In this document: one piece after another, positions 1-64,000 of the stretch
Position numbering within the stretch: position 1 is the stretch's first letter
Layout: each line of letters opens with the position of its first letter
Assembly: GCA_017654855.1 (NCBI GenBank)
Contig: CM030334.1
Coordinates: 2,976,001-3,040,000 of the forward strand
Source: Podospora anserina
Lineage: Eukaryota
Direction of reading: 5' to 3'
Length of the DNA: 64,000 bases
Program-made: the position numbers and the translations under genes
Notes under the pieces: model-generated
Told to the model about the DNA's origin: nothing
Databases searched by the model: none
Seen by the model: only the letters and a program-made list of their open reading frames with translations

Positions 1-1011
1 ATTAGCACGGGCCTGCAACGCTGCCATTGGTCTAGAAGGCCCAGCGGTCCACTTGACATCCCTGTTGGAACTTCACCGTCGTGAACCCAGGCGCCGTCCC
101 CCCTTTTGATTAGGACGAAATTAGCAATTTCTATTCGCCCGCCGCTCTCGCGAGTGCCCACGACAGCGACAGTCCCCAGGAAACCCCCCTTCACGGAGAT
201 TTGGGGACCAAGCAGGCAAGCTGAGCTGGCAGACCAGAGGCCTGTTCGTACCGTTGCTTCGTCTCTTCAGGGCCCGACCTTGGCGGCGAGAAGCTCAACC
301 CCCTTCTGCTCTCCGTCCACGTTCGCTCCCAGTCGTAAATTCTAATCCTAATCACCTCACTCTTGGGAAACTTCTCCCTTTCCGCTCTTTTGCACCACCT
401 CACCCGCCCGGACAGAACCTCCTGCTCTGCTCCTCCTTCCCCCCACGGCCAGACGGTCACCACGCTCCTTTTACTTTTTCAAACCGTCTTGCCTCTAGCA
501 GGCGCGCCATTCTTTTCCCGCCTTGCCTTTTGACTCCCCCCGCCGACGACGATACCTTCCTTACTCGCCGCCGACACCGCTCTTTTATTCAAATTGCTTT
601 GCGCCCTCACGAATTCTTGACGAGCTTCGGATAGATTTTAGAGCCCTTTGCGCCTGTTTGACTGCCTGTTGATACCTTGCGCCAAAAGTGAACCCTTGCC
701 CTGTCGCGCGACTTTTCGCAGACAACACATCCCACGTCGACGTCGACCAGAAACTGGATAACGGCTTTTTTCGGTAAAATTAGAAAGGGAGGAAATATTC
801 ACGACCAATTTCTTGTCATCTCGATCCCTACACGAATGTTATGACAACATCTTTCTGCGCAAGCTAGCATTGACGTCTTTCACCACCTCACGCCATTTCT
901 AACGCAGATACCATCTTCTGTTGCCCTATCAACCAGCCCTTTTCACTGCGCTATCCGACCATTCTGGATTTGGAAATTGTCTAGGAAGGGAGGAATACTT
1001 GGGTTGTCAAG

Positions 1012-3473
1012 ATGGAGGGAGGATTTTTAGATGGACAGCTTTATCCCATGGGGCCTAGGGTCCCGGGACTGGAGAAGCGCGGCCTCGCCGTGGAGATGCC
1101 GACGCCAATTTCTGGAATCAAGTTCCCTCGCGCCGTTTTGGCTGCGAGAGCCGAGGAGACCGACTGCCCGGATCCGCGACTTTGCCAGAAGCCGGTTGGC
1201 TCGTCTTCCATGACCTTGCCAATTGTTCTTGGAGTATGGTAAGTAGGATGCTGGGTATGCGCGCTAGAGTGTTGTGCTAACACTCTCTAGCATTCCCTTG
1301 GTTGGAGCGATTGGTGTTTTGATTTACCTTCACCGGAGGACGGTCAAAAAGAACAGGGAGGAGGATATGCATGATCCCCACAAGTCCCTGGATTTTGGGT
1401 TGGGTGCCGATTTTGCGAAGAAGAACGGCGCCGGTGTGGCCAACAGTGCCGACCCGTCGCGCTTCAACCGTCAAAAGCGCCAGCAAATGTCAATGGACAT
1501 GAACCTTTCCAGCCCCTATCTTCTCCCGGATGTTGGCCAGTCTCGGGATTCCCTCAACTCTCTGGCCCGCACTCTCAAGGCAAACGATGACCCGTACAGC
1601 CGTAGCGATGCTGGTTCGATAAGATCGTTCGCGCACAAGAACGGAGACGCCGCCTCGGTGTACACTCGCGCTGCTAGTCGCTCTGCCAGTCGCCAGGATG
1701 GCCCGCTTTCCCCCCCTCAAACAAGGAGTCCTCCACGCCTCGGCAGCATGCCGCCCAACTCGCCCCTTTTCCCCCCATCGCCGAGCCATATGCGCCCACC
1801 ACAGTCACCCCTTCCTCAGCCACCCAACAAGCCGGCCAACTCGCAAGGGTGGGAAGAGCAAGACATTGGTGTTGCAACGGATGCGCCCATTCTTCAGCAA
1901 CCGCCCGCTGCCGCTCAAAGGGATGCTCGGAAATCTCCTCTCTCTCCTACTCTCAAGACCAGCGACTCTAGCCTTGATCTCGCTCCTCCAGTTAATCCCT
2001 TCGAGAAGCCCGAGGCTCAAGAAATTGACACTCCCACCGAGCCCACTCATGTTGGTCTGGGACTCATGCACGGCGAGCCCGCTCAGGCCTCAGTCAGGAC
2101 CTCCACTTCGACGGTCAACAGCGAACTCGAGAGCAAAGCGCAACGCGGGCAGCCCGCCCAAGCGCCTGCTGTGATCGAGCCTGAACGCGCCGAGTTCCAC
2201 GACTTCGACTTCACCGATATGCCCAGGATGCCCCGGTCACCCTCGCCCGAGGGCCGCAAGGAGAACCAACTTGATGCGGACGAGCCCAGAGGCCGTAATA
2301 TGCAGAGGACGTCACATCTGTATGACCAGCAGGAGGGGGCTGCGAATGGCTTGGGCGTCCCGATGGGCGACAACCGTCGTCTTTCTGTTGGTTTCCGTCC
2401 TCTGCCGCCAGACGAGATCACGGAATCCGAGGACCCAGAGTACAGAGCCAACCGCATCAGATCTTTCTACAAGGAGTACTTTGAGGATTCCGCTGCTGAC
2501 AGACCACCCATGCCACCCATGCCCCAGAACATCCCAGCCCAGCACCAGCAAAAGCGCCCTGGACCGCCCGGGCCACAGAACGGAGGGTACTACGATGACT
2601 ACGCCGCGGATGCTCCTTACTTTGATCCTGCCTCGAACTCTTTCATCATGCCGTATGCCCAGCCTGTTTCTCGCCGTGCCATGACACCGCCCCCATCCGG
2701 ACAGAGATTCCCCGGTCCCAGAGGTCCTGGTGGTCCAAGAGGTCCCGGTCCGAGAGGACCGCCCGGCCCGCCCGGCCTCCGCGGTCCTCCCAGACCTGGG
2801 TCTTCCGTTTCCAACCAGATCGGCGGTCCCTCCCGCCCGGGATCCAGCATGTCGAACGCCTACGGCCGTCCCCGCGCCGGTTCCACCATGTCCGGTGGCC
2901 GTTTCGGTGGTAACGGTGGCAACAGAACGCCCGTTCCTCCCCCGATGGATCTCACCACCCTCCCAACCCCCTCCATGATGAAGGACGACTCGTTTGCCAT
3001 CCTGAACGCGGCCGACTTCGCTCCTCCCGAGAACTTTGCCTCGCGTGCCCGTGGCAGATCCCAGAGCCCAGCTGGCGAACGCCGGCCGTATGAGAGGAAG
3101 GTCCCAGTGCACTCGCCCTTGGTGAACGCCTTTGATGAGCTCCCCGTTCTCCCCAGCCCGTAAGTTTGATGATCCCTACTTGCATTTTCCCCCGAAAACA
3201 ATCACTAACAGCTCATCCAGTCACACCCTCCGCAAATCCAGCACCTTTACCGGTCTCGACTTTGCGCCCCCCCGCAAGTTCGTCAACGACAACGACGCCC
3301 GCAGCGACGCCGGCTCCATCCGCAGCAACCGCAGCGGCTTGTCGAATGTGCATGCCCAAGCCATCAAGAACGGCGCGGGCCGCATCAGCAAGCTGCCCGG
3401 CGACCAGATCTTCACCCCAGACGCCCTAGCTCAGACCTTGAAGCCATCGTGGGGTCTGCGTGACAAGGTGTAA
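1012..3473 (+). CDS. Single-pass membrane protein with Pro-rich cytosolic tail, Skg6/Tos2-like (~782 aa)
   Basis: Exons 1012-1238, 1291-3159, 3221-3473 (GTAAGT donors, CTAAC branch points). Splicing rebuilds a TM helix LPIVLGVCIPLVGAIGVLIYLHRR. The RANRIRSFYKEYF and LPTPS motifs resemble yeast Skg6/Tos2, from memory only. Confidence 0.75.
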
Positions 3474-4079
3474 GAAAAAAAGGAGGTATGATGATTTTGG
3501 GTTCATGTTTTTCGCATGCTTGCTCTCCAACAAAGGCTGGGACTGCTCCTCATTTGATATGCAAACATTTTCTCCGTTTCAGCAGGTTACTCACCTACGG
3601 TTTGTTCCTGTTTCTGGCATATTATCATCGGTGTCACGTCGTTTTTCTCTCTCTCATCCAAAGCATCAATGCGAGTTTATTAGGGTTGGTTTTTGAACTG
3701 GTGTAAAAAGGGGCGTGTTTTTGCTGGCTTGAAAATTTTATTTTGCTGTTGGCTATATCTGTTTGTAGTAGAGAGGGAAAGGGAAATCAAGTTCTTTTTT
3801 AGACCAAGGTGGAGGTTTACTTTTTGGAGATGGGAGGAAAAGATAGGAAAGAGACTATACTATTGTATGTCTAAATTTTGTTCAAAAAAGCCTTACATAT
3901 ATATAAATTTACCGACAACAACGTATATATTCACACACCTTGTTTTGGATTGAGCATAGTCTTATCGTATACTTGTAATTACTCCTCGTCTCTCAAACAA
4001 TTACTATTCATACTTTCATACCAACCCAAACTCATCAACACACCCCCTATCATACACTTTTCCCATTTCCCCCCCCCCC

Positions 4080-5171
4080 TTAACCCCTCAACCAACTCCC
4101 CACCCCCAAAACAAAAACAACCAAAAGCACGTCCCCCCTCACCCTACCCACAACCTTGGCATACCTAACCCCCATCTCGACCCGTCCCTTCCACGGCGGC
4201 GGCAGGAAATTCGTCAACCCGCCCAAGATCCCAGAGCTCTGCTCCCCCCTAATCCCAGCCTGACTCTCCAAAATAAACCTCGTCGTAAACAGCAAAATCT
4301 CCGCAGTGGCAAACCCCCAGACAAAGTTCCTCTTGGCCTGGCTCTCCGCTTCTGACTTGAACACTGCCGCGCCTGAATCCGCCAAGACCGACTTGTCACG
4401 GTCGAGCTTTGAGCCAGTGAAGGGTGTGCTGAGCAGCAGGTACAGTCCCAGCGAAAGGGCGATAAGCGTATGCAAGATTTTGAAGAGACCGGGGATTTTT
4501 GAGGGCGGCTGTTGTTGCTGGGGTGGCTGTTCCATACCAGGCATACCAGGAAACCCACCGCCCATGCCAGCAAGACCAGCAAACGGGTTTTGCGGAGGAG
4601 CGCCACCACCACCGGGGGCAGCGCCACCGCCTCCAAGCATCTGCATCATCATCGCCATCATCGGGTCCTCCTCCATTTTCTTCCCCCCTCCCATCCCCAT
4701 TCCCATGGGGGGTGGTGTGACGCCCGGTCCGTCAAGTCCAAGCATCATCTGCCTTAGCGCCTGCTCGTCGATGTCCGACTCAACGGGGGGGGTCCGGTTC
4801 GTACTCGCCGGTCGATAGAAGTGTTCCGAGGTGGAGATGTCGACTTCTTCTGGGTCGGCATCGTGGACGGAGGCAGTAACAGAAGCGGCAGCAGGGATGG
4901 CGGATGTAGTAGTGGCATCACTGATGGTGGAGGGAGGTGCGGTTGTGCTCGAAGGGTCCACTACTCTCGTTAGCTACCACCACATCATCATCATCAGAGA
5001 ATTAAAAGAACGCAACATACCCCTCTGCACACCACCCCCCAAACCGGTAATCTTATTCAACCTCGACTCGGCCCCCGCCCTGATCTTCGCCTCGCGCTTC
5101 GCCTTCCTCAGCGCCGCCTGGTGGGCTGCGCGCGCCGAGGCGGCTTCTTCTTCGGGGGTGAGTTGCGTCAT
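4080..5171 (-). CDS. GET2: GET complex subunit Get2/Sif1-like, tail-anchored protein insertase (~343 aa)
   Basis: Exons 5171-5021 and 4960-4080; intron GTATGT..GCTAAC..TAG. Basic N-terminal motif LRKAKREAKIRAGAESRLNKITG, a low-complexity linker and three C-terminal hydrophobic helices. Confidence 0.8.
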
Positions 5172-6045
5172 GTTTCTCTCTCTCTTTTGTTGTTGTGAAA
5201 TGAATAATGACTGGTGGTGGGTAGTAAATGAGGAAGAACAAACCGTTGCGCCTGGAAAGCTCAGAGAAAATTGATGTGACGTCGCCCGGTGTGCAAGCAA
5301 GACGTGGCGCGGTGGAGGTTTGGTTGGTTGGTGGGTTGGTCGTCATTGTGCTGAGCTGTTCGCTTTCAGCCTTGTGGTGCATGCACAGTGGCAGCTGGGA
5401 AATCCTTATCTTATCAGAAGTTGAGTTGCCTGCCGGAGGGAAGGGTTGCCCCTTTTTGGCTTTGAGCTTCAACGTTTCAACATTGTACTTTCAGTTTCCA
5501 GTTCCCAATCGTAGTCCTCGTTTCCAAGTATGATACTGTAATCATGGTCTAGTATTAATCAAAACTACTATCAAGGACACAATCCCATCAACTTCCCAAC
5601 ATGCTCCTGTATAAACAAAACTAACACCTACTCAATGCCGATGCAATCGTATATCATACAGCACACCAAACAAAAAAACAACCCAAACTCCACGCTATGT
5701 GCAGCCAACCTATACGTTTGTGCCCCAAAGCCATGCCATGCGTGAAACCGAGCAGAAGGAAAGTAAAAGAAACCCATCATCCACCTTTTAGTGTCTTCCT
5801 TGGTTATATCAACCCTTCATCCCTTGATAAACCCTCCCCATCCTTCCCTCCCTCTCCACCCTCTGCTCCCTCGCCCATCTAATCCCCCTAACACTCCCCC
5901 TCTCCGACCCAACCGACAGAACCGACCCATTACTCCATCCCCTCTCCCTTCCATTTGACCCGACCGAGAAGATCGAACTCACACTCCCAACCCTCTCCCT
6001 CCCCATCCCCCCAGAACCGCCAGAAACATTAAGCAAACGGCCTCT

Positions 6046-7949
6046 CTAATCCGTCTCCTGACCCTGTTCCTGCCGGTTCCTCCTCCCCTCCCCCTCCTTG
6101 GGCCAAAGCAACTCCCGCTTCCACAAACAGTCCACCATCCTCCCCACCACCAAGCACCAAACAATTACAATCCCCGCTGCCAGCACACACCCAAAGACCT
6201 TCAACCCTTCAGCCCCCAGCTGTATCCCAATCGCCTCCGTCGCCGTGACCAGCGCAGTGTTAGGAAATACAAAACTGAACCACGTCATCTGGAACTTGAA
6301 GTTCTCCTTCTTCTCCGGACGGAGATACTTCCAAAGGGAACCCACAGACACCAAGAAGAACCAGATGCTCAACCCCCAGAGCCAAAGGCCAGTCATGTAT
6401 GCCATGACTTTGAGTATGTCCGCTGAGAGGGTGTGGTCGGAGGGGAAAATATCGGATGCTAGGCCACCGAGGGAGACAAGACCTGCCGCGGTGAAACCTG
6501 ACGGACCGATACTGATGAAAACACCGGGACGTTGATGGTCGCGGGGAAGTTTTTGAGTCATGAGGCGGTAGAGGAAGGAGGCCGAGATCATAAAGGCGAT
6601 TAGGAAGCCGGTGCCCTGAGTTGTCAAGCTGGCTAAGGAGATAGCAATAGGGTTTAACAGGTCAATGCGGCCGGATTGGGCGGCGGCAGAGATGAGGTTC
6701 GCGGCCATAGGGGCGGTCAGCAAGAGAGGGTAGGCGGGGAAGACCCAGACCGGAGTCATGGTGTGGATTGGAAAGACTCTGATACCAAAGTTAGTATGAA
6801 GCCAACAGAGGTTGACAAGGTGACACATACTGAGTCGACCAAAGAGTGAGATAAAGGCCCGCAGAAGATAGCGTGCTTAACCCCACGTAAACCCAAAACA
6901 GCGCCTCCAACAAAGAGAGAAGCCAGTCACCAACGTGAGGAATACCATACTGGGCCGTGGTGATGAGAATCGTCGCTAGTGATACAATCTACTCCATATT
7001 AGCCTTCAGATCCAGTCCATGGAGGGTATGTTCCACGACTTATTCAGGAGTGAGAAAGAAATGGTGTGTTACACAGCCACTCAGGGGCCGGCTCGCAATA
7101 GAAAATTATGCTACTTACAAGGGAAGAAATAAACAACGACTCCATCTGGTCCGTGAACGACTCGACAAAGCTTCCCGGCCGCCAATGAAACCGCAACGAG
7201 ATTAATACACAGTTCATTATGAACAAACAAATGTTGAGAAAGTAAAAAGCAAGCCCGATGCCGGTCAGCCAGCGCGATTCGTAGGGTATCGAGTGAAGAA
7301 CATTGGCTACTCCGCCTGTCGCCTATAACATTATCAGCTTCACCTACATCGAACTGTTGATCAAGAAAAGGCGACCTACCATGGTCATGGTAAACCAGTT
7401 CCACTGCACACAGCAAATCCGGTCTTTGATGCTCACTTTCCCATTCCCATACTTGGCATTATTTCCTGCCCGGTTCATCATCCCCTCCAGGGAGTCCGGC
7501 GTCGAAAACTCCAAGTACGGTGCATGGGTATGTATGGTGGCCGGTGTGGACGTACCACTCCTCCCGGGCTGGCGATTCCGATAATATGATGAAAACCCCC
7601 CTTGACCCGGAGCAGGGTTGTAATTCGGAGGCTCAAACTCGTCTGGTGATTCATACCCTATGCTCCCCATGCGCGGGAGCGGTGGCCGTTGCTGTAGCTG
7701 ATGAGGAGATCGCGGGGAGGTGGTGTTGACGTTAACATTTTGGGTATGAACAGACAAATGACTGATATTTTGTTGTGGTAGTTGTATGTGTTGTGGTTGT
7801 GAAGCTGGTGGTGGTGAAGCTAGTGGTGGTGGTGGTGGTGGTGGTTGTGTAGGTTGTGTAGGCTGTGGCCATGACGACGGTGAGCTGCTGCTGTTGCTCA
7901 TGAACCCTGCAGGGCCGGGGGAACCACCGGCCACTCTTGGGACGGCCAT
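6046..7949 (-). CDS. mae1: Malic acid/C4-dicarboxylate transporter, SLAC1/TDT family, Mae1-like (~554 aa; alternative start 7901)
   Basis: Exons 7949-7380, 7322-7119, 6988-6831, 6778-6046. Motifs WNWFTMTMATGGVA, MTPVWVFPAYP, RPGVFISIGPSGFT and WFSFVFPN; about 10 TM segments. Confidence 0.9.
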
Positions 7950-8148
7950 GCTAAGAACACTCGTTCGAGTACCAATCCGACTGCCAAAATGCCTTGGCCT
8001 CCGACCATAGCAATCAGCTGGTCGCACGCGTCCGAGATGTTGACGAGAGCCGTGAGAAACAAGACAGTCTCGAAGAGGTTCCCTATCATTAGGGTGATGG
8101 GCATCATGGTGGGGTGTGTAAGTGGTGGTTGGGTGGGTGGCCGGGGTC

Positions 8149-8155
8149 TTATATA
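8149..8155 (-). promoter_or_regulatory. TATA box upstream of the Mae1-like transporter
   Basis: TATATAA on the minus strand, followed by a C/A-rich stretch, about 200 nt upstream of ATG 7949. Confidence 0.5.
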
Positions 8156-10299
8156 AATTGACAGGGTAGTGAAAAACTAGAAGAAAAAAAGGCTCCTAAG
8201 GTAATAGTGTAAAGGAAGGACCGTTAATGCTTGGTTGCTCCTAGGCCCCCGTCACTTCCCGGAAAGCGGCAAACGGAGATGGCCCTATTGAGAGGGTCGT
8301 GTGTGTGTGCTGTGTGTGTGTGGGTGCTGTGTGTGTGAGTGTAGTATCTCTCGAGTGCGGATCCTGCGATCTCGATTTCACCACCTTTTGCGGATGACAC
8401 TAGCGGAGGTTTTCTCTGCAGAAAGATGGATGGAAAATCCTGGCTTGCCGCGGCCTTGGTCCGACTCCTATGGCTGGCAATTGGCGGCTTTCCTTTTGGA
8501 TGAGAAGACCGAACTCGTGCGAAGCTCGGCGGTTACGTAGTGGCAGGTTTTTAGGGGCAGTGGTGTGCAGTAAGCAGGGTCCTTGTCAAGTTTGGATGGT
8601 ATGCCTTTAGGGTCTGACCAGAAATTGCATGTGAGGGTAGGTGTGGGCTGCTAGGGAGAATATTCGAGAGAAGCGCAAGGTGATGCTCGAGGGTTGGGTT
8701 AAAAAAATGTGTGACTCTGATCAGCAAGGCATGGAAAGTCGTGTGCAGTTGACAGACGGGAAGTCCAGTTTCGGACAGGCATTAAAATCCCCGGACATCG
8801 CCTACGTTAGTGAGGATCAAAGAAAGTTTAATTCTCCTAATAGCACAACGCATGATTTGTGCCCGCTGAGTTACCAAACCCCGTGGTGTCTTTTCCATGG
8901 GAAGCAATTCTAATCTCCCTTCCTCATCCCTCTGACCGAATTTCCCATCACGATGCAAGAAAAACTCTGAGCGAATGCAGAGGGGCAGCTTTCGTCATTC
9001 CAAGACATGTCGTTCGCCCGCCAAGCCGGCCGGCACGGTCCAGCTGACCCCCCAATGATCGGCTCCGACATCTGATGTGCCCCGGATAACGATGCCGAGA
9101 TACCCACCAAGCCTCTTCGAAACACTAATGAGAAAACTTCCGTTTCCCTTCACCATCCCGGATTTCCCCATCTTCACACGTCATGCAAATGCGGTAATTC
9201 CTCCATGTTACAAAATGGGCTGTGTTTTCGACCTCGTCCTCGCATTCGCCCTCGCCCTGTGTTTGTGTTTCTCGTCCAATCTTCCACCACCAAACACACG
9301 ATATATGCTCCCCTTCCCATCTGACATGCCGGCACTAAGCTTGTGCACCACCATCTTTCAGGTGCCTTGCATCGTGTTACGGTGAGCGCGAGTAGGCGGT
9401 GTCCGAGGACCGGCGCTATCGTGCCAGCACAGAGAAACAGGTCTTGATGCTCTTGGTGGTGCGTAGTAGCAGCGCTGGGTGCATGGCCTCGTTGTCCAAT
9501 GTAAGACGAGGACGCTTGCTCGCTGCAGCAGTAGGACCTGTCAAAAAGTCTGGATTCTGTGACCCGAGTACGGAGGAATCTCTCCAGGTCTACTTCGAGT
9601 CACCATCTCACCAAAAGGCCTGTATAAAAGCTCACCGCATCCTACTTTCACGGTCAAGAGGGCCAGCAAGCAAGTGGCAACGCCAACACTAATTTGAGTT
9701 ACATCAGGTAATATATCAATTCTCATTTATAAACTGCCTGTGATTGTTACGTATAGATGGAACAAACCTCACCGTATTTTTACTTGGCTTTGTCCCATGA
9801 CGGGACGACGAGCTTGAATTGCTGGTTACCCATAGCGGCAATCAGGGATCACCCAACTGACAATCCAATCCACTCGTTTTTGTTGTTTATTGCAATATCA
9901 GCAAAACCGACCTTTGTCGTTACGATCACGACCCCCCTAAACCTGCCCTTTTCTTCAGGACCTCTAATCAGAAAAACACACGCAACCGCCCTATGTTTTC
10001 AGGTCTTGCAAGGAGAGTGCCAGTTTCTACCCCGGAATCCCCGGATCAACCACCTCCACCCAAACGCCAGGTATTACCGCCCCGTGGACACGGCAGAGAG
10101 GGTCGCTTTGCGCGCATGTACGGATGGTCTCGATGGACACATCCTACAGAGAGCCGCCAATGCAAATAGTCTTTTTGGTGTATACTGTCCAGGGAATAAA
10201 GAGAAGGAAAAGAAGGGAAAAAAATATGGACAGATAGAGAAAACGCCAGTCCCATGATGTAATATGATGCTTTTTGGTTACCCCCCAATTGTTATGCAT

Positions 10300-11945
10300 T
10301 TAGTCGTGATTAAACAGGACGCTGATGGATTCACCATGGTGGACGCGCCGGATCGCCTCGGCAAAGATGGGCGAGATATCCAGAACATCCAGCTTGGGTC
10401 CAAGAAGCGCCTTGTGCTTGTCCTGAGGCACCGAGTTGGTCACAACCACCTTGTCGATGGCCGATGCCTGTACGCGGTTGATAGCGTCACCGCTGAAGAC
10501 GCCGTGGGTCAGAAGGGCGTAGATCTTGGTCGCACCCTCCTTTTTGCAGAGCTTGGCAGCGCGTGTAATGGTGTTGCCCGTATCGAGAAGGTCGTCGACG
10601 AGAATGCAGATGCGGTCCCGCACATCACCCACCAACATCATGCTTGCGTTTTGCCGGTCCGTGATCTTAGTAGGGCGGCGTTCCTGTTTTGAATCGTTAA
10701 GGACGGAGCGCTCCTGGCAGCAGCAAGAGGATAATACCTTGTGGATGAGGGCGAAATCAACGCCCATGCTGTCAGCAATCGCTGTTGCGCGCTTCGCGCC
10801 GCCTGCGTCGGGGGAAATGATCACGGCATCCTTGTAGTTGGGGATGTGCTGCTGGATGTACCGCTTGAGGAGAGGCCTTCCGTACAAGTTGTCGACAGGC
10901 ACGTCAAAGAATCCCTGCACTGTTTCAAAAAGTCAATACCCTCCCCTACGTAACACGGCTGGATGGAGGAGAAAAACGTGGCCCAGAACTCCGGGCCTTC
11001 ACACAGAGTCGCAGTTCTTGGCATGCAACCGACGAAAAGGGGTAAACCTCCAAGTTACACGTACCTTGAGGGTCGTGCAAATCCATGGTGATGACTGTGG
11101 GCAGACAGGTTAGCTTGTTATCCACAATCGCAACAAGTAAACCGATCAAGTCGATTCAGCAACCAGGCCATTGGGCTGGTTGTCGAGTAGCAAGACTGGA
11201 CGCAAACATCAAAGATATGCGTACCATGATCAGCACCAGCACAGTTCAAGAGGTTCGCGACCAACGTGCCAGCCTGCGCAACCCACTGCTTATAGCCAGG
11301 CTTCGCTTGGAATGCGCCGATGTGCGAGAGGTTCTCATAATCGTGCGTCGTGTAGGCCCCAGTCCGTGTGACGGGGCTTGGGGTGGTGGTGCCGTTGACT
11401 CCATTCGCAGGGAAATAGCCATCGCCGTTTTGTTTGATGGGGGACTGGACACCGTTCCCGTTGGTCAAGGAGGTCTTGAGCAGTTTGCTCGTGATATCAG
11501 TGCCATTGGTGAGACCGGCAGTCTTTGGAATACCGGGGGCTGGCGTAGCGGGGACACTGTCGAAGGTATAGTCCTTCTTTCCGCTCTCCGACCCAGCCTT
11601 GAACAGAGGCGCACCGGCCTTGTTGTATGGGAGATCTGGCTGTCTCGAGTAGGGAAACAAGGGCAGGACAGCCGTGACCCTACGCGCCGAACCTGTCTTG
11701 CAGGCAGAGATCATGATGCACAGATCCATGAAATGATCATTGAGCCTGCTGCCGTTGCCCCCGAAGCCCGTCTGAATGATGTACACATCCTTGCCTCGAA
11801 CCGAGTCCTGGATCTCGCAGCGGCTTTCTCCCGAAGAGAACTTGGTCAGGATGCGGTTGCATGGTGGCAAGCTGAGCGCATTACAGACGCTGTCGACCAG
11901 GGCCGGGTGCGAGTTTCCGCCGAGAACCACGATGTTGCGGACCAT
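10300..11945 (-). CDS. PRS5: Ribose-phosphate pyrophosphokinase, Prs5-type with a long non-homologous insertion (~438 aa)
   Basis: Exons 11945-11225, 11094-11065 (30 nt), 10919-10738, 10683-10300. Motifs KFSSGES, LPLFPYSRQ, ITMDLHDPQ, ISPDAGGAKRA, ILVDDLLDTGNT and THGVFSG. Confidence 0.93.
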
Positions 11946-13334
11946 GATGACGGCTCAATTGGCTTGTATAAGGGGAGCGGCGTGATCCGACGAAATCGCC
12001 GACGAGTGACCGGTGTCGGGAGACGGCCGACAACGAAAAGTTGGGAGTTGGCGAGATGTGGGAGGGGCCAAGAAAGCGGTTTAGCGGCGGGAGGTACAAG
12101 ACCAAAAGCTCGACAACCGAACGGATCCGATGACCGGCAGGGAAGCGAAGTTTTTCGGCAGCTGCAGGTGCAAGTCGATGATGACGACTGATCGCTGCCG
12201 GAGAGAAGCAGAAGACAATGGGCGGTGTAAAAGTCTTTTGCAGATGTGGTTATGCTGGCAGAGGACCGGCAAATGATAAGCTTCTGAAGGGTCAAACTCT
12301 CCAAAGCCTTCAAGGGTCCTCGTGTTGCCCGAAGAAGTTTTGATGCCAGGATCTGGGGGCTTGTTCAACAAAGAATGCCGAGGGTAGGCGGGTTAGGCTC
12401 GCTGAAAGGAAGCCTACAGTGAATAGAGTGCCACCAAGAGCGGAGAGAGTCTACTGCAGACAGGAAGAGGTGACAGAAAAGAAGAAGAGAAGAGAGGAAG
12501 ACGGGAGGTCATCACAGGGGAGTCATGGCGAGGCGTGTAAATGGGGGGCCAGATGGATGGATGCAGGTGAGAATTGTCGTTGGAAGAGAAACAGTAGCAG
12601 CAGGGTGGGCTTTGAGTGGGACCTGGAACTGGCTTTCACCGCGGGGCAGGCAGGCTAGAGGCTAGGAAATCAAACACTGAAAAGTTTTTGCGGCTTCGCG
12701 GCTGTGTGAGTGATTCAAGGTTCTCGCCTCATCCATTGACGTCGCCTTCGGTCGGATGAGGTACCAGGTACCTGCCCGCCGGCCCTGCTGGGGTCGTGCC
12801 GGTCAGGAATGATGCGATATTTTTTTTCCTCTTCAAAAAGCTGCAGGTTTAGCCGTACGCTGATTGGACAGAAGCCTTCAATGGGGACGTGCACTGCAGC
12901 ACTGGCTTGCATGGAGGGGCAAGTTCTCACACTGTGGCAGAAACATGTGCTGCTTGGGTGAGAGCCTTCTCATGGCAGCCTCACCATTTCAAACTTTTTT
13001 TCTGTGAGATTCTGATACCTCTATGCAGCGGTCGTCACCGGCCAGACTGTTTTCTGCATCAATGCTCTTGCGGGGTAGAAAGTGAATGAGACTTTGATAG
13101 ACAGCTGCTCCTGTCGGTCGTAACCAACCTTGATCATAATTTGCTTGTCCTTGCTTGGTTGACTTGACAGCCTCGACTTCATCCGGGTAGTGTGCTTCAA
13201 GATCCCTGCATCGGTACCGTGAACACCGGAGCTAGGAATATCGTCCACCGCAACATCTATCCGATTGCAACATCCATCTCCTTGTCGTCGGCTTCCTTTC
13301 ATTCAAGCCATCGCAAGCTCAACAGAAAGCCGCC

Positions 13335-13896
13335 ATGAAGATCCTAGAGGCCCAGTCGGCCGTGCTCACCAACTACGAGGTGTACCAGCACCTCACCGAT
13401 ATACGCAAGAGGAACAACAGTAGCCAGCCTAAGAGACGGATGCCCGAAGATGCCTTCCGGCTCAGCAAGGAGGTGAGTTTTTCTTAGTCTTGGCTAATTG
13501 TTACCCTGGACATTAGTCACAGTGACTGACACTTAGTTCTAGGTCCTCGAGTATTTGGAGACGAAGCCATACCCGCTGCACGACCAAAAGGAGAAACAGC
13601 ACTACAGCCAAGCCACCCTCGAATTGCTCTGCGAGAAGCTGGCGGAGAAGTTTCCCGACATCACCAAGGCCGAAGGTCTCGCCATTTTCGACGTGCGACC
13701 TACCAATATCCCAGTTTTGGCTATAATTGTCGAGTCGCTCGAGGACCGGTACACCGAAGAGGAGCAGCAGCAACTCGTTGATCTCGTTATCGAGGTCCTT
13801 GGACAAGATGACCCCGAGCCTGAAGAAGAAGAAGGCGAGGAAGGCGCTGAGGATGGAGACGCAGTTCAGTCTGTTGAGACTGCCAACGGCGCATAG
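13335..13896 (+). CDS. RPC17: RNA polymerase III subunit Rpc17/RPC9, Rpb4 family (~163 aa)
   Basis: Exons 13335-13472 and 13543-13896. N-terminus MKILEAQSAVLTNYEVYQHL, HRDC-like ITKAEGLAIFDVRP..IVESLEDRY, acidic tail. Confidence 0.88.
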
Positions 13897-13945
13897 ATTT
13901 CGACGAACGGCACGCACTGTGTCGCGCCAGTGTGTTTGAGGATTG

Positions 13946-14642
13946 TTACATGATGGCGCACCCCCCTTCGCTCTGTCCGCCCTCCTCCGACGTCGACTTG
14001 AGAGCTGTGCTACATATGTCGTCAAATACCTCGGGGAGAAGCTCGCCTGTTACAGCAGAACATTCCATGTATTTGTCTGCGCGCATTTCTTGGGCGCGAG
14101 CATATGCTTCTTGCGGATATATGATTCCATTTGGATCATCCTCGGAGCGCAAGTCCCTCTTTAAACCCAACACGAGCATCGGCAGACGATCATGGTTGAA
14201 TGTCGCCCGCACCTCCTTTACCCACTGCACAACAACTTGTCAGAAACGATAATATCAGAGCCAGTGGATTGGGCGGTGGACCTACGACTCGCTGGAGGTT
14301 GATGAGGCTCAACCGCTGGCTGATGTCATAGCAGATGATTACGAGGTCTGGTCGGAGCAGTTTCCAGCTTTCAGGGCTGGATGTATCGAAGAACTCGAAG
14401 CGGTACTGTCTTTTTCGGGAGCGGATATCAAACACAAAGGGTTGGTCCATATCCCTCAGCATGGTGATTGGAACATTGCCTTGGAGATTTGGACGGCCCT
14501 GGCTGATCCGTCTATTGGAAGTGTCAGCAGCTGGATACCAGGACAGTTATTGTAGGCAAAGATAGAGTACAGACGATAAAAATGTAGTTTTGCCGCATTT
14601 CTCATCTCCCAGCAGAAGGATGGTGATGATTTGTTCTTCCAT
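13946..14642 (-). CDS. Atypical Rho-like small GTPase (~190 aa)
   Basis: Exons 14642-14575, 14511-14286, 14224-13946. P-loop LLGDEKCGKT, G4 GLKRD, G5 ECSA and C-terminal CaaX CAIM. Confidence 0.85.
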
Positions 14643-14910
14643 TGTATGTGAGTGACATGATGAGACCAGCTGAGATGATTGAAGCGGTTCCCAAAGGTCA
14701 TATAGCGCGCCACAGGTGTTTGGGGGTTGCTGAACGTTATCAACTGGTTATCAATCGGGGCTTTATCGATAAGTCATGCCAAGCATAGGCCCACAATATT
14801 GTTAGAGGGGTCAACTCATTGGGCCATGGGGGATCTGAACATTTGAGCCCTGCATAAGGTCGTCGTTTAAGTGAGAGAAGAGTCACAGTTGAGCCTCGTT
14901 TTATGAGCCT

Positions 14911-16818
14911 ATGAACTCTTTCCAGGCCTTGCGGAGGACTATTCAAGGACCAGCGCAGGCGCACAAGCGAGCGGTGACTTTTGGTATCACAACCGCCACT
15001 CGTCCTTTTTCATCTCACATTACGACTCACTTACTGAACTCACCACAATCCCCATCGAATCAAAATATTGAAGCCAAAAAGACAATGGACTACCAAGACT
15101 GGACCAAAGAACGGCTCCTGGAGCGAGTGAAGGAACTGGAAGCTCAGCTTAAGACTCAGTCCCAACCACTACAACAACCCACACCAGTACTCCAGGCCCC
15201 AGCAGCAGCAACTCCAACAATAACAACAGAAGAAGGCGAACCCCCCAAAAAGAAACAAAAGAAAAAGTCCACCGGCATCGACCCCTCCCGCTACAGCACC
15301 CGCCTCATCGCCCTCAAGCTCTCCTACCTGGGGAAAAACTACGGCGGCTTCGAGCACTCGGGCTACAGCAACGTCCCCTCCATCGAGGAAGAGCTCTGGA
15401 AAGCGCTTGTCAAAGGCTGTCTCATCACCCCGGCCGACCCGTCCAAAATCGACTTTGCGCCGTTCGAGTACAGCAAATGTGGACGGACGGACAGGGGGGT
15501 GAGTGCATTTGGGCAGGTGATTTCCATTCGGGTGAGGTCAAATAGACCCCCATCTAAATCGGAACAACCAGCGGAGGAAGATGTAGTGATGGAGGGGACA
15601 CCAGAGCAAAACAACACCCCCCAGCTGCCAGGAAAGAAGCAACAGCAAAACCCCCAAAAAGAGTGGGAGGATATTGTGGATGAAATCAACTACCCCAAGG
15701 TCCTCAACCGTCTTTTGCCTCCTGACATCAAGGTTCTCGCCTGGGCGCCGACGCTGCCGGAGGGGTTCTCGGCCAGGTTTAGTTGTTACGAGAGGCAGTA
15801 TAGATATTTCTTTACCAACCCCTCCATGGCACCTACTCTTCTTGCTCCAGGGGAGAAGTCAGGGTGGCTTGACATTGCGGCTATGAAAAAAGCGGCAAAG
15901 TACTTTGAGGGGTTGCACGATTTTAGGAATTTTTGCAAGGTTGATGGCGGGAAGCAGATAACCAGCTTTCAGAGGAGGATTTTTGAGTGTGATATTGAGG
16001 AGGTCGAGGGGCAGGATTTGGGGGTGGTGAATTTTTGGGGGGGAGAGAAGAAGGGGAAGGTTTACTATTTCCATGTGAGGGGGTCGGCGTTTTTGTGGCA
16101 TCAGATTAGGCATATGGTTGCGATTGTTTTTAATGTTGGGCAGGGGTTGGAAAGGCCGGAGGTTGTGAGGGAGCTGTTGGATGTGGAGAGGAATGGGAGG
16201 AAGCCGGGGTATATCATGGCCGAGGAGGTGCCGTTGGTGTTGTGGGATTGTGTGTTTCCCAAAAGGCCAGAGATTGTCACGGGTGAGGGAGAGAGGAAGG
16301 TGTTGAGTCGGGGTGAGGATGAGAGGGCTTTTATGCATGATCCTGGTTTCAAAGGGGAGATCAAGTTCGAGGATGATGGGGTGGACTGGGTTTGGCTTGG
16401 GGAGGACCAGCCGGGGAATTTGATGGGGAGTAACGGGTTGGTGGATCAGTTGTGGGAGTATTGGCATGAAAGGAAGATGGATGAGCTGTTGAGTGGGTTG
16501 TTGCTGCAGCAGGTGGCGACGAGGGCGGATTTGACGAGGAAGTTGGGGAAGGAGGAGCCGGCGCCGAAGAAGAACGGAAAAGAAAATTTGCAGAGGGTGT
16601 ATAAGGGGGGGAATATGACGAGGTCGTCGGGGGTGTATGTGCCCGTGATGAAGAAGGAATTGATGCCGACGCCGGTGGAGATTAACCACAAGTGGGCGCA
16701 GTCGAAGGGGTTCAAGGACTCGGAGGATATGGCGAATACCAAGAACTGGAGGTCGGTGATCAAAGCCAACAAAGCCGCTGACAAGGCGGCGGCGGCTGGT
16801 GGTGAGAAGTCAGTGTAA
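14911..16818 (+). CDS. DEG1: tRNA pseudouridine(38/39) synthase, TruA family
   Basis: 635-aa ORF with YLGKNYGG, catalytic CGRTDRGVSA, FSARFSC, HDFRNFCK and GSAFLWHQIR. Second in-frame ATG at 15085. Confidence 0.95.
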   Translation: MNSFQALRRTIQGPAQAHKRAVTFGITTATRPFSSHITTHLLNSPQSPSNQNIEAKKTMDYQDWTKERLLERVKELEAQLKTQSQPLQQPTPVLQAPAAATPTITTEEGEPPKKKQKKKSTGIDPSRYSTRLIALKLSYLGKNYGGFEHSGYSNVPSIEEELWKALVKGCLITPADPSKIDFAPFEYSKCGRTDRGVSAFGQVISIRVRSNRPPSKSEQPAEEDVVMEGTPEQNNTPQLPGKKQQQNPQKEWEDIVDEINYPKVLNRLLPPDIKVLAWAPTLPEGFSARFSCYERQYRYFFTNPSMAPTLLAPGEKSGWLDIAAMKKAAKYFEGLHDFRNFCKVDGGKQITSFQRRIFECDIEEVEGQDLGVVNFWGGEKKGKVYYFHVRGSAFLWHQIRHMVAIVFNVGQGLERPEVVRELLDVERNGRKPGYIMAEEVPLVLWDCVFPKRPEIVTGEGERKVLSRGEDERAFMHDPGFKGEIKFEDDGVDWVWLGEDQPGNLMGSNGLVDQLWEYWHERKMDELLSGLLLQQVATRADLTRKLGKEEPAPKKNGKENLQRVYKGGNMTRSSGVYVPVMKKELMPTPVEINHKWAQSKGFKDSEDMANTKNWRSVIKANKAADKAAAAGGEKSV

Positions 16819-16897
16819 AATCTCAAGTAAAAAAAAAATAAACAATCAAAAAGTTCCATTCTCGCTTGCTTCGCTATCCAATTATCACTGTGTCTTA

Positions 16898-17704
16898 TCA
16901 ACTATCCTTCCTCCCCAACGTCGCCGTCTGCCCCCAACTTCCCCCTAAACTCTGATGATTCGGATCACCCTCATACAAACACCCCCTCACCCCCCTCCAT
17001 ACCTCCTCGACAATCTTCCTCCCTGGCAACAGCTTAGGAAAAACAACAACAACATCCTCCTCCCCCTCGACAATAACAATAAGATAATACCTAACCTCAA
17101 ACCCCCTAAACGCCTCATTGATCAACACATCCCGTATCTTTTCCGTAGGAATAAACCTTGTCTTTGTTGGCGTCGTCCCCCAAAACCACCACTTCCACCC
17201 CCTCCACCTATTACTCCCATCCGACGTGTTTGGAATCGGGCTACTAAACGATGACGAACTGGTCGAAGTCTGGATGCCCAGCCCCCGGAGAACAAGAAGG
17301 GACTCGGTGGTGTGAAGCTGGGTGCAGAGGGTGAAGTAGGTGATCACCGAGGCGATGACTGCCAGGGCAGAGTTGGAGAGGGGGGCGGTGATGGAGGCGA
17401 GGAATTGGCCCGGTGGCGAGGAGTGGAGGGTTTGGAGGAGGTGGGAGGCAAGGAGGAGGATGTCGCCTTGGTAGAGGAGGTCAAGCAACGATATTGGGAT
17501 TGGTGGTGGGGGACGGGAGGGATCGTGGAAGAAGCGGGAGTAGATTGTCGTCGTGGCTGCGGTGAAGATGGCGACGCGGAGGAGGGAGATGGCGAGGAGG
17601 TAGAGGCGGAGGGGGAGGGTCAGGGGTGGGCAGGTGGTGACTGTGAATTCGGCGGTTGTTGGGGAGGGGCGGCGGAGGTAGAGGTGGGGGCTTGTTGTCA
17701 ACAT
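16898..17704 (-). CDS. GPI15: GPI-GlcNAc transferase subunit PIG-H/Gpi15
   Basis: 268-aa ORF with two TM segments, then ESLLVLRGLGIQT and FIPTEKIRDVLINEAFRGFEVRYYL. Confidence 0.92.
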   Translation of the reverse strand: MLTTSPHLYLRRPSPTTAEFTVTTCPPLTLPLRLYLLAISLLRVAIFTAATTTIYSRFFHDPSRPPPPIPISLLDLLYQGDILLLASHLLQTLHSSPPGQFLASITAPLSNSALAVIASVITYFTLCTQLHTTESLLVLRGLGIQTSTSSSSFSSPIPNTSDGSNRWRGWKWWFWGTTPTKTRFIPTEKIRDVLINEAFRGFEVRYYLIVIVEGEEDVVVVFPKLLPGRKIVEEVWRGVRGCLYEGDPNHQSLGGSWGQTATLGRKDS

Positions 17705-18875
17705 GTTGCTGGTGATGCCCTCAATGCCGTACTGGACCTGGGAATGGTGCGATGCGCCAAGTGCTGGCGCGTAGTGGGCAACGCCTCGGTTTCTTTGTGA
17801 TGATTGTTGTATGAACGACAGAATGTCGCTGTCACCTCTCCGTCCTTTCTTGGGCCATGTCTTTCGCTGTATCCTCCTCAGTCGCCTTCGCCAGATGGTG
17901 TGGCCAATGTACCTCTATGGATGCTACTACTTGGAGCTCAGCGCGCCCAAGTCCACTAGCTGCATCCGTGATGCTTATCGCACTATCCGCACCGATACTG
18001 CCCCTAACCCTGGCCTTATGCGCACCCAAAGCTGCAGGCCCACTTGCACCCGCGCCCAACCAGTGGTTTATATATTAGGTCAAATGTGCAAACTATCGGC
18101 TGTAATGGTCATATTGGTTAAGGAGACGCCTGAAAATCTTCTCCCGACTCCAGTCTCATATCCATGAGAACTTCCCCCGTGGCGCCCAGCGTGAATCTTG
18201 CGGTGGCCACCCACTCGCACGGGTAACCTGCGATGCTGCGCCGTGGCCCTAAGCAATGAAGATGATACTTGAGGGAGGCTTCACTCTGCAGAGGCATCTT
18301 CACCGTCCGATGGCAGGCTGGATCACGATCGTGGGGGGAATGTGAGATGGAGCGGAGAGGTGGGGATGTCGACTCCGATTTTTTGCAACTTTTTTGCTTT
18401 TTGTTTTGGGACTGTTCTCACCTCTCAATTAACTCTCTACAGTCAGGAGATACGTTGTGTGTTTTTTGCAGTGGTTTTGAAGGGTTGCAGAATGGATCGT
18501 GGTCCATAAGAGCTGTCCGGGCTTGTTGAGAGTGAGGAAGCTTGAAGCCATCACCCACCCACCACCAAACCCTCCATCCAGTTTACAATCAACAGTCAAT
18601 GGATGACACCGCAAATGATGAGAGTGAGGAAAGTCAACAGTATGTGATATGTTCTGTCATTGGTCTCATATCTCGTCTAGATACATCACAATCGAATCCA
18701 TTCCACTCTGCTAGCCACCTATCGTAACACATCGCCTCTATCTATCGATGATCATCCTGTCTAATGTAAATGTATCTCGAGGTCTAGTCTATGACTGAGA
18801 AACTGTCCGCAACTTCCAAGTCCGCTGAGGTCTCTGCTCAACCCCCGTTGTGGCTTCTTTCAATGCTCCAAATCT

Positions 18876-20318
18876 TTAATGGCTTTCCTCCTCCTTATAA
18901 TGCTCAATAATTCTCAACCTCTCCGCCGGCGTCACATACTTGACATGCTCAACACCCCCCTCGAGCACAGCAACTCTCATCATCGCGAGCAACTACACAT
19001 TATGTTAGCCCCCATTCCCACATCATCAACAAACAATATCAGATAGTGACTCACATTATGCGCAGCATTGCTATGCTCATAAACCCCCCCTCCAAACGCA
19101 GCTGTCGCATCCTTCCCCACCCTCGCCCTAATAATCGCCTTTCCGCCAGGGTGTTTATTCTCAAATTCGCTCGCGTCATGGATGTACCCATTGATCAAAA
19201 TCAGCGAATTCTTCTTCGCCTCCCTCTGAAACGTCTCCCAGCTCACAAGCGGGAGCTTGTCCGGCCTAGCCGGCCATTTGATATCCTCCTGCTTCTCCTT
19301 CAGTCTTCTCAGCGTCATGGTCAGCTCCCCCTTGCTGATTTCGTTTTGGGGAAAAGTCTGCAGCTGCGTCGACAACCCAAGCCGGGAGCTGAGGTAGATG
19401 AACCATTTTGTCGGGTCGTACTGATACCACTTGATCCCATTGCGGTAGTCAACAGGGAACTGGTGGTGGAAGTTGTGGTACCCCTCCCCGGCAGTGACGA
19501 TGGCCGTAAAAAAGTGGTTGCGGGGAGTGTGCTTGTCGTCAAATGGGGCGTCGCCAAAGGTGTGGGCAAGGGAGTTGATGCACATGATGCTGTGCTGGAC
19601 GATCGTCAGCCTGAGCATGGCCGCGTAGCAGATGCCGCCTGCCCAGTCACCCCAGAAGTATCCTGCTACTGCCGCTGGCATGACGTAGGCCAGGAAGGGG
19701 AAGAGCTTGAAGTAGTGACGGTGTTGGAACATGACGAGCTTGTTCTTCTTGAGGTCGGAGACGTCTGTGGGGCCGGCTTGGATGTCTCGCCTGAAGAGGA
19801 TCCAGCCGGCGTGCGTCCACCAGAAGCCTTCTTTTCCGGAGTGGGGGTCGAGGTCCGAGTCGGTGTAGCGGTGGTGGGCGCGATGCTCGCGAGCCCACCA
19901 GAAGGCCGAGCCTTGGACGCCGCAGGTGCCGCCGATGAGGAGGAAAATCTGGAGGGGGGTGGAGGCTTTGAAGGAGCGGTGGGAGTAGAGTCTGTGGGAG
20001 CCGGCGGTTGAGCCTGTGAGAGAAAAAGTTGGATGTTAAGTTTGGATATCCGAGGTGGGCGGTTTTCAGGGTCTACTTACCGATGATGCTGAACCAGTAC
20101 AGGAAGACTGACCACCACAATGTCTTGGTCTGCAAGGGCACAAAGAGAAGCCCGTATAGACCTATTATCGGGGAGACAGTGAGAACAATCATGCTTTCCC
20201 ACTTGATCCGTTGCCATAGCGTCTCAGCAGGCTTCTCAACCTTGGGCAATGGAAGCGCCAGTGGGTTCTTCTCCCAGGCCAGCATCGTCGCCGGTTCTTC
20301 GGTGACGGTGACGGACAT
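18876..20318 (-). CDS. OLE1: Delta-9 acyl-CoA desaturase with fused cytochrome b5, OLE1-like (~437 aa)
   Basis: Exons 20318-20081, 20013-19055, 18992-18876. His boxes HRLYSH, HRAHH and GEGYHNFHH; cytochrome b5 motif HPGG. Confidence 0.92.
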
Positions 20319-22103
20319 GTTGAAGGCTTCACCGATGATGATAAACGATGAGGTTCAAAAGAGAGAAATATGCTTGCTGTCCACGAAGACGCTAGCCTGA
20401 GTCGATCGATGGCAGCATGGCATCAGAGCTGTCCTTATATCCCCCAACCTGTCCTACTATACCGCCATGTAAGACACTATCAAGATACATGATTCCCCAC
20501 AGTAAATGCTGACTCCCTCGGTGACGACACTCGCAACATTCCAATGGACACCGAAAAAGGGGCTCGAAAAGGAGAACCAACAATGGCGCTGGGCAGGCAC
20601 GGGGACGGAATGTTCTGGCCAAGACAACGGCTCCGGCCCCGATGGACATAAGAAAACTGCTTCAGGTTTGCAAGTATGTGCAGGTAGCAGGTAAAACCCG
20701 GCATTACCGGCTATTGTCCCGAATGTGAGACTATTTGTCGGGGCTTAGGGTCCCTACATGACATAACGGTTATGCAGCCACTGGTAGATTTCTGTCTTGT
20801 GCGAGGCACCAGACCTGAGCAGGCTGTGAGAACCTCACTTTTGTAAAACACACGCGGACCGCAGGTGCAAACCTTTTTTGGCAGTAGATCATATGAAGCA
20901 AGACAAGCTTCTAGCTGTCAGAACTTTGAGTTCATACCTTTGACAGCACATGGAAAGACCAATTATGACCGGAAAGGGAGAAGATCGTCCGTCTCCGACT
21001 ATGAGCAGGTAAAACCTCAAGGCGCGCGATTATCGCATTATCAATCACACGGCATCTATATGCATGTCAGCCAGCGCGTTTCATTGCCAGAAGGGGCTGA
21101 GAGCCAGATGTAGTGCTGTGGTCGACCGATAGGTGAGGGTCCAGCTTGCGGGGGAGGCTATCGCCATCTGTGGAACAACGGCAGACCCCGATGGGTTGAT
21201 GCGATGTTCTTTTCCTCCCGGAGTCGTGTATGCTTCACAACGTTTGAGGTATCTGTCGACGCCGATCTTCGGAATAGTCGGAGGCTGACCAGCGACTGAA
21301 CATTGTATAGTATGACGCGGCATGATGGTGTACAAGCAGAGGCAAAGCATTGGACGCGCGGGACGGGGAGAAAAGGAAGAGACATTGTATCATAAATCCA
21401 AAAAGGCATATGTTGCTATACCAGACGATTAGGAAGGTGAGAGAGGACGGCGATGTGCTAGTGAGGCTCTGTTGGACTGCCGTCTACGTGTGTAAGTGGC
21501 GTTCTTCATCCCACCCAAGAACCTTAGGGGCGGCACGGCCCTATCGTCGCTGAATCCCTACAACATGTAAGTGTTAGCAAGATGTTCCTCAAGCCCGCAC
21601 TTGGGTCGACGCCAATGAGTCGTTATCTTCACAAAAACCTATCGATGAGAACTTTTGATAAGAAATAGACATCTGCCAAGTTTCAGCACGCGAAGCCCTT
21701 CAGCAATCAGGCAACAGGCTTCAAAATGTGTGTCGTTGCACTAACAATTTGTGTGCTGTCGTGCCTGTTGTGGCTGAGTGGGGGCACACACTTCTCAACA
21801 ACTGCCGCTCCCACCTCGGATCCCGGGTTCGTCGGACGCACCAATTGATTGACAGGACCCTTGATACCAAAAGCCGGGAGAGTGATGCTGTCTCTTAAAG
21901 TGTCGCCGAGATGGACCCGTCCCTGCTCCGTCCTGATCGGATGTCGTGGAGAAAGCCACCTCCGGTGCAAGACTGTTGTTGGTTGCCTGTGGCCTCCGTT
22001 CCCGCGAAACATATATACCAACACGAACACTCACACTCCCCCGCAGTATCATCGCCAGAGACGCCAAGCGTCCCGCATCGTCGTCACTGGACATAACAAG
22101 ACC

Positions 22104-23134
22104 ATGTTCAACCCACTCCAAGGCTGGAAATCTGAACCAGCGCCCCGACACCAGGGCTATTCGGCCTTTGTCAATGGCCACTGGAGGAGCTTCGCCAGCC
22201 CAACCAAAAATGTCGTGGATGGTTCCAACACACCCACACGCTTTTCTGTATGGTCCTGGAATATCGACTTCAAGTTGGACGTGCCCGTGGCTCGCATGAG
22301 GGCTGCTCTCAACCATGTCCGATCATTAGTGGCTTCTCAAGACGGGACTCCGTGCATCGTCATGTTCAACGAGATGGTTGCATCTGACCTGGATGTGATA
22401 GCGGACGACGAGTGGGTTAGGGAAAACTACAATGTGACCGACCTGACTGGAGAGAACTGGGACTTCCACGACTTTCCTCCCGGATTTGGCTATGGTGGGT
22501 TCTTTCGGTGAGACAAGCCAGCGAAAGGAAGTCTTGCATGCTGACGACCGATGCAGGAACATGCATTCTTGTGCCGAAGGTGCTCCCCATCAAGGCCGTG
22601 TTCCGTGTCTACTACCCCAACTCGTCGATGCAGCGTGATGCCCTCTTTGTCGACATTGCCATCCCACGAGACAAAGTCCTTCGTGTATGCAGCACCCACC
22701 TGGAATCCCTGGTGGCCCGGCCACCGAAGCGGCCAGCGCAGCTTGCTACGGCGGCCAGGTTCTTGCACCAGGCACATGTTGGCATTCTCGCGGGAGACCT
22801 CAACGCCATCGAGCGCTTCGACTGGACCCTCCACAAGGAAAACAGGCTCAAGGATGCGTATCTCGAGACTGGCGGCAAACAAGGAGACGAGGCTGGGGCG
22901 ACATGGGGATTGATGGGCCGCAGCAATGACAGACAGCGGTATGGAACGTCCAGAATGGACAAGGTGCTCTTTTGCGGAAAGGCAGGGTTGCTTGATTACG
23001 GCACTTTCGGGCTGGATGTTGAAGTCGAAGATGAGGCAGATCGGCAGAAGTTAAAGCGCTCTTGGGGTCTGGCGAAAGCCTGGGTGACGGATCATTTGGG
23101 CGTTCGCGCAGAGTTCCAACTCGAAGAGGTTTAA
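22104..23134 (+). CDS. Endonuclease/exonuclease/phosphatase (EEP) family protein, TDP2-like (~322 aa)
   Basis: Exons 22104-22494 and 22557-23134. Motifs SWNID, MFNEM, STHLES, AGDLN, RMDKV and TDH. Confidence 0.88.
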
Positions 23135-24011
23135 CCAAAAGGTGCTAGTGTACTGTATAATATCCATGTATGACTCGTAATTAACAACAATAGATATGTA
23201 TCAACCTCGTGCCAACGAAAGTAAGAGTCAGGAACGGCTGTTCGTGCTGTCGACGGTTTGACCGGGAGCCAAGACCGTCCCGGGGCTTAGCTACCACATT
23301 CCCGGGTCGAGACCCACACAACCGCCTGACCAGGGGTCGATATCAAATGCTGGGTTTGCAATCGCATCGAGGCCGGGGGTTTGGAGGTTTCCCCCCTCGA
23401 GAACGTTTTGGAGACCCTTAGATTTGGACGGCGAAGTCGGTACACCGTTGAAACAAACGGCGACCGGTATTTCTTGCGACAAAGACGCTGTTGAGCTGTT
23501 ACCGCACCCGACCTGGCACTTGGTGCTCGGTGTTGGCACTGTACCACTGAATTTCAAAGGCGATACAGCAGTGCTTTCTGGATTGCTGCTTCCAAACCAA
23601 GGCCTCATTTTTGTTTGATTCAAAAACACCCATTCTCAATGATTTCACGTGTCAAGCATAGACAGGACAATTCCATAGCCGCTCACTTTCACATGGTAAA
23701 AACGGAGGCGAAGGTCCTGGTGGTCAGGTAGTATTGAATACGAAGTGTGTGAAAAGGCGGTAATTACCGGGGGGCCGTTAGGCCCACTGGCACAGCATCC
23801 TAGACCTGGCCGCTGGAGATCGAGCCCGCCCGTTGACGACATGGCGCTCAATGCTTCCACAAAACCACATGCCGTCTCTTTACACAACCCAAATTTCCTT
23901 CTTTCAACCTAAAGCCCTAATTTCTCCGGTATACCTTACCAGCCCACCAACCCTACTCTCATAACCGTCTCAGCAAGGTGAAAACTTGCCCTACGCTGCC
24001 GCTGTCCTGCG

Positions 24012-26462
24012 ATGACCTCTTTGGTCTCTGAATTCATCATCACGCCTGTTCTGCGACAAGCCCGCCGCTTCTCTTCGAGTTTCGCCACCGAGGAACGACC
24101 AGCATCGCGACACAACCGACAGAGGTCGGTGGAAGAATCGACCTCTGTTCCAGAGAATGCCATAATGGAGGACGACCAGGACGTGGTGATGGTAGAGAGA
24201 AATGCGGGGGAGACTTCCTCGAGCCCTGTGCCAGCGATAGCGCCGGCACCAGCACCAGCACCGGAGTCGACCCCACCGCCACCTACCTCGCTCCCGACCC
24301 CAACCACCAATGCTGTATCATCGTCACCAAGTCAGGCGGAAGGGATGCTACGGAATACCCCAGAAGTTACCGTCGTTCCAAACACATTATCGGCCCGACA
24401 ACCAAGTTCTCCCGCCCCGTCCGCCCCTCCGAGGACGGCCTCTGACGCAGCAGATGGACCACGCCAGGCAAACATAATGCGAAGAAACCCTTTGCCTGAA
24501 GACGACGGCATGGGGAAACTACGGAAAAAGATTCGGAGCATACAGGAGATGGATATTGCCCAAAACCTCAAAGCGCAACTGGTCCACCAATTGTTGACGG
24601 AGAAGTACACACTGGCTCAACAAAAGAACGGATTACTGAAATCAACAATTCGACCCGAATCCCTAATGGGTCGGGCAATAGTACCGGACCAAAACGCATC
24701 ACCAGAGTCTTTCGGGGCGTTGCAGGCATTGAAAGCTTGGAACCCACTCAGCACCGAATCTGCGCCACTGGAGTTGCCCCTGACTGCGGAGGACCTGAAG
24801 CCGACGTATGCCCCTGCAGTTATGATGGATCAGGATGGCGAGGTCGAGAGTCCGGCATCCGATGGTCCGCAAGAAAAGCGACACCTGGGCTGCGATCACT
24901 ATCGGAGGAACGTCAAGCTACAATGCGCCACCTGCGAGCGCTGGTACACATGCCGAATGTGTCACGATGCCGTCGAGGACCATGTCTTGCCCCGCCAGCA
25001 AACCAAACACATGCTGTGTATGCTTTGTGGCTGCGCCCAAAAGGCTTCGGATACGTGCGCAAGGTGTGGGGAGTCTGCGGCCAACTATTACTGTGGCATC
25101 TGTAAGCTTTGGAATGACGACCCTAACAAGCCCATCTACCATTGTTCAGACTGCGGGCTCTGCAGAGTCGGGCAAGGGTTGGGGAAGGACTTTTTCCACT
25201 GCAAGGTGAGCATCTCGATGACATGCACCATTATTCTCTAGTACCTCGGTACGCTGACATTCCCGTAGAAATGTATGGCTTGCATCTCCATGACTGGCGA
25301 ACACAAGTGCATCGAGCGGTCCATAGACTGCGACTGCCCCATTTGCGGAGATTACCTCTTCAACTCGATGAAGACTGTCGTATTCATGCAGTGCGGTCAC
25401 AGTATCCACAAACGCTGCTTCGAGATGCACATGGAGACCTCTTATCGATGCCCCATCTGCAGTAAGAGCTGCGTCAACATGGAGACTCAGTTCCGGAACT
25501 TTGACGTTGCCATTCTCGCGCAGCCCATGCCGCCAGAATATATCGACGCCCGTGCCATCATCTCTTGCAACGACTGTAGCGCCAAAAGCCAGACTACTTA
25601 CCACTGGCTCGGGCTGAAGTGCTCTCTTTGCAACTCTTACAACACTATTCAAAGGCAACTCCTCAACATGCCTAATGGTACCAACCAAGAGCTGCCGACG
25701 CAGCAAATGGAGCGACGACTAGAACAACTCCAAGAGGAGGCATCGCAGCGTCAGGAGCAGCGGCAGCTCACAGAACCGGCCACACTCAATCCTGGACATG
25801 AGCGCGAAGCTGTTACTTTTACCGCCCTGCCCGCGAGCAACGCTGGACCCCTGGCGGCAGGCTCCCAGCCGCCAGGGCAAGAAGAACCCCCTATTTTTAG
25901 TCTCAGCTTGCCAAGCAGATCCTCCACCCCTCTCCCTGCGTACGAGGTTATCGAGCGAGCACGTCGGGAACAAGAGGCGAGAGCTCAGAGGTTGGGAGGG
26001 CTGCCGGATAGCCTGGGAAATGGTATTGACGTCTCCCCTCCCGCCGCCACCATTGCCGCATCTAATAATACGCCCCTGACTGAACATGACCTTGTTGTTG
26101 CTGGCTTGCTACCCGCCCCTTCAGTCCAGCCCCAACAACCACAGCACCAGCATCAGCACCACCGCCAACTAACGCCAGAGGAACTCATTGATTTTGTGCA
26201 GGTCCGAGACGGTGAAGCGGACGACGACGATGATGACGAGGACGAGGATACGTTTCTGGATTTGTTTTGGGGACGGGATAGGGAGTTGGATAGGATACCT
26301 AATGCGGGGACGGCGTTCACTTCGCTTGGAAGCCCGGGGGGTGCTGCTGTTAACGAAGAGGAGGAGGATAGCTCGTCGTGTGATGATTTGAGCTCTGAGG
26401 AAGAGGAGGAAGAAGAAGACGACGATGACGAGAATGAGATTGTGCTGCTTGGGCACCGGTGA
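24012..26462 (+). CDS. CHY zinc finger / RING E3 ubiquitin ligase, Pirh2/RCHY1-like (~795 aa)
   Basis: Exons 24012-25205 and 25269-26462. CHY (GCDHYRRNVKLQC), CTCHY, RING (CPICGDYLF..CGHSIH..CPIC), zinc ribbon (CNDC..CSLC) and an acidic tail. Confidence 0.93.
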
Positions 26463-26688
26463 GGTTGTGGTTACTATACTACAAGGGTTGGAAATGCATG
26501 GGAGGTTCGGTTCACCTGCTAGGTGTGAGAGGGCTTTGCATCTGTGGTAGGGTGATAGGTAGCATAACAGGACAACGCATACAGAGAACGGCTTTGATTA
26601 CATGGGATGGAGTTGGTAAGGGGGTTTTTCTCAAGGGATGGATTTTTTGGGGGAGGGGGAGTTTTGCATGTTTGTTTGAATGTTATTC

Positions 26689-26694
<6 letters not shown>

Positions 26695-26725
<31 letters not shown>
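26695..26725. repeat. (CT)n microsatellite
   Basis: About 15 CT units downstream of the CHY-RING gene. Confidence 0.9.
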
Positions 26726-26731
<6 letters not shown>

Positions 26732-27773
26732 GTCTCTCTTCTCTGTTGGTATTGACCTGTGGTTTTGAGGAGGTTATAACTTTTTCTCAATTCTGATTTT
26801 TGTGTGTGTGTGTGTCTGGTTATGTCGGACTACCTATGATATATAACTCGTCTTGTTTACTGTTCCCATTTCATCATGACAGCAATTTTTCAGGAAATAT
26901 TTTGCCGAGTGATGTTAACTAGGACACAAGTTCTTGGAATGTCTCCTCTTCTTCCTAACCTGCGGTCCGTCATGTTAATCTATAACTCTTTGCGTTGGAC
27001 ATCAAAGAGTGATACCGAGATTCTGTGTATGAATAATGAACACGTGAAGGCTTGACTGGAACTCATTTCCGGCTTGTAGTGCAGATACTCTAGCAGGTCG
27101 TGGATACAATAACATACAATAATTGATACTACAAGTCAGTAATAGGTATAATAACATCAACTTATACCCTTTAAATAGGAAGCAGGCCTTTGACTATCTC
27201 CCAAGGCCTATTAATTATCCTTCGAGCCACGGTTCAGCCCTTTGGCAGTGCCAGTTATTTTGTCAACAGCGTGCTTAGGTAGCTACAAGAGTTCACCCAT
27301 AACAGCACGAGGCAGATGACAGTTGGAAAGACTATGGCTCGTCATTCGAAAAGCTCAGCGGCGTGGCGCAAGCAAGGCTCAAAGTCACAACGGAAGGGAC
27401 CAGCAGGCATTCTCAACAAGCTCGATTCATCGTCCAAGGTAAGCGTGCCCATTTCATGTCCAGGACCTTCAAGTCACTGACGGACCACGCAACCTTCCCG
27501 CGGGCATTTCCCCCCTCTATCGGACCCAGCCCGTGGTTCTACCTCTCCGGGCCCCGGTCATCATTCATTTGCGTACCGGTTGTGGATATCATGCATCTTT
27601 TGGACCAAGGGATTTAAACGCGACGCGACAAAGAACGCCCGGAACACACGTGTGGTTCGTTCATGCCGTCAAATTCTCAGCTGAAGAGCCATCAGATTTT
27701 TATTCCGTAAATGCTGAATACAGCCCCAAAAACCCGTTCGCCCCGCCCAGCCGATTCAGGAAAAAAAGACGAT

Positions 27774-28481
27774 TTAGAACTCTGTTGGTGGTTGGTTAGT
27801 CAAGACTGTTGCTCCCAAAGCCCAAGGAGACCGAGGAAAACATACTGAGAGGAGTGAAGAACCATCTGTTCTTGCCGCTGGTGTAGCGCTCCTCAAGGAC
27901 CTTCTTGACGTTCTTCTTGGCGTCCTCACGCTGGGAGACCTCCTTGAAGGTATCGGCGGAGATGGCGTTCTTGAGACCCTCGAGCTCGAGAGTGTAGCGG
28001 GTGGGCATCAAGTGGTTGTAGTTGATGACCTTGATGAAGGGCTTGACCTTCGACCGCTTCTCCTGTCTGGTCTTGGACATGCGGCGGGTGATCTTGCTGG
28101 GGTAACGCTCGATACCGGCAACGATGGCGTGGCCGTAGGGGTGGTTCTTGGAGCCGGTGTCAACGGGCTGGATGATGACAACCTGCAGAAATCGCCCAGT
28201 CAGTACTCTTGTTGTCCTTGCGCAATCTGTTTCCTTTCTGTAGTTCTCCCTCTCCCCACGGTCGCCGTCCTCGCAAATGTCCGCTCCGATTCCCGATTCA
28301 CTCCTCTCAGTCATCCAACCATTGAATTCCCATTTCCCATTCGATGTTTTGCTACTCGGACACTCGATGACTGGCGATTGGGGGGTGAGGAAGATGGGTT
28401 CGGTGAAAATCGTCGTACCTTCTTGCCGGCATAGCGGCCCCTGGTGACAAGGCACACTCTCGAGGTCTTCAAGAACTTCAT
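27774..28481 (-). CDS. RPL27: 60S ribosomal protein eL27 (135 aa)
   Basis: Exons 28481-28419, 28182-27846, 27781-27774. Reads MKFLKTSRVCLVTRGRYAGKK|VVIIQ..NYNHLMPTRY..GKNRWFFTPLKF. Confidence 0.97.
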
Positions 28482-28911
28482 TTTGTCGGTTCTGTTGTCG
28501 AAGAAGTAGGTTAGTTACTGGGGAAGGGAAAAAGTCGTGGAGACAATTTTTTCGAAATGGCAGCAAAAGAGGGGGGGCGTGACATACCTGTTGTTGCCTT
28601 TCCCTGGAGGTCGACTGCGGGCACGGAGAGTGAGAGACAGAACCGTTCTTGAGAAAGCACCCGAAATAATTTCAGTTTGTGGGCTGCCAAAATTCGAGCG
28701 GGCAAGGCGGATTGGCCCGTTAAAAAAATTGATGACTAAGGAATGGCCAGTGCGCCAGGTTCCTTGCTTCACTCTTGGCTCGGCGTGCCAAGCCCCCAGC
28801 TGCAAAAGGTGGGGCAGCTCGAGAGCGCAAACAAGACAACTGCGACTTTGAAGTTCAATCTTGCAAAGTTCAACCCCTCCAAGATATTGTCCAGCAAGAA
28901 TAACCACAACC

Positions 28912-29142
28912 ATGTCTCCCCCAAGATACATCATCTCCCGCGTCGCGGACCCCATTTTCGCCGTATTCATTGGTCTCTCTGCAGCTGCCACGAGGATCAA
29001 CCGTGAGGAGAAGGAGAAGGGGAGGTCTACACAGCAGACTCTGGAGACACTCCGCAGGTGAGGCTATTCACATGTGTCTGGGCGCAACATTTGTATTTAC
29101 ATGTCATTGTTCAGGCGCCTTGGCTTCCCAAAGAACTCGTAA
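28912..29142 (+). CDS. NCE101: Non-classical export protein Nce101-like microprotein (57 aa)
   Basis: Exons 28912-29057 and 29115-29142 give MSPPRYIISRVADPIFAVFIGLSAAATRINREEKEKGRSTQQTLETLRRRLGFPKNS. The Y-x-ISR-x-x-DP motif precedes a hydrophobic helix. Confidence 0.85.
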
Positions 29143-29310
29143 AAATGTATCGCCTATCTACATACCATATATAGCTAGCTACCTTAGCTAACCTTCGCCC
29201 AACGAATGAACCACCAACGCCAGTTACCCTATGCAGACCGATAGAAAGACATTCGGATATCAGCGCTTGACATCATCAATGATACTTCCAACTCCCGTTT
29301 CATGTCCGAA

Positions 29311-30114
29311 CTATGGAGCAATGCCCGGCCCATACTCCTTCTTCATAGCTTCGCGAACCATCTGCCCGCATAGCTTAGCTGTTGGATTTGTGCTCACAGC
29401 CAACCCCTTGGCGATCTCGTTGCCGTACCTCCCGCCCAGGGCAAAGTCTGCAGAGGCGTGCTCTTCAAACTCGATCTTTGTCCACTTCGCCTCCGGCCGC
29501 TCCTCGTCAACAAGCACAGATTTTGTCAACATCAGCTTGGAAGTCATGAGATATATGGCGGCCCTTTGCGTGTGAGCATTGGATAAGGTCTTGGCCACCT
29601 GGGGAGAGAGTCGGGAGTATCGTGTGGTTGGCGTAAGAAGCGAGATGGCTCGGTCGAGATCTCCTAGAAGAATCTTCCCTACTCTGACGCGCTCGGCATC
29701 ACCGACATTCTGTCGCAATGCTTGTGGTAGCCTGGGGGCGTCGGAAACCAGAATCGCATCGCCATAAAGCCGCCTAAGCGCTTGCGCCCTGTTGTTGTGC
29801 GCGCTCGCATACTGAGGGTATTCCTCGATGAGCTGGTCAAAAGATGCAACTGCTTTGCGATATCCTTCCAAGACCTCCTCGCTAGGGCCTGTTCTTGCTG
29901 GGTTGGCTTTGAGGTTTTGGACCTCTACGTTCTGAATGGAAAGGATGATATCACGCTCCCTTTGCGCGATGGATTGATACAGAGCCGGGTCGGAAATGTG
30001 CGGGTCTTTTGGGAGAGTCGAGTCGACCTGAATCGCCAGAGCCGGATCATATTCGGGGTCCTTAATTTTTTCGAGCACGTTGATATCGCGCTGGGTCAGG
30101 TCAAGATAGGCCAT
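29311..30114 (-). CDS. TPR protein TTC36-like, probable HmgX (HppD accessory factor)
   Basis: 267-aa ORF with YASAHNNRAQALR, DLDRAISL, AHTQRA and C-terminal DFALGGRYGNEIAKGLAVSTNPTAKLCGQMV, resembling TTC36. Divergent from hppD. Confidence 0.85.
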   Translation of the reverse strand: MAYLDLTQRDINVLEKIKDPEYDPALAIQVDSTLPKDPHISDPALYQSIAQRERDIILSIQNVEVQNLKANPARTGPSEEVLEGYRKAVASFDQLIEEYPQYASAHNNRAQALRRLYGDAILVSDAPRLPQALRQNVGDAERVRVGKILLGDLDRAISLLTPTTRYSRLSPQVAKTLSNAHTQRAAIYLMTSKLMLTKSVLVDEERPEAKWTKIEFEEHASADFALGGRYGNEIAKGLAVSTNPTAKLCGQMVREAMKKEYGPGIAP

Positions 30115-31057
30115 GGCGACAGGGGAACTTTGGCAAAGATTAATCGGCGGGAACCTTGTGACTGCTTTCAGCTGGCGGCTTCTGTATCAATTGACAACAC
30201 TGGCCACAACTTGGAGCAGCACTACCAGTGACAAACAATGGGTGGTGTTGTGTATGTTTCGATTGGAATGTTGGTTGGATATAGGAGACGTGGGGGAACA
30301 GCAAGCCGGGACACGGCGGCCTTGGACTGATCAATTCAAACCGCTTGGTTTTCTACTTACTAACCACAGCAGCCAAGCAGGAAAATGACCGGTCTCGTGC
30401 CTCAAATCATTACGGAAAGAAGCTCATGGATTTTGAGTGTCGCAGGCCGGTGCTGACCGTTGCCCCTCCGTCAGAGACCGAGCTCGCCGGAGCTGGGTGC
30501 GGCACTCGGCCAAACGCGGCTTTGTGCGGCTTTCCCAGGGGCGATCACTGCTTCGGTGCCATTCCGCTGGGGTTCCACCACCCGAGCATGCAAACAACAA
30601 TCCTCGATTCGGCTTTATCGTCATTGTACGTATGGTACCCAGGAATTAGGTTCGTCTGAACCGGAAGGAGGAGGAGGATGATACGCGCTCACCCGCTGTT
30701 ATTCAGCGCTATTCAGTCAGAAAAGCTATGGGAAACGAAGGCCACGGGGGGACGGTTGATGTCTGTGTTTAACGTGGTGGAAACCAATCAAAGGATCACG
30801 GAAGATTGCAGATACTGGAGCAACCAGTTGTGGGTGTTCCTGGTGCTCCTTTGATACCATGCGGTGTTCGATCGGGAGAGGCTCCAGCCATGCCTCGTGC
30901 ACTGGCAAAACGATAAGCTCTACCCCAGGTTTCGCGGGGGGGTGACGTGCGCGGATGTCCTGGACTTATTCCCCGTTTCCCACGAACGGAACTTGGGAGA
31001 AGACAAGGGGCTTGTTAAGCCGACCTCAGACTGACTTGGTTGGATGGTTCTGACTTT

Positions 31058-32474
<1,417 letters not shown>

Positions 32475-33452
32475 ATATAGCTAGGGGTTAACATGCATTT
32501 GGGGCGTTATAATTTGGGATGGGATTCATGATGGCATGATGGGAGGTAAAATTGATATTTGGGATTTTGTCAACAATGATCAAGAGTTGCTTGATCATCT
32601 GTCTATGGCTCGGAGTGACATGAGAAAAGTGGTTGGCTATGGATGTTCAACATATGCGGACGACTTCGAATATACAATGATCTTTTCAAATAGGACATGA
32701 TTTCCGCTGAAGGACAGAGACATCCTGAGCGTGAAAAATACACACATAAAAGCTGTATTGAACTAAATGGTTGTTTGTTTCGTCTGATGAAGCCATCAAA
32801 TCTCACATTCGCCATATACACCGAGAATTCAGCAATCCTCTCAGAGAAACTCCCATTCTCCTATGTAGTACTAAAACAGATCGCTACCCCAAGCCCCTTA
32901 TCCCTCTCCATATGTGCCCCGCTTCCTATCATCATGCATGTCCCATCCATGTCTTTGTTACATGTTGTTCATGACGCCCCTTTTGTAGACCTTTATTTCC
33001 CCACACGCAAAACTCAAAAAGAAATCAAAATCTCTCCCCCTCTCATCTTTCGCTGATCTATGTATGATAATGGTGTGTGAAGAAGGTAAAATAAAAAACA
33101 ACAGATCCGCCATTCCTGAATACTCCTGCCTTTCCACTAGAGCGAGCCAAGGAAAAGGAGCTCAAAAGAAGTTGGCGAACAAATGAAGGTAGTAAAATAT
33201 GTGCTGGAAAGAAGTGGCGCAGCGCTCGCCAAAGTTCGTGGTCATCAGTAGAAGGTAGTCTTGGTCATTTGTGGTGAGAACAAAAGCCGTCAGTGTCCCA
33301 TCAAGTTGTGGTGTGTGTGTCAGTTGTTCTCGAACGAGTGTGGAGCTGGACGAAGGCTCGATTAAACTCCGTATAGGGTTAACACTAAATGGGAGAATTA
33401 AAAATGTATAGGATGCCATTAATTCCCCGTCCGGTGGGCGTCGTCGTGTCGT

Positions 33453-34894
33453 CTATAGTCTGGCGATGCCGATCTTGTTCTTGGCCTCGTTCAGGTATTC
33501 GGTGGGGTCCATGCCCGGCGCATAGGTAGGGGCAAGACCGCCGAGGAGGACAAAGACGGTCATGACAGTGAAGAGCATGATCGAAATGCGGCGGAGGATG
33601 GGGCGGCGGTTGCCAAAGTCAGCCCATTGGCGACCAGCCTCGCCAGCATAGCCCTTGATGGCCTCGTAGCCGAGCTTGTAGTAGACCATGCCACCAAGGG
33701 CGATGCTGTAACCAAAGAACTGGAGGCCAGTAACCTGGGTGCCCCAGATGATCATGGAGGCAACAACAAGGAGCACATCTTTGAGCACACCGCAGAGGGT
33801 AAGGACGAGCGAAGAAGTCTTGCCAATCTGTGGAGAAGGGGTTAGCAGCGTACGTGGCGTTGCGTCTGAGGGGCCAAGACTTACCAAGAAGACAACCGAG
33901 ACATTGAGGGCGAAAGCGCACAAGCCGTTGAGGAAGAAGGTCATGAAACCAACGTCATACACCTCCTGCATGCTAAGCTTGGGGAACTCCCAGAAGAGAG
34001 CAACGACAAAGTTCATGGCAGCGCAAACTGGGGCGAAGTAGTAGAGCGACACCAAGGGGTCCATCTTGAACTCAGCCGAGCTCAGAAGGCGCTGAACCAT
34101 GGTCAAGCGGAGGGCCTCGAAGGCAATGCCGAAGATCTGGTAGATGAAGCCGATCCAAACAAACTTGATCTCGCCAATCGACGCGATGACCACACCGACG
34201 ACAATGACTGAGACGTTGAGGAAGACCTTCAGGTTAGGCTGAGAGACGCCGAGCGCCCAGCTGGAAAAGAGGACGAAGACAGGGGTGGTAGCCTGGGTAG
34301 CACGGTTAGCCCAACAATGTGCACGTCTGTAGATTCCAATCACTGCAACTCACCTTGAGCATCTGGATGAAGGCAACGCTAAGGTAGAGATAGGTCAAGT
34401 TGCCGCAAATCAAGCTCAAGCTGAAGAAGAAACCAATCGGAACAATGGCGCGAAGGTAGACCCGGCCAGTCATCTTGACCGTCTTGCGGCCATCGAGGAG
34501 AGTGGTGTAGCGAGCAAGGAGCTGGGTCATGACGGTAGCGAACACCAAATGGAAGGTCGTGAGGATGACCGGGTATTCTGGCAAGTCTTAGCATGTGTTC
34601 TGCTTCCTGGTGCATTCCTGGTTGTAGGCGGCCTTACCGAACCCGAGCGTGGAGAGAATCCATTTGTTGAAGAGGATGACGGAGGAACTAAGGGAAATCC
34701 AGATGCTACAAGACAAGACCAATTAGTTATCTGAGCATTCGCGTGATTTTAGGAGTGTCGGCTGCTCACGTCACGTAGAAAGCCGGATGGAGTGATGGCT
34801 TGGGTGGTTGCGACTTCTCGACGTCTGGGTTGACTGTCGGGAGGGTATCTCGGACCTGCTCGCCAGAGGCGCGAACCTTCTCGTCGACGCCCAT
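33453..34894 (-). CDS. glfB: Nucleotide-sugar transporter (TPT/SLC35 family), probable UDP-galactofuranose transporter (~399 aa)
   Basis: Exons 34894-34770, 34705-34638, 34577-34354, 34292-33885, 33827-33453. Motifs LFNKWIL, YLSVAFIQMLKA and GKTSSLVLTLCGVLKD. Divergent from glfA, an adjacency known in Aspergillus. Confidence 0.88.
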
Positions 34895-37354
34895 CTTTGC
34901 AGTCGTTGTGTTGTTAGATCTGAAGGCTCCTCGAGGGCTCGCGGATGGATATCACGTCGATGTCGAGAGAAGGGTAAAAAGCCAACGTCGAGAAATTTGA
35001 GACGAGTGTTGGCTGCGGCGCGGCAGGACGTTGTAGGTCGTGCTGCGGTGTGAACAAAACGAGTGGATGGCCAAGCCAGCTGCGACCGTATGGGAAGAAG
35101 AACTGCGACAGTGAGCTGAGGAAGGAGGAGAAGTGCGGTGCTAGGGGTGCTAGGAGGCTTTGTTTGTCGGTACTTCTGCTTGGAGTGTGCCTCGTGATGT
35201 GTAGGGCTGGGCGAGGTTGTTGCTTGGATGCTCCTCGACTTGGACTTTTTTTTTTAGGGGGGGACGCCTGTGACGGGGATGGGGGCAAAGGGAGCGTCAG
35301 GTTCTCGAAAGGGGAACGCGGGTCGTGGGTAAAAAGCGACAGGGGAACCGGTGGTGGTGGTGGGCACTCGGCGGTGCTGGGATGGGTTGCGTTCTGTCAA
35401 GGGTGGCCAATCACAGCTTTATCTGGGAAATTGGCCCTGGCTGCGAACAGATTACGGATTACGCTCCCATACGTAACCAACTGCAACCGTCAAAAAGACT
35501 GGACTCGACCCTCGAGCCTCGACCATCGTGACAGCGCAAGGGCAGCCAATTCACACAGTCACTTGTCTCTATTACTTCGTGTCTTCTTCTGCCACGGGCA
35601 GAGAGCCAGAGACACACAAAGATGGCACCGTGGGCGGTCAAGTCCAGGGCTTACTCCTCGTCACAGTCGTGCATTGATACGGCCCGCTTCGGCCACAGTA
35701 CCTACCACGGTCTTCAAGCTAGCCAACGGGTAGACAAACGCTTAAACACAGCGGGAACTAAGCCAAATCAGGCAATGTGCCTTGTTCAAGACCTGCCATC
35801 ATAGCATGGGCATGAATCCTACCAGGGGACAGGAAATGAAGTTGACGACATCACGGTCATGGATAGATCTACGCGAGAGATATAACTAAAAAGCAGATTA
35901 AAGATCCGATACAAGTGGGTGGCCGATCACGTCAACTTCAACATCTACCAAACCTCACAAACCTGGTCAGGGGCGATAGAAACAGGATGTGTCAAATCAG
36001 CAGCCATCCGAGGGCCACATGTTGCTCTGTACCATATCTCAAAAGCCAATGGCTGTTGAGTCTTCAATGTTTCCTATCTTTGGAGCCCGAAAATCTCTAT
36101 CGATACTCCAGTTCAGCCAGCAGCCTGAGACGTGATCATTAAAAGTCGCGGAGTAGTCCTTACGAATCTGCAGCATTATTATTAGTGTAGCGATATGTAG
36201 ATCGAGCAAAGTTCAGTCCAGTCTGCCCCATCGCACTGGTTCATGTTTCCCTGACTTTTTTTCTGTTTGACGTCCGTGTCCAACAATAAAAGAGCGGCAT
36301 TCTCCGGCGGGGTCCAAAGGCATGGCATGGCATCAATCGTCAAGACGGCCGCCGCAGTCTCGAGTTTTAAGTTTCTAGCCATTGACGAAATGTTTGTTGT
36401 TCCGGGAGAATCTTCTACATCTGAATACATGGTCGTTTGCTTCAGCTCGCTGTACGAAACAGTCGATGAACTGCAGCTCGCCGGGGCCGTCACGAAACAG
36501 CACCGGAGGAAAGCCGTCGGACCTGTGGCTCGTCGGATGTCTGAATCGTACGGCCATACTAACATGGATTTTTCTGCGAGGTTGTCTTTATAGGCTGTTG
36601 AGGCAAGCTGTCTTGAAACAAGTTCGATGGGTACAAGAGCTGGGATCCCTTTGCGGAAAGCTCTTGAAGAAGCTTATTGTCCTCCCTCTTCTTGCTGCTG
36701 CAACCCGTAACTTGGTGAGGCCGTGTTACTCGGTCTGTAACAATAGCCAGGACAAGGTTGCTCGATGTTGTTGTTTGTTTCTTGTTGAGGCCCGTTTGAA
36801 GCCGTTGAGCTAGGGATTAACATGCGGCCACGCAGCCCATTGCTGATCATAGTCGACCGCCCCATGGAGTTGAAACGTTGAAACAGGCGCAGCTTTGGAG
36901 CTCATGTGCCGGTCCCAGCCCAGTCCGACGCAGCAGAAGAGGAGGTCATACAGGACCAGTTGGAGATGCACATGCAGCACAAGCTCTTTTGCCTCTCGGG
37001 ATCTCGCATGCATGTATGCATCTGTGACCTCTGTGCCCCTCATCATGACACTGACACTGAGGATTTTTGGAGGCGTGCTGAAGGCTGGAGTGTCTCCGTA
37101 AAGCTTGTCAACTCGAAACTGGGCGTTCCCTGCTTGCTGCGGGCTGTTTGCTGTGAGAGGCTTCCCCACCATGTCGTCTGGAATCGCATCTCCTCATTTT
37201 AATGTCCTGGGGTGGTGCAGAGTGGGCATTGCGGTTGGTGGTTCGGATGGGAGTCTGCGATAACCGCCTGTCCATCTGTGTTGCAGTCATTTTACTTTCT
37301 CATAATAACCAGCGTCGAAAAACAAAAATAAATAAGCGGAAAAGTACCGACAGG

Positions 37355-37382
<28 letters not shown>
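37355..37382. repeat. (CA)14 microsatellite
   Basis: Perfect CA run in the glfB-glfA intergenic region. Confidence 0.9.
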
Positions 37383-37385
<3 letters not shown>

Positions 37386-37941
37386 GCACACAGGCACACA
37401 CAGGTACTTGTACAGAACTAAGGTACTCCGTACTGTACTCTGTAGATGGGGTGTGATGTGAGCTCGATGCGATGCGGGATGTCACGGCAGGGGTTCTTGG
37501 ATATTTTATTTCTTGGGGCTAGCTGCTCATTGGCGGATTGAATAATTTTAGCCCCTCCATCAGGACCCCCTTTTTTCTGGAACTGGAAGTCGCGGTCCGG
37601 CCTAGCAACCAGTCCAAAGCGTCCAAGCAGCACCTTGGATCAGCACCACGACACACGTGCGGTCACCGCCTTCCTTCCAGGGCCCTGGTTCATCTCCCAG
37701 AAGAGGGGGGGTAATCTGTGTTGCTGCCCTGTTCCTGCTCTGTCCGCTCTGTCTGCCCATAACCCCCCCCCACTAAGAACCTTCCCAATTTCCTGACCTG
37801 ATCGCATTGTCTTCGTCTGGATCGTTGCTTCGAACAAGATAATAAACAGCCCGCCGCTCGCTCGTTGTTTCACCAGCAGTTCCTCCTTCTGCTTCTGCTT
37901 TGCCCAAGCTTCTTCCTACCTTCCAGTTGACTTTCTCCACA

Positions 37942-39809
<1,868 letters not shown>

Positions 39810-41645
39810 GTGGTGATGGGATATCCAGTCGGCGATAGTGAGCGCCGGCTATATTGGTAATACAAAGCATATATGGGAATGGGAGCGGGAGTTTTGCGTG
39901 TATAGCCTGTCGAGATTTGGGCCGTAGGTGTTGGGTTGGGGCATTTACTTGGAATTTCAAGTAGGTATGCGGGAACGGAATAAAACGATTTCCAGTGACG
40001 GTAAAGCAAGGCATAGAGAGATTTCCTGCCAGCTACACGTTATAGAGTCAAAAGATAGAACTAATACAGGCTTGACGGCGTGAACATTTCAGGGCATCGG
40101 ATCTCTCTGCTAAGGATGCTTGATTGTACTCTGCGGATGACATTGCATGTGTTGTGTTCAAAAAGTCAGACATATTGATCTTGTCCCCCGCTCACGTGAA
40201 AGGCTGAGCTGAGACGTGGGTGCTGAAGAGACACGAGGCGGCCCGGCACAAACCAGGGGGTTGGCGTGCATTTTCGGTTAGGAATAAGAGAGTGACGTCA
40301 ACGGCGCTGCAGCTACCAGACGACTTTAAACCTAACGGCAGCCGATGTCCCACGACGACTCGGGCTCTCTGGAGAGGAAAGAAAAATGGCCCTGTCCTAT
40401 GGGGGGTGGCGGGTGTAAGTGATATCTACATTAGCAAACCCTAGTGTAGGATATTATCACACTATGCATGGCATCTGCCCTACTATGCTTGGGCGCGCAT
40501 CCGGGCCAAGGCAAAAGTTCGCGCGCCTGTTCCGGATCCGTAATTTGTTTCTGCGTTAAAAAAGCACAAGCGCAGAAAGAGGGGCAAGCGATTGAGCCAC
40601 AAGCTACACGGGCACCGAACAGATGGATTTGGAGCCCGCTCGCTGGGGAAATGGGAAAACTTGGAAATCCGACCACACAGCAAACCCACTTCGTCCTGAT
40701 TACGGTTTCTGGTATTGCCCATTCCATCCCGGCCATCTCTCCATTCAACCTACCACCAGCACCTACCTATCTTATCCCACATTCCCCTATCCACACTCAC
40801 ACACACACAAACAACTTGCTGCTGCCCGTGGTGTGCTGCTGCTGTGTGATTTGTGTGTGGTCGCCTCGAGTGGTTTTTGTTTCCTACTCGACTGTTCCAA
40901 ATTTGGACCCGCCCTGCCGCCACCCACTCACTGTCGGGCCCGGGGTGCCGTTTCTCTTTCTTGGACTTGCGTTGGGGTTTACTTGGCAGATTTCCTCCTG
41001 ACCGTTCCGTCCTGCCCATCGTCTGCAGCTGGCCCAATCCTGAGATCTATCTGACCGTATTTGACCATCCTGCACCACCAGACCGATGAACCCGCACTAA
41101 TTTGTGACCACCTAGGTACTCGAGCTCACCTCAGCCTTTGGTGTTCCTTTTTACCTACAAGTGCCGTCTGATACCCCATACCTATAACTATACCTACCTA
41201 TACCTATACCCTAGCCGGTGTAGCTGTTTACCACTCAGCAGTCACCGGTTCACCGAGTTGTGATAACTCTCTGGCCGCCTAAACTCCCGCCACAGCTTCG
41301 CGATATCTGACCACCCGCCCCCGCGCTTTTCCCGGCACTTCCCTCGCAACTTGAAATCCAGCCACATTTCCGGCGCTGGCCGCTCGATACCGCGCACGAA
41401 GGAAACTCGAGATATCTCGTTGCTGCAACGCTGAAAAATTTGGATCGAGTTTCGTGGACTCGACTCAAGGACCCGCTTTGTCTCTGCCATTCGTTCGCCC
41501 CCGCTTGCCGACATCCGTTCCCCTCTCCAGCATCAACAGCTTCGAGGCCATGAGCTGAACGGAATATGACGACCTTCGCGACCACCCCTGCCCGACGAGC
41601 CTGTGATCCCTGAGTCCGCGGGGCTTTGTTCGAGTTTCCGCGACT

Positions 41646-44600
41646 ATGGATACCGCCGCGAGGCTGCTCGACGAGCAGCTCGAGTCCCCGGCCCGCCTCT
41701 TCGAGAGGCTGCATCAGATTTCTGGCTATGTTTGGGACGACTCAAGGCCACCATTTCATTCAACCTACGATAATTGGCACATATATGGGACGAGATTTGT
41801 TTCGCCGTTTTCCAGCGGGGGGGCTGTTCCGACATCACCGGCGCCTCACAACAGTCCAGCAAGCCAGCCGGGCGTTGCCGGTTTCACCCTACCTCCCGCG
41901 CATCGACCGTCCTCCCGCGACCACCGCCCATCGACATCGTCTCAGCTTAGCGAAGTCGGCAGCGAACGTTCCGCCACCTCTCTCCCAGTAATCCCGCCCA
42001 CTGGGTCCGATGTCCCGGTGATAGAAGAGCCGGTAGTGGCTCGGGTGTCATATCACGTACTACGAGAGGAGAGGACTTTTCATATTTTTAAAAGCTTGAT
42101 CGCACACACCGATTCGAGTGCCGAACGCGAGCGGATAGTAAAACCGCTCGACATAATTCGACTTCCAGCTTTACCAGGAGATAGAGGGGCCGTCATTGTC
42201 ACAGTCTATGAGGATCCCGGGCCCAACTACCTGTGGGATGTCTTGGATTTAGGACCTGCTTTTTATTATGCGAAGAAGCATGGAGATGGGTGGGAGCCTT
42301 CCCGTCCTGGGCACACTGGGCACAAACTAGCCCCTCCCATCAGCTTACAGCACTTTTTGGATTTTGCCATTGGGTCGGCGCAAAGTCTGGAAATGATCCA
42401 TCATGGGCAAGGCACGATTCACGGCGAAATACGTGGCGACACATTCCACTATAATGTCGAAACAAATAAGGTGAAGCTGGTGTGCCTTGGCTCAGGGTTG
42501 AGATCATTTGAGCATGGACTCACCAGCACCGGTTGGTCGGCCTTATCAAGAGAACTAGGCGCAAAGCACAAGCTGCAATACATCAGTCCCGAACAAACCG
42601 GACGGATGCCGGCCGAACCGGATACCCGGACAGACATATACTCGTTAGGTGCTCTGTTCTGGAGCCTTCTTACCCAACATCCCGTATTTCACGGAGAATC
42701 CCCCCTCGACGTTGTACAAGGCGTGCTCAGTCGCAGGATACCCAGCATTTCAACATTCCGAATAGATGTCCCCGAGGTGATTGGGCGTATCATCCAGAAG
42801 TGCACCGCAAAAAATGTTAATGACAGGTACTATTCCGCCAGCGGTCTTCGGCATGACCTGACCTGGGTCAAGAAGTTGCTTGGGGTGGGAGATTTACAAG
42901 CTTTGAAGGACATGAAAATCGGCACCAACGACGTCTCGTCCTTTTTTAGACTGCCATCATCGATGATTGGACGGGAGCGGGAACGGGCCGAGCTCCTCAA
43001 AGTAATCGATAGAGTGGCCAAGAGACACAGTCTGGCTCTGAATGGTGCTGCCGCACATCGCCAGTCTGATGGCTCAAACGTATCGACCGAGGTGGACGCT
43101 GCCGATGTTTCGAGTGATGGAGCCAGCTCTGCCGAAGGGACGAACCGCTTTGGGACCTCAGTTACAAACAAGGATCGACGGAGCAGTCTTTATCACTCTG
43201 CTGTGGGCGTCGATTCCGTGGGCGCCTACACAGAGGTCAACTCGTCTGGGGCCGTGAGACCACCCCGGCCGTGGGATCGGCAACACAGCGTGTCTCTAAA
43301 AGAATCGGTCCAGAGCGCGGAAGCAAGCACGTCAGAACCTTCCTGGCGGAGTGCCGCGGTGGCAACCAACGGGACCGACTCTTCAGCGGCTAGCATATCC
43401 CGACCACTCGGCCCTGCAAAATATCGGAAGCAAGGCCAGTGTGAGATTGTGATGATCGAAGGTGCAGGTGGGCTCGGCAAGACCTGTCTGGTTCAGTCCG
43501 TTCTGGTGGATGCCCGCAGAATGGGCTATTGCGCAACAGCCAAGTTCGACACTGCAAGGAGGACGGCCTACGGGCCCCTCATCAAGCTGTTGTCTTCCCT
43601 TTTCCGCCAAGTCTGGGGGGAGAGGAACACAGATACCCCGTTTCATCAGGCTTTGAAGCAATCCGTCCGTCCCACATGGCCCACATTGCACAAGGTGCTA
43701 GGTCTTCCTGAGCATATGCTCCCACGTCTAGATACGCCCCTTGGGAGATCATCTTCCAGTCCTCAGCCTCCGAAATCTAACAACTTGAGGAGGCGACCTT
43801 CTTCGCCAGAATTCTCTGGCGCTTCTTCAAAACTGGGAGCTTCCTCGGCTTCTTCCTCGGCCCAAAGCACCCAAGAATTCCTTCGAGGCGGCTCAACTAC
43901 CAAAGTAAACCGTCTCGCCAACATCTTCCTCGACGTTTTGCGACTATTCACACGCCACAAGTTTATCTGTTTCTGTTTGGACGACCTTCACTATGCGGAC
44001 GACGAGAGTTTGGAGCTCATCACGCAGATTGTCAGTGCCAAACTGCAGATGGTGCTCATAATCACTTACCGTCCAGACGAAATGTCTCCCGAAAAGCTAT
44101 ATACAATAACAAATCCGCCAAAGTCCGAGGATCACCTTCGGGCTTGTTACCCCATAACCACCAAAATCACGCTGGATCCACTTAGCGAGGAAGAAATTCG
44201 AGAGTATGTCTCGACAACGCTCTCGTTACCTAAAGATCAGGTCGTCTCGCTAGCTCTCGTTCTCCAGTCAAAAACAGCAGGAAACCCCTTTTATATGAGG
44301 GAGATGCTCAGTGCTGGTCACCGCAAGAAGTGTATCTGGTATGACTACACTGAGGGCCGGTGGAAGTTTGACCTGGATCGGCTGTTTGAGCACTTCCGTG
44401 GGGAGCAAGACTACGACGTGCTTGATACAGCATTTATTACCCGTCGTCTGGGAGAGCTACCACAGGAATCGAGATCAATCCTGGCCTGGGCTGCTCTCAT
44501 TGGGCAGACGTTTTCCCTCGACCTTATCGAAAAGTTGATGGAAGGCGAGTTCTACTATACCGACGACAACCAAGACGGGAGTGATGACTGCGCCATCCTT

Positions 44601-47600
44601 CCGCATGGGAAGCAGGACATCTTTGCAGGGCTGGAAGCTGCCATCCAGGCGTACATCATCATCCCAGGAGACCGGGATGACCAGTTCCGCTTCGCTCACG
44701 ACAGATATATCCAGGCTGCGTCTGCGCTCAGAGAGTGCAACTCGCTCAAGATGCACTTCGTCATTGCTCGCACGCTCCTCGCGCATTTCCCCAAATCCCA
44801 AGAAAACACGGCTTCCCATATTTGCGAATCAATCGAAGTCATCAAAAAGCGAATATCGGAAAGGGCACCGTTCAGAAAGGTCTTGATGGAGCGGGCAGGA
44901 GAGGCGGTCGAGAGCGGCGCGCGACCCACAGCGGCAAAGTATTACAGCAATGCTCTAGCCCTGCTGCAGTCGGACCCATGGAATGACGATGCGCCGGATG
45001 TGTCGTATGAGGAAACACTCCAGCTACATCGTCGGGCTGCTGAGTGCTTTTTGTACATGGGCCGTCCCCCCTCGGCAAACATGCTTCTGCAGACAATGAT
45101 TGAGAACGCAAGGTCACCGCTTGACAAGACTCCTGCTTGGGTGCTGCAGTCGAGAATTTTTGCTCAGAGCGGTGACTCTGCCCAGGCCTTGACGTCGTTG
45201 CGGCAGTGTTTGCGGGCGTTTGGCGTCAATGTGGACGAATGTCCCACCATGAAGAAATGCGACGAGCAGTTTGAGAAGCTGTCAGTCAAGATTCAAAATA
45301 TGGACCGTCAAGACGTCATGAATCCACTAGCGTCAAGCGATCCTCCACCCGAATCTCTGGTATCCCTAGGAGCCGTGTTGGCCGAGACAACAAGTGCTGG
45401 CTGGTGGAGCGATTGCGTCGTGTTCTACCAGCTTGCCCTGTTGATGGTCGAGACTCACTTTACCAAGGGTCCCTATCCGCAGTCGGGCATGGCGTTTTTG
45501 CACATGTCCATGATTGCACTCTCTCGGTTCAACATGGTAGATTTTGCGCAATCTCTGGCGAGCATCTGTTTTGATTTATTACAAAAATCATCGGACCCAT
45601 TTTCCTTGGTCCGGGGCTACATGATCTACGCCAACTTCATCGGCAACATTCAAGACCTCACCGGGGCCACTGTGGAGCAGCTGGAAGCCAACGTGCTGGC
45701 GGCAGCTCCCTTGGGAGATAGAGTCTCCGTCATTCTTAGCTTTGGGCTTCTTGCTCTGCTCAAGTTCTTTGCCAGTCAGGACTGTGCCGAACTCGAGGTT
45801 TACTGCCAGTTTGCCTGCGACGACATCCCCAGCTGGCACCTCGACACAAAGGGCGGCACGCTTCTGATAAGTGTACGCCAGCTTTGCCGCGCTCTGCAGG
45901 GAAAAACCCGAGCATCTCAACCGCTTGAGGTTATGAACGATGATCAGCACGACGCTTCAACCTACAAGAACTGGCTGAATACGCACACCAACAATGGCGG
46001 CAGGTCGCTCCTACTCTACGAGACAATGGAGATCGTACCGCTCTTCCTCTACGGACACTACGGGCGAGCCATCGAAATTGGAAAGGCGTGCTTGGAACAG
46101 GCGGAACTTTTGTGGTCCGCTCGAAACACCAGGCTAGCCATGTTCTTTTACGGCTTGGCTCTGGCCGGCACGGTGCTCCGGGAACAGCAGGACCCTCGCG
46201 AGCCACCAAAGGGGGACCCCAAGGTTCGACGTGATGAGGCGATTCGCAAGGTGGAAGAGCTCAACCGGAAGATCAAGGATTGGAAGGCTGTTCACAATGT
46301 CAACTATCTTGCCTGGTCTAAGCTCCTTGATGCTCAGGTCTCGGAGATGCTGGGCAATCATGGGATAGCCATTCGACAATACGAGGAGGCGCTCGACCAC
46401 GCGTCGGAGCATGGTTTTGTGTTTGAGGAGGCACTTGGAAACTACCTGATGGCCAACATCTTCATTAGGAATGCTGCAAGACGGTCGGCCAGGTCAGCCC
46501 TTCGAGATGCTGTTAGTCTGTACCGCCAGTTTGGTGCTACGGGCATTGCGGACCTCATTGAGACTGAGCACAGTATTCTTCTACATGGGCCGGCTGGCAA
46601 CCTTCGAACGTGTGATGCCGGGGTTCAGACGGACTTCTTCGGCGATACAGCGTCGGTTCAGTACCGTGGTGTCGACACTGAGGAGTCGCAGCAGTCGACG
46701 CGTGCGGCGGTGGCGGCGCTCAAGGGGGAGCGGATGATGGCGTGGAGAGGGTCCATGCAGCCAGAGGCGGGGGCCGGTCTGCCTGCGCTTGATATGATCG
46801 ATTTGCATGGCATTCTCACCTCTTCACAGGCCATCTCTTCGGTGTTGAGGGTTGATGAGCTTCTCCGGACTATGTGCTCTGTGATCTTGCAGGCTTGCAG
46901 CGGGTCTGCGACGTTTGCTGCTATTATTGTTCAGGATGAGGGCAGTGTAGATTGGTGCGTGGCTGCAAGTGGTGATTCAGAGAATGGTGCTACGGCTCAT
47001 ATTCCGGGTATTCCGCTCAGCGGCACCGATCTTGTGCCTGAGAACGTTATATTGTACTGCACTCGACTGCGAGAGAAGGTCTTCCTCCAGGATTTGGTCA
47101 ATGACGAGAGGTTTGGCAACGTCAGTGACCAGTGGTTACGCAAGAACCCAAACAGCAAGGCTGTCATTGCTGTTCCTATTCGTCATGGGAATAGCAAGCC
47201 TCTGTTGGGGGTGCTCTATCTCGAAGGCCTCCCTGGATCGTTCACAGATCGCAACGTTACTGTGCTGGAGCTTCTTGTCGGACAAATTAGCATCAGCTAC
47301 TCCAATGCCTTGTCCATGAAGTCTGTGGAGAGGGTCTCGGCTGAGAATATCTCCATGGTTGAGCTGCAGAAACAGGCTTTGGCGACAGCGATCGAGGCTG
47401 AGGCCAAGGCCAAGAATGCTGAAGCAGAGGCCATTCGCAATGTCAAGCTTGCTGAGGAAGCCACAAAGGCCAAGTCAATATTCCTTGCCAACGTCTCTCA
47501 CGAGCTGCGCACGCCACTCAATGGTGTCATTGGCAACTCGGAACTTCTTCGTGACAGCGGCCTCAACAGAGAGCAGATGGAGATGGCGGACTCCATCAGA

Positions 47601-48968
47601 GTATCGGCAGATTTATTGCTCACGGTTATCAACGACATCCTCGACTTTTCACGCATGGAAGCGGACAAGATGAAGCTGTACATTATCGCCTTCAACCCGG
47701 AGGAGATGGTCCGAGAAGTGGTACGAGCAGTCTCTTACAGCAACCGGGAGAAGACGTCCAAAAAGAACGTTAAGATTGTCCAAGACATCAATCTCCCGCC
47801 TATGCTCATCTACGGAGACCCGATACGTCTGCACCAAGTACTCGGCAACCTGATAGGAAACAGTTTGAAGTTCACCGAGGACGGGTCCATCACCATCGGC
47901 GCTCGGATCGACGAGGAGACTCCTGACAAGGCCACCTTGACGTTCTGGGTCAAGGACACGGGCATTGGTATCTCCCAGCAGCACCTCGAAAACCTGTTCC
48001 AGCCCTTCAGCCAAGCAGACGCCAGCACAGCGAGAAAGTATGGCGGTAGCGGTCTTGGGTTGAGTATCTGCAAATCCTTGATCGAGACGATGATGGAAGG
48101 CACGATCCAGCTCGAAAGCGAAGAAAACGTCGGCACCACTGCCTGGTTCACGGTTACTTTTGAGAAAGCCAAGCCAGAGGTGGTGGCGGGCGACGAGCAA
48201 GCTCTTGCCAATGGTGACGACGGCCTGCTCCCGGTTGAATCCGCCTACCGGCAACAACAATCAAACTCTGAAAACTCGTCCGACAGCACCACACTGACAG
48301 GCGGTTTCCAACCTTCCTCCTCCCACCCTCCTCTGCCCCCGGCCCCACCAAACCTAACCCAGATCCCTAAAAATGAGCTGAGGATCTGCATAGCGGAAGA
48401 CAACGCCATCAACGCCAAGATTGCGATGCAGTACATGCAACGCTTGGGTTACCCAAACGTGGACACGTATGAGAACGGCCTCAAGGCGGTGGAGGGGTTG
48501 AGGGAGAAGGCGAAGGAGGGGAGGCCGTATCACATCATCCTGATGGACGTGCAGATGCCTGTGCTGGACGGGTACGAGGCGACGAAGCTGCTGAGGACGG
48601 ACGAGCTGGAGAGCGTGAGGAAGGTGCTGGTCATTGCGATGACGGCGAGCGCGATCCAGGGGGATAGGGAGAAGTGTTTGGCGGCGGGGATGAATGATTA
48701 CCTGGCGAAGCCGGTCCGGGGGGAGGTGCTGAAACGGAAGCTGGAGGCTTACCTTGGGGCGGGAGGGACTACGCCTGCTAGCGGGGGGCCTGTTAATGTT
48801 GCTTCTGCTGCGGTTGGGGGTGTAGTGGGGAATGGGGTTGAGAAGAAGAAGGTTGCGGGGGGTGAGGTGGAGGGTGAGAAAACTGTGGAGGTTGATGGTG
48901 AGCGAGATAAGACTGAGGTAAAGGGGAAGGAGGATGAGAGGGATAAGGGCGGTGGTGATGGGCATTGA
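41646..48968 (+). CDS. Group X hybrid histidine kinase (Chk1/Mak2-3 type): kinase-like, AAA, GAF, HisKA, HATPase and receiver domains; 2440 aa
   Basis: Single ORF. Kinase-like HGEIRGD and YISPEQTGR; P-loop GAGGLGKT and Walker B FCLDD; GAF GVLYLE; H-box NVSHELRTPLNG; G-boxes DTGIGI and GGSGLGL; receiver ILMDVQMP. Confidence 0.96.
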   Translation: MDTAARLLDEQLESPARLFERLHQISGYVWDDSRPPFHSTYDNWHIYGTRFVSPFSSGGAVPTSPAPHNSPASQPGVAGFTLPPAHRPSSRDHRPSTSSQLSEVGSERSATSLPVIPPTGSDVPVIEEPVVARVSYHVLREERTFHIFKSLIAHTDSSAERERIVKPLDIIRLPALPGDRGAVIVTVYEDPGPNYLWDVLDLGPAFYYAKKHGDGWEPSRPGHTGHKLAPPISLQHFLDFAIGSAQSLEMIHHGQGTIHGEIRGDTFHYNVETNKVKLVCLGSGLRSFEHGLTSTGWSALSRELGAKHKLQYISPEQTGRMPAEPDTRTDIYSLGALFWSLLTQHPVFHGESPLDVVQGVLSRRIPSISTFRIDVPEVIGRIIQKCTAKNVNDRYYSASGLRHDLTWVKKLLGVGDLQALKDMKIGTNDVSSFFRLPSSMIGRERERAELLKVIDRVAKRHSLALNGAAAHRQSDGSNVSTEVDAADVSSDGASSAEGTNRFGTSVTNKDRRSSLYHSAVGVDSVGAYTEVNSSGAVRPPRPWDRQHSVSLKESVQSAEASTSEPSWRSAAVATNGTDSSAASISRPLGPAKYRKQGQCEIVMIEGAGGLGKTCLVQSVLVDARRMGYCATAKFDTARRTAYGPLIKLLSSLFRQVWGERNTDTPFHQALKQSVRPTWPTLHKVLGLPEHMLPRLDTPLGRSSSSPQPPKSNNLRRRPSSPEFSGASSKLGASSASSSAQSTQEFLRGGSTTKVNRLANIFLDVLRLFTRHKFICFCLDDLHYADDESLELITQIVSAKLQMVLIITYRPDEMSPEKLYTITNPPKSEDHLRACYPITTKITLDPLSEEEIREYVSTTLSLPKDQVVSLALVLQSKTAGNPFYMREMLSAGHRKKCIWYDYTEGRWKFDLDRLFEHFRGEQDYDVLDTAFITRRLGELPQESRSILAWAALIGQTFSLDLIEKLMEGEFYYTDDNQDGSDDCAILPHGKQDIFAGLEAAIQAYIIIPGDRDDQFRFAHDRYIQAASALRECNSLKMHFVIARTLLAHFPKSQENTASHICESIEVIKKRISERAPFRKVLMERAGEAVESGARPTAAKYYSNALALLQSDPWNDDAPDVSYEETLQLHRRAAECFLYMGRPPSANMLLQTMIENARSPLDKTPAWVLQSRIFAQSGDSAQALTSLRQCLRAFGVNVDECPTMKKCDEQFEKLSVKIQNMDRQDVMNPLASSDPPPESLVSLGAVLAETTSAGWWSDCVVFYQLALLMVETHFTKGPYPQSGMAFLHMSMIALSRFNMVDFAQSLASICFDLLQKSSDPFSLVRGYMIYANFIGNIQDLTGATVEQLEANVLAAAPLGDRVSVILSFGLLALLKFFASQDCAELEVYCQFACDDIPSWHLDTKGGTLLISVRQLCRALQGKTRASQPLEVMNDDQHDASTYKNWLNTHTNNGGRSLLLYETMEIVPLFLYGHYGRAIEIGKACLEQAELLWSARNTRLAMFFYGLALAGTVLREQQDPREPPKGDPKVRRDEAIRKVEELNRKIKDWKAVHNVNYLAWSKLLDAQVSEMLGNHGIAIRQYEEALDHASEHGFVFEEALGNYLMANIFIRNAARRSARSALRDAVSLYRQFGATGIADLIETEHSILLHGPAGNLRTCDAGVQTDFFGDTASVQYRGVDTEESQQSTRAAVAALKGERMMAWRGSMQPEAGAGLPALDMIDLHGILTSSQAISSVLRVDELLRTMCSVILQACSGSATFAAIIVQDEGSVDWCVAASGDSENGATAHIPGIPLSGTDLVPENVILYCTRLREKVFLQDLVNDERFGNVSDQWLRKNPNSKAVIAVPIRHGNSKPLLGVLYLEGLPGSFTDRNVTVLELLVGQISISYSNALSMKSVERVSAENISMVELQKQALATAIEAEAKAKNAEAEAIRNVKLAEEATKAKSIFLANVSHELRTPLNGVIGNSELLRDSGLNREQMEMADSIRVSADLLLTVINDILDFSRMEADKMKLYIIAFNPEEMVREVVRAVSYSNREKTSKKNVKIVQDINLPPMLIYGDPIRLHQVLGNLIGNSLKFTEDGSITIGARIDEETPDKATLTFWVKDTGIGISQQHLENLFQPFSQADASTARKYGGSGLGLSICKSLIETMMEGTIQLESEENVGTTAWFTVTFEKAKPEVVAGDEQALANGDDGLLPVESAYRQQQSNSENSSDSTTLTGGFQPSSSHPPLPPAPPNLTQIPKNELRICIAEDNAINAKIAMQYMQRLGYPNVDTYENGLKAVEGLREKAKEGRPYHIILMDVQMPVLDGYEATKLLRTDELESVRKVLVIAMTASAIQGDREKCLAAGMNDYLAKPVRGEVLKRKLEAYLGAGGTTPASGGPVNVASAAVGGVVGNGVEKKKVAGGEVEGEKTVEVDGERDKTEVKGKEDERDKGGGDGH

Positions 48969-49047
48969 CTAGTGGATGTGGTCACGGTTGGGGGTTGTGT
49001 TGCGGCTGGGGTGCTGGTGGGTTTGTGGTTTGTGTATTGAAGATGTT

Positions 49048-49078
49048 TTGTTGTTGTTGTTGTTGTTGCTGTTGTTGC

Positions 49079-49159
<81 letters not shown>
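49048..49159. repeat. (TTG)~37 trinucleotide microsatellite
   Basis: TTG array with two CTG interruptions in the kinase 3' region. It creates the spurious poly-Cys and poly-Leu ORFs. Confidence 0.95.
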
Positions 49160-49504
49160 GAGAAAGTTTGTTTAAATTCAGGTTGTATGTTGATGGTGGT
49201 TGTTGGTGTTGTGAAAAAGAAAGAAGAAAGAAAGAAAGAGGAGAGAGAGATTTATATCATGAGCATTTGCAATTGGGGAAATTTAGGGCAAAGGGATATC
49301 TTTTTTTTCATCATTTTTATATCATGAGAGAGAGAGTGTGTGTGTGGAAAGTTTGGGACAAATTTACTTTTATTTTCTTTTTCTCTTTTTCGGGGGTTTG
49401 GTATCTCTTTTTGGTTGTTGCTGTTGCTTTTTGTTGTTGTGGTTGGGGTTGTTGTGGTTTGCGTAGATACCTTTATGCATGCATATCTTAGGTTTTATGT
49501 TTTC

Positions 49505-49532
49505 TTTTTTTTTTTTTTTTTTTTTTTTTTTT
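49505..49532. repeat. Poly(T) tract
   Basis: About 28 consecutive T between the convergent kinase and HET genes. Confidence 0.9.
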
Positions 49533-49760
49533 GGATGTTTGGATTGGGGATCGGTGGCAAACTTGATGATAAATATGGTTATGTATGTATGTACTATGTG
49601 CCTAGGTTTTTTGTCAGGTTTGGGATGGATTGGGGAAGGGGTGGGGGGGTGCGGGAGTAAATGTAGAGAGGAATATATACGTGTTGTATACCTTGTATAT
49701 ATTGTCGCTGTTCACTTGATATCATCTAAAACGAGATGAAGTTACAAATGGCTGGGTGTA

Positions 49761-61600: not shown

Positions 61601-64000
61601 CCCCAAACCTCAAACCCAGGCTGAAGCTCTTTGGACCTGGACTTTGTGTCTTATTACACACGGACCCCACCATCAGCAAACGACGTGCAGGTCCGTTCAC
61701 ACTTTACCTGAGATTTCCAGCTTCCAGATTTCTTAGCATTGCGGAAGAGCTCGTGGTTTGGTTTTGTGGGTGGGAGGGGACCTGTCAATGCATCCCCACC
61801 GTCTTTACAAATCACCCGATGGTGCCCAGTCACCCAGTCTTGCACTCTTTGCGCCCACAGCGGCCAACGGCCTTGCATAAGAGAGGGCCACGATTCGCCT
61901 CAAGGCCTCTGCTTTCGGCATGGAGACCACCATTCGAGGTGATCGACAGAACCCCTATGAGATTGCTCGCTTTGACAGTCGATGGTCTCATCATGGCACC
62001 ACTGCGTGTTGTGTGTGTGCTATGCCTCTCTTGAAGGAGCTGACAATACTACCCAGGCACCACACCTAACCCTCGACGACATCTGGCTGCCAAATTTCAC
62101 CTGCAGCCATGCCACACGACCACGCAACCACAAGGGCGATGAAACCCCCAACCAGCGGCCTACATAGGTACGGGGGGGGGGGTTACCCGGAACAGTCGGG
62201 TCCTAGGTGGAGAGACGAACCCAATGGAGCTATCAGTTGAGCTTCTGCTGTGCCTTCTGGCCGAAATGCAATGCATCGCGATACCATGTGCAGAATGTAG
62301 TGTAGTTTAGACCGTTCTACCCCGCGACCGGAATCTGTGGACTGGCTGCAAGGTAACGATTTGACACGGGCGGTCCATGCCCAGCTATTCCCTTATTCCC
62401 TCGGGGAATGACGGCCGTGCTGCCTCCCAGCTCTGTATATCGTCTGTGTCGCTGTGGCTCTCTAGTGTTGGCCGCTCTTAGACCTTCCACGCTCGTGTGT
62501 GGCCTATCTAGCGGACCGCCGCGTACCTGACATGGTCGTGTATGCTGTCCCACCCGAAGCTTTAAAGTGCGTGCAGGTCCTTCCAGGAACACAGAGGCGA
62601 ACAGACGAACCAATGCGTGAGCTAGCTCCCGTTGGTTCACCGTCCTGCTGGAAGCCCCCCCGCGGGGCGACTCGTGCTGCTTGCTGAGACACCACGAGCA
62701 CGAGAAAAAAGGGCTTGGGTTCGGCGTTGGTTGTTGCGTAACGATGCCACATTCAACATCCAAAACCAGTGGCTTTTTGTCCCCATTGCTTATTATCCGG
62801 CTGGGGTGGCCGGCATCCTCCGTTGTCTTGAAATTTGATGTCCAAGTCGGGATGATCAGATAGAGTAGCTATCAGTGCTTTGTAAGAAGAATGATACACA
62901 CCTACATCCAATTAATTTCCCTTTACATGACTACTGCAGTCTGATCAACTCGGAGGTTTTTGATAGCTGCAAGGAGCTGCTCGTCGATGATAGGTAATCA
63001 TAGTGGCCGTTTTAAACTTTTTGGCTTAACAAGAAAGAATCGAGATTGATATTCAAAAGTGTCCAGGCGGGAAGGGAAGAGAGAGCTTTGACCACCTCCC
63101 CACTTCATCGCGGGGCAGCAGATGGGTTCCACTTAGTTCCAGGTCTTTGCCACAAGGGTCTCTCTTCGACTTGATGCTCCCAGATATCAATCATATTGAG
63201 TATTGAATTGGCACACGGATGGGAATTAGACACCCAGCTGCGACTCACAGGCCTTGTCGTGACATTGCGTATCGCAATTTTACTCGAATGCACGAAATGG
63301 CAAATCCCATCGCGGCATGGCCACTACGACAACCGCAACCACACAACGTCGTGATCGGTTGGTGTCCAGGCTTTGTCATCATGGCTCCCGGACTCGAAAC
63401 TCTCGAGTTGCTCAACGTGAGTTATGCCTCCCGTCATTGGCTTTTGCATCTGTCTCTTGACTGCCAGATCTCGCAGCATAATTGTGCATTGCCCTACACA
63501 CCGACAGGTGTATGGGCTACAGATGCCCATGCCCCCCTCACCTCGATCCCGATCCAACAGGAGTTGTCGTTGACCCCTGCCTCGACAATGGGATTGTGAC
63601 GAGCTCTCATCACGAGTTCGTTTCGATATTAGCAGCCACCACCCACCACGTCTCTGATCAAAATGTTTGCCCGTTTTGATTCAGGCACAGCAGACCAGTT
63701 CAAGCTGGCTTCACCGCTCGTCTGTCTCACCTTTCTGGCCCTCTGAGTAGATGCGTAATGGGTGCAGCTCCCCGCGAAACAGTCCCGACGGCGTGAGACA
63801 ACTCTCGCTCTGGCCTTCGTCTCCGAGACCTGCTTGCTGCTGGTCGCCGCCGACAACGCCGCCGAAACGCCTCCAGCTGCCGGCCTTCGAGAAACCCTAG
63901 CGAAAAGCAGTTTGTGGCATACAACGTCTTTTTCATTGGCCGCGTCCTTGCCACACCATGCCGGAGCATCACACCCTCCTTTCTCACTGGCAAAAGCTTC

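Follow-up and report, generated by a model that had tools for sequence, protein, structure and literature searches.

The window, a stretch of 64,000 nucleotides of Podospora anserina DNA, contains on its minus strand a Mae1/SLAC1-family channel gene whose TAG stop is followed by 78 open codons, the last nine of which encode a motif that recurs at the same place in related genera. This extension is very likely translated at times. The best explanation of the locus as a whole, considered fairly probable, is that the stop codon is edited in perithecia, giving rise to a tail with a terminal signal. The features are collected in Table 1.

Table 1. Features of the Mae1 locus, in window coordinates.
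Feature	Position	Strand	Basis or remark
Mae1/SLAC1-family channel gene	6046..7949	minus	PF03595, contig-supported joints, spliced length, orthologue cluster
Exons (4)	7949 or 7901 to 7380; 7322-7119; 6988-6831; 6778-6046	minus
Canonical TAG stop, candidate edited A at 6047	6046..6048	minus	Homologue ends; TAG in 8/10 clade lineages
Predicted RNA hairpin	6017..6076	minus	Inner stem 6056-6051 with 6040-6035; 10-nt loop 6050-6041 holding UAG
Ser/Gly/Arg-rich linker, 69 codons, predicted largely disordered	5839..6045	minus	15-69 codons in relatives
In-frame tandem duplication inside linker	5906..6003	minus	2 x 47 nt, 70% alike, 51 nt apart
Conserved terminal motif and second stop, GRVYQGMKG-TGA	5809..5838	minus	Consensus E-x-x-F-x-x-M-K-x-stop; predicted helix
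3' untranslated stretch	5546..5808	minus	Spliced contig, run X2, record 13

The last exon carries a match to the SLAC1 domain (E 5e-54), in frame upstream of the TAG. The three introns (7379-7323, 7118-6989 and 6830-6779) are joined in the contigs of all four transcript runs. The product is 538 residues long from the ATG at 7901, and use of the ATG at 7949 adds 16 more. The closest protein match, 100% identical, comes from the Podospora anserina complex, and its cluster includes PODANS_3_8350. The protein contains the pore-phenylalanine motif WFSFVFP; this motif and PF03595 are shared by the Mae1/Dct channels, the fungal members of the SLAC1 family (PMC6765260, accessible part). A model of half of the domain gave weak matches to SLAC1 and TehA among known folds (best E 0.04), and a sequence search of the PDB returned no matches. 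On sequence grounds the product is most likely a normal Mae1/SLAC1-type anion (malate) channel ending at the TAG, malate transport being taken from annotation only. The two Mae1 paralogues of the same genome both end with TGA and have 8 and 11 open codons behind it. In the leader of the gene there is an upstream ORF of 69 codons (8107-7898, minus strand), the TGA of which overlaps the ATG at 7901 as ATGA; the leader is covered by contigs at 7857-8440 and beyond, and the upstream ORF could steer the choice of start codon. The neighbouring genes are GET2 (PF08690; 5171-4080, minus strand) downstream and a ribose-phosphate pyrophosphokinase (10932-10300, minus strand) upstream. One X2 contig, 7857-12500, covers both the pyrophosphokinase and the Mae1 leader, which does not by itself show a single transcript.

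The minus strand reads GAG ACG GAT TAG AGA GGC, with GAT TAG AGA at 6051-6043, and remains open until the TGA at 5811-5809; the 78 codons and the extension peptide are as the preliminary description had given them. The TAG is a normal and not a premature stop, because the homologues end at or before its matching point: none of the best 120 of 921 matches more than 75% of the read-through query, and where the residues LWP could be located they end 3 to 18 residues past them. Several database proteins terminate at 'REL', apparently through a missed last exon. An intron lies just before LWP in many relatives (L005, L006, L007, L020, L080, L016 and L018), and the window is without it (about 6110). 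The locus was also considered as a pseudogene of the premature stop correction (PSC) type. Such genes are alike in keeping conserved coding information behind a TAG (PMC10776026, accessible part), but in Mae1 the TAG comes after an entire channel domain, and the tail was encoded by none of the outgroup proteins fetched. This candidate was rejected on the coverage of those 120 homologues and since no protein in the searches made matches the tail.

Transcript evidence consisted of the contigs of four runs (X1, X2, X3 and X10), for which the stage is unrecorded and in which rare variants are dropped. A spliced X2 contig spans 5546-6778, so the tail lies in the transcript; the preliminary description had placed the end of a tail-bearing transcript beyond 5809, and this contig extends to 5546. 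The A at 6047 is unchanged in the X1 and X2 contigs that cross it, as contigs of unrecorded stage from which rare variants are dropped, and A is the majority base in X2. The listed pieces of X3 and X10 show no cover of 6047. Across 11.5 kb the contigs of the four runs, stage unrecorded, contain no editing-like changes. At position 3079 an A>G difference is present at 100% in all four runs outside a UA context, and is probably a difference of strain or assembly.

The contigs also bear on whether alternative splicing, with the TAG either used as a splice site or skipped, could give access to the tail. A TAG followed by a purine resembles a 3' splice site, and the intron before LWP in several relatives would suit such an arrangement. 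That intron, however, is of phase 2, so that a TAG acceptor would give a frame other than that of the motif, and the window itself lacks both the intron and a branch-site-like word before the TAG. No splice joint lies between 5546 and 6778 in the four runs, and splicing is regarded as extremely improbable.

The length of the open frame is of limited use as evidence. The preliminary description had cautioned that G-rich sequence is naturally poor in stop codons. This does not explain the case: when the bases of the 234 nt were shuffled 20,000 times, only 1.3% of the shuffles remained open, and G-richness is therefore not the sole cause. Extensions of at least 78 codons follow 2 of 79 terminal-looking ORFs of the same genome (4 of 84 before a branch-point filter), an ab initio and imperfect set drawn from 864 kb, and for this reason finding one such extension in 64 kb is not remarkable where length is the sole criterion. 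One member of that set, at about 34350-33450 of the window (minus strand), has a TAG followed by 96 open codons and may be an intron artefact. Under a coding model, 4.8% of 84 UTRs score as high as the tail, which stands barely above 3' UTRs, and the last 39 nt score negative. Length and editing context alone would not carry the claim of a translated tail.

The claim is carried by the comparison with relatives. A scan of metagenomes yielded 80 loci, 22 of which were placed in a tree with 52 named proteins. The other 58 comprised near-duplicates (L008, L009, L014 and L019), loci cut before the C-terminus (L023, L056, L059, L075 and L083) and more distant homologues of 37-46% identity. Nine loci and the window form one clade with support of 0.97, giving ten lineages of Sordariales together with Coniochaeta, Phialemonium and Thozetella. 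L004 is placed near Cladorrhinum; L005, L006, L007 and L020 near Cercophora and Schizothecium; L080 near Collariella; L016 and L018 near Staphylotrichum; and L013 near Coniochaeta. The preliminary description looked to orthologues for TGG at the stop or a conserved extension, and to sister species for a frameshift. In eight of the ten lineages, the window included, the TAG is followed by a tail in frame 0 with the motif; core identities are 64-85%, the relatives belong to other genera rather than the P. anserina species complex, and the lineages are related, so that counts are not independent. The exceptions, L016 and L018, have a TAA stop and no motif. The frame thus runs on past the TAG in the eight for 24 to 78 codons and is closed by TGA in six, TAG in one and TAA in one. 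Their tails end in VYQGMKG, VFEGMKG, LFALMKS, SFREMKC, TFLEMKE, VFQQLKL, LFLEMKA and LMMYMKY, and in six of the eight a Glu stands nine residues before the end. This conserved part, the last nine residues, did not figure in the preliminary description.

Since the motif was derived from the same eight sequences, a blind test of end similarity was added. In all ten lineages, with nothing selected by hand, the frame was followed to its first stop, whichever codon that was, and the nine residues preceding it were compared by BLOSUM score. The mean score was -1.0, against a null of -9.3 +/- 1.2 in which none of 5000 sets exceeded -3.3. Scores in the two remaining frames were -9.4 and -11.4, and six loci from outside the clade scored -9.3. 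The motif precedes 10 of 27,815 non-coding stops. It was absent from 16 other loci, including some short ones, when as much as 600 nt of each was searched in three frames. Outside the clade, a TAG is found at 2 of 10 orthologue loci and the motif at none; in one of these, L015, the sequence ends after 52 open codons, with the end of the tail beyond reach. A Colletotrichum-like orthologue (L010:1049-1054) has a tandem TAA TAG followed by TGG, and its contig stops 49 nt past the first stop. Within the clade, ELVFAHGLE in L016 may be a relic of the motif, the resemblance being weak. A tie between the TAA stop without motif in the Staphylotrichum-like L016 and L018/L019 and a loss of sexual reproduction is a guess. 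In L005 and L014 a second in-frame TAG (L005:2390-2392) lies seven codons before the end, just ahead of the motif, where the surrounding bases suit editing poorly and a stem is predicted; the tail of these two would need two edits or else be decaying. A separate three-codon ORF (ATG AAG NNN stop) was tried as a source of the conservation and rejected, as L013 carries CTG and the conservation also takes in residues upstream of the Met.

The linker behaves differently from the end. Its length varies among lineages by whole codons (15-69), and its DNA alignment scores are low, at 10-16 for 27 of 28 pairs. Serine takes up 50 of 244 codons, against 19.5 +/- 4.0 in 3000 shuffles and 20 and 16 in the other frames, and hydrophobic codons number 57 against 80 expected; in control extensions serine accounts for 9%. 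The internal duplication that had been reported in the window is real (copies at 5906-5952 and 5957-6003), but it is lineage-specific and unseen in the other seven tails. The RxRxxS kinase-site-like motifs reported with it fared less well: three RxxS/T sites were seen against 3.0 expected, no enrichment, although serine itself is enriched. A phosphorylatable tail, as had been proposed, is accordingly the less likely reading. Judged from the sequences compared, a conserved end combined with a drifting linker is what selection acting on a translated product would leave.

The same comparison weighs on the view that the tail is untranslated, being either a conserved RNA element of the 3' UTR or a decaying relic with a frame open by luck. 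The codons of the motif are consistent with this, with TTT for all 6 Phe and AAG for all 8 Lys; at gene ends in this genome, however, TTT is used at 70% and AAG at 83% anyway. Loss of the motif in L016 and L018 and its interruption in L005 would also fit, as would the two of 79 genes with extensions as long and the fact that none of 201 fetched proteins ends with the motif, the read-through query aside. Against it, the motif is in frame in 7 of 7 other lineages, which by chance has a probability of (1/3)^7 = 5e-4; it is closed by three different stop codons, and the serine enrichment before it is specific to the frame. An untranslated tail is therefore given a low probability. In searches for the tail in longer proteins, the extension alone found none of 306 candidates at E <= 10. 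A profile of core plus tail gave 16 matches when 7999 candidates were scored and 33 in a set of 1.84 billion representatives, every one of them owed to the core, and a search of the ESM Atlas gave no usable match.

A tail translated behind a TAG could be made through editing of the mRNA or through readthrough by the ribosome. The tail is probably made by sexual-stage editing of UAG to UGG, the edited base itself being unseen in the contigs. Around A6047 there is U at -2 and -1, G at +1, A at +2, G at +3 and A at +4. The preliminary description had judged UUAGAG to suit the editing preference, and this was borne out: the preferred base is present at -2, -1, +1, +3 and +4, with the A at +2 listed as depleted. 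In Fusarium graminearum the preference is for C/U at -2, U at -1, purines at +1, +3 and +4, and a hairpin loop (PMC9600606, accessible part), and published fungal editing preferences match the window context (PMC11156358, accessible part). Preferred bases at -2, +3 and +4 occur together in 6 of 8 motif lineages versus 3 of 28 control TAG stops, the pyrimidine at -2 being mostly dictated by the Asp codon. The predicted hairpin has a free energy of -24.9 kcal/mol (z -4.16), keeps its loop unchanged at each of 7 flank sizes and exceeds in stability all 28 control TAG stops. With flanks of 30 nt the A is in a predicted loop in 6 of 8 motif lineages versus 12 of 28 controls, and for this reason only the hairpin of the window is exceptional.

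Ribosomal readthrough of the UAG by a near-cognate tRNA, possibly helped by the hairpin and without sexual-stage specificity, would account for all of the protein-level conservation and for the unedited contigs, and it could pass the second TAG of L005. Leaky stops are usually followed by C. In 8 of 8 motif lineages, however, the TAG is followed by a purine, the motif-bearing lineages never have TGA as first stop, and the predicted structure encloses the stop in its loop rather than following it. Readthrough is thus improbable.

With regard to the editing machinery, the genome contains three genes of the DUF726 (Ame1) family and several matches to the deaminase family PF00383, assigned at family level only; Ame1 is a DUF726 protein (PMC11087585, accessible part). 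In Neurospora crassa the orthologue NCU01788 is edited at four coding sites in perithecia (PMC13431901, accessible part); the accessible list of that study carries no entry labelled stop, and the missing stop entry for this gene is uninformative because the analysis excludes stop codons. A 'malic acid transport protein' of F. graminearum, matched by annotation, is stop-loss edited at 6% of 133 reads, in a species with called stop-loss edits in only 403 of 4,292 TAG-ending genes. SMAC_02470 is not among the entries listed in the accessible parts of two Sordaria macrospora editing supplements. The accessible text of a preprint (bioRxiv 10.1101/2024.12.09.627484) names ADAT genes, and Podospora editing sites were not found in it.

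Comparable systems are known. Stop-loss A-to-I editing of DBF2 has been reported in F. graminearum and other Sordariomycetes, where both editing and destabilisation were measured (PMC13123824, accessible part). The Mae1 locus resembles DBF2 in its clade-wide canonical TAG, an A in a predicted hairpin loop and a disordered extension; it differs in that DBF2 tails are poorly conserved, while the Mae1 tail has a conserved end motif, belongs to a membrane channel and has its editing unseen (same source). Stop-loss extensions with peptide evidence in S. macrospora, a member of the same order, likewise arise by UAG-to-UGG conversion beyond a canonical C-terminus, but white collar 1 gains 131 residues and a predicted domain, whereas Mae1 would gain a short motif on a variable linker (PMC6794485, accessible part). 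No paper on the Mae1 tail itself was found in a literature search. In fungi, cryptic C-terminal PTS1 signals arise by readthrough. Here too a terminal signal would be hidden behind a stop, but the motif is not PTS1-like in 7 of 8 lineages.

From the stop context, the predicted hairpin and the conserved end we infer the following route. A Tad2-Tad3-Ame1 deaminase would edit the loop-exposed A6047 in part of the perithecial mRNA, and the edited UAG would be read as UGG, adding a 79-residue cytosolic tail. The tail would consist of a Trp, a serine-rich flexible linker and the short terminal motif E-x-x-F/Y-x-x-M-K-x. This motif would most likely be read by a trafficking or turnover factor, with the result that the channel is removed or re-routed in ascus and spore development. 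The C-terminal side of SLAC1 proteins is cytosolic, hence the tail would be cytosolic as well. It follows the last predicted membrane helix. In an AlphaFold2 model of the last exon and tail, the linker (residues 254-294) is of low confidence, with pLDDT under 50, and a terminal helix is predicted at 297-321. A complex prediction of the channel with the last 33 residues of the tail, run with alignments unused, scored 0.00 and gave no verdict.

Among possible functions, trafficking or turnover through the motif would take about half of the weight; docking of the tail on the channel, so as to gate it, at about a quarter, and phospho-regulation through the linker would follow. The fixed Lys and the constant spacing to the C-terminus suggest a factor that reads the free end. 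The aromatic-x-x-hydrophobic core of the tail is presumably similar to YxxPhi sorting signals and, taken together with the upstream Glu, to Atg8-binding motifs. Removal or re-routing in asci is the likeliest role because edited tails lower protein levels and the tail of Schizosaccharomyces pombe Mae1 affects its level. It has been reported that removal of the C-terminal peptide of S. pombe Mae1 reduces level and malate export by about 40% (PMC6765260, accessible part). That tail, however, is genomically encoded, whereas the tail in the window lies behind the TAG (same source).

Editing could also be real and the tail no more specific than a generic disordered degron or phospho-tail, as in Dbf2, with its exact end irrelevant. 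The serine-rich, hydrophobic-poor and low-confidence linker agrees with this, as do the F. graminearum tails, 6 of 6 of which lowered GFP. The last nine residues, however, are conserved and the linker is not, and RxxS/T sites are not enriched; a generic tail is considered unlikely. The more specific proposal is that editing switches on a sequence-specific signal, E-x-x-F-x-x-M-K-x-COOH, which may re-route or gate the channel in asci. This is put forward tentatively and at less than even confidence, and no known family for such a signal was found here.

It is disputed whether stop-loss editing in fungi serves adaptation or is for the most part error (PMC13684035, PMC13684032; PMC13123824, accessible part). 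The mechanism class is already known, with hundreds of cases per genome, and the surprise of a further case is limited. An end conserved residue by residue across families, behind a drifting linker, directly indicates that the read-through product is under selection. The locus suggests that a C-terminal signal has gone unrecognised and that an organic-acid channel may be controlled in a stage-specific way. If the proposed reading is true, the tail would be a stop-loss extension selected for its exact residues across Sordariales and Coniochaetales, unlike generic disordered degrons, and it might link the flux of malate or anions with turgor in the ascus or with maturation of the spores.

Follow-up and report, generated by a model that had tools for sequence, protein, structure and literature searches.

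A hydrophobic in-frame extension behind the UGA CUA G stop of a Chk1-type histidine kinase gene in Podospora anserina: a likely by-product of G/T-rich sequence

The kinase gene and its product

The window analysed here, a stretch of 64,000 nucleotides of Podospora anserina DNA, carries on its forward strand a kinase gene that forms a single stop-to-stop frame of 2453 codons. The features at this locus are as follows.

41057 to 41115, forward strand: GT..AG intron of 59 nt, spliced from the 5' leader of the kinase transcript in a contig of sequencing run X17, which joins 41056 to 41116
41646 to 48968, forward strand: kinase coding sequence, intronless in its coding part, 2440 amino acids and a TGA stop (from the open reading frame listing, Pfam and the contigs)
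48744 to 48965, forward strand: low-complexity tail after the receiver domain, C-poor and fast-evolving, with a Gly/Ala/Val part, then a Glu/Lys/Asp-rich linker and the end GGGDGH
48966 to 48972, forward strand: TGA stop (48966-48968) with CTA (48969-48971) and G (48972) downstream; the base at -1 is T
48969 to 49040, forward strand: in-frame extension of 23 sense codons (48969-49037), LVDVVTVGGCVAAGVLVGLWFVY, and a second TGA (49038-49040)
49044 to 49159, forward strand: (GTT/TGT)39 microsatellite in the 3'UTR, period 3, 39 copies, 94% matches, which would read poly-Val in the phase of the extension

The encoded protein is 99% identical to a Podospora protein cluster of 2440 amino acids found by protein search, and its relatives carry the name Chk1 protein kinase; the locus name Pa_3_8500 had no match in the literature searched, most subscription journals lying outside the search. 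The Pkinase match in Pfam (residues 246-404) is weak, with 25.5 bits against a cutoff of 31.7 bits, as would be expected for a kinase-related domain. AAA_16 (595-798), GAF_2/GAF (1736-1884), HisKA (1942-2006), HATPase_c (2057-2172) and Response_reg (2247-2366) each score above the cutoff. The protein has the Ser/Thr-kinase-related N-terminal domain, the ATPase and the GAF sensor region by which group X (Chk1/Mak2-type) is defined in the available part of PMC4965123, and these are followed by the HisKA and HATPase_c core and then by the receiver domain. Judged from this domain order, the gene product is a Chk1/group X hybrid histidine kinase. Behind the receiver domain, whose last residue is 2366, lies the low-complexity tail. 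C takes the third codon position with a frequency of 0.03 in the linker and 0.04 in the extension, compared with 0.31 for the body of the gene.

The stop codon and the extension

An earlier note on this DNA had claimed that the kinase ends in TGA-CTA-G with an in-frame extension, and that the last 20 residues of this extension are uncharged and follow a charged linker; both statements are borne out. The 3' end of the gene reads GGG CAT TGA CTA G, the charged linker ...EKKKVAGGEVEGEKTVEVDGERDKTEVKGKEDERDKGGGDGH precedes the extension, the 23 sense codons lead into the second TGA, and the last 20 residues contain no D, E, K, R or H. Five of these 20 residues are Gly, and the putative span has no flanking charges.

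TGA CTAG is present at one of the 24 long-ORF ends in the window, and by our estimate about 15 ORF ends of this kind should be found by chance in a whole genome. UGA CUA G is the strongest short readthrough motif described, and according to the accessible text of PMC4207609 it terminates weakly in both fungi and animals. In human reporters about 2-31% readthrough was obtained with this motif, U at -1 was associated with lower readthrough, and the 5' context altered readthrough up to six-fold (PMC12233894, in the portion available). Given the context, and judging from other fungi and from animals, a small share of ribosomes probably reads through the stop of the kinase. No stimulatory RNA structure was found downstream of the stop, the z-score of the segment 48960-49050 being -0.04, and the literature searched yielded neither a ribosome profiling study of P. 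anserina nor a measurement of UGA CUA G readthrough in Podospora. Selenocysteine decoding of the TGA was rejected, since fungi are not known to have selenocysteine-decoding machinery.

Transcripts across the stop

All sampled words of 48000-49046 are present in 15 of the 24 listed sequencing runs. The records of these 24 runs name neither RNA nor ribosome profiling for any of them; four are of RNA type by guess. The spliced 5' leader identifies X17 as RNA, and for X7 the assignment as RNA is no more than a guess. In X7 a contig covering 41108-49046 is colinear with the genome and leaves the stop and the extension unspliced; the X17 contigs 41116-48763 and 48854-49046 are likewise colinear and show no joint, although contigs drop rare variants and minor mRNA forms could escape. 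The stop is no artefact of the assembly, as its region occurs in those 15 runs and the X7 and X17 contigs cross it colinearly. That the mRNA keeps both the stop and the extension is borne out by the contigs of these two runs, which carry them unspliced.

The contigs of X17, X19 and X16 end at 48763, 48862 and 48935, respectively; owing to the lack of coincidence between these ends, no meaning is given to them. One X17 contig has a loose end of 28 letters before 48854, which has no match in the window at up to three mismatches. There is no canonical splice dinucleotide at that position, and the loose end was treated as an assembly chimera.

Base composition, phase and hydrophobicity

The extension with its terminal stop (48969-49040) consists of 85% G+T. 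The 100 nt that follow the kinase stop have a G+T fraction of 0.87, against a range of 0.37-0.72 for the remaining 23 ORF ends of the window; the caveat that 3'UTRs in this DNA are G/T-rich is thus right for the kinase gene and wrong as a general statement. The GT dinucleotides are distributed over the three phases as 8/3/3 in the extension and as 35/0/0 in the (GTT)39 array, and since the dominant phase is identical, the Val-rich reading can come from repeat ancestry. Such a reading would fall into the frame of the ORF in a third of cases.

All three frames of the extension give uncharged peptides of G, V, L, C and W. On the Kyte-Doolittle scale, for which the usual TM threshold is 1.6, the last 20 residues of frame 0 have a mean of 2.07 and the best 19-residue window reaches 2.25; the values for the remaining two frames are 1.23 and 1.12. 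Assessed by hydropathy only, the extension has what a tail anchor calls for, a single TM-length hydrophobic span no more than about 30 residues from the C-terminus. In random sequence of the same base composition 60% of 23-codon frames are open; 4.9% of these open frames match the hydrophobicity of the extension and 15% have an uncharged stretch of 20 residues at their end. Frame 0 exceeds 95% of such random open frames in hydrophobicity (p ~0.05). The geometric-mean RSCU is 1.01 in the extension and 1.05 as the median of the gene body, and codon usage fails to separate the two because there is little codon bias in the gene. The hydrophobicity of the extension is therefore explained largely by 85% G+T and by the phase identity with (GTT)39, and the extension goes beyond chance only partly.

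C-termini of the relatives

The end GGGH followed by the stop is kept in the proteins of nine species, seven of Podospora together with Cercophora samala and Triangularia setosa, and the linker before GGGH has diverged among them by substitutions and indels. The annotated protein of Apiosordaria backusii ends in-frame with ...GVGLVVWFVY, so that its WFVY-stop is the same as the end of the window extension; its model is 46 residues shorter and has no charged linker. The protein of Triangularia verruculosa ends with ...AGAVGLVVMW and does not keep WFVY. Both hydrophobic ends comprise only about 10 residues, which is short of TM length. In a quick tree with SH-aLRT support these two species branch outside the stop-bearing clade, and their basal order relative to each other is left unsettled by the tree. 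Considering that both outgroups translate the G/T-rich stretch, the hydrophobic end may be a piece of ancestral coding sequence that has stayed open downstream of the stop.

A span of TM length is not conserved in the orthologues, either in the two hydrophobic ends just described or among 120 orthologue models, two of which have a Kyte-Doolittle value of at least 1.6 in the last 60 residues; one of these has an Ala-rich tail and the other was read as an untranslated intron, so that neither is taken for a TM helix. Local alignment of the extension with the C-terminal 40 residues of each of 133 orthologues gave a score of 33 for A. backusii, and scores of 31 and 29 for G/V-rich tails that are taken as unrelated. 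Neither a GGGH nor a WFVY tail was present in the seven loci translated (L001-L007) out of 80 metagenome loci found with the receiver and tail as query, the best identity being 75%; L001 appears to be Chaetomiaceae-like from its end, which matches P0045 and reads QVQPS followed by three stops. In a protein search with the stop entered as X and with short candidate lengths, the fragments obtained reached at most 84% identity and covered the receiver domain only. The orthologue comparison that the earlier note had put forward as a check, carried out here on proteins, gives a mixed picture: the GGGH-stop in nine species and the in-frame WFVY-stop of A. backusii speak for a conserved extension, but the hydrophobic ends of about 10 residues and the different end in T. 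verruculosa speak against it.

Origin of the extension

The reading that we favour, and consider likely, is that the conserved TGA at 48966 serves as the normal stop of a soluble Chk1-type kinase and that the 23-codon extension is an unselected by-product, with at most incidental readthrough and no evolved tail anchor. It would have arisen where the tail of the gene, which is C-poor, of low complexity and quick to evolve, adjoins the G/T-rich 3'UTR and the (GTT)39 microsatellite. Codons made of G and T only encode no residues other than Gly, Val, Leu, Phe, Cys and Trp and include no stop, so that any frame looks open and greasy there, and the frame in GTT phase most resembles a membrane helix. 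The position of the stop appears to have shifted in this DNA among close relatives, two outgroups reading into the G/T stretch and Podospora, C. samala and T. setosa stopping at GGGH. Extended molecules, at the low level of readthrough that we infer, would most likely be quality-control substrates with a hydrophobic tail, or would have no selected role. Hydrophobic C-terminal tails from translated noncoding sequence are common and undergo BAG6-dependent degradation in human cells, according to the part of bioRxiv 10.1101/2022.07.20.500724 that was available. Five aspects count against a by-product: the presence of the motif at one of 24 ORF ends, the kept GGGH-stop, the shared WFVY-stop, the 95% rank in hydrophobicity, and the RSCU, which does not set the extension apart.

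The second reading, which is possible but which we hold to be rather unlikely, is that readthrough is selected (programmed): an ancestral hydrophobic C-terminus would lie behind a leaky UGA, most of the kinase being soluble and ending at GGGDGH and a few percent carrying a 23-residue membrane-associating tail. The UGA CUA G context (PMC4207609 and PMC12233894, as far as their available text goes) and the RNA-type contigs that carry the stop and the extension unspliced are consistent with it, as are the persistence of the GGGH-stop in nine species despite the diverged linker and the frame and WFVY-stop in common with A. backusii, to which the hydrophobic end in T. verruculosa and the placement of both species outside the stop-bearing clade can be added. 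The best 19-residue window of 2.25, with p ~0.05 against random frames of the same composition, points in the same direction, as do the TM helices predicted in extensions of Drosophila and Arabidopsis and the recoding known in P. anserina itself, the PaYIP3 frameshift (PMC3777964, in its accessible part). On the other hand, composition and microsatellite phase account for most of the signal, the relatives that translate the tail do not conserve TM length and T. verruculosa does not keep WFVY, and the putative span has five Gly in 20 residues and no flanking charges. Furthermore, there is no downstream RNA structure and the U at -1 is unfavourable, and multiple testing has to be allowed for, since any genome should contain motifs of this kind by chance. 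The membrane-anchored isoform is therefore regarded as a candidate, and its strictest form, in which a few percent of a Podospora Chk1-type oxidative-stress kinase would be tail-anchored as a true membrane span through leaky UGA-CUA-G, is considered improbable.

It is also improbable that termination is fully efficient despite the motif, so that the extension is never made measurably and the similarity to the C-termini of the relatives is DNA homology of a young 3'UTR. The lower readthrough with U at -1 and the up to six-fold effect of the 5' context (PMC12233894, in part) would agree with this, together with the lack of downstream structure and the fact that no Podospora measurement of the motif was found in the literature searched, but even by itself the short motif is described as terminating weakly in both fungi and animals (PMC4207609, in part). 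A minor splice form that drops the stop through an in-frame intron of 75 nt from 48898 (GTGAGC) to 48972 (TAG), joining ...KTVEVD to VDVVTVGG...WFVY, is highly improbable: it is the sole in-frame GT[AG][AC]G[TC]..AG candidate below 300 nt that spans the stop, its frame ends at the same TGA at 49038 and the shorter A. backusii model without charged linker would fit it, but no joint was found in the four RNA-type runs, the X7, X16 and X17 contigs (which drop rare variants) are colinear across 48898 and/or 48972, and the segment is 78% purine and has no CTRAY branch site, only TTGAC with its A 4 nt from the AG.

Significance

The available part of PMC4965123 describes signal reception and cell location of intracellular fungal histidine kinases as an open question. 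If a membrane isoform were indeed made by readthrough, it would be a new way to place part of a two-component sensor at the membrane, and the UGA-CUA-G class in fungi would extend beyond peroxisomal targeting; the phosphorelay would gain an input branch at the membrane, and the efficiency of termination could change how large a part this branch has. P. anserina is suited to a test of this, owing to its classical translational-accuracy and suppressor mutants (PMC13517186, as far as available) and to easy allele replacement. If instead the extension is a by-product, as we favour, the locus would be a worked example of how G/T-rich, microsatellite-flanked 3'UTRs mimic tail anchors, and scans should discount them.

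Comparison with known systems

The window kinase has its domain order (Ser/Thr-kinase-related, AAA ATPase, GAF, HisKA, HATPase_c, receiver) in common with the group X kinases Chk1 of C. albicans and Mak2/Mak3 of S. pombe. It differs from them in the lineage-specific tail after the receiver, where other Sordariomycetes have unrelated tails.

With the genes known for UGA CUA (G) readthrough, which give fungal peroxisomal isoforms of glycolytic and other enzymes and include mammalian LDHB and MDH1, the kinase shares the stop codon and the four downstream bases, a short C-terminal extension able to change localisation, and a stop kept in the mRNA. In contrast to those genes, its extension ends in WFVY and resembles the adjoining 3'UTR and microsatellite in composition; WFVY presumably is not a PTS1 tripeptide.

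The view that membrane anchors added by readthrough are undescribed was too strong, since TM helices are predicted in eight readthrough extensions of Drosophila (PMC3840789) and in eight of 144 in Arabidopsis (PMC9293766). The literature searched, outside which most subscription journals lay, contained no fungal kinase with a tail anchor made by readthrough. The likeness to the Drosophila and Arabidopsis cases is that the hydrophobic segment of TM length lies wholly beyond the annotated stop, in a protein that is otherwise taken to be soluble. Those extensions, however, were chosen by ribosome profiling, whereas that of the window kinase was noticed in the sequence, and neither set concerns a fungal two-component kinase.

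A further comparison is with C-terminal tails of noncoding origin that are triaged by BAG6/GET (bioRxiv 10.1101/2022.07.20.500724; Cell 2023, PMC10364623). As far as the accessible text of these two sources goes, the tails come from human cells and C. elegans and not from fungi, and the window tail differs further in that its end is shared in-frame with the annotated protein of a relative. The likeness is that a U/G-rich 3'UTR encodes a hydrophobic tail by nucleotide bias, and the fate to be expected from that system would be degradation or, occasionally, membrane targeting.

The kinase gene and its stop codon

The kinase is encoded by a single stop-to-stop frame of 2453 codons on the + strand of the window (ORF scan), with the first ATG at 41646 and a product of 2440 residues; the closest protein cluster (99% identity, 2440 aa, Podospora species) is named Chk1 protein kinase, and the literature searched yielded no paper that names the locus. 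The Pfam matches (a weak protein-kinase-like match, AAA_16, GAF, HisKA, HATPase_c and a receiver domain ending at residue 2366) have, as predicted from sequence, the order of the group X (Chk1/Mak2-type) fungal hybrid histidine kinases, whose architecture is outlined in PMC4965123. The frame ends GGG CAT TGA CTA G, and after the TGA at 48966-48968 there are 23 in-frame codons (LVDVVTVGGCVAAGVLVGLWFVY) and then a second TGA. The earlier note, which proposed that a leaky UGA-CUA-G adds a hydrophobic tail anchor, had described this stop context and hydrophobic extension exactly. No RNA structure was detected downstream of the stop (z = -0.04).

Sequence features around the kinase gene
41057-41115, + strand: 5'-leader intron, 59 nt, GT..AG (spliced contig of run X17)
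48966-48972, + strand: TGA stop with CTA G context (sequence)
49038-49040, + strand: second in-frame stop TGA (sequence)
49044-49159, + strand: (GTT/TGT)39 microsatellite of the 3'UTR (repeat scan, 94% pure)

On the - strand, a 773-aa frame (49764-52082) converges on the kinase gene and carries a HET (heterokaryon incompatibility) domain (E 5.9e-30). With the stop of this frame at 49761-49763, about 790 nt remain for both 3'UTRs.

Composition of the extension

Codons composed solely of G and T specify Gly, Val, Leu, Phe, Cys or Trp, and never a stop. The G+T content is 85% in the extension and 91% in the following 160 bases, within which the (GTT)39 array lies right after the second stop. Owing to this limited codon set, the other two frames of the extension are also uncharged G/V/L/C/W peptides, and the caveat of the earlier note, that the 3'UTRs here are G/T-rich and tend to encode V/G/L/C by chance, is borne out for this gene, though not as a general rule. 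Frame 0 has the highest Kyte-Doolittle (KD) mean, 2.07 versus 1.23 and 1.12, and is more hydrophobic than 95% of random open frames of the same composition. Counted by phase, the GT dinucleotides of the extension number 8/3/3 and those of the microsatellite 35/0/0, the dominant phase being identical (the array phase has a one in three chance of coinciding with the ORF frame). The Val-rich reading may stem from a flank of the GTT array that has since decayed, and the hydrophobic excess of frame 0 is explicable without selection, via the phase shared with the array. As the microsatellite is in phase with the kinase, losing both stops would append a poly-Val run.

The share of codons with C in third position is 0.04 for the extension and 0.03 for the final 66 CDS codons, compared with 0.31 for the gene body; the extension therefore makes up one odd compositional block with the annotated linker, which suggests that the entire distal tail (48768-49040) is young, repeat-derived sequence. 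Codon usage gave no discrimination. On balance we favour an ordinary conserved stop that ends a fast-evolving tail, the extension being a by-product of G/T-rich 3'UTR DNA. The hydrophobic residues would reflect this microsatellite-flanked DNA, within which the stop position would have shifted among relatives, and some incidental readthrough is likely because of the UGA CUA G motif, but it would be unselected.

C-termini of related kinases

Beyond the receiver domain the tail is lineage-specific, and other Sordariomycetes have unrelated tails. Only 2 of 120 orthologue models reach a KD of 1.6 in the last 60 residues; one is Ala-rich, and the second we read as a translated intron. GGGH-stop is common to seven Podospora species, Cercophora samala and Triangularia setosa, and the linker preceding it carries many substitutions and indels among these nine species. 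Apiosordaria backusii and Triangularia verruculosa have no stop at this point, and their proteins end ...ANKDKNGVGLVVWFVY and ...DTPAGAVGLVVMW, respectively. WFVY-stop ends both the A. backusii protein and the window's extension, so the A. backusii ORF continues in-frame into homologous DNA as far as this second stop. In a quick tree, both species fall outside (T. setosa, (C. samala, Podospora)) with SH-aLRT support of 99-100, the tree not settling which of the two branches first; this outgroup position makes it plausible that an ancestral in-frame hydrophobic end was later cut off by the stop.

A less likely but serious rival is readthrough under selection, giving an isoform whose end is hydrophobic and membrane-seeking; the UGA CUA G motif, the conserved GGGH-stop and the in-frame WFVY-stop shared with A. 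backusii all argue for it. Against a conserved anchor, the hydrophobic runs of both outgroups are about 10 residues long, T. verruculosa has not kept WFVY, and when the extension was aligned locally with the C-terminal 40 residues of 133 orthologues, A. backusii scored 33 and G/V-rich tails presumed unrelated scored 31 and 29. A true membrane-spanning tail anchor is improbable, and fully efficient termination about equally so. Among the matches of a metagenome scan for kinase relatives there were only more distant fungi, and the protein collection searched held no shorter fragments of closer relatives.

Many orthologue models (e.g. P0037, P0048, P0054, P0095, P0119) end ...YLG(G)QVS... shortly past the receiver domain, an end that resembles a 5' splice site (CAG/GTnAGy) read as coding sequence; at the corresponding position the window's gene lacks a GT. 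Several models, some from Chaetomium and related genera, end ...TQTQVQG or ...TQTQVKG, and those of Neurospora, Fusarium and Trichoderma extend into a Ser-rich tail with the basic motif K-R-Q-P-R/K-K-L-T/V-K. A metagenome orthologue that we read as Chaetomiaceae-like (L001:1501-2200) ends in QVQPS, after which come three in-frame stops in a row, the reverse of what a leaky stop would look like.

Transcript evidence

All sampled words of 48000-49046 are present in 15 of the 24 listed runs, and 86-90% of them in five more. Contigs of four runs guessed to be RNA were aligned to 40500-49046. One X17 contig joins 41056 to 41116 over the 59-nt intron in the 5' leader, which identifies this run as RNA, and is colinear with the window over 41116-48763; a second spans 48854-49046 and continues past it. 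An X7 contig is gapless over 41108-49046, another ends exactly at 41056, the last base before the intron, and an X16 contig reaches 48935. These contigs are colinear, and in none from the four runs was a splice joint found near the kinase stop; therefore, the main transcript keeps the TGA, and the extension is part of its 3'UTR. A minor splice isoform, in which an in-frame 75-nt intron from 48898 (GTGAGC) to 48972 (TAG) would excise the stop, is most improbable, as this candidate is 78% purine, has no proper branch site and is supported by no contig.

The 28 letters preceding 48854 in the second X17 contig match nothing in the window and break without a canonical splice dinucleotide, being probably an assembly chimera. 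In the 5' leader, contigs have G for the window's A at 41159 (X7, X17) and C for G at 41238 (X7, X16, X17), probably strain differences.

Comparison with known readthrough systems

The kinase stop is a candidate, not an established recoding event, and it offers a cheap, well-defined test case in a tractable model fungus; the literature search found no publication on P. anserina ribosome profiling. The earlier note suggested that a fraction of this kinase could become membrane-bound by readthrough, and knew of no description of this. Predicted TM helices are listed for 8 readthrough extensions in Drosophila (PMC3840789) and for 8 of 144 in Arabidopsis (PMC9293766), so the idea is already in print, and for fungal kinases none was found in the literature searched. 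Translated U-rich noncoding sequence is described as yielding hydrophobic C-tails by default, which in human cells are captured by BAG6 and degraded or, in some cases, targeted to membranes (bioRxiv 10.1101/2022.07.20.500724). UGA CU(A)(G) is presented in PMC4207609 as a weak termination context in use in fungi and animals. According to PMC12233894, human reporters carrying UGA CUA G show readthrough of about 2-31%, strongly affected by the 5' context, with U at -1 linked to lower readthrough; the kinase stop has a U at this position.
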